DNA of 62,821 nt, counting the filler, from Globobulimina sp. (taxonomy: Eukaryota), in NCBI GenBank assembly GCA_003354225.1. It is 20 parts of 20 records of this genome, joined end to end, with 100 filler letters (N's around TTAATTAATTAA, not from the genome) between each part and the next. Parts side by side here need not be neighbours in the genome. Positions count along the whole stretch, not along the records: positions 59,778 to 62,821 come from PIVH01003908.1; 19 more parts are not named here. One strand, given 5' to 3'. Every line of letters starts with the position of its first letter. Position 1 is the stretch's first letter. Shown here one piece after another: positions 1-62,821 of the stretch. The notes under the pieces were generated by a model. The model saw only the letters and a program-made list of their open reading frames with translations, made no database searches and was not told the DNA's origin. The translations under genes and the position numbers were made by a program.

Positions 1-57
1 TAATGGTTTAATTACAAATATTAAGAATAATATTGATAAGTAGATTTTGAATAACAT
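1..57 (-). CDS. 5' end of a divergent, probably secreted or membrane protein (MLFKIYLSILFLIFVIKPL...), cut by the contig edge
   Basis: ATG at 57 opens 19 hydrophobic codons to the edge; two minus-strand AAAATTGA motifs lie upstream. Confidence 0.45.
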   Translation of the reverse strand, partial: MLFKIYLSILFLIFVIKPL

Positions 58-167
58 ATTGGATATGTAATTTAAAATATCAAAGAGTTTTATGAAAGTT
101 TAGTGAAGTTAGTGAAGGTGAACGAGTGAGTTAAAAATAATAGTTTTGATTATAAATATTTTAAAAA

Positions 168-324
168 TCAATTTTATTCTTTTTATTGAATATGATATTC
201 TTAACCAAATCAATTTTTTTAATTGTTCTTTTCACTTGTTTCTTTTTATTGATGTAGTCACACTTACTCTTGGGTTATATAAAAAGATTCTTGGAATTAA
301 AAAGATTATTTGAATTAAAATTGA
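168..324. promoter_or_regulatory. Mimiviridae-type early promoter motifs AAAATTGA: minus strand at 168-175 and 210-217, plus strand at 317-324
   Basis: Exact octamers oriented toward the two divergent ORFs; the plus-strand copy ends 35 nt before the chitin synthase ATG. Confidence 0.7.
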
Positions 325-359
325 TTAATTAAAATAATAATATATTTATTAATTATATT

Positions 360-2363
360 ATGAATAATCAAATACATATTACACGAACAACTGATGCACG
401 ACCTATCAAAGGAACTAAATATTTTACATTACAACCAGAAGAAGATTGTTTATCTGTAATTATTCCATTTTTCAATGAAGGAAAACATGAATTATACTCA
501 ACATTCAAATCATTATATTATTGTTTTAAATATTTATGTAAAATGAAAACAGAATGGGCAAATCAAAAAATGAAAATAATAATCATTCAAGATGGTTGGT
601 ATAAAGCATCAGACTCAATGAAATGTTATTTAAAAGAACTTTTCCCAAAACAAATTAATAATGAAGATTGGTGGGATCATTATAAAGAATTTACAGATTA
701 TAATTTAGAAGAAGATGGTTCGGTAACATATATATTTGAGAGTAAAATACCAATATGTATTAATAAAACAGATGAATATCTAAATTTTTTAGATATAACG
801 ATGTTAATAAAGATAGATAATAGGAAGAAACATAATTCTCACGAATGGTTTATAGGTAATTCTGGATTTGGAGAATCAATGAAATCAAAATATATGTTTT
901 GTACGGATGCGTTTACAATGTTTCATAGAACGTGTTTGTATCACTTAGTTAATCATATGGATAATAATCCGTCTACATCTGTTGCAACAGGAAGACAAAG
1001 AGTTATGACAAAAGAACAACAACAAACAACTGAGAGCACTTTTTCATTATCAACAATGCTAAGGGCTGTCCAATTATTTGATTTTGAAGTATCAAATGCT
1101 GTATATAATGGAGCATTCGGATTAGGTGGTTGTTTACCCGTAATACCAGGACCGTGTGGTTTATATAGGTCAAGTGATATGATACAAGAAAATGTAAGAA
1201 ATTGGTATTTTGATATAGTAAATAAAGATCCGAGTGAAACAGGAATAGTATTAGGTAATTTAAAAATTGCTGAAGATAGAATATTATCATATACCGCAGT
1301 ATTAAAAACAGAAGAAGAAAGATATATGGCATTTATTCCATTATCTGTATTTTACTTTGAAGCGGAATTAGATTTAAAATACTTTTTATTACAAAGAAGA
1401 AGATGGATAAATGGTTCAGTCGCTGGTTATATATATTTATTAATTACAAATCCATCACATATACTAAAATGGAAAACAAATATTTTCCGTAAATTTTATA
1501 TTTGGTTATTATTGGTATGTCAATTAATTACATATATAATTGTATCATTTGCTCCAGCATTTACGATAAGTGTATTTTGGTATGCATCAAGTTATTTATT
1601 ATCATTAACAAGTTTAACACAAATAACTGTTAATAATATTTCATATATTGGAACACTTATTGGAATCGGGATATACGTATTAAATTATTATATTCATAAT
1701 ATAACAAAATTTTCAAAGAATGTAATATATTCGTTATTGGGATTCACAATACTAACATCTATATTATCATTCGTATCAGTTATATTGTATGCTAAAAATA
1801 GTATTAGTGGGGATATATTTACTTATATTATTACAAACTATAATATGATGTTATATTTGATTTTATTAGTATTTCTCTTTCCATTTGTAAATTCTATATT
1901 AATATCAGGAAGGTGTCATAGTTTTTTTTACATGATAAAATCTTCTTGGAGTTATCTATTATTTTCACATATGTTAATATCAGGTTTTGGTAGTTATTCA
2001 TTTTCAAGAACTTGGGATTTAAGTTGGGGAAATAGACCAACAACAACATTATCAGAAACGAACCAAACAAAGAAAGTATTTAAACTGAAAAGTATAATGG
2101 GAATATTAGTAATAATTTGTATAAATATTATAGTATTTATATTACCATTAAAAATACAATTATCAATATCAATGGTTTTCTTTTGTATTACATTAATTCA
2201 AATGTTTTTATCATTTATATATTTTGTATTAAAAGTTCCAACAAAAGTAAAGTATGTATATGCGAATATGAAGAATAGTGTAACAATGCAAGATATGATT
2301 AATGAAAATGTATTATCTATACAAACAGATATTGAAAATCAATTCGTGGAAGACATTATTTAA
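360..2363 (+). CDS. chs: Chitin synthase (GT2), compact intronless giant-virus-like form
   Basis: Motifs QDG, NRKKHNSH, TDA, VIPGP, AEDR, QRRRW and SWG, followed by a multi-TM C-terminus. Confidence 0.9.
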   Translation: MNNQIHITRTTDARPIKGTKYFTLQPEEDCLSVIIPFFNEGKHELYSTFKSLYYCFKYLCKMKTEWANQKMKIIIIQDGWYKASDSMKCYLKELFPKQINNEDWWDHYKEFTDYNLEEDGSVTYIFESKIPICINKTDEYLNFLDITMLIKIDNRKKHNSHEWFIGNSGFGESMKSKYMFCTDAFTMFHRTCLYHLVNHMDNNPSTSVATGRQRVMTKEQQQTTESTFSLSTMLRAVQLFDFEVSNAVYNGAFGLGGCLPVIPGPCGLYRSSDMIQENVRNWYFDIVNKDPSETGIVLGNLKIAEDRILSYTAVLKTEEERYMAFIPLSVFYFEAELDLKYFLLQRRRWINGSVAGYIYLLITNPSHILKWKTNIFRKFYIWLLLVCQLITYIIVSFAPAFTISVFWYASSYLLSLTSLTQITVNNISYIGTLIGIGIYVLNYYIHNITKFSKNVIYSLLGFTILTSILSFVSVILYAKNSISGDIFTYIITNYNMMLYLILLVFLFPFVNSILISGRCHSFFYMIKSSWSYLLFSHMLISGFGSYSFSRTWDLSWGNRPTTTLSETNQTKKVFKLKSIMGILVIICINIIVFILPLKIQLSISMVFFCITLIQMFLSFIYFVLKVPTKVKYVYANMKNSVTMQDMINENVLSIQTDIENQFVEDII

Positions 2364-2381
2364 ACTGATAATACATTATAT

Positions 2382-2406
2382 TTTTTGTATAGTATATATA
2401 CAAAAA
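2382..2406 (+). terminator. AT-rich hairpin, candidate Mimiviridae-type polyadenylation signal
   Basis: TTTTTGTATA-gtata-TATACAAAAA: perfect 10-bp stem 18 nt after the chs stop. Confidence 0.5.
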
Positions 2407-2410
2407 TTGA
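2403..2410 (+). promoter_or_regulatory. AAAATTGA early promoter motif
   Basis: Exact octamer 84 nt upstream of the ORF at 2495. Confidence 0.65.
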
Positions 2411-2494
2411 TTATCTTTTTCTCAATAAATTATTTTTATTAATTGAAACTATCCAGTAAAATTTTTATATTTTTATATAATATAAATATAAAAA

Positions 2495-3019
2495 ATGACT
2501 CGTGTAAAAACAATAGTAATCGTATCTGGATTTTTTGACCCAATTGGCATTCAACATATTATTTTATTTAATGAAGCAGCAAAATTAGGAGATCGTTTAG
2601 TAGTTGGTGTTAATTCTGATAAATGTGGAATAATGAAGAAAGGACAACCTTGTTTTATGCCTTTTAAAGATAGATTATTTATTTGTAAAAACTTAAAAAT
2701 GGTTAATGAAGTTATTGGATTTGAAGATTCTGATGGTTCAGCTTGCCAATTAATTCAAGATGTATATAATAATAATAAAGAAGGTATAGATAATGGTAGT
2801 ATTAAAATTATTTTTGCGAATGGTGGAGATAGATCACCAGGACAAGATGTTTGTCCAGAACAAAAATACGTAAATGAAAAATTATTAGGTAAAGTTGATT
2901 TAGTATATGGTGTAGGTGGTTTCCATAAATCTGGTTCATCCTCAACTTATTTGAGAGAATGGGTAAATAATACTTGTATTAGATATGGTATTGATTTCAA
3001 ATTATCTAAAAAATATTAA
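2495..3019 (+). CDS. Cytidylyltransferase-like (HIGH superfamily; TagD/RfaE-domain-II/RibL-like) nucleotidyltransferase
   Basis: VSGFFDP..QH, LVVGVNSD, M.F.DR, FANGGDR and KSGSSS match CTP_transf_like proteins. Confidence 0.85.
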   Translation: MTRVKTIVIVSGFFDPIGIQHIILFNEAAKLGDRLVVGVNSDKCGIMKKGQPCFMPFKDRLFICKNLKMVNEVIGFEDSDGSACQLIQDVYNNNKEGIDNGSIKIIFANGGDRSPGQDVCPEQKYVNEKLLGKVDLVYGVGGFHKSGSSSTYLREWVNNTCIRYGIDFKLSKKY

Positions 3020-3049
3020 ATTAATTTATACCAAATAATCGTTTATATA

Positions 3050-3149
3050 NNNNNNNNNNNNNNNNNNNNNNNNNNNNNNNNNNNNNNNNNNNNTTAATTA
3101 ATTAANNNNNNNNNNNNNNNNNNNNNNNNNNNNNNNNNNNNNNNNNNNN
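3050..3149. other. Artificial contig linker (N-run + TTAATTAATTAA + N-run, 100 nt); first of 19, recurring about every 3.15 kb up to 59678-59777
   Basis: Identical linker with stops in all six frames. Intervening contigs decrease from 3049 to 3044 nt, i.e. a length-sorted concatenation. Confidence 0.98.
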
Positions 3150-3268
3150 TTTAACTGTGGCCATAACCTTGCCACCGATTTGAACAGTGGATGCAACACA
3201 AATTTATAAAAATTGCATTGTGATTTTAAGAAATTCTCCACATTTTGTAAGCCAATCATCATCGGTAA
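3150..3268 (+). repeat. 119-nt terminal direct repeat of contig 2 (second copy 6080-6198)
   Basis: The first and last 119 nt of the contig are identical. Confidence 0.95.
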
Positions 3269-3326
3269 AGAATTAATTCCTAATTCTTTTTCTTTTTCAA
3301 CCTGATTTGTAAATTCTATACATATT
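3150..3326 (-). pseudogene. Cyclic nucleotide phosphodiesterase catalytic-domain C-terminal fragment; continues through the terminal repeat into 6079-5860
   Basis: ICIEFTNQVEKEKELGINSLPMM...KSQCNFYKFVLHPLF resembles the class I PDE EF..Q..EK.LG...SQ..F...PLF segment. Upstream coding sequence is absent. Confidence 0.7.
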
Positions 3327-3422
3327 TGCGGCGGGGTGTGCGGTGGGCTGTGGTGTGCGGTGGGGTGTGCTGCGGAGCGGGGGGTGTTGTGGAGCGGGGG
3401 CGGTGTGCAGCGGGTGGTGCTG
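3327..3422 (+). repeat. G-rich degenerate (GGTGTGC/GCGG)n low-complexity tract
   Basis: About 95 nt almost entirely G/T/C in an AT-rich context. Confidence 0.8.
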
Positions 3423-4145
3423 TCAAGCGATATTTTTTTATGAGATGAGAATTTCTGCACAATTTCAATTCATTTTTTAGTTGAATATATTATATAATTC
3501 AATGTCCCCATCGACTCGAATACCAAATGGTCGTTGTTTATGATAGCTTGATATTTTCTGGTTTTGTGGCATAATATAAGTCGATCCGCACAAACCAGTC
3601 TGATTTCTGCACATTGTGTCCATTTCACAGATTATATTTGCGATTTCTACATCAATGTTCCGTCTTGATCTGGAAACACTCCATAAACCATAATATCTGC
3701 TTAATTATCGCTGACATGTATTCTTTTTTTAATGTAATTACGGGAATAATTACGAATTAATAAAAAAATAACTTTACTGTTTTTTCCTTCTCGTTGCATG
3801 CCATTTTGCTATACCTATAGAAATGTCGAGTCATCAAAGTTTAATTTGCCTATAGAAAATAGAAAATAGAAATTATGGATTATAGGGGTATAAAGAGACA
3901 AGTCGCAAGAAACTAAACCAAAAGAGACAAAAAGCTAAAGAGCCGCTATAGAGGAAGCAACGTTGTTGACCCATCTGTCGCGATCCAATACGTCCATTGG
4001 TCAACTCCTAAAATAGGTCCAGCATTATTTACGGCCAAGCGCTGCCTATGTTGTGGATGTAGCAGTGCGCTCACTTTTTTGTTGATTTTGTCCATTTCGG
4101 GTTATGTCGATTGAAAAGAAATTCTGTTCACACTCATTTTTTGTA

Positions 4146-4285
4146 TTTAAAATATACAGATGTGGAATTAATGGAATTAATGGAATTAAAGCGGAATTGA
4201 GAGCAAAATCAAATTATATTCTCACTAAATGTTTGAATTTTAAAATATACAGATGTGGAATTGGAATTGAATGAAGGCGGAATTG
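4146..4285 (+). repeat. Short direct repeat TTTAAAATATACAGATGTGGAATT (4146-4169, 4239-4262) with GGAATT micro-repeats
   Basis: Two 24-nt copies, each followed by GGAATT units and GCGGAATTG. Confidence 0.75.
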
Positions 4286-4573
4286 GTTTGAAATAGCTAG
4301 CAAATAAGAAATATCCAGATCAGTTTTTGTCATCTTCGTTGTTTTTGTCTCCTTCAATTCCTAACTAAACTAAATTAAATTAAGTAGTTTTCAGTTCGTG
4401 GCAGTTTTTCTCATCTTTATCATGGCAACAGGTATTTTTTAAACATTTTAGCGTTTAACATTTGTTTGTTTGTGTCAAGGTACACGATAACGATCTGAAT
4501 CTGATTTGTGGCGATTGAAGCAAACATTGAATACGAATTAATATCATAATCCGACATGATTTAACAAATATAT

Positions 4574-5734
4574 TTGCAATATCAACCAATCAAAGTGTGC
4601 CTGGAGTGCTTAGCGTACGCCGGCACCGGAAACGTGTTGAAGATCCAGAAAATGCTCGGCATTTTGGGCGAACATTTCGATGACGAATTTGAGAAAGAAT
4701 TGGAAGAGCAAAAGAAAAACAAATCGGCCGAGGAGAAGAAGGAAGAGAAGAAACAGTCTGCGGAGGAAGAGGACGACGCAAAGGACGTCAAAGAAGACGA
4801 TTATCGGTATTATCAAAGCATCGCTACTTTGGGCATCTCCATCATCGCTTTGGGCGAGGATTTGGGCTCAACGATGTCGCTGCGAATGTTTAACCATTTG
4901 ATACAATACGGCAACATTCGCGTGAAGCGGGCGGTGCCCTTAGCATTGGCCATGATGTCTGTCAGCAATCCGCGGTTGGAGATCAGCGACACTTTAAGCA
5001 AATTGTCGCACGACCACGACGACTATGTGAGCATGAACGCGATCTTCGCATTGGGCATCATCGGGGCGGGCACCAATAATGCGCGGATCGCGCGGATGTT
5101 GCGGTCATTGACGCAGTATTACCATAAGGAAGCGGACCATTTGTATATCATCCGGATCGCGCAGGGATTGATCCATTTGGGCAAAGGCTTGCTGACTATA
5201 AAATGCTTCCATTCGGACCGCTTTTTATTGTCCAAAGTGAGCATTTGCGGCATTTTGACCACGTTGTTTTGCAACATTGGCACTTCCTATCCGCCCAAAC
5301 AAAGTCCGTTGGTGAGCGAGGCGGACAAATACGTGCCGCAATGGGGCAATACGAACACCATATCGTTGGTGGGCGACTTCCATTATTTGCTGTATACATT
5401 GAATTTGTGCATCAAGCCGCGAATGTTGATCACTTTGGACGCGGCGGCATTGAAGCCATTGATCACCACTGTCCGCGTGGGCCAGGCCTTGGATACGGTG
5501 GGTGTGGCGGGCAAAAATCCAAAAAGGATTACCGGCTTTCAAACGCATGAGACGCCGATTTTGTTGCAGTATAAAGATCGGGCGGAGTTGGCATCGGATA
5601 AATATTGTTCGGTGGCGTCGGTGTTGGAGGGCTTTGCCATTTTGACCATAAATCATGATTCGGAGCAAGAGCGAAGGAAAAAGAAACGAGCTGCCAAACA
5701 GAAAAAAAATAATATGAAAAAAGAATCTGACTGA
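4574..5734 (+). CDS. RPN1: 26S proteasome regulatory subunit Rpn1/PSMD2, C-terminal part only
   Basis: AYAGTGNVLKIQ, SKLSHD, GAGTNNARIA, RIAQGL.HLGKG, VRVGQA.DTVG and ITGFQTH motifs. Confidence 0.93.
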   Translation: MQYQPIKVCLECLAYAGTGNVLKIQKMLGILGEHFDDEFEKELEEQKKNKSAEEKKEEKKQSAEEEDDAKDVKEDDYRYYQSIATLGISIIALGEDLGSTMSLRMFNHLIQYGNIRVKRAVPLALAMMSVSNPRLEISDTLSKLSHDHDDYVSMNAIFALGIIGAGTNNARIARMLRSLTQYYHKEADHLYIIRIAQGLIHLGKGLLTIKCFHSDRFLLSKVSICGILTTLFCNIGTSYPPKQSPLVSEADKYVPQWGNTNTISLVGDFHYLLYTLNLCIKPRMLITLDAAALKPLITTVRVGQALDTVGVAGKNPKRITGFQTHETPILLQYKDRAELASDKYCSVASVLEGFAILTINHDSEQERRKKKRAAKQKKNNMKKESD

Positions 5735-5859
5735 CCGGCTGACACAAATTGATCTGACTTTGTTTATTTTTCTTTCGACGAGAATTATAAAATGAATTTA
5801 TTTTAATTGACATTTGCAAATTAATCCGTTTAATTTTTAGCTAACAATGAAAGGGTGTG

Positions 5860-6198
5860 CTACTGCTTCAGCAGTTTGACAAATACATCAATCAACGCAG
5901 GATTCATTTTGTTTGCCTGGATTGAACTTCGTCTGATTTGCTTAATTTTGGCTGCAGCACTGATTGGGGCTACTATTGACACACTTCTTTGTCTTTGAAG
6001 CATTTTTTGACGATATTGAACTTCTTTTAATGAATGAATAAAATATTGCTCATTGTTTAATAATTGCAAATATACAAATTTTAACTGTGGCCATAACCTT
6101 GCCACCGATTTGAACAGTGGATGCAACACAAATTTATAAAAATTGCATTGTGATTTTAAGAAATTCTCCACATTTTGTAAGCCAATCATCATCGGTAA
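5860..6198 (-). CDS. 3' end of phosphodiesterase, convergent with RPN1
   Basis: Continuation of the PDE fragment to a TAG stop. Confidence 0.7.
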   Translation of the reverse strand, partial: LPMMIGLQNVENFLKSQCNFYKFVLHPLFKSVARLWPQLKFVYLQLLNNEQYFIHSLKEVQYRQKMLQRQRSVSIVAPISAAAKIKQIRRSSIQANKMNPALIDVFVKLLKQ

Positions 6199-6478
6199 NN
6201 NNNNNNNNNNNNNNNNNNNNNNNNNNNNNNNNNNNNNNNNNNTTAATTAATTAANNNNNNNNNNNNNNNNNNNNNNNNNNNNNNNNNNNNNNNNNNNNTA
6301 GCGCTTATGTTGTCAATCCTAAACTAATACTATGTTGTCAAAGTGATATAAATATTGTTAATAGTAAATATATGTAAGTATCATTGAATTTGTCTTTGTG
6401 TGGCATATTTTTCGAATTTAAGACTGTCAATCAATGCACATAAAAAAAAACACAGTTTAACAATTAAAACAAAAAATG

Positions 6479-8551
6479 TTAACTGACAACACGATAACTA
6501 CTATTTTTAAGTACATCCTCCAACTTTATATTTGGCCGATATCCTTTCCATTTTTGAGTATTTTCCCTTAAATCTACACATCGAATATGCCCTGAACCAG
6601 ATGTTATAAATATTACTTCTTTATCCGTGCTATATAAAATAGGCCAATTTTCATAGTGATCCGTTTTATACCGATTACCATCACTATGTCCATACCATTT
6701 GTCTTTAGATACACCGACGCCATGAGCATATATACACCATTTATCTTTAACAACATCATAAAACTCATCAACTGCTTTTGTTTGCATACTATGACCACCT
6801 CCAACAAATACACGCTTATTATAATTATCATAAAAAATTCCTGTTCTACGTCTTGCTCCTTTACATTCCGTAACGACCGTTCTTTTATTCCTATGTCCGC
6901 TTAAATCAATTAATTCCGATTTCGGATCAGTTGCTTTATCACCACCAACAACCATTAATCTTTTTGCGTCCAACATAACTGTTGAAAACTGTTTACGTCT
7001 TTGCTGTAAATGTCCAAATGATAACCACTTCCATTCTTTCTTATTTTGGCCATAAAACTCTTTATTTCTAAATGATAAATTATAAATTGATATTCCTCCA
7101 CCAACTGCTATCAAACCATACCGTTCCGAATATAACAATGAACTGAAAAAACAAATAAAAACAGACATGATTTTTGACTAAAAAAAAAACTTCACTGCAC
7201 ATGGCATGGCATCATGCAGGATTTACACACTCTCAGTCGTGTGCCGTGTGTGTCTACAAAAGGTAACAAAGTGTGAATGTTAATCTGTGACTGACCTCAA
7301 TTCTCGCTTACAATTTGGCAGCGAATATTTAAAGCCAACAATTCTACGCGTATCGCTTTTATATAATTCTCTGTCATTAAAACATACCGCACAGCATTTC
7401 TTTTCAAATATATTACGTTTACCAGACACATGGTCACCACTTCGAATAAATATAAGTGAATACGTATCCGTTGAAAAATGTTTATAATAATCCTTATCAT
7501 AGCATTTATAATATCGATTATACGCATCATTTAATTTGGTAGTGACAGTTGCAGGCAATTTTATATTTTGTTCAAAACACAACGAAGAATTTTGTATTCT
7601 CCATTTATCAGTGAGCTGAGTTGAATTTTGTTTCTTGTTCACATTTAGTCCAAATATACGCATTTTATGATGACTATAAAAGTTATTTCTGACTTTGACA
7701 CAAATTGCTGTACTTTGGATTGGTACATGAAGTAGAAAAATCTCGTTATGACTGAAATACTTCAAACATAAATGGCAGATATCAATTGGTATAATAACAT
7801 GCGACAATAATTCTTCTCCAACCTCACGGATATAGCCATGAACCAATATTTCTTTATACGAAAACTGTTTATTCTCTTCAGAAAGGAAAGTATCTTCGAA
7901 TGGTTTTGATCCACTTGACTTTGTCGTTGATACTGCTGCAGACTGCTTTTTGTAACTCCTTGTTTGAGATGTTGCCTTTTTAACTTTTTTTTCTTTTGCA
8001 GCAGCAGCAGCATTTAAATATATGGTTTGCTGTGTTTGCTGATCAATGACTTGGACTAATTGTTGCATTTTGGTTTGCATTGCAGATTTGAAGTGATGTG
8101 CTCTATTTCTACAGCATTTAACAGTGCAATATGTATATAATTCATCCCATTGCGATTGAGTGTATGTTGCAAGCTGTTTGGAGCTTTTTATGTTTTGTAA
8201 TTTTAACATATATTCAATTCTGGAATCATAGAGTTCGTGCCGTCTTAACCATTTCCCGATTTCCAACCCAGAATTGCTTTTATTTCGCACTTTTTTCCCC
8301 GATTTTCGTCTTCGATTTTTCTTTTGGTTATGTTGATTGGATTGGAGTGGTGGAAGAGGTGGAGCCGGATTATAATGATCATTTTTTGTTAATTGATCTA
8401 TTTCGTTCAAAAATGTACCAATTGCGTTGTGATATTTATCATATGGTGTTAGCCTACGATACGCACGAAGCGTTGCAATCGCATGCTTCATTTGTGTATC
8501 GCTAGGTTTTGAATGATACGTTTTGAGATTGGATGATTTACTGTTCCCCAT
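6479..8551 (-). CDS. Two-exon protein: N-myristoylation motif, SAM-like region, LVHGYIRE..IP.DI..LC..YF motif and C-terminal Kelch-like repeats
   Basis: GT-AG intron 7295-7143 joins the two ORFs in frame; MGNSKS start; repeated hydrophobic-GG ... YD...KW motifs. Confidence 0.7.
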
Positions 8552-8639
8552 TATTTTTGCGGTATGTTTTGTTTTTTAAAGTAAGTTTTTGAACATGGAA
8601 TTGATTTTGATATCAATAAGCACAAAAATCAAAATGTAA

Positions 8640-9170
8640 TTATAATACAACGCAATTCCAGGGCGCTTGTTCATTATTTTTCTTTGCATTTTCCAATTGT
8701 TTCATTCTGAAAGGTAGCCAATCTCCATGCTCTATAAAGTCGACTCTACATTGTTCTATGCTGGGTACCCATTTTTCGTACGGTTGATAGTAAATATAAC
8801 CACATTTAATTGAGGTTGAAGTGTCGCTGATTATGATATCATTTCTATTTCTTATATCAAAAGTGTTGACACTTACAATTTTCCGTCTATACAAAGCAGG
8901 ATATCCTTCGATTCCATCTGCAGTCACTCTTTTGCCCTCCATTTCATCCATATTAAATTGTAGAAATTGACCAAAAATAACATCTTCATTATTATCAGAT
9001 TCCATAGCAACTGGATAAGGAAAACCATAAGGAACAATCATTTTAAATCCATAAACTACAGCATATGACGCAATAGCATTCGCTTTCCACGTTTCACCTA
9101 AACCATGTGCATAATCAGTTCGCAGTGTTCCATAAACAAAGAATCCAGTTGCTTCTTTTTGTTCAGTCAT
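8640..9170 (-). CDS. Gamma-glutamylcyclotransferase (AIG2-like) with C-terminal CaaX
   Basis: FVYGTLR, YP, DGIEGYP.LY.R and GDW motifs; ends in CVVL. Confidence 0.85.
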   Translation of the reverse strand: MTEQKEATGFFVYGTLRTDYAHGLGETWKANAIASYAVVYGFKMIVPYGFPYPVAMESDNNEDVIFGQFLQFNMDEMEGKRVTADGIEGYPALYRRKIVSVNTFDIRNRNDIIISDTSTSIKCGYIYYQPYEKWVPSIEQCRVDFIEHGDWLPFRMKQLENAKKNNEQAPWNCVVL

Positions 9171-9214
9171 CAGTATGTTAAAGTTTTCTGTTTCAAAATA
9201 TATGAATTTTAATC

Positions 9215-9346
9215 ATGGGTAATTTCTTCAACCATAATGCTTCTAAAACCAAGAAGTCGGAACCTCCACCACAACCTAAAAAAACACCAGCAACGATTAT
9301 TAAAAATGTCGAGAACAAACTATTAATATCGTGGAGTACAGAAATT
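9215..9346 (+). CDS. 5' end of a hypothetical protein (MGNFFNHNASK...), truncated by the contig end
   Basis: 44 open codons to the edge; MG start. Confidence 0.5.
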
Positions 9347-9446
9347 NNNNNNNNNNNNNNNNNNNNNNNNNNNNNNNNNNNNNNNNNNNNTTAATTAATT
9401 AANNNNNNNNNNNNNNNNNNNNNNNNNNNNNNNNNNNNNNNNNNNN

Positions 9447-12113
9447 TGCTGAGATTGGTGCGGATGAAACTGTTTATTCACTCTTTTATTGTGGTGCGGG
9501 CGAAGCAGAAGACAGTTCCTGTGATGTTATGGATGTATTAAAAATGAAATGGTATGACAATGGTTCGTGTATTACAGATGAGGGTTTTTGGGGTGAAAGC
9601 AGTGTGATTATGAATGTGTGTTGGCCAAATTTTGCGGATAATACATCTGCGATCATCTTATGTAATGATGAGAATTATATAATTTATAGATATGATAATA
9701 TATATTGTGCACATCCATCGTTTGCCGCAATTGAATATCAATCCGGTAAATGTGTGGATGGTAACACGTTTACGATCGAATCTGGCTGTTTTTCCTGCAA
9801 TTATTGGGTCTCTACGGATGGATATGGTTATCCAATCAATCATTGCTATCAAATACAATCGGATGATGTTGAGGAATATGGGATTTATAAAGGATTTAAA
9901 TTTAAATGCAATCAGCGCTATGATGGTATATTACAAATACGATATACAAATAGCGAGTGTACTGAAGATGGGAATATTATGATTGAAGTAATGGATGATA
10001 GTCTTATTTTAGATATTGAGGTTGATGATTTATCCGATATACAATTATTAACACTTAAAATATATCACAATAACCAATGTCAACGAGATGAAAAAAATTG
10101 GTCACAAGATATAGTTATAATTGATAAATGTATGCGATTAAGTCGGGGTAACTCAAGGATGGTGACATGTTCTCTCAATTCATTCACCATACACATGTAT
10201 CAAGGTATACTGTTTATAATTATGCAATATATGTATACAGTTAATAAATACACACAGATCCGAACTGCCATCATGTCATTGACGAAACCGTAATGAACTC
10301 CGGCGACTGCGATGAAAATGGTGCAAAAACAGAGATTATAAGTTGCGGCACCACAGATTCTCCAACACCGACTCCAACGGTACATATACCACTTACTACA
10401 TCAACAACAGGCCAACATTCACGCGAAACAACACAAAACACGCCAATTGCAACAGTGCAAAACAGTCAAACTACAGACTTAGGACTCAATCCACCGCCAA
10501 CCACTCCGCCAAATAAAAAACAACCAAATTTCGCAAACGCTATAAATATAACCAGTGAATGTAGGAATTTCTTTGGCGGCGGAAACGTAAATGGCGCAAA
10601 CTGTGAGTACATAGAAGCCATTGTCTGGTTAGTCATTGCTATTGGCGTGGTATCGTTTGCTTGTTGCTGTGCCTATTTCTTTTGCAATGCCACCGCACGC
10701 AAATACTGTCTGTATGGCCGAACCAAAGATTTGGGCTCTTCTGAAGATTCGGCGAATTTCACGGGAGGCTATGAGGACGACGACACCTTTGACCATCCAG
10801 GCGGAGTATTGATAAATCCGATGGGCGTCAAACATAACAAACGCAATCGATATAACAAAGCAGTGGTAATCAGCGCCTCCGCCACGGGGCCGTCCGCAAC
10901 CGATACCGATGCAGATACGGATACGGACTTAGATGACGACGACGATGTAGATGAAGATATGTTGGATCCATTGGACGAGAATGAACATATAATAATGTCA
11001 AGTTTCACGCAGCAACTTTCCAGCTTCCATGCCGGCACTGCACCGTCGGGTTCGAATCATATTACTTCGAGTGACGATTTACGAACATCTTCGTCCGCTT
11101 TCCACCGTAATAACTCAGGCTCGAGCTCCATAAATGTAAACCACGCCATTCCCTCACATTTGATTGGCCAAACCATTGAGATTGACAATATTCCCATTGA
11201 TATTATGCGGGGCGTTGATATCTCTGCTGTGCGACAACAGCAATTCGTAAATAATGATGCTTTCCCACCCGGGCATGTGCCAAAGCACAGTGATAATAAT
11301 AATGAGAGTCGTACTGAAGCATTGCAAGAAGCGTTGCAAACTCCCAGCGAGGATGTACATGGCATCGTGGGTCATTATATTCGTAATAAATCATATTTTG
11401 ATGATAAAGATACAAAAACATCCACTGGTAACACGTCCATATCACAACCGCAGCCACAGCCAAATCAGCACGTACATTCGAGACACAATGCCATGGACTT
11501 AGCAATCAAACAAAATGCGGATATCAATGTGCTCCAATATTCGCACGACGCAGTTATCTCTGCGTGGAATGAGGCAAAGCAAACAACTCAATCGCAAACC
11601 AGAGAGATATTCCAACGCGAACGAAACTTATCAGATACGACCATCGCCCACGAAACAGGTGCAATGAAATCGGGAGCAGGTCACAGCAGAACCGATGCGG
11701 TGAATGATATGCGGGAAGTACACCATATTGACGCCATTGGAATTGATGAAATGCCAAATACGCCATTATTGAAAAATGATGCAAATCTCGTGGTGTTAAC
11801 CGGGTCCATACATGGCGCCTTATCCTCCGCCTTGGCCTATTCTGCAAACGACGAAGACGAAGATGATGAGCGGTTGGCCTCATTACCGACACAATCACAA
11901 AGAATACATGGCGCGCATCATCGGCTTGGTGACAGTTTAATCGACCCGTTGATGACAACGCCAATGTCGCATGGCGCCTTAGTTCATTCTGAGGATGAGG
12001 AGTATGACGGCACTGTCACCTCCGCCTTGGCGCACAGTGTGGAGACAATAATGACGAATCAGGACGGCAATCGCGAGAATGATGAGGATGCCGGAACTGT
12101 ACATGATTTATAA
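9447..12113 (+). CDS. Single-pass membrane protein with Cys-rich ectodomain, Thr/Pro stalk and acidic cytoplasmic tail (5' partial)
   Basis: GT-AG intron 10205-10257 joins the ORFs in frame; TM segment AIVWLVIAIGVVSFACCCAYFF. Confidence 0.7.
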
Positions 12114-12594
12114 ATTTGTATTTGTTGTTTGTAGTATTTACATAACTTCTGACGATTGTTTTATTTTACATTTTTACTAGCTTTTTTTTGACTAAATTCT
12201 AATGTGTGACTGTGAGATGTGAGAGTTTGTTTGAATATTTTTATGTTTTTTCTTCTTTCTGATTTCAATTAAGAGAAAATTGTACTTCTTTTTTTCTGAT
12301 TGATTTTAATTTTTTTTCGACCCTTTTTTTGTGCTTGGTTTGTTTTTTTCAAATGTTTTCATTTTTTTTTCATTGTGTTTTTATTACAGACGTCATATGA
12401 TATTATTAATAAATCAAACATTTAATGCAAGTTTGTATGTCTTATTTTGCATTTCTTGTTTGTTTATAGAACATTTTACCTTATACTTTTTCTANNNNNN
12501 NNNNNNNNNNNNNNNNNNNNNNNNNNNNNNNNNNNNNNTTAATTAATTAANNNNNNNNNNNNNNNNNNNNNNNNNNNNNNNNNNNNNNNNNNNN

Positions 12595-15500
12595 CGATGT
12601 AGAGAAATATATTTGCATACAAACCCCTTTAGAGATCATATACACTCCACCATAGGTTCCAAGCACTCGAACTCAAGGCGAATTCGACCGGATAAATTCC
12701 AAAGGTCTATTATATGATGTACATTTTTTAGCATATTTAATGAATCATTATTTACGTCTTCTTCTTTATAATCCTCTGCTGCGACAATATTTGTATCAGG
12801 CGACGATATCCATTCTTTTATGCTTTTTTCATATGATATCAATATATTTATTAATGGCACAACCATATCATCATAATTTTCAGCCAAATATGGTAATGTG
12901 TCATGATTTGATATCGGAGCCAAAGTGGATAATTTGCGAGCGGATGATTTATAAACAGACGGTGTGGATGGAATAAATCTTGCGGTTAACATATTTGGTT
13001 CGTATTTGCTAATTATACCATCACATTCATTAAAATCACTTGACAATGCTTTGTGTGGTGCAAATTGAATCTGCGTTTCTGATCGAAATATCATTGGATT
13101 ACCACCAAATATTGACAACGACATTAATAAATTTTGCAATTGGCCTCGATTTAATTTCTTTATATTTATGGATGTGGTCATATAATTTCGAATGAAGGGG
13201 GATATGCAAGCCGTCCATTCTTGTTTTTGCAGTAATTGCCGAATAAATAATATTGCCCGGTCACCGCTGGCCATTCTGCCGTACCAACGGTTTGCATTTG
13301 AATTGCATGACAATGAATGCGTAGCAATATCAAACATAAACTGCACCAATTCTTTAGTATTATATGTGGGCAGTAATAACTGCTCGATGTCATTGGGTTT
13401 ACTACGTAGCAATATCCATTCAATGCCGCCAATAATGGTTTGCGTATTGTAATGATTATCATTATTAATAACTCTCTTTAATATATGAAACAACGGACAT
13501 AAAATGTCGACGTCTTTAATAGGGAACCGTCGTTTAATCGACTTTAAAATATTTAATGCAATCTCAAAATTATTGACAGTCAGATAAAATAACGATTGCT
13601 GCAAACAATGCTGATAAAATAGCTCCACCTCATCTGCCCTCGATATTGGATATAAAAACATGGTCAAATTCATAATTAAACAGTCTGCCGCACCCCGATT
13701 GCTTGCATCATTGTATGCCATTTTAGGCACTTTACCGACATAAATCGGTTGATCTGCAGCTGATGAAATGCCACCGGCAATATAGCCGGTTTCTTTTTTC
13801 TTATCTAATTGGCCATTGATATACAGCTCAATCACTGACGGACGGACAATCAATAAAACATGGAGCCATTCTCTTAAATTTAAGCATTGGTCGGAATGCA
13901 AGCGTTGTGGGCCGCTACCAACTGTAACTTCCACATATATTTTTCGATCCGATTTATTCAAATAAATAACCGGATTCACATTCTTTGGTGAATGAGTGCC
14001 GCGGAGCACAATGGTTTGCATGGAATTGGTCGGATCGGTGTCGTATATTTTGATCCAAAACGCAATGCTATAATACCTTAAATCAGATATATTAATTTGA
14101 ACATCTTCATTCGGCATACGTCCATGCTGCGATATATATATTTTCATCACGTCCCGTTGGAGCACAAACTTATAGCCTTCATTAATCCGATCCAATTTCG
14201 CATTTTTTATTAACACAATCGACTCTGCAAAGATTGCATCATTCTCATTATTGGAATTCACAAGCAGTGCTTGATAATTATTGATTTGTTGTTGTAAGAC
14301 CTTGATAGCAGATAAAAACTGCAAATCATCATTGGAGGCAATCACTTGTTTCAACAATAAACAATAAAACAGCCACATATACATTCGAAAAGAGTCACAA
14401 TTATTGATAATATTCTCATTTTGTGCACTTACAATATCACACAAAGTGCAAAATATGTCGCTGCCATGGCCACCAATATTATTATGTCGCTGCATCGACC
14501 ATATGCCCAAAACAGAGGCACGCAGCGATATCGCACAGCTTTCATCCGATAAAATACTCGTTGTATCATACAATATCTCATCAAATGTGTCGGATATATT
14601 CTGGATGGTGGCGGCCGACGCACTTTCTAAGCCGCCTAATATTGGCGCAGTAGCAGTGGCGGCAGCTGTTTTAAACGAATGCTCGATATTATTAATAATA
14701 TTATTATACAAAATGAATATTGCTTTTAATATTTCCTGTTTTGCTGAAGGACAGGCCAATGACGACAATAACTCCGCAATCTGCTGCAAGCCACAACATC
14801 GTCGCTTTGCTAACCTATCTCGCTCCGCTATGCTCTGTTCAATCATAGATAACTTAACATCCGTTTTGCAGATAAAGTTCTTAATTCTGCGATAATGTGT
14901 TCGTTGTTGGTCGCTCATCACACATTTTTGTGTCAACAATGCTTTCCAATGACTCATGACACGGAACCTGCTCCGTAATGACTTCCACGAGGACGGGGAC
15001 GAGGAAGTACGCCTTGATGTTGATGTTGTGTCTATTATTATTATTTGCATTTTCTGTGTTTTCTGCATTTTATTTACACGCAGTAAAAACATGGCGCGTC
15101 GTTGAAAAGCAGGCAATGATTCTGTTGTTTTTTCAAAGTAAGCTGTTTGTCCGACTGCTAATGATTGATTCCATAATACAATCAATTCCGGCGGGGGCGA
15201 GATATCTATCTCTGACCGGGGTAACCCCTTCGATTTAATCAACAGTGCATACACGAATGCTTGGTATAGACTGTCACTTAAATACAAATACGACACAAAT
15301 GCAGTACGAATGAGGCGATGCAAATCATCATTAATCTTCGGAATAATCCTATTTTGTTTAGACGCAGAATGTAACCAATTACATAATACATTTGCTTCGT
15401 TATCGGCATTGATTAAATCTTGTATAAAGTGGTCATGTTTTTGTTTTTCTTTAATACCGTTATATAACAATGGGGAGTTTAGCAATGAATACGTTTTTTG

Positions 15501-15641
15501 CATGGCAACTGTATGAGGAGCGGAGTTGAGTGAGTTGGAGGATAATCCTTTGGCTATTAATGAGCAAATAATATTTTCTAAATTGATCAACCATTGGTAT
15601 TGTTTGACATCATCATCATTCACATTCACATTAAGAACATA
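12595..15641 (-). CDS. Internal fragment of a very large protein with a LamG/concanavalin A-like domain
   Basis: 997-aa open frame; YSIAFWIK...WLHVLLIV...IELYINGQL is LamG-like. Confidence 0.65.
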
Positions 15642-15741
15642 NNNNNNNNNNNNNNNNNNNNNNNNNNNNNNNNNNNNNNNNNNNNTTAATTAATTAANNN
15701 NNNNNNNNNNNNNNNNNNNNNNNNNNNNNNNNNNNNNNNNN

Positions 15742-16283
15742 TCGATAAAGTGTTATTGACTGAGTTTAATACCATTCAATTTGCAACCAATCATACTGTA
15801 ATAAAGAATATAAATAATAAATTATTAAACTGTTGTTGGCAAATACCACCAATCATAAATACAAGAAATTATTTTAATGGAAGGGAATTAAAATCATTTG
15901 ATTTGTGGAGTATCGGTAAATTAACATTATTTTTGTTAACCGGACAATTAATATTGGATATTTTCCCTGAAAATGTGAGAATTAGTAATTTAGCAAATGA
16001 CTTTATCACTAAATTATTATCCAATCAAATGACTGCAAAGAATGCCTTAAATCATGAATGGATGGCTGATGATAATATTAATCATGATGTAATAAATAGA
16101 GATAAAACTATTGATGTTACAATGTACAAACATCATCAACAACAATTGATAAATAAAAATAAAATTTTAGAACAGGAAATGAAAGATTTATTAATCAATG
16201 ATCAGAAAGAATTAAATGAACAAATATCAAAAATAAAAATAAATAAATTCAATGAGAAACAAGCAGTCTGTCGCTGTATTTGA
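15742..16283 (+). CDS. Protein kinase-like C-lobe fragment (degenerate) plus coiled coil
   Basis: DLWSIG, DFITKLL and TAKNALNHEW. Confidence 0.6.
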
Positions 16284-16749
16284 GAAACATTGTGTTACTG
16301 AAATTGATGGATTTTGATGGATTTATAAAAAATATAAATTAATTATTTGTGTTTTTTCATTATTTTTTTTTTCGTAGATGTTATTAATTCATAGTTTTAA
16401 TTTTTTAAAAAGCCAATCATTAGTAAATGTATTTTAAAATTAACGAACAAATTGTGGCAAGTTAGTGCAAATGAGCATAAATACAAAACATGTATATATT
16501 TTCCCAGACAGTTGACCAATGGTTATATAGTACGCAGCGCATATGACCATTGCGTATGTGACATCGTATCGATATTCAAAAGTATATGTTTTTAATCCGC
16601 ATAGCATTACCAACATTTAATAGCATTTTTTTAAAGGAGGAGGTGTCAATTAAGGTTGGTTGGTTGCATCTATTTATAGGGATATTCTCATCATTCTTGT
16701 TATCCGAATCTCCTTTTTCGTCTCGGCACAATAACTCTGTAGTCATTTT

Positions 16750-17066
16750 TCAACACTTCAGCATTGAACAACATATGCAAACACCAATAAATAATGAACA
16801 GGATTTTTTGCACAAATGCACGAGTTTAATGTTCTGCGATACAGTTTTCTCAATTTTGGTCAATTTTTTTGTAAACGTATTTTTGCCTGATTTGCTTTTA
16901 ATTCCTTGGCTCTGTCTTTTTTAATTTGGGCTTGGATTTTCTTCCATTGATCGGTTGTTAGATTTTTTAAATCCTTTTCTGGCTCATTTATGCCATATTG
17001 CGGGAATAATATTAGCAAATCTTTATCAAATACTTGGTTTTTTTGCAACCACGCTTTAAGAGACAT
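16750..17066 (-). pseudogene. Short SAM-like ORF, possibly frameshifted in an A-run near 16865
   Basis: MSLKAWL...YGI...DLKNLT..QW resembles the SAM-like segment of 7280-8551; one extra A would extend the frame (KKLTKIEK). Confidence 0.35.
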
Positions 17067-17115
17067 GGTCTTAACACTAAAACGCTTTTAACTCAAAATC
17101 AACACACAACGTATT

Positions 17116-18589
17116 TTAATGAAAAAAAGACAGAATCCATGAGCCAAACACCAGACAAAACACAATAAGCAATGTCACAGCCACAAAGGTTGCCTTTTTA
17201 GACTCATAGGTTTTGCGGTTACCAAAATACAACATTGCTGGTATGAGCCATGCGATACTGTTTGCTGCGATACCTCCAATAAAATTCAGCATCGTTCCAA
17301 TCAAATCAAATCTTTTTAAAACTGTTTCACCGATAACCACCACCAATACACAAACCAAAAAAATAATAAACGTTGGAAAATATCGCTCTTTGATGGCCAA
17401 ATCATGATTGTTATGATCAATGGTACTGACATCCAAATATTCCATGTTCAATGCTTGTGATGTTGACGATTTATAAGAAGTCCCATCGTTTGATTTAAAT
17501 GATATATCGACAAATGACCCATTATCCTGCAGCAAATGCTTTGTTTTGGAATGTTTATCATCGACACATTGGATCATTGCACGTTGATTTGCAGATTTCC
17601 AATTTTCATAATGCAACAACAACAATAAATGCTTCCTGACTTCGATGAAAAATATTGGATTGGTGAAAAATATGGATATTGCCAGACAGGATTGGGCGAT
17701 ATGCGCCGCATTGTCAGATAAAGCAATATGATCGGAATAGAATGGTGGCTGTAAATTATTGATGAGACTGTCTGAAATGGATTGGAATGAATAATATGAA
17801 GCAAATCCTAACGACAAATATATACACAATGCGGCAACAAACATTATAAAAAAAACTTGTTTGGCATCTTTTGCTTTATTCAGATTCTGATACACTGGAA
17901 GCGCCTTACAACAGTGGTAAAATATGCGTTTTGTCATTTGTTGTTGCTATAAAAACAGAAACAAAGCATACCTTAAATTGGCAGGTCCAGGTCAGGTTAA
18001 TTGCAGTTATGCCGATAAATGGATTATTTTCCTGTTTGTGTGTTGTTGGATGGCTTTCCATCGCCAATACATTGTAATACATAAAGGTTAAGAATGATGA
18101 CCAGAATATGATGGCGATTAAAGATGCGGGACGCGCTGCTTTCGTATTTTTCAATAAACATAAACAATACGTCAATAGCAAGGCGATTGCAATAAATAAG
18201 CCAAACGGCACAGCATTGGATGTCTGCATAATGTTAGTGGTCACAGTCAGCATCGTATCCAAAAACACAACAAGAACGGCTGCGCAATTTAAGACAATTA
18301 TTGTGTCCATCATTTTATTGATATATTTGACGCTGAATGTGAAGCCACATATTTTTAATGGTTTCACCAAACTCGATAGATCTTTGTTGTTTGCATGATT
18401 TGAAACTTCGACCATCAGACACAATGATAAGAATGTCAAAAATCCTAAACTCATTTCGCAAATTATGAAACCGTAAAAGCCCAAATATTTTATGCCGTAT
18501 GGACATGCGATGATGCTGATACCTCCGCCAATTACCGTATTGATCATATTAAACACGCCTCCCGCTATATTTGCAATATGTTTAGGCAT
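17116..18589 (-). CDS. Amino acid transporter (Aa_trans/SLC38-like)
   Basis: FNMINTVIGGG...PY motif; intron 17971-17905 restores WTCQFK|ALPVY; many TM segments. Confidence 0.85.
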
Positions 18590-18888
18590 TGTTTTTAATT
18601 TTAGCAAAAAGTTTTTCAAATAAAAACTGTAATTATCTCGTCTGACGTAGTGATTTAATATTTTTAAATTAATTGTCATATAACAATATGATCTGTTTAA
18701 TTATTAGTTTAATGAGTGTTGTTGGACCGTACTCAGGTTTGATTCTTCCTCATTTTAACAAACAGGTTTAATTTAATAACAAAAAGATNNNNNNNNNNNN
18801 NNNNNNNNNNNNNNNNNNNNNNNNNNNNNNNNTTAATTAATTAANNNNNNNNNNNNNNNNNNNNNNNNNNNNNNNNNNNNNNNNNNNN

Positions 18889-20978
18889 ATTGTCGCCATG
18901 GCACTGAGAGCTGGCCAGACACTGCGACTTTTCATATAAGGCCGGATACAAAATGCCTAATTCATTGATTTCATTGTTATATATTTCATTTTCATCATTA
19001 TTAATATTATAAACCATATTATTTAACAAATTGATGAGATTATTTTGATTATTTTGATTATTAATTAATTCATTAAAAACATTGAATGATTGGAATACAT
19101 TTAGTTTGTACAAAGCATTCAGAACATTATTATTCGCAAAATCATTCTCATTAAATATTCCATTATGCATTAATTCATCATATTTATTTTTTATATATTT
19201 ATTCAAATATTGTTTAAAATTACTAACATTTATCATTGACCGTTTATAATTAAAACCTTTTGGAAATAAACCAAATTTATTAAATGTTTCTACATCTTTT
19301 TGAGTCCAAAAATTAATATTTTTTTCCTTTGAGAATGTATTATTATTATTAATAAGATGATGATTATGCTCATTGCATTGCATATATTTTATTACATTTG
19401 CACAAATATTATGGTTATGGCTATGATTATGATTAAAATGGGGTAATTTGTGTGTATTTAGAAAATACATTTCATCGTTTAATGTCCAATGATATCCCGC
19501 CGAGCACCAACTCCCTGCGCCAATATTGGAGGAGGAGCAATAATTATTATTTAAGATATATTCGCTGCACAAAGTGACACTTGATTCATTTTCTACATTT
19601 ATTGCCTCTGTCTCTGCATTGCCACTGTGTTTGTCACATTTATTTAGAATGCAATATTTGCAAATATTATTATTCATTATTTCAAAATTTGAATAAATTG
19701 ATTGTTCAATGAGTGGGGGCGCATTGTCCGCAATGTATTGGTAATAGCCATATTTATTATTATTCAATGCGATTTCTTGCAAAATACGGATTAATTTATT
19801 ATATGGCGGTACTTGATTGCTTTTGGTTTTATTTAATAATTTAATAAATTCTTTATATTCGGATGGAAATCGATATCTATATTCGGATCGATATCCAATA
19901 TCAATATCAATATCAATATCAATATCAATATCAATGTCCATGTCATTTAGCATACATTTTATAAATTTATTTTTTAAATTACCGACTTGGGCACGTCTTA
20001 ATTTTGATTGATTTTCGAGTTTGCAATACAATGATTTCCACGGTAACTGGTTGGTGGATATGTCAATAATGACAAAGATGGCCGACCATAAGTCGTCGAT
20101 GGGCGATAATTGCAATTTGTTGTGTGCGGTGAGCGAGGCATAGAGTGAGGTGCCAATAAATTGTCGTTCATTGTAATGCGGATTGTATTTATAACTGCGA
20201 CTTAGGCCAAAATCGACGATATAAAGGTGATGTCTCCAATATTGTTTGAGTGGCAATACGAAGTTCGATGGTTTGATGTCGCGATGTGTAAAACCGTGGC
20301 TATGGAACTCTTTCAAAGCTAATACCATTTCAATACCAATTCTTGCGCCAGTTTGTATTCCAAAGCATTTCGTCGGACATTCCTTGCGAACATCGCTCAA
20401 ATTCTTCTCATGACACAATTCCATACACAAATAATTGCCTTGTCCGTGGCCAATATCTTTTGGTAATTTGCCAAAATCAAACACTTTGCAAATATATGGG
20501 TTTTCATTATTAAATGAGCGCATAATATTATATTCTAAAAGTAATAAATCTTTTTCTTTCGGATTTGTATCCACTTTTATTGCAATATTTTCTTGTTTAT
20601 TTTCATCAAAGCCACTAAAAACGTGACTAAATCTGCCTTTTCCTATACATTTACATATTGTATAACGTGTATTTGCTGCATGTAATTTGTATCCACTTTG
20701 TAATATCCAATGTTTATTTGTTTTTATTCTCTGACTTTTTTTCTATTTTAATATTGCAGATTTTGCGCGTTGCTGCATGTGCTTATAAAACAATTCTTAA
20801 CTTCATCATTATTATTATTATATCTTAAGCCTCCATCGTACAGTGAATGTATTGTACCTTGTTCACGAAAGTAGTCTTGCTGTTGCTGGACAGGATTGTG
20901 TTGATATTGATGTTGATGTTGATGTTGATTCGATGAATTACCATGCGATGTGTGCACATGTTTAACGTAAGGATGCAT
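18889..20978 (-). CDS. Casein kinase 1/tau-tubulin kinase family protein (3' truncated)
   Basis: Intron 20801-20743; IGKGRFSHVF, AIK, HRDIKPSNF, DFGL, FIGTSLYAS, DDLWS and LPW motifs. Confidence 0.88.
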
Positions 20979-21497
20979 GACTTAACTACAAAACTATTAT
21001 GTTGTATTATGGAATTTCTGATGAGTATAATAATTTTAGTGATAGATGTTTCAAAGGGACAAGAATCACTTTTTGTTACGCTTAGCTCCAGACGAGCCCT
21101 CAACACACAAACAAACAACGAAAGAATACCTCAAATTTATGCATTTGCCACAAAATATTCAATTGAATATGATATCAATTCATGGCATAAATCAATGTGA
21201 ATATGATACATTTGATGAAAATATGATTTCTGAGTATGAGGAGATGGAAAATGAGCGATCTATTGAATATATATTGACGCAGTGAATTAGTTCGCTGCAC
21301 TATAAATTATAAGTCATTACAAAAAAGAAAATATTTTATTTTTCCATTTGATAAACAAACGTATGACACAAATATGGGCAGTTTTTTGGCGTTGTATCGA
21401 AGGAATTATATTAATGTTGAATGGGAATTATATAAAAAGTTGATTAAGAATAAAAGGAATTGAATGATAAAAGAATAGAAATGATGAATTCAACAAA

Positions 21498-21935
21498 ATA
21501 AATGTTACAAAATGCAATTGACATTGCATTCATTTGTTTGGAATTCGCTTATTTTGCATGGGATTGCCGCCTCGTTTGCATGGTCTATAATTATAAACAA
21601 ATTTTGATGATTATTTTGTTTGTTTGTTTTTGCTCTGACTCTGACAGTTAACAGTCAGATATTACTAAAATATAAATGAAACTTTTGCATGATGACCTAG
21701 TGCATGGTCATCATTATTTTTTTTGTTTGTTTTTTCACGTTTATGCGATTAACGTTCTGCAATAAAAAAATCTTTGTGTGCAAGGATAGTGAGTAATATC
21801 TGACTGTTAACTGTCAGAGTCAGAATCAAAATTCGTTTATAATTATAGACCATGCAAACGAGGCGGCAATCCCATGCAAAATAAGCGAATTCCAAACAAA
21901 TGAATGCAATGTCAATTGCATTTTGTAACATTTAT
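21498..21935. mobile_element. Foldback/MITE-like element with long inverted arms (21498-21666 and 21792-21935)
   Basis: Perfect 101-nt inverted match (21498-21598 vs 21835-21935) plus a 33-nt inner match; a related copy lies at 40922-41003. Confidence 0.6.
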
Positions 21936-22035
21936 NNNNNNNNNNNNNNNNNNNNNNNNNNNNNNNNNNNNNNNNNNNNTTAATTAATTAANNNNNNNNN
22001 NNNNNNNNNNNNNNNNNNNNNNNNNNNNNNNNNNN

Positions 22036-22902
22036 CCATGTCAAAAATCTGGAAGGGTATTGGGGAAAACCAACTAGCGATTTTGATTGGTGTGAAGCCA
22101 ACTATCGTGTCTCGTATTATATTGCTGAACCTTGGAACACTGTCACCGGATTGACGTACATATTGGTTGGACTTGTTTTATATCCATATTACGCGCAATT
22201 GAGTACCACTCACAATGTTAATCTTGATCATTTATTGAGGTGTTTATTGCTTGTAATAGCTCTGGGTATTGGCACCTGTCTGTTTCATGCAACACTTCAA
22301 TATAAAATGCAATGTATGTAACATTTTCCAACTTACAGCAAACACATTTCATTCCATGTTTAGTATTGGACGAATTTGCAATGTATTACGTGATTTCGTA
22401 CGGATTTGCTCTAATGTACGCAAGATGTGATACTGGCAGTATTTTGTCTGATGTCTCATTGGTGTTTTCATCATTGGCCTGTGCAATTTTATGGTTCAGT
22501 GAGCGATCAGGCTTTATTCATGAAGTTGGAAGGGTTATAATTGCTGTATCATTTTCAATATATTTTTGTTATATATTTTATGTTGGAGCCACCATATCAA
22601 ATCAGTGCAAAAACAAAGTGTGCGAGAGACTGTTCAATCGATATTATGCGATCTTTATTGTTTCTATCGTGTTTTGGCTCGTTGAGAATGCATTTTGTGA
22701 TTTGTTGCAACAAGATTTGTTTATTCCGTATTTAAATTTTCATGGAACTGTGTGGCATCTTGGCTCCTGTCTGGGGATTTACTATTTGTTTCATATTTTA
22801 TTGACATATACTTTGGTTGAACACTATTCGTTGGATATTGAAGTAAAATCATTTGCATTTATTTTCCCGTATGTCACCATCCCGTCCAATAAAAAGAAGT
22901 AA
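22036..22902 (+). CDS. Alkaline ceramidase (ACER3-like, CREST family), possibly 5' partial
   Basis: GYWGKPTS.FDWCEANY..SYYIAE.WNT, FHATL|LDE (intron 22314-22363) and H...WH motifs. Confidence 0.9.
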
Positions 22903-23203
22903 TGATTTGAAATTTTCAATTTTAACTTTGTTTTTTTTAAATTAATAATATTAACATGCTTTATTTGTCTTAAAGTTTTTGAAGAAATGGAATTTTGGAG
23001 TACTACTCGATCCGATATTAGAGTGCAAGGATAAATCTATAATTATATTGACACAAAATATTAAAGCGCTACAAATAAATCACAATACGCTCAAAACTTG
23101 ATAACACACAAAAAAGAATTATATTAATCTATAATTAATAACAGTACTTTCTTCTCGGTCCCACTCCAAATTATTTGTTATGAATGGGATTAATATTTAT
23201 GTA

Positions 23204-23761
23204 TTAAAATATGTCCTCATCATTTTCCAGATTCAATGACCTGTACAATTTAAATGCATAATAACTCGACAAAGGCACAACAAACAATTCCTCGATCAAA
23301 CAAATAGTTAATAACAATACCAATTTCCATTTCACTTTATCCGATATGTAATAAATAAATATTCCAATGTTTTTAATAAATTCCAAAGCTAATAATACCA
23401 TATAAACAAACACAAATTCGGTATTCTTTGTAAATGCTCCATAAATCCCTTCAATTTAATATGTAATTATTTGTAGATGTGGCTGATGAATTGAATTTGT
23501 TTAGGTTTACTTACCTAAAAAGGCACCAGCGATACCAACAACATTTGCGTACCATATCTCAGAAAATAATAAAAATCCAGAGGTTATAATCAGTAGACAT
23601 GCACTAAACAATACTTTTTTCCTCCACACATTGACTGCAATTTGTTGCCTTTCTTCGATCTGTTGTCTTCGATCATATGCGCTCTGTAACTGATCTATAG
23701 TTCGGTCGCTATTCGAATTTAAGCTTTCTTCATCTTCGGGCGAATAAGTAAACTCTGTCAT
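23204..23761 (-). CDS. Small multi-pass membrane protein, two exons
   Basis: Two hydrophobic ORFs separated by a GTAAGT...AG intron. Confidence 0.6.
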
Positions 23762-23804
23762 TGTTCCACACTACACAGATTTTTAAGTGGTTAAGTGGTA
23801 AACA

Positions 23805-24802
23805 ATGGTTCGTATTAAATATACGTACACGACTAAAACCCGAATAGTATTCTGGCTCTCCTGCGGCACACTATTCTATACGTATGGTTTAGGCAATCAG
23901 CATTTTGAACGTGACGCACATCGTTTCACTCAAAAAATATTCTGGTGCATCGACATAAATTACGAAGAATGGAAGCGGAGAGAGCGATGGCGATGGAGTG
24001 AATATTTAAGGAATTGGGATCCATTATGTACGGGCAATACAGGCCGAGGTAACATGGGCTATTTATCCGCCTCTGTATTTGATAAATGGTTTTATGGAAA
24101 TAGGAAATTCCAAGATCCCCCACCTTACGATTCTGAAGCAAATCAATTTATTGCTATGGCTGAAAAGGTACATTGCAATTTGCATATATATATACTTGCG
24201 AATTTGCGATATATTTTCCATATAAAATATATTATAAATAAAAGAGTGGCGTTGATCCAGCAAAGCCTTTATTGGAATCGATCCAGAAGATGGTGGATCA
24301 TTATTATCCACACGATTTGGATGACAATCCCGAGGATACGGCGGCTGTGAAAGAGCCCCACGTTCAATGGATCTACAAATCCAACTTTGATGATATTATG
24401 GAGGAAGAGGAGAAAAAGCCAAAATATAATACATTGGCCAGGTATTTGTGGTTTGTGCCCGGATATAAAGAGTACTTTGAAGATTTAAAAGTGGACGCAA
24501 GGAACGAAGAGGAGAAGTTTTTATTGAACTCAAATTCAGAGAAAAGGACTGTTTTTTATGAGAATACGGATCGTTTATCGCAGCGATGGGCATTGGAATT
24601 AAATGATTATGCTCCATTGATTGCGAATAGATGGGATAAAAAGCATCAGTTAGCAAAATATTTGATGGATCCAAAAAATCAAAAATTCATTTTAGAAACC
24701 ATCAAAAAACCTGGAGGGGTAAAGAAAGTATTTATTGATGCCGGCATTATTTCGAGTCAACCAATTTTTGATCCGGAGACGCAGTTTGATACAATACATT
24801 AA
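23805..24802 (+). CDS. Hypothetical protein, two exons
   Basis: GT-AG intron 24168-24244 joins the ORFs in frame. Confidence 0.65.
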
Positions 24803-25182
24803 ACATACAAATGATACTAACAACTATGTGTACGACTCGCTTGTCACGGCTTGTGTAATCAGTAATTGTGCATTAATAATATCAACATACTCCAACGGAT
24901 GTATTGTGCAAAAACTTTTTTTTTATTACATAAGATATCCAAACAAAAGTAAAAATAGAATTGGTGCATTTAACTGAATCGAAAGCAAAGTCACTAATTC
25001 AGTACAATTTTATTCGTCCCAGCAACGATATCAAGGTTTCTAAAAACTTTATGATCCTTTTCAACATAAATATGATTGATATNNNNNNNNNNNNNNNNNN
25101 NNNNNNNNNNNNNNNNNNNNNNNNNNTTAATTAATTAANNNNNNNNNNNNNNNNNNNNNNNNNNNNNNNNNNNNNNNNNNNN

Positions 25183-25388
25183 GGTTTGGTACAATTTATT
25201 TTGTTTAAATCCGGCTTTGATAGCCTGGCCATCGATATTTGAGGTCATATAAAAGTAATCCCTGCTTTTCTTAGCAGTTAAATCGTACAATACATTAAAG
25301 CTAGAATGTGGTATTGCATTCCGATACAATTTGGCGCGATGTGTATAAAACCCCCATGCACTCAAAGGGTCAGAATTAAAAAAATCTG
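25183..25388 (-). pseudogene. Sirtuin (Sir2 family) internal fragment
   Basis: F.SDP..AWGFY.HR..LY...PH and TSNIDGQ..KAGF motifs; no N-terminal GAG motif upstream. Confidence 0.7.
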
Positions 25389-25581
25389 TTTTTGACTGAT
25401 TATAATCGAGATAGAAAATGGAAAAAAGTGTCTGATTACATTTAAAGGATAAATAAATAGTTACTCTACAAAAAAAAACACAGAAGAAAGAAAAACAGTA
25501 TGCATTAGTTGTATGTAAAGTTAGTTATATATATGTCTGTATCCGTATATATCCGAATACGTACCAATATCATCGATCAGC

Positions 25582-26832
25582 TTAGTAACCCACAATATCT
25601 TTAATTCCTTGATATATTTTAAAATGACTTGGAATTTGAAATCTTTCAAATATGAGTGGTACTGCGGTATCCAAACCACACACCCTATGCACCGGCGCCT
25701 GTAGGTTTAAAAACAATTCTTTTTGTACAGTGGCAGCGATTTCAGCACCAACACCAAATGACAATGGTGCTTCATGCGTTATTAATAACCTTCCAGTCTT
25801 CATGACACTGCTCATAATTGTCTCCTCATCCCATGGCAATATGGTCTGCAAATCAATAATTTCACAGGAAATGCCATCCTTAGTCGCCATGTCAACGGCT
25901 TGTGATATAACTCCTAAATGCGCTCCCCATCCGACGATGGTCACATCCTCTCCATGTGCTATCACTTCTGCATTGCCCAAAGGAATGTGGTAATCTGCGG
26001 TGGGTACTTGTTGCCGTGGATATTGATACAACCTCTTGGGCTCAAAAAATATGACTGGATTATCGTCGACTGTGTAAATCAGTAAATGTAATATACAGAA
26101 ACACTGCGCAAGGATCGAAACAATACCAATGTATACAGTACTTAACGTATAGAGCCTCGCAACAGACCCTTTGCTGTGTATGGACTGCGTGGATATACCA
26201 ACTGGCGTGTTAGTAATATATATATATATATGTTATATATTATGTTGCATAATATTTGTGTACAGCAAAATAACTTTTATGCCAGGACAATGAGCAAAAA
26301 ATCCTTCAGGAGATTGTGAATGATATATAGCGCCATGACCAACTGTGGAGGAAGCACATCGAATGGTTAATTTGCCACAATCCCATTCACCAGCCGATCT
26401 GTATCCATATTTTGCACCTTCGTTGACAATTTGATCAAAAGCAGGGAAAATATAGTCTGCAAATTGTATCTCTGCAATAGCAGTATGACCATATGTAGCC
26501 ATTCCAATTCCGAAGCCAACAATGCCTTGTTCCGATAATGGCGAATTAAATACACGGTCTGTCCCAAATTCATCACGTAAACCTTTTGTAACACGAAATA
26601 CACCGCCAAAGGCTACGTCTTCTCCAAATATGCACGCCGTTGGGTCCTCTGTTAATGTTATGTGCAATGCATTGTTCAATGCAGTTAATTGGTTCATTTC
26701 AATCATATCTTGTTGTTGTTGTTCGATTTGATCTAATCCATTTGTGAAATTCCTCCGATTCAAATAACAGAATGACTGATTTAGGTGTTGCTGCTTTGGT
26801 GCATATTTTGAGAGTTTGGATAGCATTTTCAT
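25582..26832 (-). CDS. BCKDHB: Branched-chain 2-oxoacid dehydrogenase E1 beta subunit, 3 exons
   Basis: [37 protein letters not shown] and RVCG.DT motifs; mitochondrial-type presequence. Confidence 0.95.
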
Positions 26833-26968
26833 TTTTGATTATAATTAATACAATATATCACAATACAATAATGTCAAATAAAGGCAAATTAATTGCAAAT
26901 TGTGTGGTGTATGATTTGAACTGACTTGATGTTAATTAAAGTGAAGTGAAAACAGTTTTTTCTTAATA

Positions 26969-27836
26969 ATGGGCTGTTCTCAATCTGATCCAAATGGTAT
27001 ATTATGTTTTTCTTTCTGAAGGAAATATGTTGTAAAATATATCATATCTGTTTCCATCTTCTAAAGGGGATATTGCGCATTCAACAGCACGAATTAAAGA
27101 ATTGGAAAATGAAAACAATAAATTACGAAAAGAATTGAAGGAATTACAGAGACAATTACCGGATGCAGTACATTCAAAAGAAGCAGAGTATAAATTAAAT
27201 TTGCCCGAAAATGCCATGCAACTGCAAAATGGCATAGTTGCGTGTTACAGTCCAACCGATGAAAATGACACTAATGATCTTTTATATCCAGAAACAGACG
27301 AATTAATTAGAAACGGCCAAAAAACAGACGAAAGTGAAGAAAAAGTAGATGAACAACGAAGAATTTCTTATCACCCAAAAAAAATTGGAGAAACTGATCC
27401 ATTCTGGTGTGTACATGTTTTTTTATACAGTTTTGGCAAAATAAACAATAATTATTATGAATTTGTGATGACAAGGATTGATATTAAAGACAAATGCGAA
27501 ATTGATTACGAACAAATCAAGAAAACATTACCAAACAAAGATTTTATTGATGAAGAGGATGAAAGATGGAAATTGCAATTATGGACAGCAGACTATGGTG
27601 AATATAAATTAATTTGTAATGTTGCATTAGTTAATTATAATACAGATGATTGGAGTGAAGATGACACAAATTTATTATTTGCATCGGTATCTAAATATGG
27701 GATAAATAGTAGGAGTGCTTGGGATAAAATCTCTGAAAATTTGAATAGAGAAGTTGATGATGCTATGCTTAAATACAGTGATTTGGTTAAAATTCCGCTC
27801 AAAAAATTGAAGAAAATGACCACTGTCAGAGGTTAA
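26969..27836 (+). CDS. Hypothetical protein with MGC acylation motif, coiled coil and C-terminal Myb/SANT-like repeat
   Basis: Exon MGCSQSDPN, in-frame intron 26997-27066, then WSEDD..LL...V.KYG....W.KI. Confidence 0.6.
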
Positions 27837-28604
27837 TTATTATTTGACTTATAATGTTTAGATGTACAGTACATGCATAATTTTGTTTTATAGAGACGTA
27901 AAAAACATATAAGTGTTTTTGTATATTCGTTTCCATGTTTTGTGCAAGTTGACTCTTTTGATATTCATCTGAAAAGTTTTTGAAATAATTTAAGGAAAAA
28001 TAAATAAATATTATATAAAAGAAAGGGTCAAACATTCAATTTCTGCTTTTTAATTTGTGGCGATGATGGTGGAGTTGCAAATGCTTGATTAATACAACCA
28101 ATATCATCAAAACTTTGAATTAAATTTCGTTTCTTTAAATTCTTATTTGCGTACAATAGATTTTTTTTGTGCTTTAACTGCTTTTGGTGATAATTAGGAT
28201 TATTCGGTGATAATGTTTTTGGTGATAATNNNNNNNNNNNNNNNNNNNNNNNNNNNNNNNNNNNNNNNNNNNNTTAATTAATTAANNNNNNNNNNNNNNN
28301 NNNNNNNNNNNNNNNNNNNNNNNNNNNNNTAATTATAAGACAACATCAAACGTTTGCGCCTCTCACCGGATTGACATCAACGTATAATGTTACATTTGAA
28401 GATCAAGAGACAAAGCAGACATTCGACAATTTGGTCCATGAGTTTCAAGCTACACATGCTCCTCAAACATAATTACTGTATCTGACTATCTGCTAATTTA
28501 TAATTGTAATTCTTGACTGCATGAACCACCGTCAAATAATTTAATGAAAAAAAAGGAAATATTACTATTTATTGCAGACTTAAGATAGCGGTATAAAACA
28601 TGAT

Positions 28605-30617
28605 TTAGTTTGCAATTATTTTTTCCATCACAATATCAAATCTCCGGATGTGTTCTTTTGCGATATAACATAATTTTTTGTTCGGATCATTCTGATTCTG
28701 ATTATTTAGCAATTGATTTTGTTCATATTCATTATCTTTCGTATCCGGGTGCTGGGCAATTGAAGTTTGCAATTTTCTTAATCCGACACATCTATTTGAC
28801 AAAGCAGTATTTTTCAATTCATTCAAGTAATAATTATTATGTATTACTGGAGCATAAAATGTATTTCGTTGCTTTATTTTACTGATTGTTTTTGTTTCTA
28901 TTTTTGCTTTGGTTTTCTTTATTTGATTCTCATTGATAATATTTTGATTTCTATGATATTGTATCCAAAACGTATCCCATTTATGAAAGCGTTCAAACAT
29001 TTTCTGTTTCTTTAAAATTAGTTCTTTCAAAGGCGGGCCAATCGATTCCGTGATTGGTTTCAAACATTTATCCAAAATAGAAACACGCATAATTTTCGCA
29101 AATTGCTGGTTTTCATTCTCGAGTATAGTTTGATGATATTGATTGATTCTCATTTTAATCACATAATGAACGGGTCTCAGATCATTCAATTTTTCCAGAA
29201 TGTGCGCTCGCAAAAGTCCTAATTTATTATGTTGATACCACACTTTATCGCCCACTGACAACTGCGCTCTGTTCACAGCCAATATTATTTGCGGGTCAAT
29301 ATCAATATGATTCAGTGCGTTAACGTTCGAATTGACGACATCGTTCAAATTAACTTTTGCATCATGCGAAATGAGTAAATCTACAATATTTACAAACGAA
29401 TTTTCAATCGCCAAATGTATGGGGTAATTGCCTTTCAAATTGGAATGATTTACTTTTGCGCCATAATCGATCATTAATTTGGCGATTTCATACTTTCCGT
29501 ACCAACAGGCTGTGAATAAGGGAGTGCTCCTATTCTTATCTGCGCGTAATAGCAATTCGCCACTTCTTTCAATTATCCTTTTAACGGATTGGTAGTCGCC
29601 TTTGCGAGTATAATATGACAATTTATTGTATAACACATCTTGAGATAACAAATGATTTAAAGTGCCGATCAATTCATAGCGTTTTTCGCAATCTTTTGCG
29701 GTCCGACTCTGCATTTCCTCCGCTACCTTGTTCCATGCGATTCTATTCATGTTTGTGTTATTTGTATTGGATGACATGGATGTTTGTGGCCGCGAATGTG
29801 TTCCGGGCCTTGAGGTTCGTCGCGATGTTAGATTTTTCGACTGGGTGCCTTGATGCAACACAACTAATTCAAACAAGCGTTCTTCTTCAGACTCCGTCCA
29901 TTGTTTGTTTTGTGTGTATCGCGAGATATCGTCAGCATTAACATACACAGTGCCACTTTCTAAATTTATGTGGATTTTGCCACTTTTTGTGAGCCGATTG
30001 ATAATATTTCCAACACCGTATGGTGTCTCGACCAGCGATTTACGAAATGTTATGCGAACTGGACGCGATAAGATTGACAACGCTTTTTTCATTTTGTCCA
30101 AACCAAACGAATTTACATTTTGATTGTTTATGGCATATATTGTGGAATATAATGAGATTTGTTTCTCTTTTCCTTTTTCGTTGATTCGATTCACATAAAC
30201 TCCTTCCTTTCCACTCGCGATATCAAATCCTAATTCTTGGTCTTGATAATATGTTATCTCATATTTGGAATCTTTATCTGTTAACGTTTTATTGTGGTCT
30301 TCTTCTTTGGGTTCTTTCTCTTTGCTCTCTGTATTTGTTTCAGAATAACCTTCTTCGATTGCAAAGGTGTTGATTTCTGACAATGTCTTTGTTGGCGCAT
30401 TGTTGGCTTTCTTTGCTTGTTTTTCCGGTGCGTTTGGATCCTCACAGGCTGTATATGTTTGATTGTACAGTTTCTTTAATAATTTGTTTTCGATTCGTTG
30501 TAATGATTTTAACTTTTTGGCAAATCGAGGAGATTTTTTTTGTAATGTTTCTCGCCATTGTTTGACTTCTAGTGGACACTCCAAGTTAAAAGTTTTTATA
30601 TGTGCCTTCTCACTCAT
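28605..30617 (-). CDS. PDZ-like + Myb/SANT + ankyrin-repeat protein
   Basis: LGFDI..GVYVNRI..IYAINNQNV (PDZ); WTESEEERL...WNKVAEEM..RTAKDCEKRY (Myb); TPLFTAC and YPIHLA (ankyrin). Confidence 0.75.
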   Translation of the reverse strand: MSEKAHIKTFNLECPLEVKQWRETLQKKSPRFAKKLKSLQRIENKLLKKLYNQTYTACEDPNAPEKQAKKANNAPTKTLSEINTFAIEEGYSETNTESKEKEPKEEDHNKTLTDKDSKYEITYYQDQELGFDIASGKEGVYVNRINEKGKEKQISLYSTIYAINNQNVNSFGLDKMKKALSILSRPVRITFRKSLVETPYGVGNIINRLTKSGKIHINLESGTVYVNADDISRYTQNKQWTESEEERLFELVVLHQGTQSKNLTSRRTSRPGTHSRPQTSMSSNTNNTNMNRIAWNKVAEEMQSRTAKDCEKRYELIGTLNHLLSQDVLYNKLSYYTRKGDYQSVKRIIERSGELLLRADKNRSTPLFTACWYGKYEIAKLMIDYGAKVNHSNLKGNYPIHLAIENSFVNIVDLLISHDAKVNLNDVVNSNVNALNHIDIDPQIILAVNRAQLSVGDKVWYQHNKLGLLRAHILEKLNDLRPVHYVIKMRINQYHQTILENENQQFAKIMRVSILDKCLKPITESIGPPLKELILKKQKMFERFHKWDTFWIQYHRNQNIINENQIKKTKAKIETKTISKIKQRNTFYAPVIHNNYYLNELKNTALSNRCVGLRKLQTSIAQHPDTKDNEYEQNQLLNNQNQNDPNKKLCYIAKEHIRRFDIVMEKIIAN

Positions 30618-31475
30618 TGCGATGTCGGTCGATTTTGTGAAACACTTTATATTTACTCATAAGTTATAATATAATCATTATGTTCATTCATAATTTATAC
30701 CCATATGGGTATAATCATCATCGATCATCTTCTTTGCAGTGATCACCAGTGGTTATAACTATTTTGTTTACACTGTTTGAAGGAATTATGTTGTCATGAT
30801 ACACGTTATTGCTGTTGCGTTGTTAGCATTGGGGTGGGTTAAGTTATTGAATTAGTACATCTTGAGATTACTTATCGACACATCTCGGTACTGACGGTAT
30901 ATTATTACAAGTACTAGTGATACCATATACATTTGATGTCGTTTAACTTTCTGTGGTTTGCCCCATATTAATCATAACAGATTGTAAGCAGTTGGATATA
31001 TCAAAGTGTCATGGTTATTCAACTGTTAAATAATGAAAAAAACACACAAAAAAAAAACGATTTTAAACTGTCCATGGCAACTCGTCACACAACGTCTCAC
31101 CTATTGCGTGTTCAAAGGCTGTTACAAGTTATGACAATATATCCATCTGCATTTTCTATAATTTGCATCATAAATAACCACTATTAGTACAGCCCAGAAC
31201 ATGTCACAAATTATATATAAAAAATTATCATTCCATTCAACGCTTATTTTCATCCTCAGTCTCCGATGAGATCCCATCACCACCAAAGACTGCATTTGCA
31301 GCACTGAAAGTTGCTTTGCACTCACATTATTTGTTAAACCAAGAGGTTAGTTTCTTTTCTTTCCTTTATTATCTCNNNNNNNNNNNNNNNNNNNNNNNNN
31401 NNNNNNNNNNNNNNNNNNNTTAATTAATTAANNNNNNNNNNNNNNNNNNNNNNNNNNNNNNNNNNNNNNNNNNNN

Positions 31476-32931
31476 CAAAAAATTAAAATACCAAGAAATC
31501 AAAAAGAAGTTGGCACAAGAATCGGAGTGCACTTTTATTCCAAAAATCAATGAGAATAAAATTGATTTTTGCAATGTGTATAATTTTGAACAAATAAATA
31601 TAGCGAATGCAAATGGCATATCATTGAAAAAAAAAAGATTAATCCAACAAATCAAAGACAAACAACACCGAGAATTCACCCAACATTGTACTTTTAAGCC
31701 TAAATTATGTAAATACTCGAAAAAAATAGCGATGAAATTGAAGAAAAATCCGAAATTTAAGGAAAGATATCACAATGCGTATACACTGAAAGTAGATAAA
31801 GATGCTGATGAGCACGATGAGGAAATGAAAGAATGTACTTTTAAGCCAGAAATAAATGAGTACAAACGTATCAATTTAGACCATGTGAGGAATTATCTTA
31901 AATCTGATGCAAAGGATCGATTATCTACAACTGGCGCACTTAAGTTACCATCGAAGAATATTAAAAACAAAAACAAAAATATCGACAAATCATTTGCTAT
32001 CAATCAAGATGAAAAAACAAAAGATTTCTTTATTCGATTAGAAATTGACCAAGAAATTAGAAAACATCATCAACGAAAACTAAAAAAACAATCAAATCCG
32101 AAATTTATACCCGAAATCAATCAGAAATCATTACAATTAGTAAACAAAGCCGGTGTTAAATTTGAACAGCGACAAACATTACATTTAGAAAATATAAATA
32201 ACACATTATTAAAACATCAATTAATGAAATTAAAAGATATCGAACTCAATGAATCTCAGCAACAATTTAAATATAAACCGGAATTGAATGCAAAATCAGT
32301 GTCGATGGTTGAAAATAAAAGAGTGCCAAGAAACGGTGCTGGATTTTCAAGAGCAAATTATTATTATTACATCAATCAAAATGTGCAAATAGATGCTAAT
32401 AATAATAAATATGAAAACAAAAAGCTTTTAAATAATCCCAATCTGAAAGAATATTTTTCGTTGGATGTGGTTGAGCGATTAAATGGAAATGTGAGAAATA
32501 AAAAGGAAATGAAAACATATGACCATGGCAATAATGATGATAATAACAATAATAATAAAAAATTGAGTGAGCATGATTTCGAAGACTTTATTGAGAGACA
32601 AAGAAAACATGAACAATGTCGGCAAAAACGAATACAAAAATTATGGAAACGGTTTAAAAAAGATGACGAATTAGAAACAGATAAAGAGAATACAAACATA
32701 AATGTATCGCCGTCTATAAAATCGCAGATAGGTAAAGGAAGTAATAAAAGTGTAAGAAATATAAATAAACCAAATGCTGAGGACATGAAGCTATCATATA
32801 CGCAGTTATTTAATTGCAAGCAAGATAATGAATTAAGTATCGCTCAAAATGAAAAAATAAAAAAAACAAACAGTACATCGTATTGTTCATTGTCAAAAAT
32901 GCATTGTGACACTCAATTTATTTCCATGTAA
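31476..32931 (+). CDS. Lys/Asn-rich protein with repeated (C)TF(K/I)P.IN motifs (5' partial)
   Basis: ECTFIPKIN, HCTFKPKL, ECTFKPEIN, KFIPEIN and YKPELN repeats. Confidence 0.6.
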
Positions 32932-33749
32932 TCTTTAAATTGCGTGTTGGGATTAGGAGAATTTTTTGTCGCTGATTACACCTCTTAAGATTTGTTACTT
33001 TTGGTGCTATTGTTTCCGAAATATAGTGTTTTGTAAGGTATACCTAAATATTTTTTGCCTTTGCCTGTTCACCAGAAACGGTTTGCTTCTTCCTTACTTC
33101 TGAAAACAGGACTCTCTTCGGTTAGATCTTCAGTCATAACTATTGAGCTAATTTTCATTGTTGTGTCTGCAGTGTTTATTGTGAACTTCAGGTGAAAATT
33201 ACCTCAGGTGTTGTGATGTATGGAGTGTTTGTTCTTACGTGTGGTTTACTCAAAACAAACGCACCATGTTAAAAAAATAACTACATCCGGACCAAAAACA
33301 GCAATAATATTATAAATATTATGCACTACCTACACAACTTCATGATGCTCGAATACAATATTTAATATCCAATCACTTATATTTTAAATGGATTGCAGGG
33401 CAAAGTAGATTTCAAATAAATGATTTATTCTACGGCATTTGAAATATATTGATCAGATTGATTTGAAATGTATTGTAACTTCGTAATGCAGTAACTCTCG
33501 TTAATTGCAGTTCAAAACGAAGGAATTCGGAATTGAAGTTGATATGGAGAGTCATCATACTTTTAGGAACGCTGTCATAAATGTTTTTCTCAAAAACATC
33601 TCAACTTTGTATCTTTGTTCAATGCCACATTGGTCTTTTGCATCACATAACATCATACCTACAATCTAGTTACTTGAAGTTCTCATCATTTGCAATTGAT
33701 TGAATTTTCCAAATAAATCGTAGCGTCAACAATCCAAACGTACCCAAAC

Positions 33750-34521
33750 ATGTCATCGCAATTTGCGGAGACAATTGTCTCAGAAATAGATTCAATGATA
33801 TCTTTATTAGAAACATCCATTGATTCATCAGCAAAACCACCAAAACCAAAACAGCCCAAAACATACGTAAACGATGAAAAATATGATGCATCCGATTTAA
33901 ACTCCGGGCGTACCGCAGGCACAGAGCCCAACGACAACCCATTAAACATCGACAGCCGCGTCGAAATAGCAGCATCCGTCGGAGAAGAATGTATCACCAA
34001 AACAGAGTTAAAAACGATTCTCTCCCAAAAACGAACGCGACCCGTTGCCTATGACGGATTCGAGCCTTCCGGTCGTATGCATATCGCCCAAGGCATACTA
34101 AAGGCCATCAACGTCAACAAATTGACCTCGGTCGGCTGTGATTTTGTGTTTTGGGTCGCTGACTGGTTCGCGTTGTTAAACAACAAAATGGGCGGAGACC
34201 TGACTAAGATCCGTATTGTGGGCGAATATATGATCGAAGTCTGGCGCGCCGCCGGCATGGATATGAAACATGTTTATTTTCGTTGGTGTTCGGATGATAT
34301 CAATGCAGACAGCAACAAATATTGGCTGCGCGTGATTGAAATCAGCAAAATGTTCAGCATCACGCGCACAAAACGTTGCTGTACGATTTTAGGCCGCGAA
34401 GAGTCTGACGATATGCCAACGGCCAACTTATTGTATGCCTGCATGCAATGCTGCGACATTTTCTTTTTGAAGGCAGACATTTGTCAGTTGGGTATGGATC
34501 AGCGCAAAGTCAATATGTTAG
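33750..34521 (+). CDS. TyrRS: Tyrosyl-tRNA synthetase, cytosolic plant/protist type (3' truncated)
   Basis: AYDGFEPSGRMHIAQG, ADWFALLNNKMGG and MQC.DIFFLKADICQLGMDQRKVN motifs. Confidence 0.95.
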
Positions 34522-34757
34522 NNNNNNNNNNNNNNNNNNNNNNNNNNNNNNNNNNNNNNNNNNNNTTAATTAATTAANNNNNNNNNNNNNNNNNNNNNNN
34601 NNNNNNNNNNNNNNNNNNNNNAAATATGATGGTGACTGACGGCCAAAGTGGCTTTTTTAATTTAATTTTTGTGCGGAAAAAACTTTACTTTTTAGTTTTT
34701 CAGATATTTCTGTTGAATTCCGTCGGAAACAAAGAAAGAAAGAAAGAAAGAAATAAG

Positions 34758-36518
34758 ATGTTTAGTAATAGCAATCGGCGTGAATTCCAGAAAGGATTAG
34801 ACACTGAGAAAGCGCGTGCAATTCGTCGCAATACGCAACTATCATTACGTCGAAAAGAAAGGGAAGCTCATTTACAAAAGAAAGTGCGTTTGTTGCGACC
34901 AAAGAATACATCCTCGTCATCATTATCTTTTGGCGAAGAAAGGAAAGCAATAAAAAAAGATCTGGGCAAATACATAGCGAATGTGATGAAAGTGGACGAT
35001 GCCGCCTTGCAATTGCATGGTTTGCGTTCCATCCGTAAGTTGTTGTGCATCGATCGGGAGCCACCAATAAAGCGAGTGTGTTTCAGTGGCATTCTACCAA
35101 AAATCATCCAGTTTATGAGTGTGACAGCGACAGCGCGTGAGTTGAACGAGAACGTATCCTTTGAGGCAGCTTGGATCATAACAAATATTTGTGCGTCGAC
35201 GCAAGAATATACCTTAAAAGTAGTGGAATACGGCGGCATCGAAGCATTCATTTCGTTGTTACGCCATTCGAGCAATGTTGAGATCGTAACCCAAACCATC
35301 TGGGGCTTAGGCAACATCTCTGCGGACAGTGATGCGTTAAGAAAACGTATTTTGTCGACGGGAGTGCTGAAGGACATTATATGCATTATTGAGGATGACA
35401 AGAATTTGAATTCCGACTTGCAAGAAAATGCCATTTGGACAATGAGCACAATACTTCGCTACAAAGACGTCGATAATCGCATAAAACTGAAAGATGTGGA
35501 AAGTGTGAATTTGATCTCGATCCTTTGCAAATTGTTGGAGTGCAAACTCAAATTAAAAGAGAACATTGTCAGGGATTGCTTGTACACTTTGACTTATTTA
35601 AGCAATTCAAACGAGGCCATTTGTGATTTTATTGTCAAGCAATCAAAAACCATCAGTATCATTATGAAGTTGTTGAATATTGAGGTTGGTAAATATGAGA
35701 TTGCCTTAAACCAATCGAATAATGGAAATAAAAAGGAAGCGATTCTGTCATTGAACAATAATATTTATATGCCATGCTTCCGATTTATAGGCAATATATT
35801 GAGCTGCGATGATGATTTGACGCAAATTATTTTAGATAATGGATATTTAGATGTTATTGAGCCATTTTTCGACCACTTTCTATGCCAACAAAGGAGAGAA
35901 ATAATGTGGTCATTAAGCAATATTTTGGCTGGTTCGCATCAACAAATTGAATGCATTTTGTCTCGGCATTGTTTAATAAAATCAATCATAAACTATGCCA
36001 TCAATGACAAACTACGCAATCGGATCGAAGCATGCTTTGCTATTTGCAATGCGGTGAACGGCGCCATCGCAGCACAGAAGCACTTGTTAGCGGAATATGG
36101 CGCCATCGAAGCAATTTGTTCGTTGCTGAACCCAGTGAATAAGATTAGTGACTCTCATTTGTTAGTTGTTGTGCAAGCATTGGACGCTTTTCTTCAAACA
36201 TTTGGCGATTTGACGAATATAAATCCCTTCGCCGAACGTATTGAAGAATGCAATGGTTTGAACTATTTGGAAGAAAGAAGTACCGATCAACGAATAAAGG
36301 AAAACACTTGGAATGCTATTTGTGATTTGATGGATAAATATTGGGGAAAGGAATCCGTTCATAGCCATACCAATAATAACAATATAAATAATATAAATGA
36401 AAAACAGTTCAAATTTGGTCTAAACTCATTCATAAATAATAATAATAATGAAAATAATCCAAATATTATAAATAAACAATTTGATGCAAATACGAATTCT
36501 GTTCGATTTAGTTTTTAA
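34758..36518 (+). CDS. KPNA: Importin alpha
   Basis: IBB domain (RR...LSLRRKERE), ARM repeats FEAAW.ITNI, WGLGNI and WSLSNI.AG. Confidence 0.9.
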   Translation: MFSNSNRREFQKGLDTEKARAIRRNTQLSLRRKEREAHLQKKVRLLRPKNTSSSSLSFGEERKAIKKDLGKYIANVMKVDDAALQLHGLRSIRKLLCIDREPPIKRVCFSGILPKIIQFMSVTATARELNENVSFEAAWIITNICASTQEYTLKVVEYGGIEAFISLLRHSSNVEIVTQTIWGLGNISADSDALRKRILSTGVLKDIICIIEDDKNLNSDLQENAIWTMSTILRYKDVDNRIKLKDVESVNLISILCKLLECKLKLKENIVRDCLYTLTYLSNSNEAICDFIVKQSKTISIIMKLLNIEVGKYEIALNQSNNGNKKEAILSLNNNIYMPCFRFIGNILSCDDDLTQIILDNGYLDVIEPFFDHFLCQQRREIMWSLSNILAGSHQQIECILSRHCLIKSIINYAINDKLRNRIEACFAICNAVNGAIAAQKHLLAEYGAIEAICSLLNPVNKISDSHLLVVVQALDAFLQTFGDLTNINPFAERIEECNGLNYLEERSTDQRIKENTWNAICDLMDKYWGKESVHSHTNNNNINNINEKQFKFGLNSFINNNNNENNPNIINKQFDANTNSVRFSF

Positions 36519-36768
36519 CAGACTATGTTTCACCTTTTTTTTTTCCTTTTTATATTTTGTGGGCTTATTTTTTTATCTATTTATTTAACATTAAAGATCA
36601 TAATAATCTTTTCTTATCTCTAAAATGTGAACCTCGGAAAAGCAACATATAAAAATCAGTATTCCGTAAGTTATGAACAGAATTAGCATTACCACTCTTT
36701 CGTTGTGCGTTACAGAGTATTGTCATAATAAAACCAGACGACTGAGACGGTGAGACGAGCAAATGTTA

Positions 36769-37666
36769 TTAGAATTTATTCAATGGAATGTCAAAAATTT
36801 CAACATTGTATTTGCTTGGATATAATTCATTTGCAGCTATTTGCAATTTTTCTTTAGTATATTTGTATATTTTCATCCTGTTTTCTTCAACATGGCCAGT
36901 CATATCACTGTATGTTTCATCTTCACCATCTTCAGATTCTTCACTATCAAAATTAATATCATTCTTTTCAAGATCCATATAACAATCATAAATATCCAAT
37001 AATACAGCACATAATACTTGCAACAAAATTGAAGGCACAATAACCATGAATGCAGAGAAATAAATGTAAGATATTAGTGGTGCAAAATTATTTGCTTCTC
37101 CATTATTGTACTTTTTGAACGCCTCATCCATAATATTTGCATAACCAAACATGAATACAGTCCAATTATTTGCAACAAGACCAACAAAACTTTGATGCAT
37201 TGCATTTCCAAACGAATCAAAATTAAATGTTTGATAATCTGAATCTAGCACCAAATCGTTACCATAAACATAATATTTATTATCAAATGTCATAGCTGTA
37301 TCGCGTGATCGTACGCCGGTATAATCAAATAAATTGCCAAAAAGATCCATGCCGATCATTGAAAAAGCGTACATCACAAATATCATATTTATCAACACTC
37401 CGTATGACGATTTCAAGGAATACATTAATGCATTCACTATGGTGTAAAGTCTTTCTGAGCAATGTTTTACAATAAATGTTGAGACAACAAAGAGTCTCAA
37501 TAATTCCACTGAATCATTAAGTCTGTGAAGCAGTGATCCACTAAATATATTCACGAGAAGCACTGTGATTGTAATGATGCCATTCAACACATGTCTGGAA
37601 TGTATATATTTTCTCCAATGAGTTCCAAATAAACGTATTAATATCTCCATTATCCATATGTAATCT
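36769..37666 (-). CDS. Two-pore/voltage-gated channel, C-terminal ion-transport domain (5' partial)
   Basis: YAFSMIGMDLFG, NFDSFGNA...LVANNW pore segment and S6 helix. Confidence 0.75.
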
Positions 37667-37766
37667 NNNNNNNNNNNNNNNNNNNNNNNNNNNNNNNNNN
37701 NNNNNNNNNNTTAATTAATTAANNNNNNNNNNNNNNNNNNNNNNNNNNNNNNNNNNNNNNNNNNNN

Positions 37767-38396
37767 ATGTTTATGATCGAATTTGTAAGGCAGCAAACCA
37801 ATTACTTGAAATTGCTGATGACCATGACACCGAAGAGAAGGAGAGCGAAATGAAGCAAATCATTGAATTAATGATTGATAACAATAAGAAAGTAACCAGT
37901 CCTCAACATTTAATACAATCTAAAACACAGTTATGTGACTTATGTGGACTCATGTTTTACACCGCAACATTAAATGCCGTATACAGCACTGAGTACAAAA
38001 TATTAAGCTCGACAACTCCGTCAATTGCATCCCCATCATCTAGTTATATGCAAGCAAGTGTTGATTATGTTGCATTGGACAATGGTGACGAAAAAGAGAA
38101 GAAACCAATGGGGCATGTGATTATTATGTGTATATTGCATTAATTAAACTCATCAGATTTGTTTTGTTTCGTTAAGGTATAAAAGAGTGAAAAGACGATC
38201 TTTGAAAATCAAAAAAGGAACGACGAAAATCTTTGGTACAAAGAATGTGAAAAAACGAAGTAAATCGATTCATATCGAAGAAAAAAATGCGAAATTACTA
38301 AATTGGCCATGGTGGGGAGATTATGTTCATAAAGAAAAGGTGTGGGGAGATAATATTTTGGATGAATCAACTGAACATAAATTGTTACATAACTAA
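37767..38396 (+). CDS. 3' end of a hypothetical spliced gene
   Basis: Two short ORFs with coding-like composition; no recognisable motif. Confidence 0.35.
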
Positions 38397-38512
38397 ATAC
38401 TGTATATTTTCTTTGACCAATATTGTTGTATATACGACGTGTTTAGAATATTGCCTTTTTGGAAATTTTTGATATTAATGTATAAGAACGTAAAAACTTT
38501 TACTAAAATTCA

Positions 38513-39919
38513 ATGTCTACCGTTAATTACATCTTTAAAAGGAGATTAAGATGCATAGCAATTATAGTTATAACAGTCATATCATTAACAATACTCATGT
38601 TATTTTGGGAAAACGTCAAATTAATGAAAAATACCACATCAAAAATAGATGATGAAGAAGCACGATTATTACTCTTACAATCCGAAATCCGCGGTCAACC
38701 CATACGTATACCCAATAAAATCCAAACACATCTACTAAACACAAACACCAATTTGGACCTGGCACCATTACCAGCATTGCAACACAATTTTTACAACACA
38801 CAGCCAATATACAATAACCCATTAAACCATCCACAATGTCAAAATGCATTAATACACAAAGAAAACATCAATAAACCGCAACTGTTACAACTTCACAGCT
38901 CCAGAGCTAACCTAAAATGCACAAATAAAAATGTGCCATATATATGGTCTCGAGAGTTCATTTCTGCCCTAAGCTCTGACACTTGTTTCCAGCCCAAAGC
39001 GCCGGTACGAACCATCAAACATTTCTTCTCAAACAAACATTTTGACAAAATCGACAATCACATTCCAGTATTTTATCATATTCCAAAATGTGGCAGCTCT
39101 TCAACAGCAGCAATGACCTCCGACTTATTTAACTTCAGCATCCATTGGAAGCGTGGCCCGGAACAAATGCATGAAACCATACATACAAAATGCGGTTTTG
39201 CCTTCATCCGGGACCCAATGCACCGATTTATCAGCGCCTATTACACCATCAATAAGAAAATATACAGGGAAATGAAGCATGAATTCTTCACAGCAAATGC
39301 TTCCATCCCGGCACGATTTGTCAACCAATTAAGTTTTTTGACAGTAATGGGCGAACCGCAGCGGTTCGAAGCATTTATGGATGACTTATTCCGGCAGCCT
39401 CATTGGTGGGGCATTCAAGACCCATTGAAACATATTGCATCGCAGACATATTTTTTGAGCAATTGGTATGGTTCGGATATAAATTTTTTTGGCCGAGTGG
39501 AACATTATGGTACTCATTGGAAGCTGTTGATGAATGAGAAAGGTTGTGGATGGTTTCATGAATTGTATAGGAATAATCCCGATGTGGACTTGGAAAGTTA
39601 TCAAGTTTCACATGCATTGTTTCATTATGGTACTATGGGCATATCGCTATACAGAGCGAGGAATACGCGTCAAAAAGAATATATCGATGCGTTGGGAATG
39701 AGGGATATGTTGGAAAAAATGTATGGTGTCGATCAGAGGAAATACAATATGTCGGAGGATGATGTATTGCCGCCGGCGTATTATTTCATGACAGAGACAA
39801 TGTATAATAACATTGTTGAATTTTATTACCAAGATTTTGTTTGTTTTGGATATAAAGCAGACTTCAATGAGTTTAAGAAATACGTGCAAACAAAAAAGAA
39901 CCCATTTGCAAGCATTTGA
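38513..39919 (+). CDS. Golgi type II carbohydrate sulfotransferase (Sulfotransfer_2-like)
   Basis: N-terminal TM; PAPS-binding motifs FYHIPKCGSSS and FIRDP..RFISAY; FY..DF..FGY. Confidence 0.85.
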   Translation: MSTVNYIFKRRLRCIAIIVITVISLTILMLFWENVKLMKNTTSKIDDEEARLLLLQSEIRGQPIRIPNKIQTHLLNTNTNLDLAPLPALQHNFYNTQPIYNNPLNHPQCQNALIHKENINKPQLLQLHSSRANLKCTNKNVPYIWSREFISALSSDTCFQPKAPVRTIKHFFSNKHFDKIDNHIPVFYHIPKCGSSSTAAMTSDLFNFSIHWKRGPEQMHETIHTKCGFAFIRDPMHRFISAYYTINKKIYREMKHEFFTANASIPARFVNQLSFLTVMGEPQRFEAFMDDLFRQPHWWGIQDPLKHIASQTYFLSNWYGSDINFFGRVEHYGTHWKLLMNEKGCGWFHELYRNNPDVDLESYQVSHALFHYGTMGISLYRARNTRQKEYIDALGMRDMLEKMYGVDQRKYNMSEDDVLPPAYYFMTETMYNNIVEFYYQDFVCFGYKADFNEFKKYVQTKKNPFASI

Positions 39920-39968
39920 AAATATTTTTAATTGCGTTTGAAAACTTTTTTAATTTGTACTTTAAATG

Positions 39969-40811
39969 TTAATCATTTTGACATTTGCAATCGTCACAAC
40001 TTTGTTTTTCCTTTCCCAATAAATACGGATTATCTTTTGGTAATATTTTGCCACACTGTTTTTTATCGATTTCAATCTCCAACCTAGCTTTCTCTTTTTT
40101 TGCTTGTAAAATTACCTTTTTTCCCTCCCTATTTTTGCCTCTCTCTTTAACAAATCGCGTCTCCATTGGATTAAATCCTTGTTCCTGTGCGCCAATAACG
40201 GCCCATGCCGGTGTTACTGCCATGTAATCCATATAACTGAATGGCTTCCCACTCTCTAACAATTCAAAAAATCGATCATAATCAATATGAGTGTGCCATA
40301 CTCCATTAACCTTCAACTCCTTCCTCGCAATCAGCACACAGCAAGAATGTGCATGTTCGCATGCAATCTCATAATCACTGGCCAGATATTCGCACAATTT
40401 CTCACAAAAACGCACCACTTCAAAATGAAAAGGTACATTTTTCATAGTTAAATTTGACCCATCCGATTTCCCACAAAAAGTGACTCCTTTAACCTCCACA
40501 AACGTAGGCAAACCGCGCGCGACCAACCGCGCATAATCAGCCACTTCAGACACATTCCAAGCTTTCACCAATGTCAATCTGTAAACGGTTCGTTGCTTTT
40601 TCCGCTTCAAATAGTCCAAAGATAACAACATTCGTCGCCAAAAATCTGTAAACAACGGACGGTCAACTTTTTTCAACGCGTCCTTTGTTGCAGCATCCAC
40701 TGAAACATATAGCTGTGTCACACAGTGTAAATTGAGTATCTTCTCTGGAAACTGTGCATTTGTCACCAAGAAAGATGATATTCTTTTTAAATGGAGTTGG
40801 TTAAGTAGCTG
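39969..40811 (-). CDS. TYW1: tRNA wybutosine radical SAM enzyme, C-terminal part
   Basis: FLVTNAQFP, QLYVSVDA, RTVYRLTLVK, EVKGVTFCG and EHAHSCC motifs. Confidence 0.93.
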   Translation of the reverse strand, partial: QLLNQLHLKRISSFLVTNAQFPEKILNLHCVTQLYVSVDAATKDALKKVDRPLFTDFWRRMLLSLDYLKRKKQRTVYRLTLVKAWNVSEVADYARLVARGLPTFVEVKGVTFCGKSDGSNLTMKNVPFHFEVVRFCEKLCEYLASDYEIACEHAHSCCVLIARKELKVNGVWHTHIDYDRFFELLESGKPFSYMDYMAVTPAWAVIGAQEQGFNPMETRFVKERGKNREGKKVILQAKKEKARLEIEIDKKQCGKILPKDNPYLLGKEKQSCDDCKCQND

Positions 40812-40921
40812 NNNNNNNNNNNNNNNNNNNNNNNNNNNNNNNNNNNNNNNNNNNNTTAATTAATTAANNNNNNNNNNNNNNNNNNNNNNNNNNNNNNNNN
40901 NNNNNNNNNNNTTATTATTGA

Positions 40922-41003
40922 TCTGACAGTTAACAGTCAGATATTACTCACTATCCTTGCACAATGCAACGTTAATGGCATAAACGCATAAAAAACAAAA
41001 ATA
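40922..41003 (+). repeat. Second copy of the dispersed repeat seen at 21720-21818 (reverse orientation)
   Basis: TCTGACAGTTAACAGTCAGATATTACTCACTATCCTTGCACA identical, followed by a diverged ACGTTAAT.GCATAAACG block. Confidence 0.85.
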
Positions 41004-41342
41004 AACATTGCCGAGGTGTTCGATAAAATCATGAAAAAAAGCAAAAACTTTTCAAACAGCGGGAAATTTGCAGTACATATCGGAAAGCCCTAATGTGTCC
41101 CCACTACTACATTATCACCGAATGATATTTATCAACCAATTGGGATCATACATTGCAATCAGCGATTACAGATGTTTTGCTGACTCAATTAATTAATCTG
41201 TTGTGTGCAATTTAATCGGCCGGAATGTGAAATATTTGTACATGAAAAAGTTGAGAATAAGTGATTTAATTAAGCACTTATTGTTAGTATTTCGTATACA
41301 AATTATGAACAAATCCATTGTGCAAATGTGCAATATACACAT

Positions 41343-41615
41343 TTATAAATATTGCAAAAACTCTGCAACTTCTGCAGCTTTGTGTGCCTCTTCATATCCA
41401 TACTCCAAATCATCAGCAAATTCTCTCATTCTTCTAGCTTGTCTTGTACGTCCATCAATACCCAAAGGACCAGATCTATACGATGAGCAAGCGATAATTG
41501 AACCGCAAAATGCAATCCCTATTCCAACGATCCACCATGCAATATAATTGATGACATAATCTGTCACTATCTTTTCAAATGTAGATTCTGCACTGTCTGT
41601 CATTGATAAAAACAA
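41343..41615 (-). CDS. Small single-TM hypothetical protein
   Basis: One hydrophobic stretch followed by a charged tail. Confidence 0.45.
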   Translation of the reverse strand: MFLSMTDSAESTFEKIVTDYVINYIAWWIVGIGIAFCGSIIACSSYRSGPLGIDGRTRQARRMREFADDLEYGYEEAHKAAEVAEFLQYL

Positions 41616-42108
41616 TAGTAGATTTTTGATGACTGGTAAAAATAAAGCTTTTGAAAATTTTAGATAAAACTTTTCCTCACTTGTCTGGTACTGGTAGTAA
41701 CCTTGTAGATCTTTTCCTCACAAAACTTTTCCTCACTTCCATAAACGTCGTACACCAATCGTGATTTCTTATTGTATATCGTGATTTTGACCCTACAATT
41801 GATATTATGTGATCTAGAAAATATTTCTGAACATTTGTCGTTTGTGAGGTGATAACAGTGATTTTAAGATTTTAATGAAGTAACCTAGTCATCACATACT
41901 TTAGATTATGGGGAATGTTTAAATAAAGATCCATCGCAGTATGGGAACTTCTCCCATTCAATTGATTCAAATATGTGTTGATCGCTGTACATTAGACAAT
42001 TAAAATGCATTTTTTTCGTTTTTCATTATCTGTTATTGCATCGGATATTCACAATGCAAGCAATAAAATTAAAAAAATAGCACATATATACAAATCAACA
42101 ATGATCGT

Positions 42109-43774
42109 TTATGATTTTACATAGTCATTTTTCCAAACATAGTCAGTCATATCTTGCTCATTTTTCCATGATTCGATTTCCTCGCTCCCTCTACGCTGCC
42201 AATATCTCTCTTCCATTTTCCAAAACTTACCATCGCGCATAAAAAATGAAGTGACCCCAATTGCAATATATATGACAGAAAACAAGATCCAGACTGAAAA
42301 CAATATCAATCCAATTTCTTTATCCAATGGCTGATTATCATCGTTTGTATCTGGTGACAACGAAGGATAAACAGTTCCAAATATCAAACCAATAATCACC
42401 AACTGTGCCAATATAATGTAATAATCAATGAATACCATCTCGCAGGTATTGGGTAACTCGTTTCCAATGATTGACTGAAACGCAGTAAAAGTCAACAACA
42501 CAGTCACCGACACTTCCAATCTATTCCCATTGTCTGCAAAAGGAATGCCATACACACTAAAACCACTCAATACAATTAAAAACACCGGCAGCAGCACATA
42601 AGTTATATAGTAAACTGGATTTCGCGTAAATCGCAAGCGTATTAAAGCAAATCGCAAACCTGAATCTACGCGTTCCTGCAACGAGTTAAATCCATCCAGA
42701 CCAACCCAGGGACTATGCAATAAAATGTCACGATGTAACTCCTCCACAAGTGCGATTTTCAACGGTGCCTCGCTGAAAGATTTATAGCGTTCAATATCTC
42801 TCTGTACGTCGCCAAACCAACCATCAGTAATTGGGATTTCTTTTTGCTGCTCGTCCTCCCAACTCAACAGTTTATAATATTTGCTGTTCCATCTATATAT
42901 TATATATTATATATTATATATATATATATATTTATGCTGCGTGTGATTACATTTAATGCTCCTTAAATACCTTAATTTTATGTTAAGGAATTGTTTATCA
43001 AATGGCCAATAAAACAGTTCGTAATGTTCAGACAATGCAGCAACGATATGATACTCTGTCCGCATAACATTTGTTTTTGGATTAAATTCTATGTACGGCG
43101 CATCGATATATTCTATGGATCGAATGGAATTTTGAGAGAAAATCTTGCGAGCATCAATGGGCAGATAGTACGAGATCTTATCAGCTTTTCGCAAATCAAT
43201 GATTCTCATTTTAGGCTCGGAATCGTAATACCAAATATTTGGATCATTGGTGGAATGAAAATATTGCTTCATGGTCTCATAAAGTGCGGTGTCGTCGGGT
43301 TCTTTCCATATTACATTGATCCAGCCAGCAATTGAGAATTGTTGTTCTTTTGTAGAAATGCCATCGAGTCGCAAATCCAATGATAAATGTGCTTTTATGT
43401 TATTTTCCTCCCTTCGTTTGCATGTTCTTAGTTTGCTGATAAACTGCGAAGTTGATTGGAGTTTATTCATGCAATGCGATATAAATTCTTTTTTTTCAGT
43501 ATCATTAGTGATTGAAAATAATTTCTCTGCAATCAATTTTATATCGATTATATTGGATATTAGATAGTTCTTTGCCAGCCTGTCTTTGGCTATACTCTGA
43601 ACTGTGCATAACACAAACATATGTTTACATTGATCGATATAAATTAAATGTATACACACAAATTGGATCATATTGGTCTAGACTTTCTATTTTCTCCTCT
43701 ATTTGTTCATCGTCTTGGGATAAATTGATTAAATTCAACAGCTGAAGCTGATACTCTTGCATATTTGTTGACAT
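42109..43774 (-). CDS. Cys-less pentameric ligand-gated ion channel, 3 exons
   Basis: Pro-loop LFYWPFDKQFL, R.P.YY...LP (M1), RL...VT.LLT (M2), LP.....ID.Y (M3) and M4; intron 42970-42893 in frame plus a 5' intron near 43660-43602. Confidence 0.85.
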
Positions 43775-43844
43775 TTTGTTTTAAGTAACCTAAAAAAAAA
43801 GCGTGAAAGCGGATCATCTAAGACTCCAAGGAAACGAGCGCAAG

Positions 43845-43956
43845 ATGACGTTTGCGAAGGTAATTGCACTTTTAGGTGCAACGGGATTTCTCGCTTACAT
43901 TTTATATAATGACTGGAGACGTCAAAGTACTCGGCAAAGAGTTATAGAAGGTGGAA
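43845..43956 (+). CDS. 5' end of a small signal-anchored protein
   Basis: MTFAKVIALLGATGFLAYILY..., open to the contig end. Confidence 0.5.
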
Positions 43957-44056
43957 NNNNNNNNNNNNNNNNNNNNNNNNNNNNNNNNNNNNNNNNNNNN
44001 TTAATTAATTAANNNNNNNNNNNNNNNNNNNNNNNNNNNNNNNNNNNNNNNNNNNN

Positions 44057-44384
44057 TTTGTTGATCTTTGATATAGAAAGTGATTCTATCAGCAAACTGG
44101 ACAACTTTTTGAGTGATTTCAATGTCCCGTTTGACACAAAAAATGTTAGAATTGGAAGTTTTGAAGGAAAAGGCTCATACAAATTTATCAATACAACAAA
44201 CAATTTGAAGCAATTGCAACGATACAAAAAATGGATAGAATTACAAAGCAATTATTTGTTGAATAAGACCGAACAAAAAAAGAATGAATATGAAAACATT
44301 AAATCTTTGTGCAACAAAAATGTGAGTATATTGTATGAGAAGTTTGTAAAGAAACGTTCAACACCAAAAGCATCTCTATCTTGA
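44057..44384 (+). CDS. 3' end of a hypothetical protein
   Basis: Open frame from the contig edge, 108 aa. Confidence 0.4.
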
Positions 44385-44575
44385 TTATTTGCAAAATGAA
44401 ACCAAGAGATGATGATGGCGTGTAAATGTGTCTGGTTTTCAATGCAACTAATTCGAAAAAATTAAACTATACTAAAAACGGACGAAAAAAATAAATAAGA
44501 AAACTAAAAAAAATAATACGAAAAACACACAGAAATTAACGAAAAAAAAACATAAAAATAAAAAAGCAAATAAGT

Positions 44576-46171
44576 CTACGGTGGTGCATATGTACTGCAC
44601 GGCTCACCAACATCAGTAACATCCTCTTTAACCAAACAGCCATCACAGGTCTGCGCAAAACATAAAAGCTCCACAATCTCCACATCCGGACCAGTAATAA
44701 TAGTCATCTGCGAACACGCATTCATCGCCACACACTCAATCTTCTCAACTTGCAACGTATTCCCCTCCTGATTATTATTAATAACAACAGTAGCAAGCGC
44801 CCCGGAAGACTCCCCGCTAAATTTAAAGCCATCAATCCACTCCGTATGTTCCCGGAACGCATTGCCAGTCACTTGATCCATCCAAGGCCGCGTATCAAAA
44901 TTCAACGTAAATTGCGCCGACTGACAGGAACCCAACGCGCCACATTCTAATCCAAAGCCCAAAGCCGGATTTGTAAGGGCTTTCCTTATACCTCGACATG
45001 AGTCCGGATCCTGACACAACAACGCTTGTAAACCCTGATAACATGTACCCAAACCGTACGCAGTATGCCCAGAGGGCCCTAAATCACAGTCCACAGTCTC
45101 CACATCACCGATAAAATTGAAATGCGCGCTCGTGCAGCTATCGATCTCCGTGCATACTAATTTCTCGATCAATACCTTGTTACAGCCGTTATTCCTGATG
45201 GTTAATTGCATATTTTTGCACGAAGCCTGTCCCGCACAGTCAATGGTGTTGATGTAAAATGGTTGGTAGCCGCAGGTGGTGCCAGCGGGAGGCGGCGGGA
45301 TAATAATTTCAACATGTAATCCTTCGCAGGAATTGGCGCCATCGCAGAAAAATTTAAAGTCAGTTTGTGGATTCGTGATGGTGACCATACCGTTTTTCAT
45401 ACTCATATCACCGCCGGCCACTACTTGGTAAACATTGGTGGCGGTTATCACCGAATTTTGACAGGATTCAGCACCGTCGCAGATAATAGAGGCTGCACCG
45501 CCGTTGGTTGCGGAGCGACCGTTAATTTGGATGACTTGCACACCGGTTACAGCAGAGGGACCAGCTTGAAATAATATACACTCGTTACAGACGATTGCGT
45601 TGCATAAACAACAACTAAAATCTGCCTCGCAATTCATAAAACCATCGGTGGCGAAGGCAGAGCTTTGCGGTGTGGCACATACTGCATCGGAGGTGATGCC
45701 GCATAATTGGTTGTAAGCGCCATAGGTCATCCCTGGTGGGGGTGGTATTTGCGGTGGTTGGTTTACAATGGGTGGTATGATTACAATTGGTGGCTGGGTT
45801 GCAATTGGAATGGTGACAATTGGCGGTGGAATTAGTGGTGGGATGACTACAATTGGTGGAACAGGCACGGTTGGAATGGGTACGATTGGTGGAATGGATA
45901 CAATTGGCGGTTGGGTGGCAATTGGTACCGGTGGTATGATGGTTTGTGTTACTAATGGTACTGCTGGGATACCAATCCCTGGTATGGTTGGTGGGGTATA
46001 GGCACCAAATGTTATAGAACCTGTACAACCTGGACAACCAACTGGAACTTGCGGTGCAATCGGAGGATTTACCGGTACTACAGGAATATATTGCGGTTCT
46101 ACAGGTATCGGTATATATTGTTGTCCAAATGCTAATATACACATTGCCGCTAATAGCATGATTTTAATCAT
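44576..46171 (-). CDS. Secreted protein with Pro/Ile/Val-rich region and Cys-rich C-x4-(S/A)C repeats
   Basis: Signal peptide MIKIMLLAAMCILAFG; PIATQPPIV repeats; CDGAESC, CDGANSC, CAGQASC, CTEIDSC, CQDPDSC, CGALGSC and CVAMNAC units. Confidence 0.8.
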   Translation of the reverse strand: MIKIMLLAAMCILAFGQQYIPIPVEPQYIPVVPVNPPIAPQVPVGCPGCTGSITFGAYTPPTIPGIGIPAVPLVTQTIIPPVPIATQPPIVSIPPIVPIPTVPVPPIVVIPPLIPPPIVTIPIATQPPIVIIPPIVNQPPQIPPPPGMTYGAYNQLCGITSDAVCATPQSSAFATDGFMNCEADFSCCLCNAIVCNECILFQAGPSAVTGVQVIQINGRSATNGGAASIICDGAESCQNSVITATNVYQVVAGGDMSMKNGMVTITNPQTDFKFFCDGANSCEGLHVEIIIPPPPAGTTCGYQPFYINTIDCAGQASCKNMQLTIRNNGCNKVLIEKLVCTEIDSCTSAHFNFIGDVETVDCDLGPSGHTAYGLGTCYQGLQALLCQDPDSCRGIRKALTNPALGFGLECGALGSCQSAQFTLNFDTRPWMDQVTGNAFREHTEWIDGFKFSGESSGALATVVINNNQEGNTLQVEKIECVAMNACSQMTIITGPDVEIVELLCFAQTCDGCLVKEDVTDVGEPCSTYAPP

Positions 46172-46427
46172 TGTAGATGTGGGTTTTAGTAATTTTGTAT
46201 GGAGGTTTGTGTTATATATTTTTGTATGAAGGAATCTGAAGTTAGTTTGGTGTTGGAATGGTTGAATTTTGAATAGCACTGAGCTGTTTTCTAACTTGGC
46301 CTCAAAAAAATGAAAACACCAAACACGAGCCAGAAATTTCCGTTTGGTTTAAATATTTTACGAATTATTTTTTTTTGTTTTAAATTGAATGAACTTTAGC
46401 AAACCAATCAGTAAATAAAAAGTATAC

Positions 46428-47101
46428 TTATTTATGTTGATTTCTGTGAATAGATTGATATCTCATGATCTCCTGCCGAGACAATGATGGTTTTAAGTTA
46501 ATCAGTGCTTTCTCAAAATGTGATAAGTCCAATTTAACATCAAACTCTTTAATTTTATTCCATTCCTCCTCACTCATATTTATATCATACTTATCCTGTA
46601 ACACATCACATTGTTTATTTTGCACCAGTTCCAAAAACAAATCAACCGATATATCCTTATCCAGTATCAACCCTTCAATTTGCGCAATTAATAATTTCAG
46701 CGAATACATCATTGCATCGCAACACAACGCGTACAAATCCGCGCCGGTAAACCCTTCAATCTCTTTCTTGCCCGCAATCTCTGTCAAAATGTCCATTTTC
46801 TTACATTTCTCCTCATTAAATTTAAACTTCCTCGTCAATGCCATAATAATTTTCAATTTATCCTTAACCTGATCTGGTACGCCTAAATATATCTGTTTGT
46901 CCAATCTCTTTGGTCGCAATAACGACGCGTCCAATAGGTCGGGTCTGTTGGTAGCAGCAATCAGAAATATCTCACCATTGTATTTACTCGAAACCGTATC
47001 GATTTCAGTCAATAACTGCGACACAATGCGATCCATCACATTACCGCCATCGATGCCTTTCCCTCGGGCTGGGACTAAGGCATCAATCTCATCGAAAAAT
47101 A
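46428..47101 (-). CDS. PEX6: Peroxisomal AAA ATPase, C-terminal part
   Basis: FFDEIDALVPARG...GNVMDRIVSQLLTEID, ATNRPDLLD, FTGADLYALC.DA and PSLS motifs. Confidence 0.88.
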
Positions 47102-47283
47102 NNNNNNNNNNNNNNNNNNNNNNNNNNNNNNNNNNNNNNNNNNNNTTAATTAATTAANNNNNNNNNNNNNNNNNNNNNNNNNNNNNNNNNNNNNNNNNNN
47201 NTCGAGACGCGCCTCGGCGTCGTCTGCTGCCAGCCGGGCGAAGGCGTGACAGAGGTGCTCGGAATCAACCGAGATAATTGCCC

Positions 47284-47493
47284 CTATTTCAGATGGTCGC
47301 GGATGGTGCCGTATTTAGGAGCAAGGGATGGATCGATATCGCGCATTTCCATGGACAGCGCGATAGAGCGTTGTGCCAAAACCGGGTCAAGGAATGCCTT
47401 GGCAGCGGCGAATATGTCGTTTGCGGCAGCCTGTCGTGTCGCCAAATCCCGCCCCGCACGCAGGCGAACAGAAATGTCGATATAGCCGTGTTT
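47284..47493 (-). CDS. hpcD: C-terminal half of a bacterial 5-carboxymethyl-2-hydroxymuconate isomerase (alphaproteobacterial type); not in the ORF track
   Basis: Manual translation KHGYIDISVRLRAGRDLATRQAAANDIFAAAKAFLDPVLAQRSIALSMEMRDIDPSLAPKYGTIRDHLK*; GC-rich. Confidence 0.75.
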   Translation of the reverse strand, partial: KHGYIDISVRLRAGRDLATRQAAANDIFAAAKAFLDPVLAQRSIALSMEMRDIDPSLAPKYGTIRDHLK

Positions 47494-47659
47494 TCTTTGG
47501 AGTTTGGGCTTTGAATATCACTTTTTTTGACGTAAATAATGGTTCTCATAATCATATACACCGTATGCATAAAATGTTGACAATATACACCATGATGCGC
47601 ACAAACGAAACATTTGAACTTAAAAACTTTAACCTTATAAAACATCAAACTCATCGACC

Positions 47660-49604
47660 ATGGCCGATCAAGGTGGTGAAGCCCAACCAGCAGCGCAACA
47701 ACAGGGTGCTGGATGGTATGTAATTTGTATACAACCAATTAAACAATTAAACACATATAAAAACACAGGATGTCCACGCTATTAAAATGGGGAATGATGT
47801 ATTTTGCCGTAAACATGTTTATGGGCAAATGGCGAGACACTGGCAATCCACCTCCAAAAGCACAAAGAGACAATGAAGGCAATCCCATACCAATCCAAAT
47901 AAGCCAACAGCCACATTCTCCATTATGGAAATCCAATGTCCCCTATAACTTAAGGTAAGCACTATACACATACATTATACACAAAACACATATTTCTATT
48001 ATACACACATTCTATCCTTGCACAGGGTCTATTTATCAGAAGAACCCGATTTATTTTCCGTAATCTACGCTCCCAACGCCATAGATTCATTGGTATACAC
48101 TAAACCCAATTTGCCCTTCTCCTGCGACACTGCCTCCTTCGCTGAAAAAGCCACCAATTTCACCGTACCGCCTTGCCTACAAAACAACGGTTCCTATTAT
48201 GCCCATATCGTCATGACTCAATCTGGCTATCCCTACGACGAAAAAGACGCAGATTACGACCATACGCGTGTAATATTTCGCAGCCATCCACTCACAACCT
48301 ACAGGAAAAAACCTACCAAAAAGAACCACTTATTATTCTCCTCGGCCTCCGAAGCACCGCCAAACTCAGAGTCGCAAACAAACGCTTCCGAAGCGGACGT
48401 GGACACAATTATCGCTTTCTGGAAGCCGCAATTAACCATTCGTCCCTTGTGCGACTTCACCACTTATAATCCCAACGCCATCCCACCGCAACTCCGCGAC
48501 CATTACGACATTGAGCCCGCCACCAATCAGTATCTACCCGTGTTATACATGGACGATTTCTGGCTATTATCCGACAAATTGATCGCGTTAAACAGCAGCG
48601 TCTCCAGCGTGCCGTTACTGATCTCCGTCTCTCCCATCTCGCAATGGAAGTTTATGCTGCAAATCCAAATGCAATCGCAATATGAACAACAGGCCAAATG
48701 GGGCATGGCCAACAGCGAAGAGGACAACGACGAAGTCCGCCGCCTATTGATGGAGAGCAACCCCATCTTGTTGGGTATCACTATGATAGTGACCGTATTT
48801 CACACAGTCTTTGACTTCCTTGCCTTCAAAAACGACATTCAATTCTGGCATAAGACGGAGAGTGTGCGCGGTTTGTCTGTGCGCAATATCTTTCTAAACT
48901 GCTTTTGTTAGTTTATCATCTTCTCGTATGTGATGGACCAGGACACGACGTGGATGATCTTAATCTCTTCGGGCATCGGAGTGTGCATTGAATGTTGGAA
49001 AATCACGCAAGCGGCCAAGGTGAGCTATGGCTTTGATGGCTATCCCTGGATCAAAGTGGAGGACAAAGAGACGTATTCACAGTCAGAGACAAAGAAATAT
49101 GACCAACAAGCCATGCGATATTTGTCTTATGTGTTTTATCCGGCGCTATTTGGATATACGGTGTATTCGTTGATGTATAATGAGCATAAAGGATGGTATT
49201 CGTTTGTGGTCGGCACCTTGGTGTCGTTTATCTATATGTTTGGCTTTATTATGATGTGTCCGCAGTTGTATTTGAATTATAAGTTGAAGAGCACTGCGTT
49301 TCTACCGTGGCGGATGATGACTTATAAGTTTTTGAATACGATCATTGACGATTTATTTGCCTTTTTAATTAAGATGCCGACCATGCATCGCTTGTCGTGT
49401 TTTCGCGATGATATCGTGTTTTTGATATATTTGTATCAGAAATGGATTTATAGGACGGATTATAGCCGGGTCAATGAGTATGGCTTTAAGAAAAAGGATG
49501 GCAGCAAAGAGGAGTCTGCAATTGAAGCAAGTGCGAAGGTTGAAGGAGAGCAAGGACGTGATGAGAATCATGAGATTGATGAGACAGCAAAAAAAAATAA
49601 CTAA
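47660..49604 (+). CDS. CLPTM1: CLPTM1-family membrane protein, 3 exons, with one in-frame TAG at 48909-48911
   Basis: Introns 47716-47768 and 47955-48025; FDFLAFKNDIQFW, GFIMM.PQLY.NYKLKS, YKFLNT.IDDLFAF and RVNEYG motifs. Confidence 0.9.
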
Positions 49605-49654
49605 CTTTATTTATTCATTAAAATTTAATCTTAATTCAAGTTTCAAGTTCAAGT

Positions 49655-50245
49655 TCATTCAAATTTGCCTAAATTATATTCTTTGTGCTTTGTGAATGTG
49701 CCATTTGCTATGACACTGATTCCAGCATTTCGGCCAAAGGTTTGCACCAAAATAACTGTTTTTGGATTTGATAAATCCACTTTGTACCCTTCAGGAACGA
49801 AGGAGGCAATTCCTTCAACGATGCTTTTTCGATCCAACTTTTTATTTCCTCTGTTTTTATAATTAATGGCATATCGATCCTCTTTGGATATGTCAGGCCA
49901 TGATTCCTCAATTACTTTTTGTGCCAATTTGAGCATATCAGAGCAACGTGAAAATGTGGTCGCATCCAACGGATACAATTTATAAGCAAATGGTGACAAA
50001 ATTGGACGGTTTGGATGAAATTTATCAAATACAAATTGTAATAATTTTGAGGCTTTCACCTTTTTATTTAAAATATCAATAATCACCAAACCATCGGGCC
50101 CCTGAATCCATTCACAAACAGAGGGCTTGCTTAAATTTGCTAATTCTGCATTGATGGCATTTGATATTGAGATCGAATTAATATTATTATTATTATTTAC
50201 CTTTATATCATCATCTTCATCTCGCTCCATTTCATTGCAATCTTT
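49655..50245 (-). CDS. THUMP-domain protein (Tan1/THUMPD1-like), 5' partial
   Basis: YAINYKNRGN..LDR..I, KVDLSNP..VILVQ and EYNL motifs. Confidence 0.8.
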   Translation of the reverse strand, partial: KDCNEMERDEDDDIKVNNNNNINSISISNAINAELANLSKPSVCEWIQGPDGLVIIDILNKKVKASKLLQFVFDKFHPNRPILSPFAYKLYPLDATTFSRCSDMLKLAQKVIEESWPDISKEDRYAINYKNRGNKKLDRKSIVEGIASFVPEGYKVDLSNPKTVILVQTFGRNAGISVIANGTFTKHKEYNLGKFE

Positions 50246-50345
50246 NNNNNNNNNNNNNNNNNNNNNNNNNNNNNNNNNNNNNNNNNNNNTTAATTAATTA
50301 ANNNNNNNNNNNNNNNNNNNNNNNNNNNNNNNNNNNNNNNNNNNN

Positions 50346-50678
50346 GAAACAGTAATTAAATTTCTTGGTTATTTCGCAAAGCAAGCAGTTAATAGTAAGC
50401 ATTTACAAAGTATTCGATTAATAAATAAATCTTCATTTAAAAGATCAGTTGGTAGCATAAATAAAGATAAATCATTAAAAATATGTAAATTAATAACATC
50501 ATTAAATGAGATTAAATTTATTGAATTATCATCATTAAGATTGCAAAAAAAGGAATTTGAATATTTATTATTTTGGTTTCATGGTAAATTTGGTCACGTC
50601 AATCGACAGAAACAACTTTGGAGTAAAGGCAATAAACATGTATTGTTAGATATAAAATTGACAAAAAATGAACTTTGA
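50346..50678 (+). CDS. 3' end of a hypothetical protein (not in the ORF track)
   Basis: 110 open codons from the contig edge to TGA (ETVIKFLGY...LTKNEL*). Confidence 0.55.
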   Translation, partial: ETVIKFLGYFAKQAVNSKHLQSIRLINKSSFKRSVGSINKDKSLKICKLITSLNEIKFIELSSLRLQKKEFEYLLFWFHGKFGHVNRQKQLWSKGNKHVLLDIKLTKNEL

Positions 50679-50721
50679 TTTTACTAGCTTGATTTGCGAA
50701 AACTTTTACCCTTTAATTACC

Positions 50722-51780
50722 ATGTCTTTCTTAACAGTATTTGGTTTTGGCAGTGTTGGTCAAAGATTATGTAAACAAGCAATTAACACAGGAATTAAAA
50801 TTCTCGCAGTTGCAGACTCTTCCGGTGCCGTAATATCACAAAATAGATCCGGTTTATCGGTTGAAACCTTAGATATATTATCATCATTCAAACAAACTGA
50901 TAAATTGGTCCATTGGACAGGAAATCATGAAAGAATATTATCATTAAATGATCTTTGTTTTGAATTACCACTAGATTCAGTTGTGGCAGATTGCAGCGCA
51001 TCTAATGAAACAACCAAACATTTAATATGCTGTCAACAAAGAAACATTCCAATCACAATGGCAAACAAGAAACCATTAACTGGCTCATTCTCAGAGTTTC
51101 AATCATTAACAAAAAATCGACAATTAATTCGTTTTGAGTCTACAGTTGGTGCGGGATTACCTGTTATAACATCGCTTTGTCGATTGTTAGATTGTGGAGA
51201 TTGCATAATTAAAATTGAAGGACAGTTATCAGGAACACTTGGTTTTATTTTAAGTGAATTACAATCTGGAAAAACAAGATTGAGTGAATCTGTTTTTAAA
51301 GCAAAACAACTTGGATTTACAGAACCTGATCCTAGGGATGATTTGTGTGGAATTGACGTTGCGCGGAAAGCATTGATTTTAGCCCGTTGTATGGGAATAA
51401 ATATGGAATTAAAAGATATTGAAATTGAAGCATTATATCCAAAGGAAATGGAATCATTATCAATTGATGAATTTTTACAAAATATAAGTTGTATGGATAA
51501 TGATATGGAAGAAAGAATTTTAAATGCTTCAAAAAATGGAAATAGATTGAGATATTTAGCAGTTGTGACAAAGGAGAATGTAAAAGTAGGTCTTGTTGAA
51601 GTGGGACAGGATAATTCATTGTATAATTTAGGTGGTACTGATAATTTAGTGTCGATGCAAAGTGAATGGTATCAAAGTCCACTGGTTATTGGTGGTCCCG
51701 GCGCTGGAGTTGATGTGACTGCTGCTGGAGTATTGTCTGATGTTTTTGAGCTTAAAAGTACACAAAAAACATTTATTTAA
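50722..51780 (+). CDS. Homoserine dehydrogenase, monofunctional
   Basis: GFGSVG, ANKKP, ESTVGAGLPVI, GFTEPDPRDDL.G.DVARK and GPGAG..VTAAGV.SD motifs. Confidence 0.93.
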   Translation: MSFLTVFGFGSVGQRLCKQAINTGIKILAVADSSGAVISQNRSGLSVETLDILSSFKQTDKLVHWTGNHERILSLNDLCFELPLDSVVADCSASNETTKHLICCQQRNIPITMANKKPLTGSFSEFQSLTKNRQLIRFESTVGAGLPVITSLCRLLDCGDCIIKIEGQLSGTLGFILSELQSGKTRLSESVFKAKQLGFTEPDPRDDLCGIDVARKALILARCMGINMELKDIEIEALYPKEMESLSIDEFLQNISCMDNDMEERILNASKNGNRLRYLAVVTKENVKVGLVEVGQDNSLYNLGGTDNLVSMQSEWYQSPLVIGGPGAGVDVTAAGVLSDVFELKSTQKTFI

Positions 51781-51804
51781 TAATTTTTTAATTGTTGCTA
51801 AGAC

Positions 51805-52461
51805 ATGGCAGAAAGTAAGGTTCTGATGGATGTGGATGTGGATGATGGTAAATTAAAAGATATGGAGGAAGAATTTGCGACAAGTTGGAGCGATCCCAAT
51901 TGGTTTCAAACATATCCATTGCATCATAATTCAATTTATGATTATTTTCAAAATTGTCCATTCTATGACAATCAATGTAATAATAACATTGTGTTGCAAC
52001 AACAGATGGGATTTGCGAATTTTGAACAACAATTAGCAAGCATGAAAGGGACAGAATACACGGTCGACTTTGAAACAAGAAAAAAGGAGTGGCAGACACA
52101 ACCATTGGAGTACACATCGTATTGTGTCATTTATAAATACCACCGATTATCACCAAAACAAATCGAATTACAACGCATTTATTATTGTCCTGGAATTCAA
52201 AATCATCCTCAATTTGGCTCTATATTTCCAATGCCATCAATAAATATGGTCTTTAACAATAAAATGAGAAATGCAGTGTATCACTTAAATAAAGCAATGG
52301 AATCATTAACAAAACATAAACAAAACATAAGCAAAAATAAAAAGAAAAAAGTCAAAAAGAAAAAATACCAAAATCATTCGAAAAATGATGACCAAATACA
52401 AGTGAAAAGGAATCAATACAGCTCATTGGTTGGCAGTTTAATCACTGATATTCAAAAATAA
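51805..52461 (+). CDS. MED6: Mediator complex subunit 6
   Basis: W.DP.W, DYF..CPFYD..CNN, L..M.G.EY and YY......G.I.P.P motifs. Confidence 0.85.
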   Translation: MAESKVLMDVDVDDGKLKDMEEEFATSWSDPNWFQTYPLHHNSIYDYFQNCPFYDNQCNNNIVLQQQMGFANFEQQLASMKGTEYTVDFETRKKEWQTQPLEYTSYCVIYKYHRLSPKQIELQRIYYCPGIQNHPQFGSIFPMPSINMVFNNKMRNAVYHLNKAMESLTKHKQNISKNKKKKVKKKKYQNHSKNDDQIQVKRNQYSSLVGSLITDIQK

Positions 52462-52571
52462 AAAGTAAAAGTAAATTTCACGACACACAGACGGCGTCAG
52501 ACGCAGATTAGATTTCCACTTGAACTAAAAACCAAAAATAAAACTTCTTGCTTACGTATACTGTGAGGATC

Positions 52572-53260
52572 ATGGCTTCAGGCTTACAGCGTATACCGCT
52601 GCTACTTGTGTTCATGATTGCAACATACTTATGCGCTTCACCAAACATACGCGAACCTGGACAGCTTTACGATGAGCTACAACACCAAGAACCGCCATTT
52701 TGTCCAGTTATATTTGTAAAATATACATAAATTGTTCATTATTTTCAATTAATATGTATTTACTTTTAGTCATATTCAATGGGTGGAATGGTAACACCAT
52801 TTGGATTCGAATCAATGCCACAAAAATGGCCAGGAAGTTCATCGACATTTGGAAGAGTGAGTTAACAAAATAATTTAATTAAATATATTCGTATTCATAT
52901 TAAAATAAAATAAAATACATAGAGAGTATCAACAAACTGTCATTCAGAATATCCAGATATAATTAAATGGGGCAAACAAGAAATAAATATTAATTTATAT
53001 AACAAACATTACAAATTCAAACAATTGTCATATATGCCCTTGTCGACCTATCCCGACCCCACACATATTATTTGCAGCAAATCTGTCTCAAATGGATATA
53101 ATATCATATTATTACAAGCAAATGGTGTCTTTGCAAATGAAACAATTCCAAAATATGACGGTGTCGGAAAATGGTATCCAAAAACATGGGCGTTATTAAT
53201 ATTTGATATAAATGGCAATGTCGTGAATGAATACAGACATTTAACCAAAGAGATGATATT
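52572..53260 (+). CDS. Secreted hypothetical protein, multi-exon, 3' end lost
   Basis: Signal peptide MASGLQRIPLLLVFMIATYLC; short AT-rich GT-AG introns. Confidence 0.45.
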
Positions 53261-53389
53261 TGCTGCACAGACTGGATCAAAGCCAGGGCCTGTTTTTCGC
53301 GGCCCTGGCCCATCTGTTCATTCCTGGCCAGCCCCACGGCCTGCCAGTCGTGACCATCTGTACTGACCTGCACGGCAGCCTCAGCCACG
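53261..53389 (-). other. GC-rich, probably bacterial coding fragment at the contig end
   Basis: Abrupt GC rise; VQVSTDGHDWQAVG resembles the S.DG..W motif of F5/8 (discoidin) domains. Confidence 0.5.
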
Positions 53390-53489
53390 NNNNNNNNNNN
53401 NNNNNNNNNNNNNNNNNNNNNNNNNNNNNNNNNTTAATTAATTAANNNNNNNNNNNNNNNNNNNNNNNNNNNNNNNNNNNNNNNNNNNN

Positions 53490-53733
53490 TACAAACCAAC
53501 CGGGGCGGTACTTTCTTAATGTCCCACCAAGGACATAAATGCTTCTCCTGTTCTTTTTTTGATGCACGAAATAGTAACATCGCACAAGTAAATAAAGATA
53601 TTCCTGTTGTTCTGAAAATTATTTTCAATCTTCTACGCCTTGATATTATAGTTTGTTGTTGTTGTGATATTTTTTCTATTTGTTTTGGAATAACTTGATA
53701 TTCCTCATATACTGCTCGCAACAATTTGTTCAT
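53490..53733 (-). CDS. 5' end of a small single-TM protein
   Basis: Open to the contig edge; one hydrophobic stretch. Confidence 0.45.
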
Positions 53734-53813
53734 TGATTAATTTGTGTGAATACCGAAAACTTTACTTACAAGTTACAACTCACTCACTCACACAAACATA
53801 AAGTCTCAGTGCT

Positions 53814-55352
53814 TTAATAATTGCCTCTTCCTCTGCCCTTTCTGCCGCCTTTGCCTCTCCCTCTCCCTCTGCCTCTGCCTCTCCTCGGTGGTCCTCTCCT
53901 GCCACCACTGCCGCCGCCGCCACCGCCACCACCCATAAGTCTCCTGCCCATGCCACCCAAAGCAGATTGTGCCATCCCCATAATGCCGCCGGCCTGGCCA
54001 TCATCATCATAGGTATCTAACCAATCACCTCTCGACTGCGAGACCACCACATTGTTTTTTATCAACGACGTCCTCAACAACACTGCTTTCATATCGCGTT
54101 CAAAATCTTCACCTAAATTTAACACATTTTGGAATAATTCGTTCCTTTTATTGGATTTACTCGCATATACTATCTTATTATGAGAATCTATCTTCGCCTT
54201 AATATGACTATCACCGATACAAACCGCCAATTCTTGCTCCATTTCGTGGACCGGCACCTTGAATGACGACGCCATTTTATTGATATCCATGGCCGAATAG
54301 GGACTAAAATATTGTACCAAGGCTTTGCCGCGGATTGCAGTCAATAATTGATCGACGCGTGGAAATAAATATAAATCGATAATCATATCATTGCGTAATC
54401 CATTCAAGCCACTCATCACTTTGCCATACTCAGAATCGTAAAATCCTTGAATGAGTGCATGAACTTTGGGTTGTAATTCTAAGAATCGCTTAAATTGCGA
54501 GTTATCGAGCACTCTCTTTTTTAACTGTATCCGAGAGAATGAGGCTAATGCGGCCAAACCACCATAGAGAGCCACATCGCGACCAGATAATATTTGTGGA
54601 AAGGAGTTGTTTACACTAAAATGGCAATCAATTAAATTATGCACAGCCATATCATATCTGCCATTGTATAAATTATATAAAGCTAAACAGCATAATACTT
54701 TTGATTTAAACTGGTTATCTTTGAATATGTCTTCGCTCGCCAATGCATGCGCGGCTTCAGATTTTACATGGCCAAATTGGCCTGATTTTATAGAGGTGAT
54801 CATTATTTTCAAATTGATGTCCAATAACATGCGCGTATCGCCCGCATACGACTTGGCCTCAATAAATCGAGAGATGGCTGTATTAAAATTGCCAATCGAT
54901 ACGCAATATTCTGCTGCTTCTAAATAAGATGAACAGATTTTCTCTCGATTTGATAAATTGCGCCATCTTTGGATCTCATCTTCTAAATAACGGACTTGTT
55001 TATCATTTTTTTGCGATTGTAAGGACATCCATTCACTATCAAATTTACAGACAGATATTCCTAGGATTTTCTGCCCTTCTTCCATTACCCGGTCATACAT
55101 TGTCACATCGATATTATTATTATTTCCTACTTCCGACACGCATAATTTATAACATTCTTTCTTTAATGATGGGCATACACGCGATATATGTAATAAACGA
55201 TCAATTTTTACTTTGCTTGTATAATACGATGCATATTTTGAAATATTTAACGATGCGTATTCAATTATTGTCGTCTTTTTTTGAATTGATGATGTCTTCT
55301 CTTCATACACTTTACTTTCTGATTCTTTCTCATCAACTTCCATGGACGCCAT
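53814..55352 (-). CDS. CSN1: COP9 signalosome subunit 1 with Gly/Arg-rich tail
   Basis: RLLHI...CP, DVALYGGL.ALASF.R, FKRFLEL.P, IR.KALVQYFSPY and AKIDSHNK (PCI) motifs. Confidence 0.92.
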   Translation of the reverse strand: MASMEVDEKESESKVYEEKTSSIQKKTTIIEYASLNISKYASYYTSKVKIDRLLHISRVCPSLKKECYKLCVSEVGNNNNIDVTMYDRVMEEGQKILGISVCKFDSEWMSLQSQKNDKQVRYLEDEIQRWRNLSNREKICSSYLEAAEYCVSIGNFNTAISRFIEAKSYAGDTRMLLDINLKIMITSIKSGQFGHVKSEAAHALASEDIFKDNQFKSKVLCCLALYNLYNGRYDMAVHNLIDCHFSVNNSFPQILSGRDVALYGGLAALASFSRIQLKKRVLDNSQFKRFLELQPKVHALIQGFYDSEYGKVMSGLNGLRNDMIIDLYLFPRVDQLLTAIRGKALVQYFSPYSAMDINKMASSFKVPVHEMEQELAVCIGDSHIKAKIDSHNKIVYASKSNKRNELFQNVLNLGEDFERDMKAVLLRTSLIKNNVVVSQSRGDWLDTYDDDGQAGGIMGMAQSALGGMGRRLMGGGGGGGGSGGRRGPPRRGRGRGRGRGKGGRKGRGRGNY

Positions 55353-55395
55353 TTTTAACTACAAAAAACTAATAATCAAACACCACAACTGAAAC

Positions 55396-56533
55396 ATGGC
55401 AACGGATCACACATCAAAAAGAGATTCGTTGTCTCAATCTAACCAAAAAAATAATAAATATCATATACCTGTTGTGGATTTTCAAGATTATAAGGCACAA
55501 CAAAGTGATATTCAATCATCGCGAGATGATATGTTTCTGGAATTTCAACGAAACCATCCTCATAGATTTAGTCAAAAAAAGAGGCATTCTATACGTCCAG
55601 CTCCAATACGAAATAGATCATCCATACACAGATCATCTACAAAGAATGATCAGACTCACCAGACACCCTTAACCCCTATGGAACAAATCCAAATTGCACG
55701 ACAGTCTCGTTCTAAATCACCGATGACGCCACATAAACATAAGCGGCCATATTCACCATCTCTATCGAATAAGAATTCCAATATTGTGACGTTCTCTGAT
55801 CTTCAGAACCATCACATAGCCAATCAAACTGAGCCTGTGTTTTTTAAATCAGTTTCGATTGATGAGAGAGCTAAGTATTATACAAATGCAGATACAAATC
55901 TAGCACAGATTGAAGATGATATAATGTCCGGCACATTCAAGTTACCCTTTCAATCCATATCACAGCCACAATCACCGGCTAATAGTGATGAGGCTGACGG
56001 CGACGGCGACGGCGACGCCAATTACATTACTAAACACCGGCAATCGTTGCATGCATTTAGTGCGGATGAAGAGGATGTGTATACTGATAATGAACTACGT
56101 CGCAGATCGCATAAACATTCCAGACGTAAACGGGCATCCTCTCATAGATATGATAGTAATATTATCAATATAGCCAATCGACATTCTCGTAAGAAAAAAA
56201 AAGGCGTCACCTTTAAGGCAACACCACCACGCAAATCCGCAAAACAATACACAGAAAATAAAGCCAGTATTAAGGCTGCATTTTTTAAACACAGAGGGCG
56301 GTCCCAATCTGATGCACAGACACATCACAGAGATATATTATATGCCGCTAAAAACTTAGGATTAACTGTACACAATGAACAAAATGACCCAAATGAAAGC
56401 ATTGATGAGGAGCTTCTGAATAAAAGGCCCAAATCCGCTCATTTTTGTGGCAGTGAAACAGAGTCAAGCAACATATTTAGAAGGAAGGACATCCGCAACA
56501 ATACTCGACAGCAACGCACAATGACCGATACAT
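55396..56533 (+). CDS. Ser/Arg/His-rich disordered hypothetical protein (3' truncated)
   Basis: Long open frame with low-complexity composition. Confidence 0.6.
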
Positions 56534-56633
56534 NNNNNNNNNNNNNNNNNNNNNNNNNNNNNNNNNNNNNNNNNNNNTTAATTAATTAANNNNNNNNNNN
56601 NNNNNNNNNNNNNNNNNNNNNNNNNNNNNNNNN

Positions 56634-59600
56634 TTTCAGTACAGATAATTATTGAAATGATAAATGTTCAAACATGTTTTATACCAAAATCGGATATTTT
56701 ATTGGATGTTTTGTTGTGTTACAAGGGAATGTAGAAAACAAATGGAAGCATGGTGTAAATAATTGGATCCGTATGGAATATTCTGATTTAATGGATACGC
56801 CATTCGATGTGTTCCAGCTAAAAACACTGATCTCTTCCGGAAATAATAAAATTCCAAAACGGATAAATTGGAATGACCATTTAAAGAATGAACAAATAGA
56901 AATGCAAAAGGTATGTGATAGAACCTACGATGATGGTCAATGTACATTGGAAAATATAGCAAAACCACAAGTTTGCATCACAAACAATCAAAATGCAATT
57001 ATTGAGATCAGTTATCATTGTAAACTTAGCGATGGATCTGTCTCATTAACACGAAATATCCGCGATATCTTAACAACACAAAATAGAAAGAATATTGTTG
57101 TAAATTGCATATCTCAATATAGCATAAAAGTGGATGAGCAAACAAATGAATTATTTGTGTCAAATATATTGGATCCTGTACCGTTTGCAAAGGATATATT
57201 TTATTTGAGTCATGAATTAGAAAATAAATATACTTTAAAACGATTGCAAAAAAATAGTTTGAATGAAAATATAGAATGCATTGTTTATGATGAAAATTTA
57301 AAAATCGTTAAATTGCATAACTGTTCAGATATCGATTCCATTCCAATTCAATACAAAAGATGGTTATTTTGGAATGATGGTAAATTAAGTTTGGGGACAA
57401 ATCCATATCAATATTTGAGTCATAATGGTAAACAATTAATTGTCACTTTGAATTTCAATGAGGCAGTGTCATGGTCGTTTGATGGCAGTTTGAGTGGATG
57501 TGCCGATGAAGAATGTAAAGATGCCAATACATTTAAAAATACCATTACATTTAATACCAATGCAAATGTTGGATTTTCCACCCCAATGTTCGATCCATTA
57601 TATAGAAAAAACAGTATTTATATGAATGGCTGGCTCGCGTTGAGTGACACTGTATTTTATCATAAAGATAATGTTGAATATTATGATTCGTTGGGCATAA
57701 TTGCAACAAATATGTATTTTGGCAGAAATATATATAAACATTTAATTGATGCGTATAATATAGAAAATGATTACGATTGGCATAAAGCAAAAGAAATTGA
57801 TTATATTTCCGGAGGTAATTTATTACTAATAAATGGTGCTTATACCAATTCAAACACAAATAATGCTAAATTTAAACAAAATGCAATTTATCATTCAATT
57901 AGTTCGTTGAGACAGCCATCATTAAAAAATGATTTATTTTCTCAATTTATTCAATTTGATAACAATATCACAAATATTCAAATATATAATGATAAAGAAA
58001 TTGATTTTGATGAACTGGATGAGAGACATTTTGGTATTTATTACAAAGTGTTTAATGAAATATCATTTGCCGATAAAACAAATATTTTAAATGATTTTTT
58101 ACTAAAAACAGCATCGTCATATCAGCAAAAATCTGATTATTATTGTCACCATCAATTATTATTTAAATATCCCTCATATTCATATGATACAAGTGACAAA
58201 TTGCAAATTAAAACCGCTGCAAATATTAATAATTATAATGATATTGTTAAACTATCAAATCCATATTTCTGTCGTATACCATATATTCCGGGCATTGAAT
58301 GTGTTTATGAATGCCAATGGGGCTATACTTCAATTTGTGGGCAAACAGCAACAACAACACTTGATCACAAACAAATCAATCCATATAAAATTAGACAATT
58401 TAAAACATTCATAAATTCAAAATGGAATCAAGATCCAATTCAATTTAGCAGTCCACAATGTTGCTCCATTTCGACAGTTTGTGAACAACATTCTAAAATA
58501 AGTTCTTTTTATTCCGATTCAAATCCAGCATTAATTGGTGAATTACGTGCAACCGAAGTTGACGATTTTCCTTTGTTAACAAGCATTAAATCTGAATCTT
58601 TTCCTTTTGATGTACAATCAGCAGCAATCCGTGTAAAATGTAAATCGTCAGATTTAATTTTAATTAATTACGGTTTAAATAGTGTTGATTCATCATATGC
58701 CCGTTTTTGTCAATTTCGTGATATTGAGCCTCATTTTGGTGCTCTATCAGGACCACAACCCGGCTGTAGAGGACCCACAGTGTTTTCAAGCGTAAATCAG
58801 GCATTATCAAAACCATTAATATGGGAAGAAAGCAAATCATTTTTATTAACTGAGTTTCAATGTGGGATCGCTGACACCTTATTAAGCAATCATTATAATT
58901 CTAAATTAAATGCATTACAAATTTATTCAAGAGTTCCAACTGAAAATTCAGAAATTTATAAAACCGAATGTGATAATTCTGTGGGGAATATAAAATTTAA
59001 TAAAAATGAATTATTATTTAAAAATCAAGCAATTTCAATAAAACAAGATCCAAACTTTCCGCAATGGAATGATGCAATAAATATTCCAATTTTATATCCA
59101 TTTAATTTACCGATTGGTCTATATTTCGATCAATCATTCGAGTTAAAAGGTTTCCCCTTTTCGTCATCCACCAAAACTTATGATACACAACTTTGTATTT
59201 CAAATATTGCACATTATCCGGATACTAATAATATATTATTTAATAAACGGAATTGTATTGATCTCAAAATGAAAACAGTTGATCCACCTCCAATGTTACT
59301 ATATTACCCATTAAATTCACATCGATTCACACATTTAGATCAGAAAAACTTTTTTGATTCAGATCATATTGAAATGCCTTTGAAACAAATACATATACTT
59401 GAAACTGGACAATCCTTTGAAATAAATCCAATCATTGAACCAAAGTTTTTATTAAAAAGTAGCACAAGTAATAGTAATAATAAATGTATAAATAAGATAT
59501 TTTATAAAACAGATGTTAGTGAAGGATGTAGCATAGGAATTGATTGCATTGGTAATATAAATAAAGGATTTACAATGATTGAATATACACAATATAAAAA

Positions 59601-59677
59601 TATTGCACTTTTTAACCATAATCAATATTTTGAATTATTAAATATTCCAAGCAATGTTTTCCAAACAAAACAAGAAA
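56634..59677 (+). CDS. Internal fragment of a very large Cys-containing, probably extracellular protein
   Basis: About 1000 intron-free codons; weak ricin-B-like and putative-Ig-like (LPIGLYFD...KGFP) segments. Confidence 0.6.
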
Positions 59678-59777
59678 NNNNNNNNNNNNNNNNNNNNNNN
59701 NNNNNNNNNNNNNNNNNNNNNTTAATTAATTAANNNNNNNNNNNNNNNNNNNNNNNNNNNNNNNNNNNNNNNNNNNN

Positions 59778-60554
59778 GACTATTTATTAAATAACAATAT
59801 CATTTTAAAAACGCAACAGGAAGACATGCAAAGATTATATGGAATCATTAAACACGAAAAAAAGGAGAGACCAACAAAGGGAAAGGACTCTTTAAAGGAA
59901 AAAGAGTTGGAAGCAATGATAAACGCAGTAAAATGTGACAAGAATATGTCACAAAGTGACAAAATCGCATGGGAGGCAATATTAACATTGCCCTATTTTG
60001 GAATAAAAAGAATATCCGAATATGTACATAATTCGGACTTATCTTTAAATTTAAACATAAACAGTTTAGAATTTGAACACGATTTAGGAAGCAATGAATT
60101 TATAAATTCAAGTCATTGCATTCTAAGCAGGAAAAAGGGAAAAACATACCAGTTTGGAGGAGATTTATTCGCCGTATTTATATGCACCTGCAAATCATCA
60201 AAATTCTGTTTTTTATGCGCAATAAAAAAATATATGATCATAAGATTAAAGACGAAAAAAGCAAAAGATTTAGCAACAGAAACACTATTTAAATTGGATA
60301 ATAACCAGATTTTAAGCAAATACACAATGGGAAAGATGATAAAAAGACTCGCAAAGGAAATAGGAATAAATCCGGACAATATCGCCGGACATAGCTGGAG
60401 AAAAGGAGGAGCACAGTGGGCAGTTAAACAGAACTTGCCAGCAACAGCAATCATGAAACAAGCTGATTGGAAATCTTTCAAATCATTAAAGACATACTAC
60501 GATAATATTGATCGTTTAGATCAAGTACAGATATTTAAAAATAGAATCAAATAA
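59778..60554 (+). CDS. Tyrosine recombinase of DIRS/Ngaro retrotransposon type (5' partial)
   Basis: Frame open from the contig edge; catalytic R (FGIKRISE), K (GKTYQFG), HxxR (GHSWRKGGA) and W/Y (ADWKSFKSLKTY). Confidence 0.88.
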   Translation, partial: DYLLNNNIILKTQQEDMQRLYGIIKHEKKERPTKGKDSLKEKELEAMINAVKCDKNMSQSDKIAWEAILTLPYFGIKRISEYVHNSDLSLNLNINSLEFEHDLGSNEFINSSHCILSRKKGKTYQFGGDLFAVFICTCKSSKFCFLCAIKKYMIIRLKTKKAKDLATETLFKLDNNQILSKYTMGKMIKRLAKEIGINPDNIAGHSWRKGGAQWAVKQNLPATAIMKQADWKSFKSLKTYYDNIDRLDQVQIFKNRIK

Positions 60555-60579
60555 AAGCATTTCATATTTAAAACAGCGA

Positions 60580-60905
60580 ATAAATCCTTGTAACGTTTGG
60601 TTGGGAAACGTTCGGTTAACGTTTGGTATATTGAAGGATTAATATTGCGGTATATACGGATCAGATGCACATAATACACATCTGAACCACCACAATATAA
60701 ATCCTAGATATCTCCGAACCTGTTACCAACCAATCGTAGGTATCAATAGATACCCAAACACACACAGTCAGTCAAATAGAATTCAGTGTTTTGTGGAACC
60801 AAAGGGGCAAAACACAAGTTCTATAGACAACGAAGTAAAAGCCCCGACTTAGCGTTTCTGAGAACAAAAGCGTTTCTCAGATATTCATAATCCATAATCC
60901 ATAAT
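60580..60905 (+). other. Highly structured non-coding spacer: ~140-nt imperfect hairpin, three smaller hairpins, possible pseudoknot
   Basis: Stems 60597-60615/60714-60733, 60635-60651/60689-60705, 60661-67/60679-85, 60739-44/60749-54, 60786-93/60808-15 and 60857-64/60874-81. Confidence 0.75.
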
Positions 60906-61004
60906 AGATATGTATGACGTATTCAGATTACACAGTTTCACATCATTCCTACCTATAATCTTTCAATTTTTTTAAATAGTCATTAGCAATTTTGCGCAAA
61001 TACA

Positions 61005-62819
61005 ATGACAAATGTAAGATTATCCAGGAAAAGGAAGCTCTTTGAGGTCGCAGAAAACGACCCATTCAAACCAGAAAATAAAAAGAAAAAACTCCTAGCA
61101 AAACACCCAACTTTCCGACGAACATCAAAAAGCAACAAAAGAACAAAACATCGATTCGCTGACTTTGAGCAAATCACTGAGAAGATCGATCAAATAAATA
61201 TGACAGATAACAACGGCGAGACAGACACAAAGAAACAAGAAGCATTGACATCGGTCAATGAATCGATTGAAACAAGAAATGAAATGATGAAGAAATCGAT
61301 ATTACGACGAAAAGAATCATGTTTAGCACGAATGAATTGCGGCAATGCCGCAGAATTATCAGATTTAGCAAATAACGAAGAAGAAAAATCAAAGAAGGCG
61401 TTCGATGGCATCAGTTCCATCGCAAAAAGAAACCGAATGAGTAAGTTATCAGAAGAATTAAATTTCGATGAATTAATATATAAATTGGCAAAAGAGAATG
61501 ATACAAAAGGTTTAGAATACGCATGCTCGAAACAAACGGCTATTTTAGCAAAGCAAGCAATGGACGAAATCGATGAATGTGACGCGATTTATAGAGATAT
61601 GGAGAAAGTGAATGCAGCGCACATTGAACTACGAAAGAATTTGGAAGAAGACGCATTAAACAAAGCGAGAAAAAATGCAAATGGCAACCAAGTATGTTTT
61701 GTTTATAACGCACATTTTTCCCGTTCTTGCCTCAAAAACTTGCACTTTTGGTAAATTTTAATGCGAATTTCCGTATATATTACGTCATAGAGACGGAAAA
61801 AGGATGTATTTTATAGAAAGGCTGAATGACAGCCGTATGTATTTTAATATATTTAGTTTGATAAGGAAGAGATGAAAGAGTTGTTTTATACGGCAACTAA
61901 GATAGCAACGCGCGAGGCGGCAATGGCTCAGACGGGCAAAAGTAAGGAAGTTTTGGATATTGAAGGGGTTGGAGAGAGCCTGAAGGAGTTAAAAAAGGAA
62001 AGCATCGAAAAATTGGTGCAAGTGCAAAAAGAGAAGATTTTAGAAAGGACAACAATGAAATGGATGAGGGAGATCCCGTACGGTAACAATTTATTAAAAA
62101 TCTTAGCATTTAGGCACGATTTAGACAAAAAGGCAAAGAGACAAAGGCCTAAAAAGATGGATTTTAACATCAAACATTTCCAAGACATGTATTTAGTATT
62201 TAGAGCAGTGATGGATATGAAAAATGAGAGTTTGTTAAAGAGAGAGGAGACTCTGTTGAATTCATTGGAATCTGTCGAAGAAATAAAGGGAATGAAGCCA
62301 GAGAAGATTTTGTATACTGCAGAGATTTTATTTTGCCTCTTGGATCATTATAAAAATGATATTGTCGGACCTTTAGATAAATTGGCAATGCATTATGTAT
62401 TGGACCATAAAACAGCGCCAGACACAGCGTTGATGGCTTTGGAGCAATTCGCAAATAAAAAACATGCGGGAATGAGCGGGATGGACATTTTGGAGATTTT
62501 AAAAATCGAATTAAGAGTCGATAAAATATTGGATCAAACGACAATTTTACAGAATTTAACAGATAAATCAGCAGCCAGTTACGCGCCAACTGGACAAAAT
62601 AACGCGAACAACAAGAAAAGGCCGCCATGTCCGAATGGAATGCAATGCCATGTATTCATGTATCCGGACGCAAGATGTTCGAATTGGCATCCTGAGGATT
62701 CAAGGGAGTATTGGAGGAGAGGAGGAGTATCAAAATTTAGTAACAATAACCAAAGAGGGAGAGGAGGATACGGCAGAGGAGGAAACCAAAGAGGTAGAGG
62801 AAGAGGATGGAGATATTAA
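61005..62819 (+). CDS. Gag-like nucleic-acid-binding protein (basic N-terminus, coiled coil, CCCH finger, RGG tail), two exons, 549 aa if spliced
   Basis: GTATGT donor at 61692 and TTTAG acceptor at 61856 join both ORFs in phase 0; CPNGMQC...C.NWH followed by RGRGGYGRGG. Confidence 0.6.
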
Positions 62820-62821
62820 AA

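Follow-up and report, generated by a model that had tools for sequence, protein, structure and literature searches.

The window analysed here, a stretch of 62,821 nt, comprises 20 unrelated contigs of ~3 kb each with N spacers between them, taken from a fragmented assembly of 48,370 contigs. Its last contig, positions 59778–62821 (PIVH01003908.1; G000:C3908, hereafter C3908), carries on the plus strand the end of a tyrosine recombinase (YR) gene, a 450-nt spacer, an open reading frame (ORF1), an intron-like gap, and a second, Gag-like frame (ORF2). The features of C3908 are as follows, where x denotes a short segment described below.

59778..60554, plus strand: YR, C-terminal 257 aa; PF00589, E 3.9e-10, over the cut-off
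60555..60624, plus strand: 3′ UTR segment containing two AACG-x-x-TGG motifs and the 5′ arm of a long hairpin
60593..60737, plus strand: long nested hairpin over the 3′ untranslated stretch and repeat B; RNA z −4.8
60625..60781, plus strand: repeat B, right terminal repeat, located after x in solo units and at right ends
60780..60782, plus strand: B/A crossover core (AA/AAT), end-to-start junction, located by host joins
60780..60973, plus strand: repeat A, left terminal repeat, with a T run at its end; homology to C36416 and C17639 stops there
61005..61691, plus strand: ORF1, putative leader exon, 229 codons, ending at a phase-0 GT
61692..61856, plus strand: putative spliceosomal intron, 165 nt, GT/AG ends conserved in phase
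61857..62819, plus strand: Gag-like ORF2, 320 aa, with a Cys/His cluster and an RGG tail

An earlier note on this DNA placed the end of the YR frame at 60554, which is borne out by the PF00589 match and by the conserved catalytic residues; these (R, K, H-x-x-R, W, and Y) are invariant among eight aligned copies. The contig boundary cuts off the 5′ part of the C3908 YR (257 of ~355 aa remain), whose start is found on neighbouring contigs. Compared as a profile with solved structures, the YR has its best matches to Cre (E 2e-4), and the nearest YR clusters are eukaryotic proteins without names; none of 20 related proteins looked up is named either. The YR family has 44 matches among 70 candidates scored. 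Reading frames and a Pfam scan of the contig agree with the earlier note that no reverse transcriptase (RT) lies on C3908. The uniform A-rich strand bias that it described is not seen: AT skew ranges from −0.12 to 0.42 depending on the part (YR 0.29, spacer 0.11, ORF1 0.42, gap −0.12, ORF2 0.25).

The Gag-like reading frame was said to begin 450 nt after the YR. The next ATG is indeed at 61005 on the same strand, but the coding region consists of two frames, 61005–61754 and 61857–62819. ORF2 is 54–61% identical to two other copies and is a putative Gag by its position, Cys/His cluster, and RGG tail. A Pfam scan of ORF1 and ORF2 returned no match, zf-CCCH is a weak lead for the Gag-like frame (score 0.90, 141 shared features), and structure prediction gave no usable model (pLDDT 43.7). 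The Gag-like frame has seven matches on six contigs, three of which also carry RT and RNase H (RT-RH); this refutes a single-copy host gene. Within the putative gag intron, short conserved blocks and inverted repeats occur at 61740–61800 of the window and at 900–1080 of L018 (G000:C363), although the intron varies in length.

We find that the spacer is structured, as had been proposed. It folds beyond shuffles as DNA (z −6.0, 0/100), and as RNA none of 200 shuffles of 60585–60780 folds as well (z −4.8). In the long hairpin, 60593–60607 pairs with 60723–60737. The AACG-x-x-TGG motifs downstream of the YR are kept in 13 aligned copies. Consensus folding of 13 B regions across families gave no pairs in a gappy alignment, and x-B segments fold unevenly (z −0.5, −2.1, and −3.7).

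Foreign DNA meets the spacer at a single point from both sides, and the 450 nt are therefore read as repeat B followed by repeat A. In C293 and C36416, foreign DNA enters exactly at the equivalent of 60780. In run X1 (public contigs of one study, possibly of the source sample), loose letters precede 60780 in three contigs, and in one a stretch of 115 follows 60781. Run X1 yielded no joints, and its contigs are not an independent line of evidence; runs X2 and X3 contributed zero and one contig. The entire spacer is thus element repeat, and the earlier observation that no host DNA lies between the YR and the Gag-like gene stands. Repeat A is ~190 nt long, and repeat B is 109–157 nt in intact cases. 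Downstream of repeat A comes either ORF1 or x, a conserved segment of 60–90 nt with a TTCG hairpin that lies between a second copy of A (A2) and a second copy of B (B2). The x motif is kept across families with YRs only ~35% identical (seven matches, control 0).

Ten left joins have 2–7 nt of A/T core in common with the B/A junction. One solo unit, in C9792, sits within the YR gene of another element and has a TATAA core at both ends. We show that integration is a crossover in a short A/T core (2–5 nt) at the B/A junction, as would be expected if the YR acted on a circular donor.

The alternative ends of the element were surveyed in 23 A-bearing contigs, drawn from two A-start motif searches (16 and 7 matches, controls 0) plus C8652 and L093, and classed by eye from their flanks. 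Foreign DNA followed by A and ORF1 occurs in six of the 23, and foreign DNA followed by A and then the contig end in two. Five are solo units (foreign-A-x-B) and two are full right ends (YR-B-A-x-B-foreign). The order YR-B-A-ORF1 is found in six, C3908 included. One contig has 5 nt of B preceding A-ORF1, and one runs YR-B-A to the contig end. Outside the 23, three contigs read YR-B-foreign with no A.

These ends bear on whether the order on C3908 defines a new class of element in which the recombinase comes first (YR, spacer, gag, RT). The order on C3908, taken alone, suits such a class, and the position of the YR is variable in VIPER and TATE, so that it can evidently shift. However, foreign DNA joins precisely within the spacer from both sides, and no host join between RT-RH and YR was seen in contigs holding both. 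Six contigs start foreign-A-ORF1, and five run through YR and B and then exit to foreign DNA. These contigs refute the recombinase-first class that the earlier note had entertained, and we regard it as almost certainly wrong.

The missing RT is found by following C3908 at both ends. Its last 119 nt are exactly the first 119 nt of C5604, which codes for RT and RNase H (RVT_1, E 6.8e-7) and then the YR start, and its first 119 nt are the end of C17439, which holds the end of RNase H and the YR start. Extension as the earlier note had advised thus leads to RT/RNase H after 62821 and back to the YR. C5604 and C17439 derive from separate copies with 86% identity, and the path C17439–C3908–C5604 leaves a gap of 77 nt on the scale of C17439, for a unit of ~5636 nt. 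The RT family has at least 66 matches among 166 candidates (66 scored). Gag, RT-RH, and YR lie in this order on one strand in C363, C509, C708, and the C3908 overlap path. No methyltransferase was detected in two RT-RH frames, nor in the 78 long ones scanned among 150 relatives listed. None of 95 candidate stretches in viral contigs and one of 95 in metagenome contigs proved to be a relative.

Three further structures were observed in related contigs. Between RT-RH and YR, L018 carries at 4301–4474 a direct repeat of 81 nt with 96% identity and a period of 93 nt. L002 (G000:C13194, 1–1682) has an internal deletion that fuses ORF1 and the start of the gap to the C-terminal part of the YR. L035 (G000:C17817, 1–1369) is a self-closing, YR-only unit of 1250 nt with no A or B repeat, whose closure joins the 3′ UTR to the region upstream of the YR acceptor.

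Taken together, C3908 almost certainly reads through the B/A junction of a multicopy YR retrotransposon, and its gene order is only seemingly permuted. With similarly high confidence, we give the integrated form as A1-ORF1-gag-RT/RNase H-YR-B1-A2-x-B2, with no methyltransferase. The split direct repeats were pieced together at family level, no one contig having both element ends, and the right end of the C3908 subfamily itself was not found among the contigs examined.

The earlier note read the contig as the end-to-start junction of a circular intermediate or of a head-to-tail array. The junction itself is there, but C3908 alone is no evidence of a circular intermediate, because a B/A junction (B1/A2) lies inside every integrated element with split direct repeats. 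Moreover, in an integrated element A2 continues to x-B2, and a full circle keeps x. A join that runs YR-B-A-gag without the x-B tail is therefore not a full-length transposition circle, and it needs either a real loss of the tail or an assembly jump from A2 to A1.

We judge it an even call that YR-B-A-ORF1 is real DNA, that is, a one-repeat ring or a head-to-tail unit of ~5.6 kb; the contigs fit ring and tandem alike. A ring or tandem lacking x would arise if A1 recombined with A2 (or the internal B1/A2 junction with the left end), leaving the solo A-x-B unit as its reciprocal product. Such a ring would be a by-product resembling a 1-LTR circle, not a full-length transposition intermediate. 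Several observations favour an x-less ring or tandem. Both predicted excision scars, solo A-x-B and YR-B-host, are present. In a population consisting wholly of integrated copies, the exits from A to x and from A to ORF1 are equally deep, and de Bruijn assembly would be expected to stop where A stops. Six contigs, drawn from several families, nevertheless run unbroken past this point, which favours the x-less form insofar as assemblers behave in this way. Whole units in three other families (C363, C509, and L093) close on themselves by 119 nt, without x, and the self-closure of L093, with its cut inside the RT and no surviving branch at A or B, points the same way. So does the finding that, among 12 matches, there is no host-to-A contig near-identical to the A of C3908.

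Assembly collapse would produce the same contigs from integrated copies (A1-body-B1-A2-x-B2) only, if the assembler entered A2 and exited via an identical A1. The 119-nt overlap is exceeded by repeat A (~190 nt) and approached or exceeded by B (109–157 nt). Full right ends occur only in C7314 and C20521, and both have diverged B copies (longest exact match 95 and 31 nt), as collapse of young copies predicts. The assembly is fragmented, short x-bearing contigs were perhaps lost to a length filter, and self-closure is non-specific, since one of the 19 other contigs of the window also closes, on host genes. In run X1, where no single listed piece covers the whole stretch, summed depth (which is not copy number) peaks on A at 97 and 51 versus 4–36, and this peak suits many A copies without a body. 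However, collapse requires that an x branch as deep as the gag branch was lost in six contigs of several families, and that all host branches were lost in L093, C584, C8652, and C3908. We place collapse somewhat below an even chance. A self-closing contig within the window, G000:C3890 (3150–6198), closes by 119 nt and has a multicopy repeat at ~3760–4590; it also contains what we take to be the C-terminal part of a proteasome Rpn1-like frame, and a minus-strand frame runs across its join.

Another explanation is that full-length circular intermediates or full-element tandems exist and that the assembler shortened their B-A-x-B-A repeat. Shared-core junctions suit a circular donor, and integration at the other B/A copy would account for the YR-B-host ends of three contigs. 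Circles are also the model for this order in the available portions of two papers (PMC3266345, PMC7192593). Yet x is absent from all six permuted contigs, and x-B-A-ORF1 does not occur among the seven x matches. The accessible part of the DIRS-1 study likewise describes extrachromosomal cDNA that is mostly linear and single-stranded, with no junction recovered by inverse PCR (PMC7192593). We therefore consider full-length circles improbable, and the x-less ring or tandem remains our preferred reading.

Splicing from ORF1 as a leader exon probably gives access to gag, RT-RH, and YR, judging from frames and splice-site motifs. A phase-0 GT (61692) closes ORF1, and a phase-0 AG (61856) directly precedes ORF2; the GT and AG of the gap are in phase in C363 and C17639 too, where its length and sequence vary. 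For RT, 11 of 12 loci were anchorable and all 11 have an in-phase AG that ends 9 or 18 nt upstream of the anchor codon, with an in-frame stop at most 20 codons upstream in 9 of the 11; for YR, 17 of 19 loci were anchored and 13 have a motif that we take to be branch-point-like, with the next AG in phase in 13/13, no ATG there in eight, and an ATG in five. These RT and YR counts come from related copies, with analyst-chosen anchors and no shuffle control. Introns or splicing in DIRS/Ngaro elements were not described in the literature searched, mainly outside subscription papers; introns in fungal YR retrotransposons were reportedly noted in 2004.

Some further observations concern comparable sequences. 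The RT-RH relatives P0006 and P0009, from other public contigs, have an intron-like, unconserved N-terminal stretch that ends in Gln before the conserved start. A probable in-frame host intron of 57 nt lies at ~2056–2112 of L019 (G000:C293); it opens with GTTAT and closes with an A/C-rich ACAG, resembling the acceptors of the element. In L096 (G000:C6429), two ubiquitin domains each stand directly before C-F-x-x-G-T, a motif presumably similar to that with which a Hint (intein-like) domain begins.

A broader proposal is that the element's own YR may cut it at B1/A2 into a body ring of 5.5–6 kb and an A-x-B mini-ring of 0.4 kb, both reinsertable as DNA, with alternative splicing from one leader exon in the same lineage. 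All four products predicted by such cutting are present in the assembly, and one mini-unit, inside another element's YR gene, has a duplicated target core. As a whole, we hold this proposal to be unlikely.

The permuted order is accounted for as the end-to-start junction of a Ngaro-type element. What remains of note is the base-exact crossover site, the four end structures, x-less rings or tandems at even chance, and a putative splicing plan. Circular DNA is assumed for YR retrotransposons and has proved difficult to capture: the DIRS-1 cDNA was predominantly linear and its junction resisted amplification, according to the part of the study available (PMC7192593). With a junction located to the base and four kinds of ends, the C3908 family makes ring formation, and YR activity on the B/A site, directly testable. 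If the rings are real, the permuted contigs would be the first record in sequence data of rings of this kind from a Ngaro-type element. If the join is an assembly collapse, then short-read assembly can make elements with split direct repeats look recombinase-first or circular. Should the splice-acceptor pattern be real, it would be a mode of RT and YR expression for which we found no description in the order DIRS.

Judged by its predicted architecture, the element is of Ngaro type, with the corresponding structural features present at family level. Ngaro elements have gag, RT/RH, and YR, A1-B1-A2-B2 repeats, and no methyltransferase, in the portions seen of three sources (PMC3783388, PMC4157794, PMC9210276). 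The C3908 family is similar in having a Gag-like gene, RT/RH, and YR on one strand, intact YR catalytic residues, no methyltransferase, and a length of ~6 kb. Its split repeats (~190 and 109–157 nt) compare with the 236 and 152 bp given for Xenopus DIRS-53_XT in the available part of PMC9210276. The solo A-x-B units likewise recall the solo AB units that the accessible text of PMC8547959 reports in Cafeteria burkhardae, which carries Ngaro types 1–4. Unlike Ngaro, the family has segment x (with its TTCG hairpin) between A2 and B2, non-overlapping frames that start at putative in-phase splice acceptors, and no hydrolase ORF; x-less head-to-tail joins and YR-B-host ends are also common in this assembly. 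DIRS/Ngaro elements in Rhizaria or foraminifera, and circles or rings of Ngaro, did not appear in the literature searched, mainly outside subscription papers, reviews, and supplements.

Other YR elements fit less well. PAT-like elements (PAT, TOC1/TOC3, kangaroo) share split direct repeats with the C3908 family, and in TOC1 the right-hand repeats are separated by a short piece of unique sequence. According to the part of PMC4157794 available, a methyltransferase follows RNase H in PAT-like elements; its absence in the C3908 family rejects this identity. DIRS1-like elements have a short A/T end-to-start core, most often AAT in DIRS1 according to the excerpt of PMC3266345, compared with AA/AAT here. 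Unlike them, the C3908 family lacks both inverted terminal repeats and an internal complementary region: whole-unit self-comparison found no long inverted repeats, the ends are direct repeats, and a DIRS1-like identity is rejected. The absence of a methyltransferase is a further difference.

The kinetoplastid VIPER/TATE elements have split direct repeats and no methyltransferase, as in the C3908 family. Their YR lies between gag and RT/RH, whereas that of the C3908 family comes last, and this identity too is rejected. Tandem copies and assembly trouble have been reported for TATE in the available part of PMC6681497. A Crypton (YR without reverse transcriptase) is rejected by the exact overlap that ties RT/RH to C3908. 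In LTR retrotransposons, recombination between direct repeats gives a ring (the 1-LTR circle) and a solo LTR scar, much like the proposed ring and its solo A-x-B scar. Unlike a 1-LTR circle, the proposed ring would retain its recombinase together with an intact crossover junction, and so could in principle reinsert.
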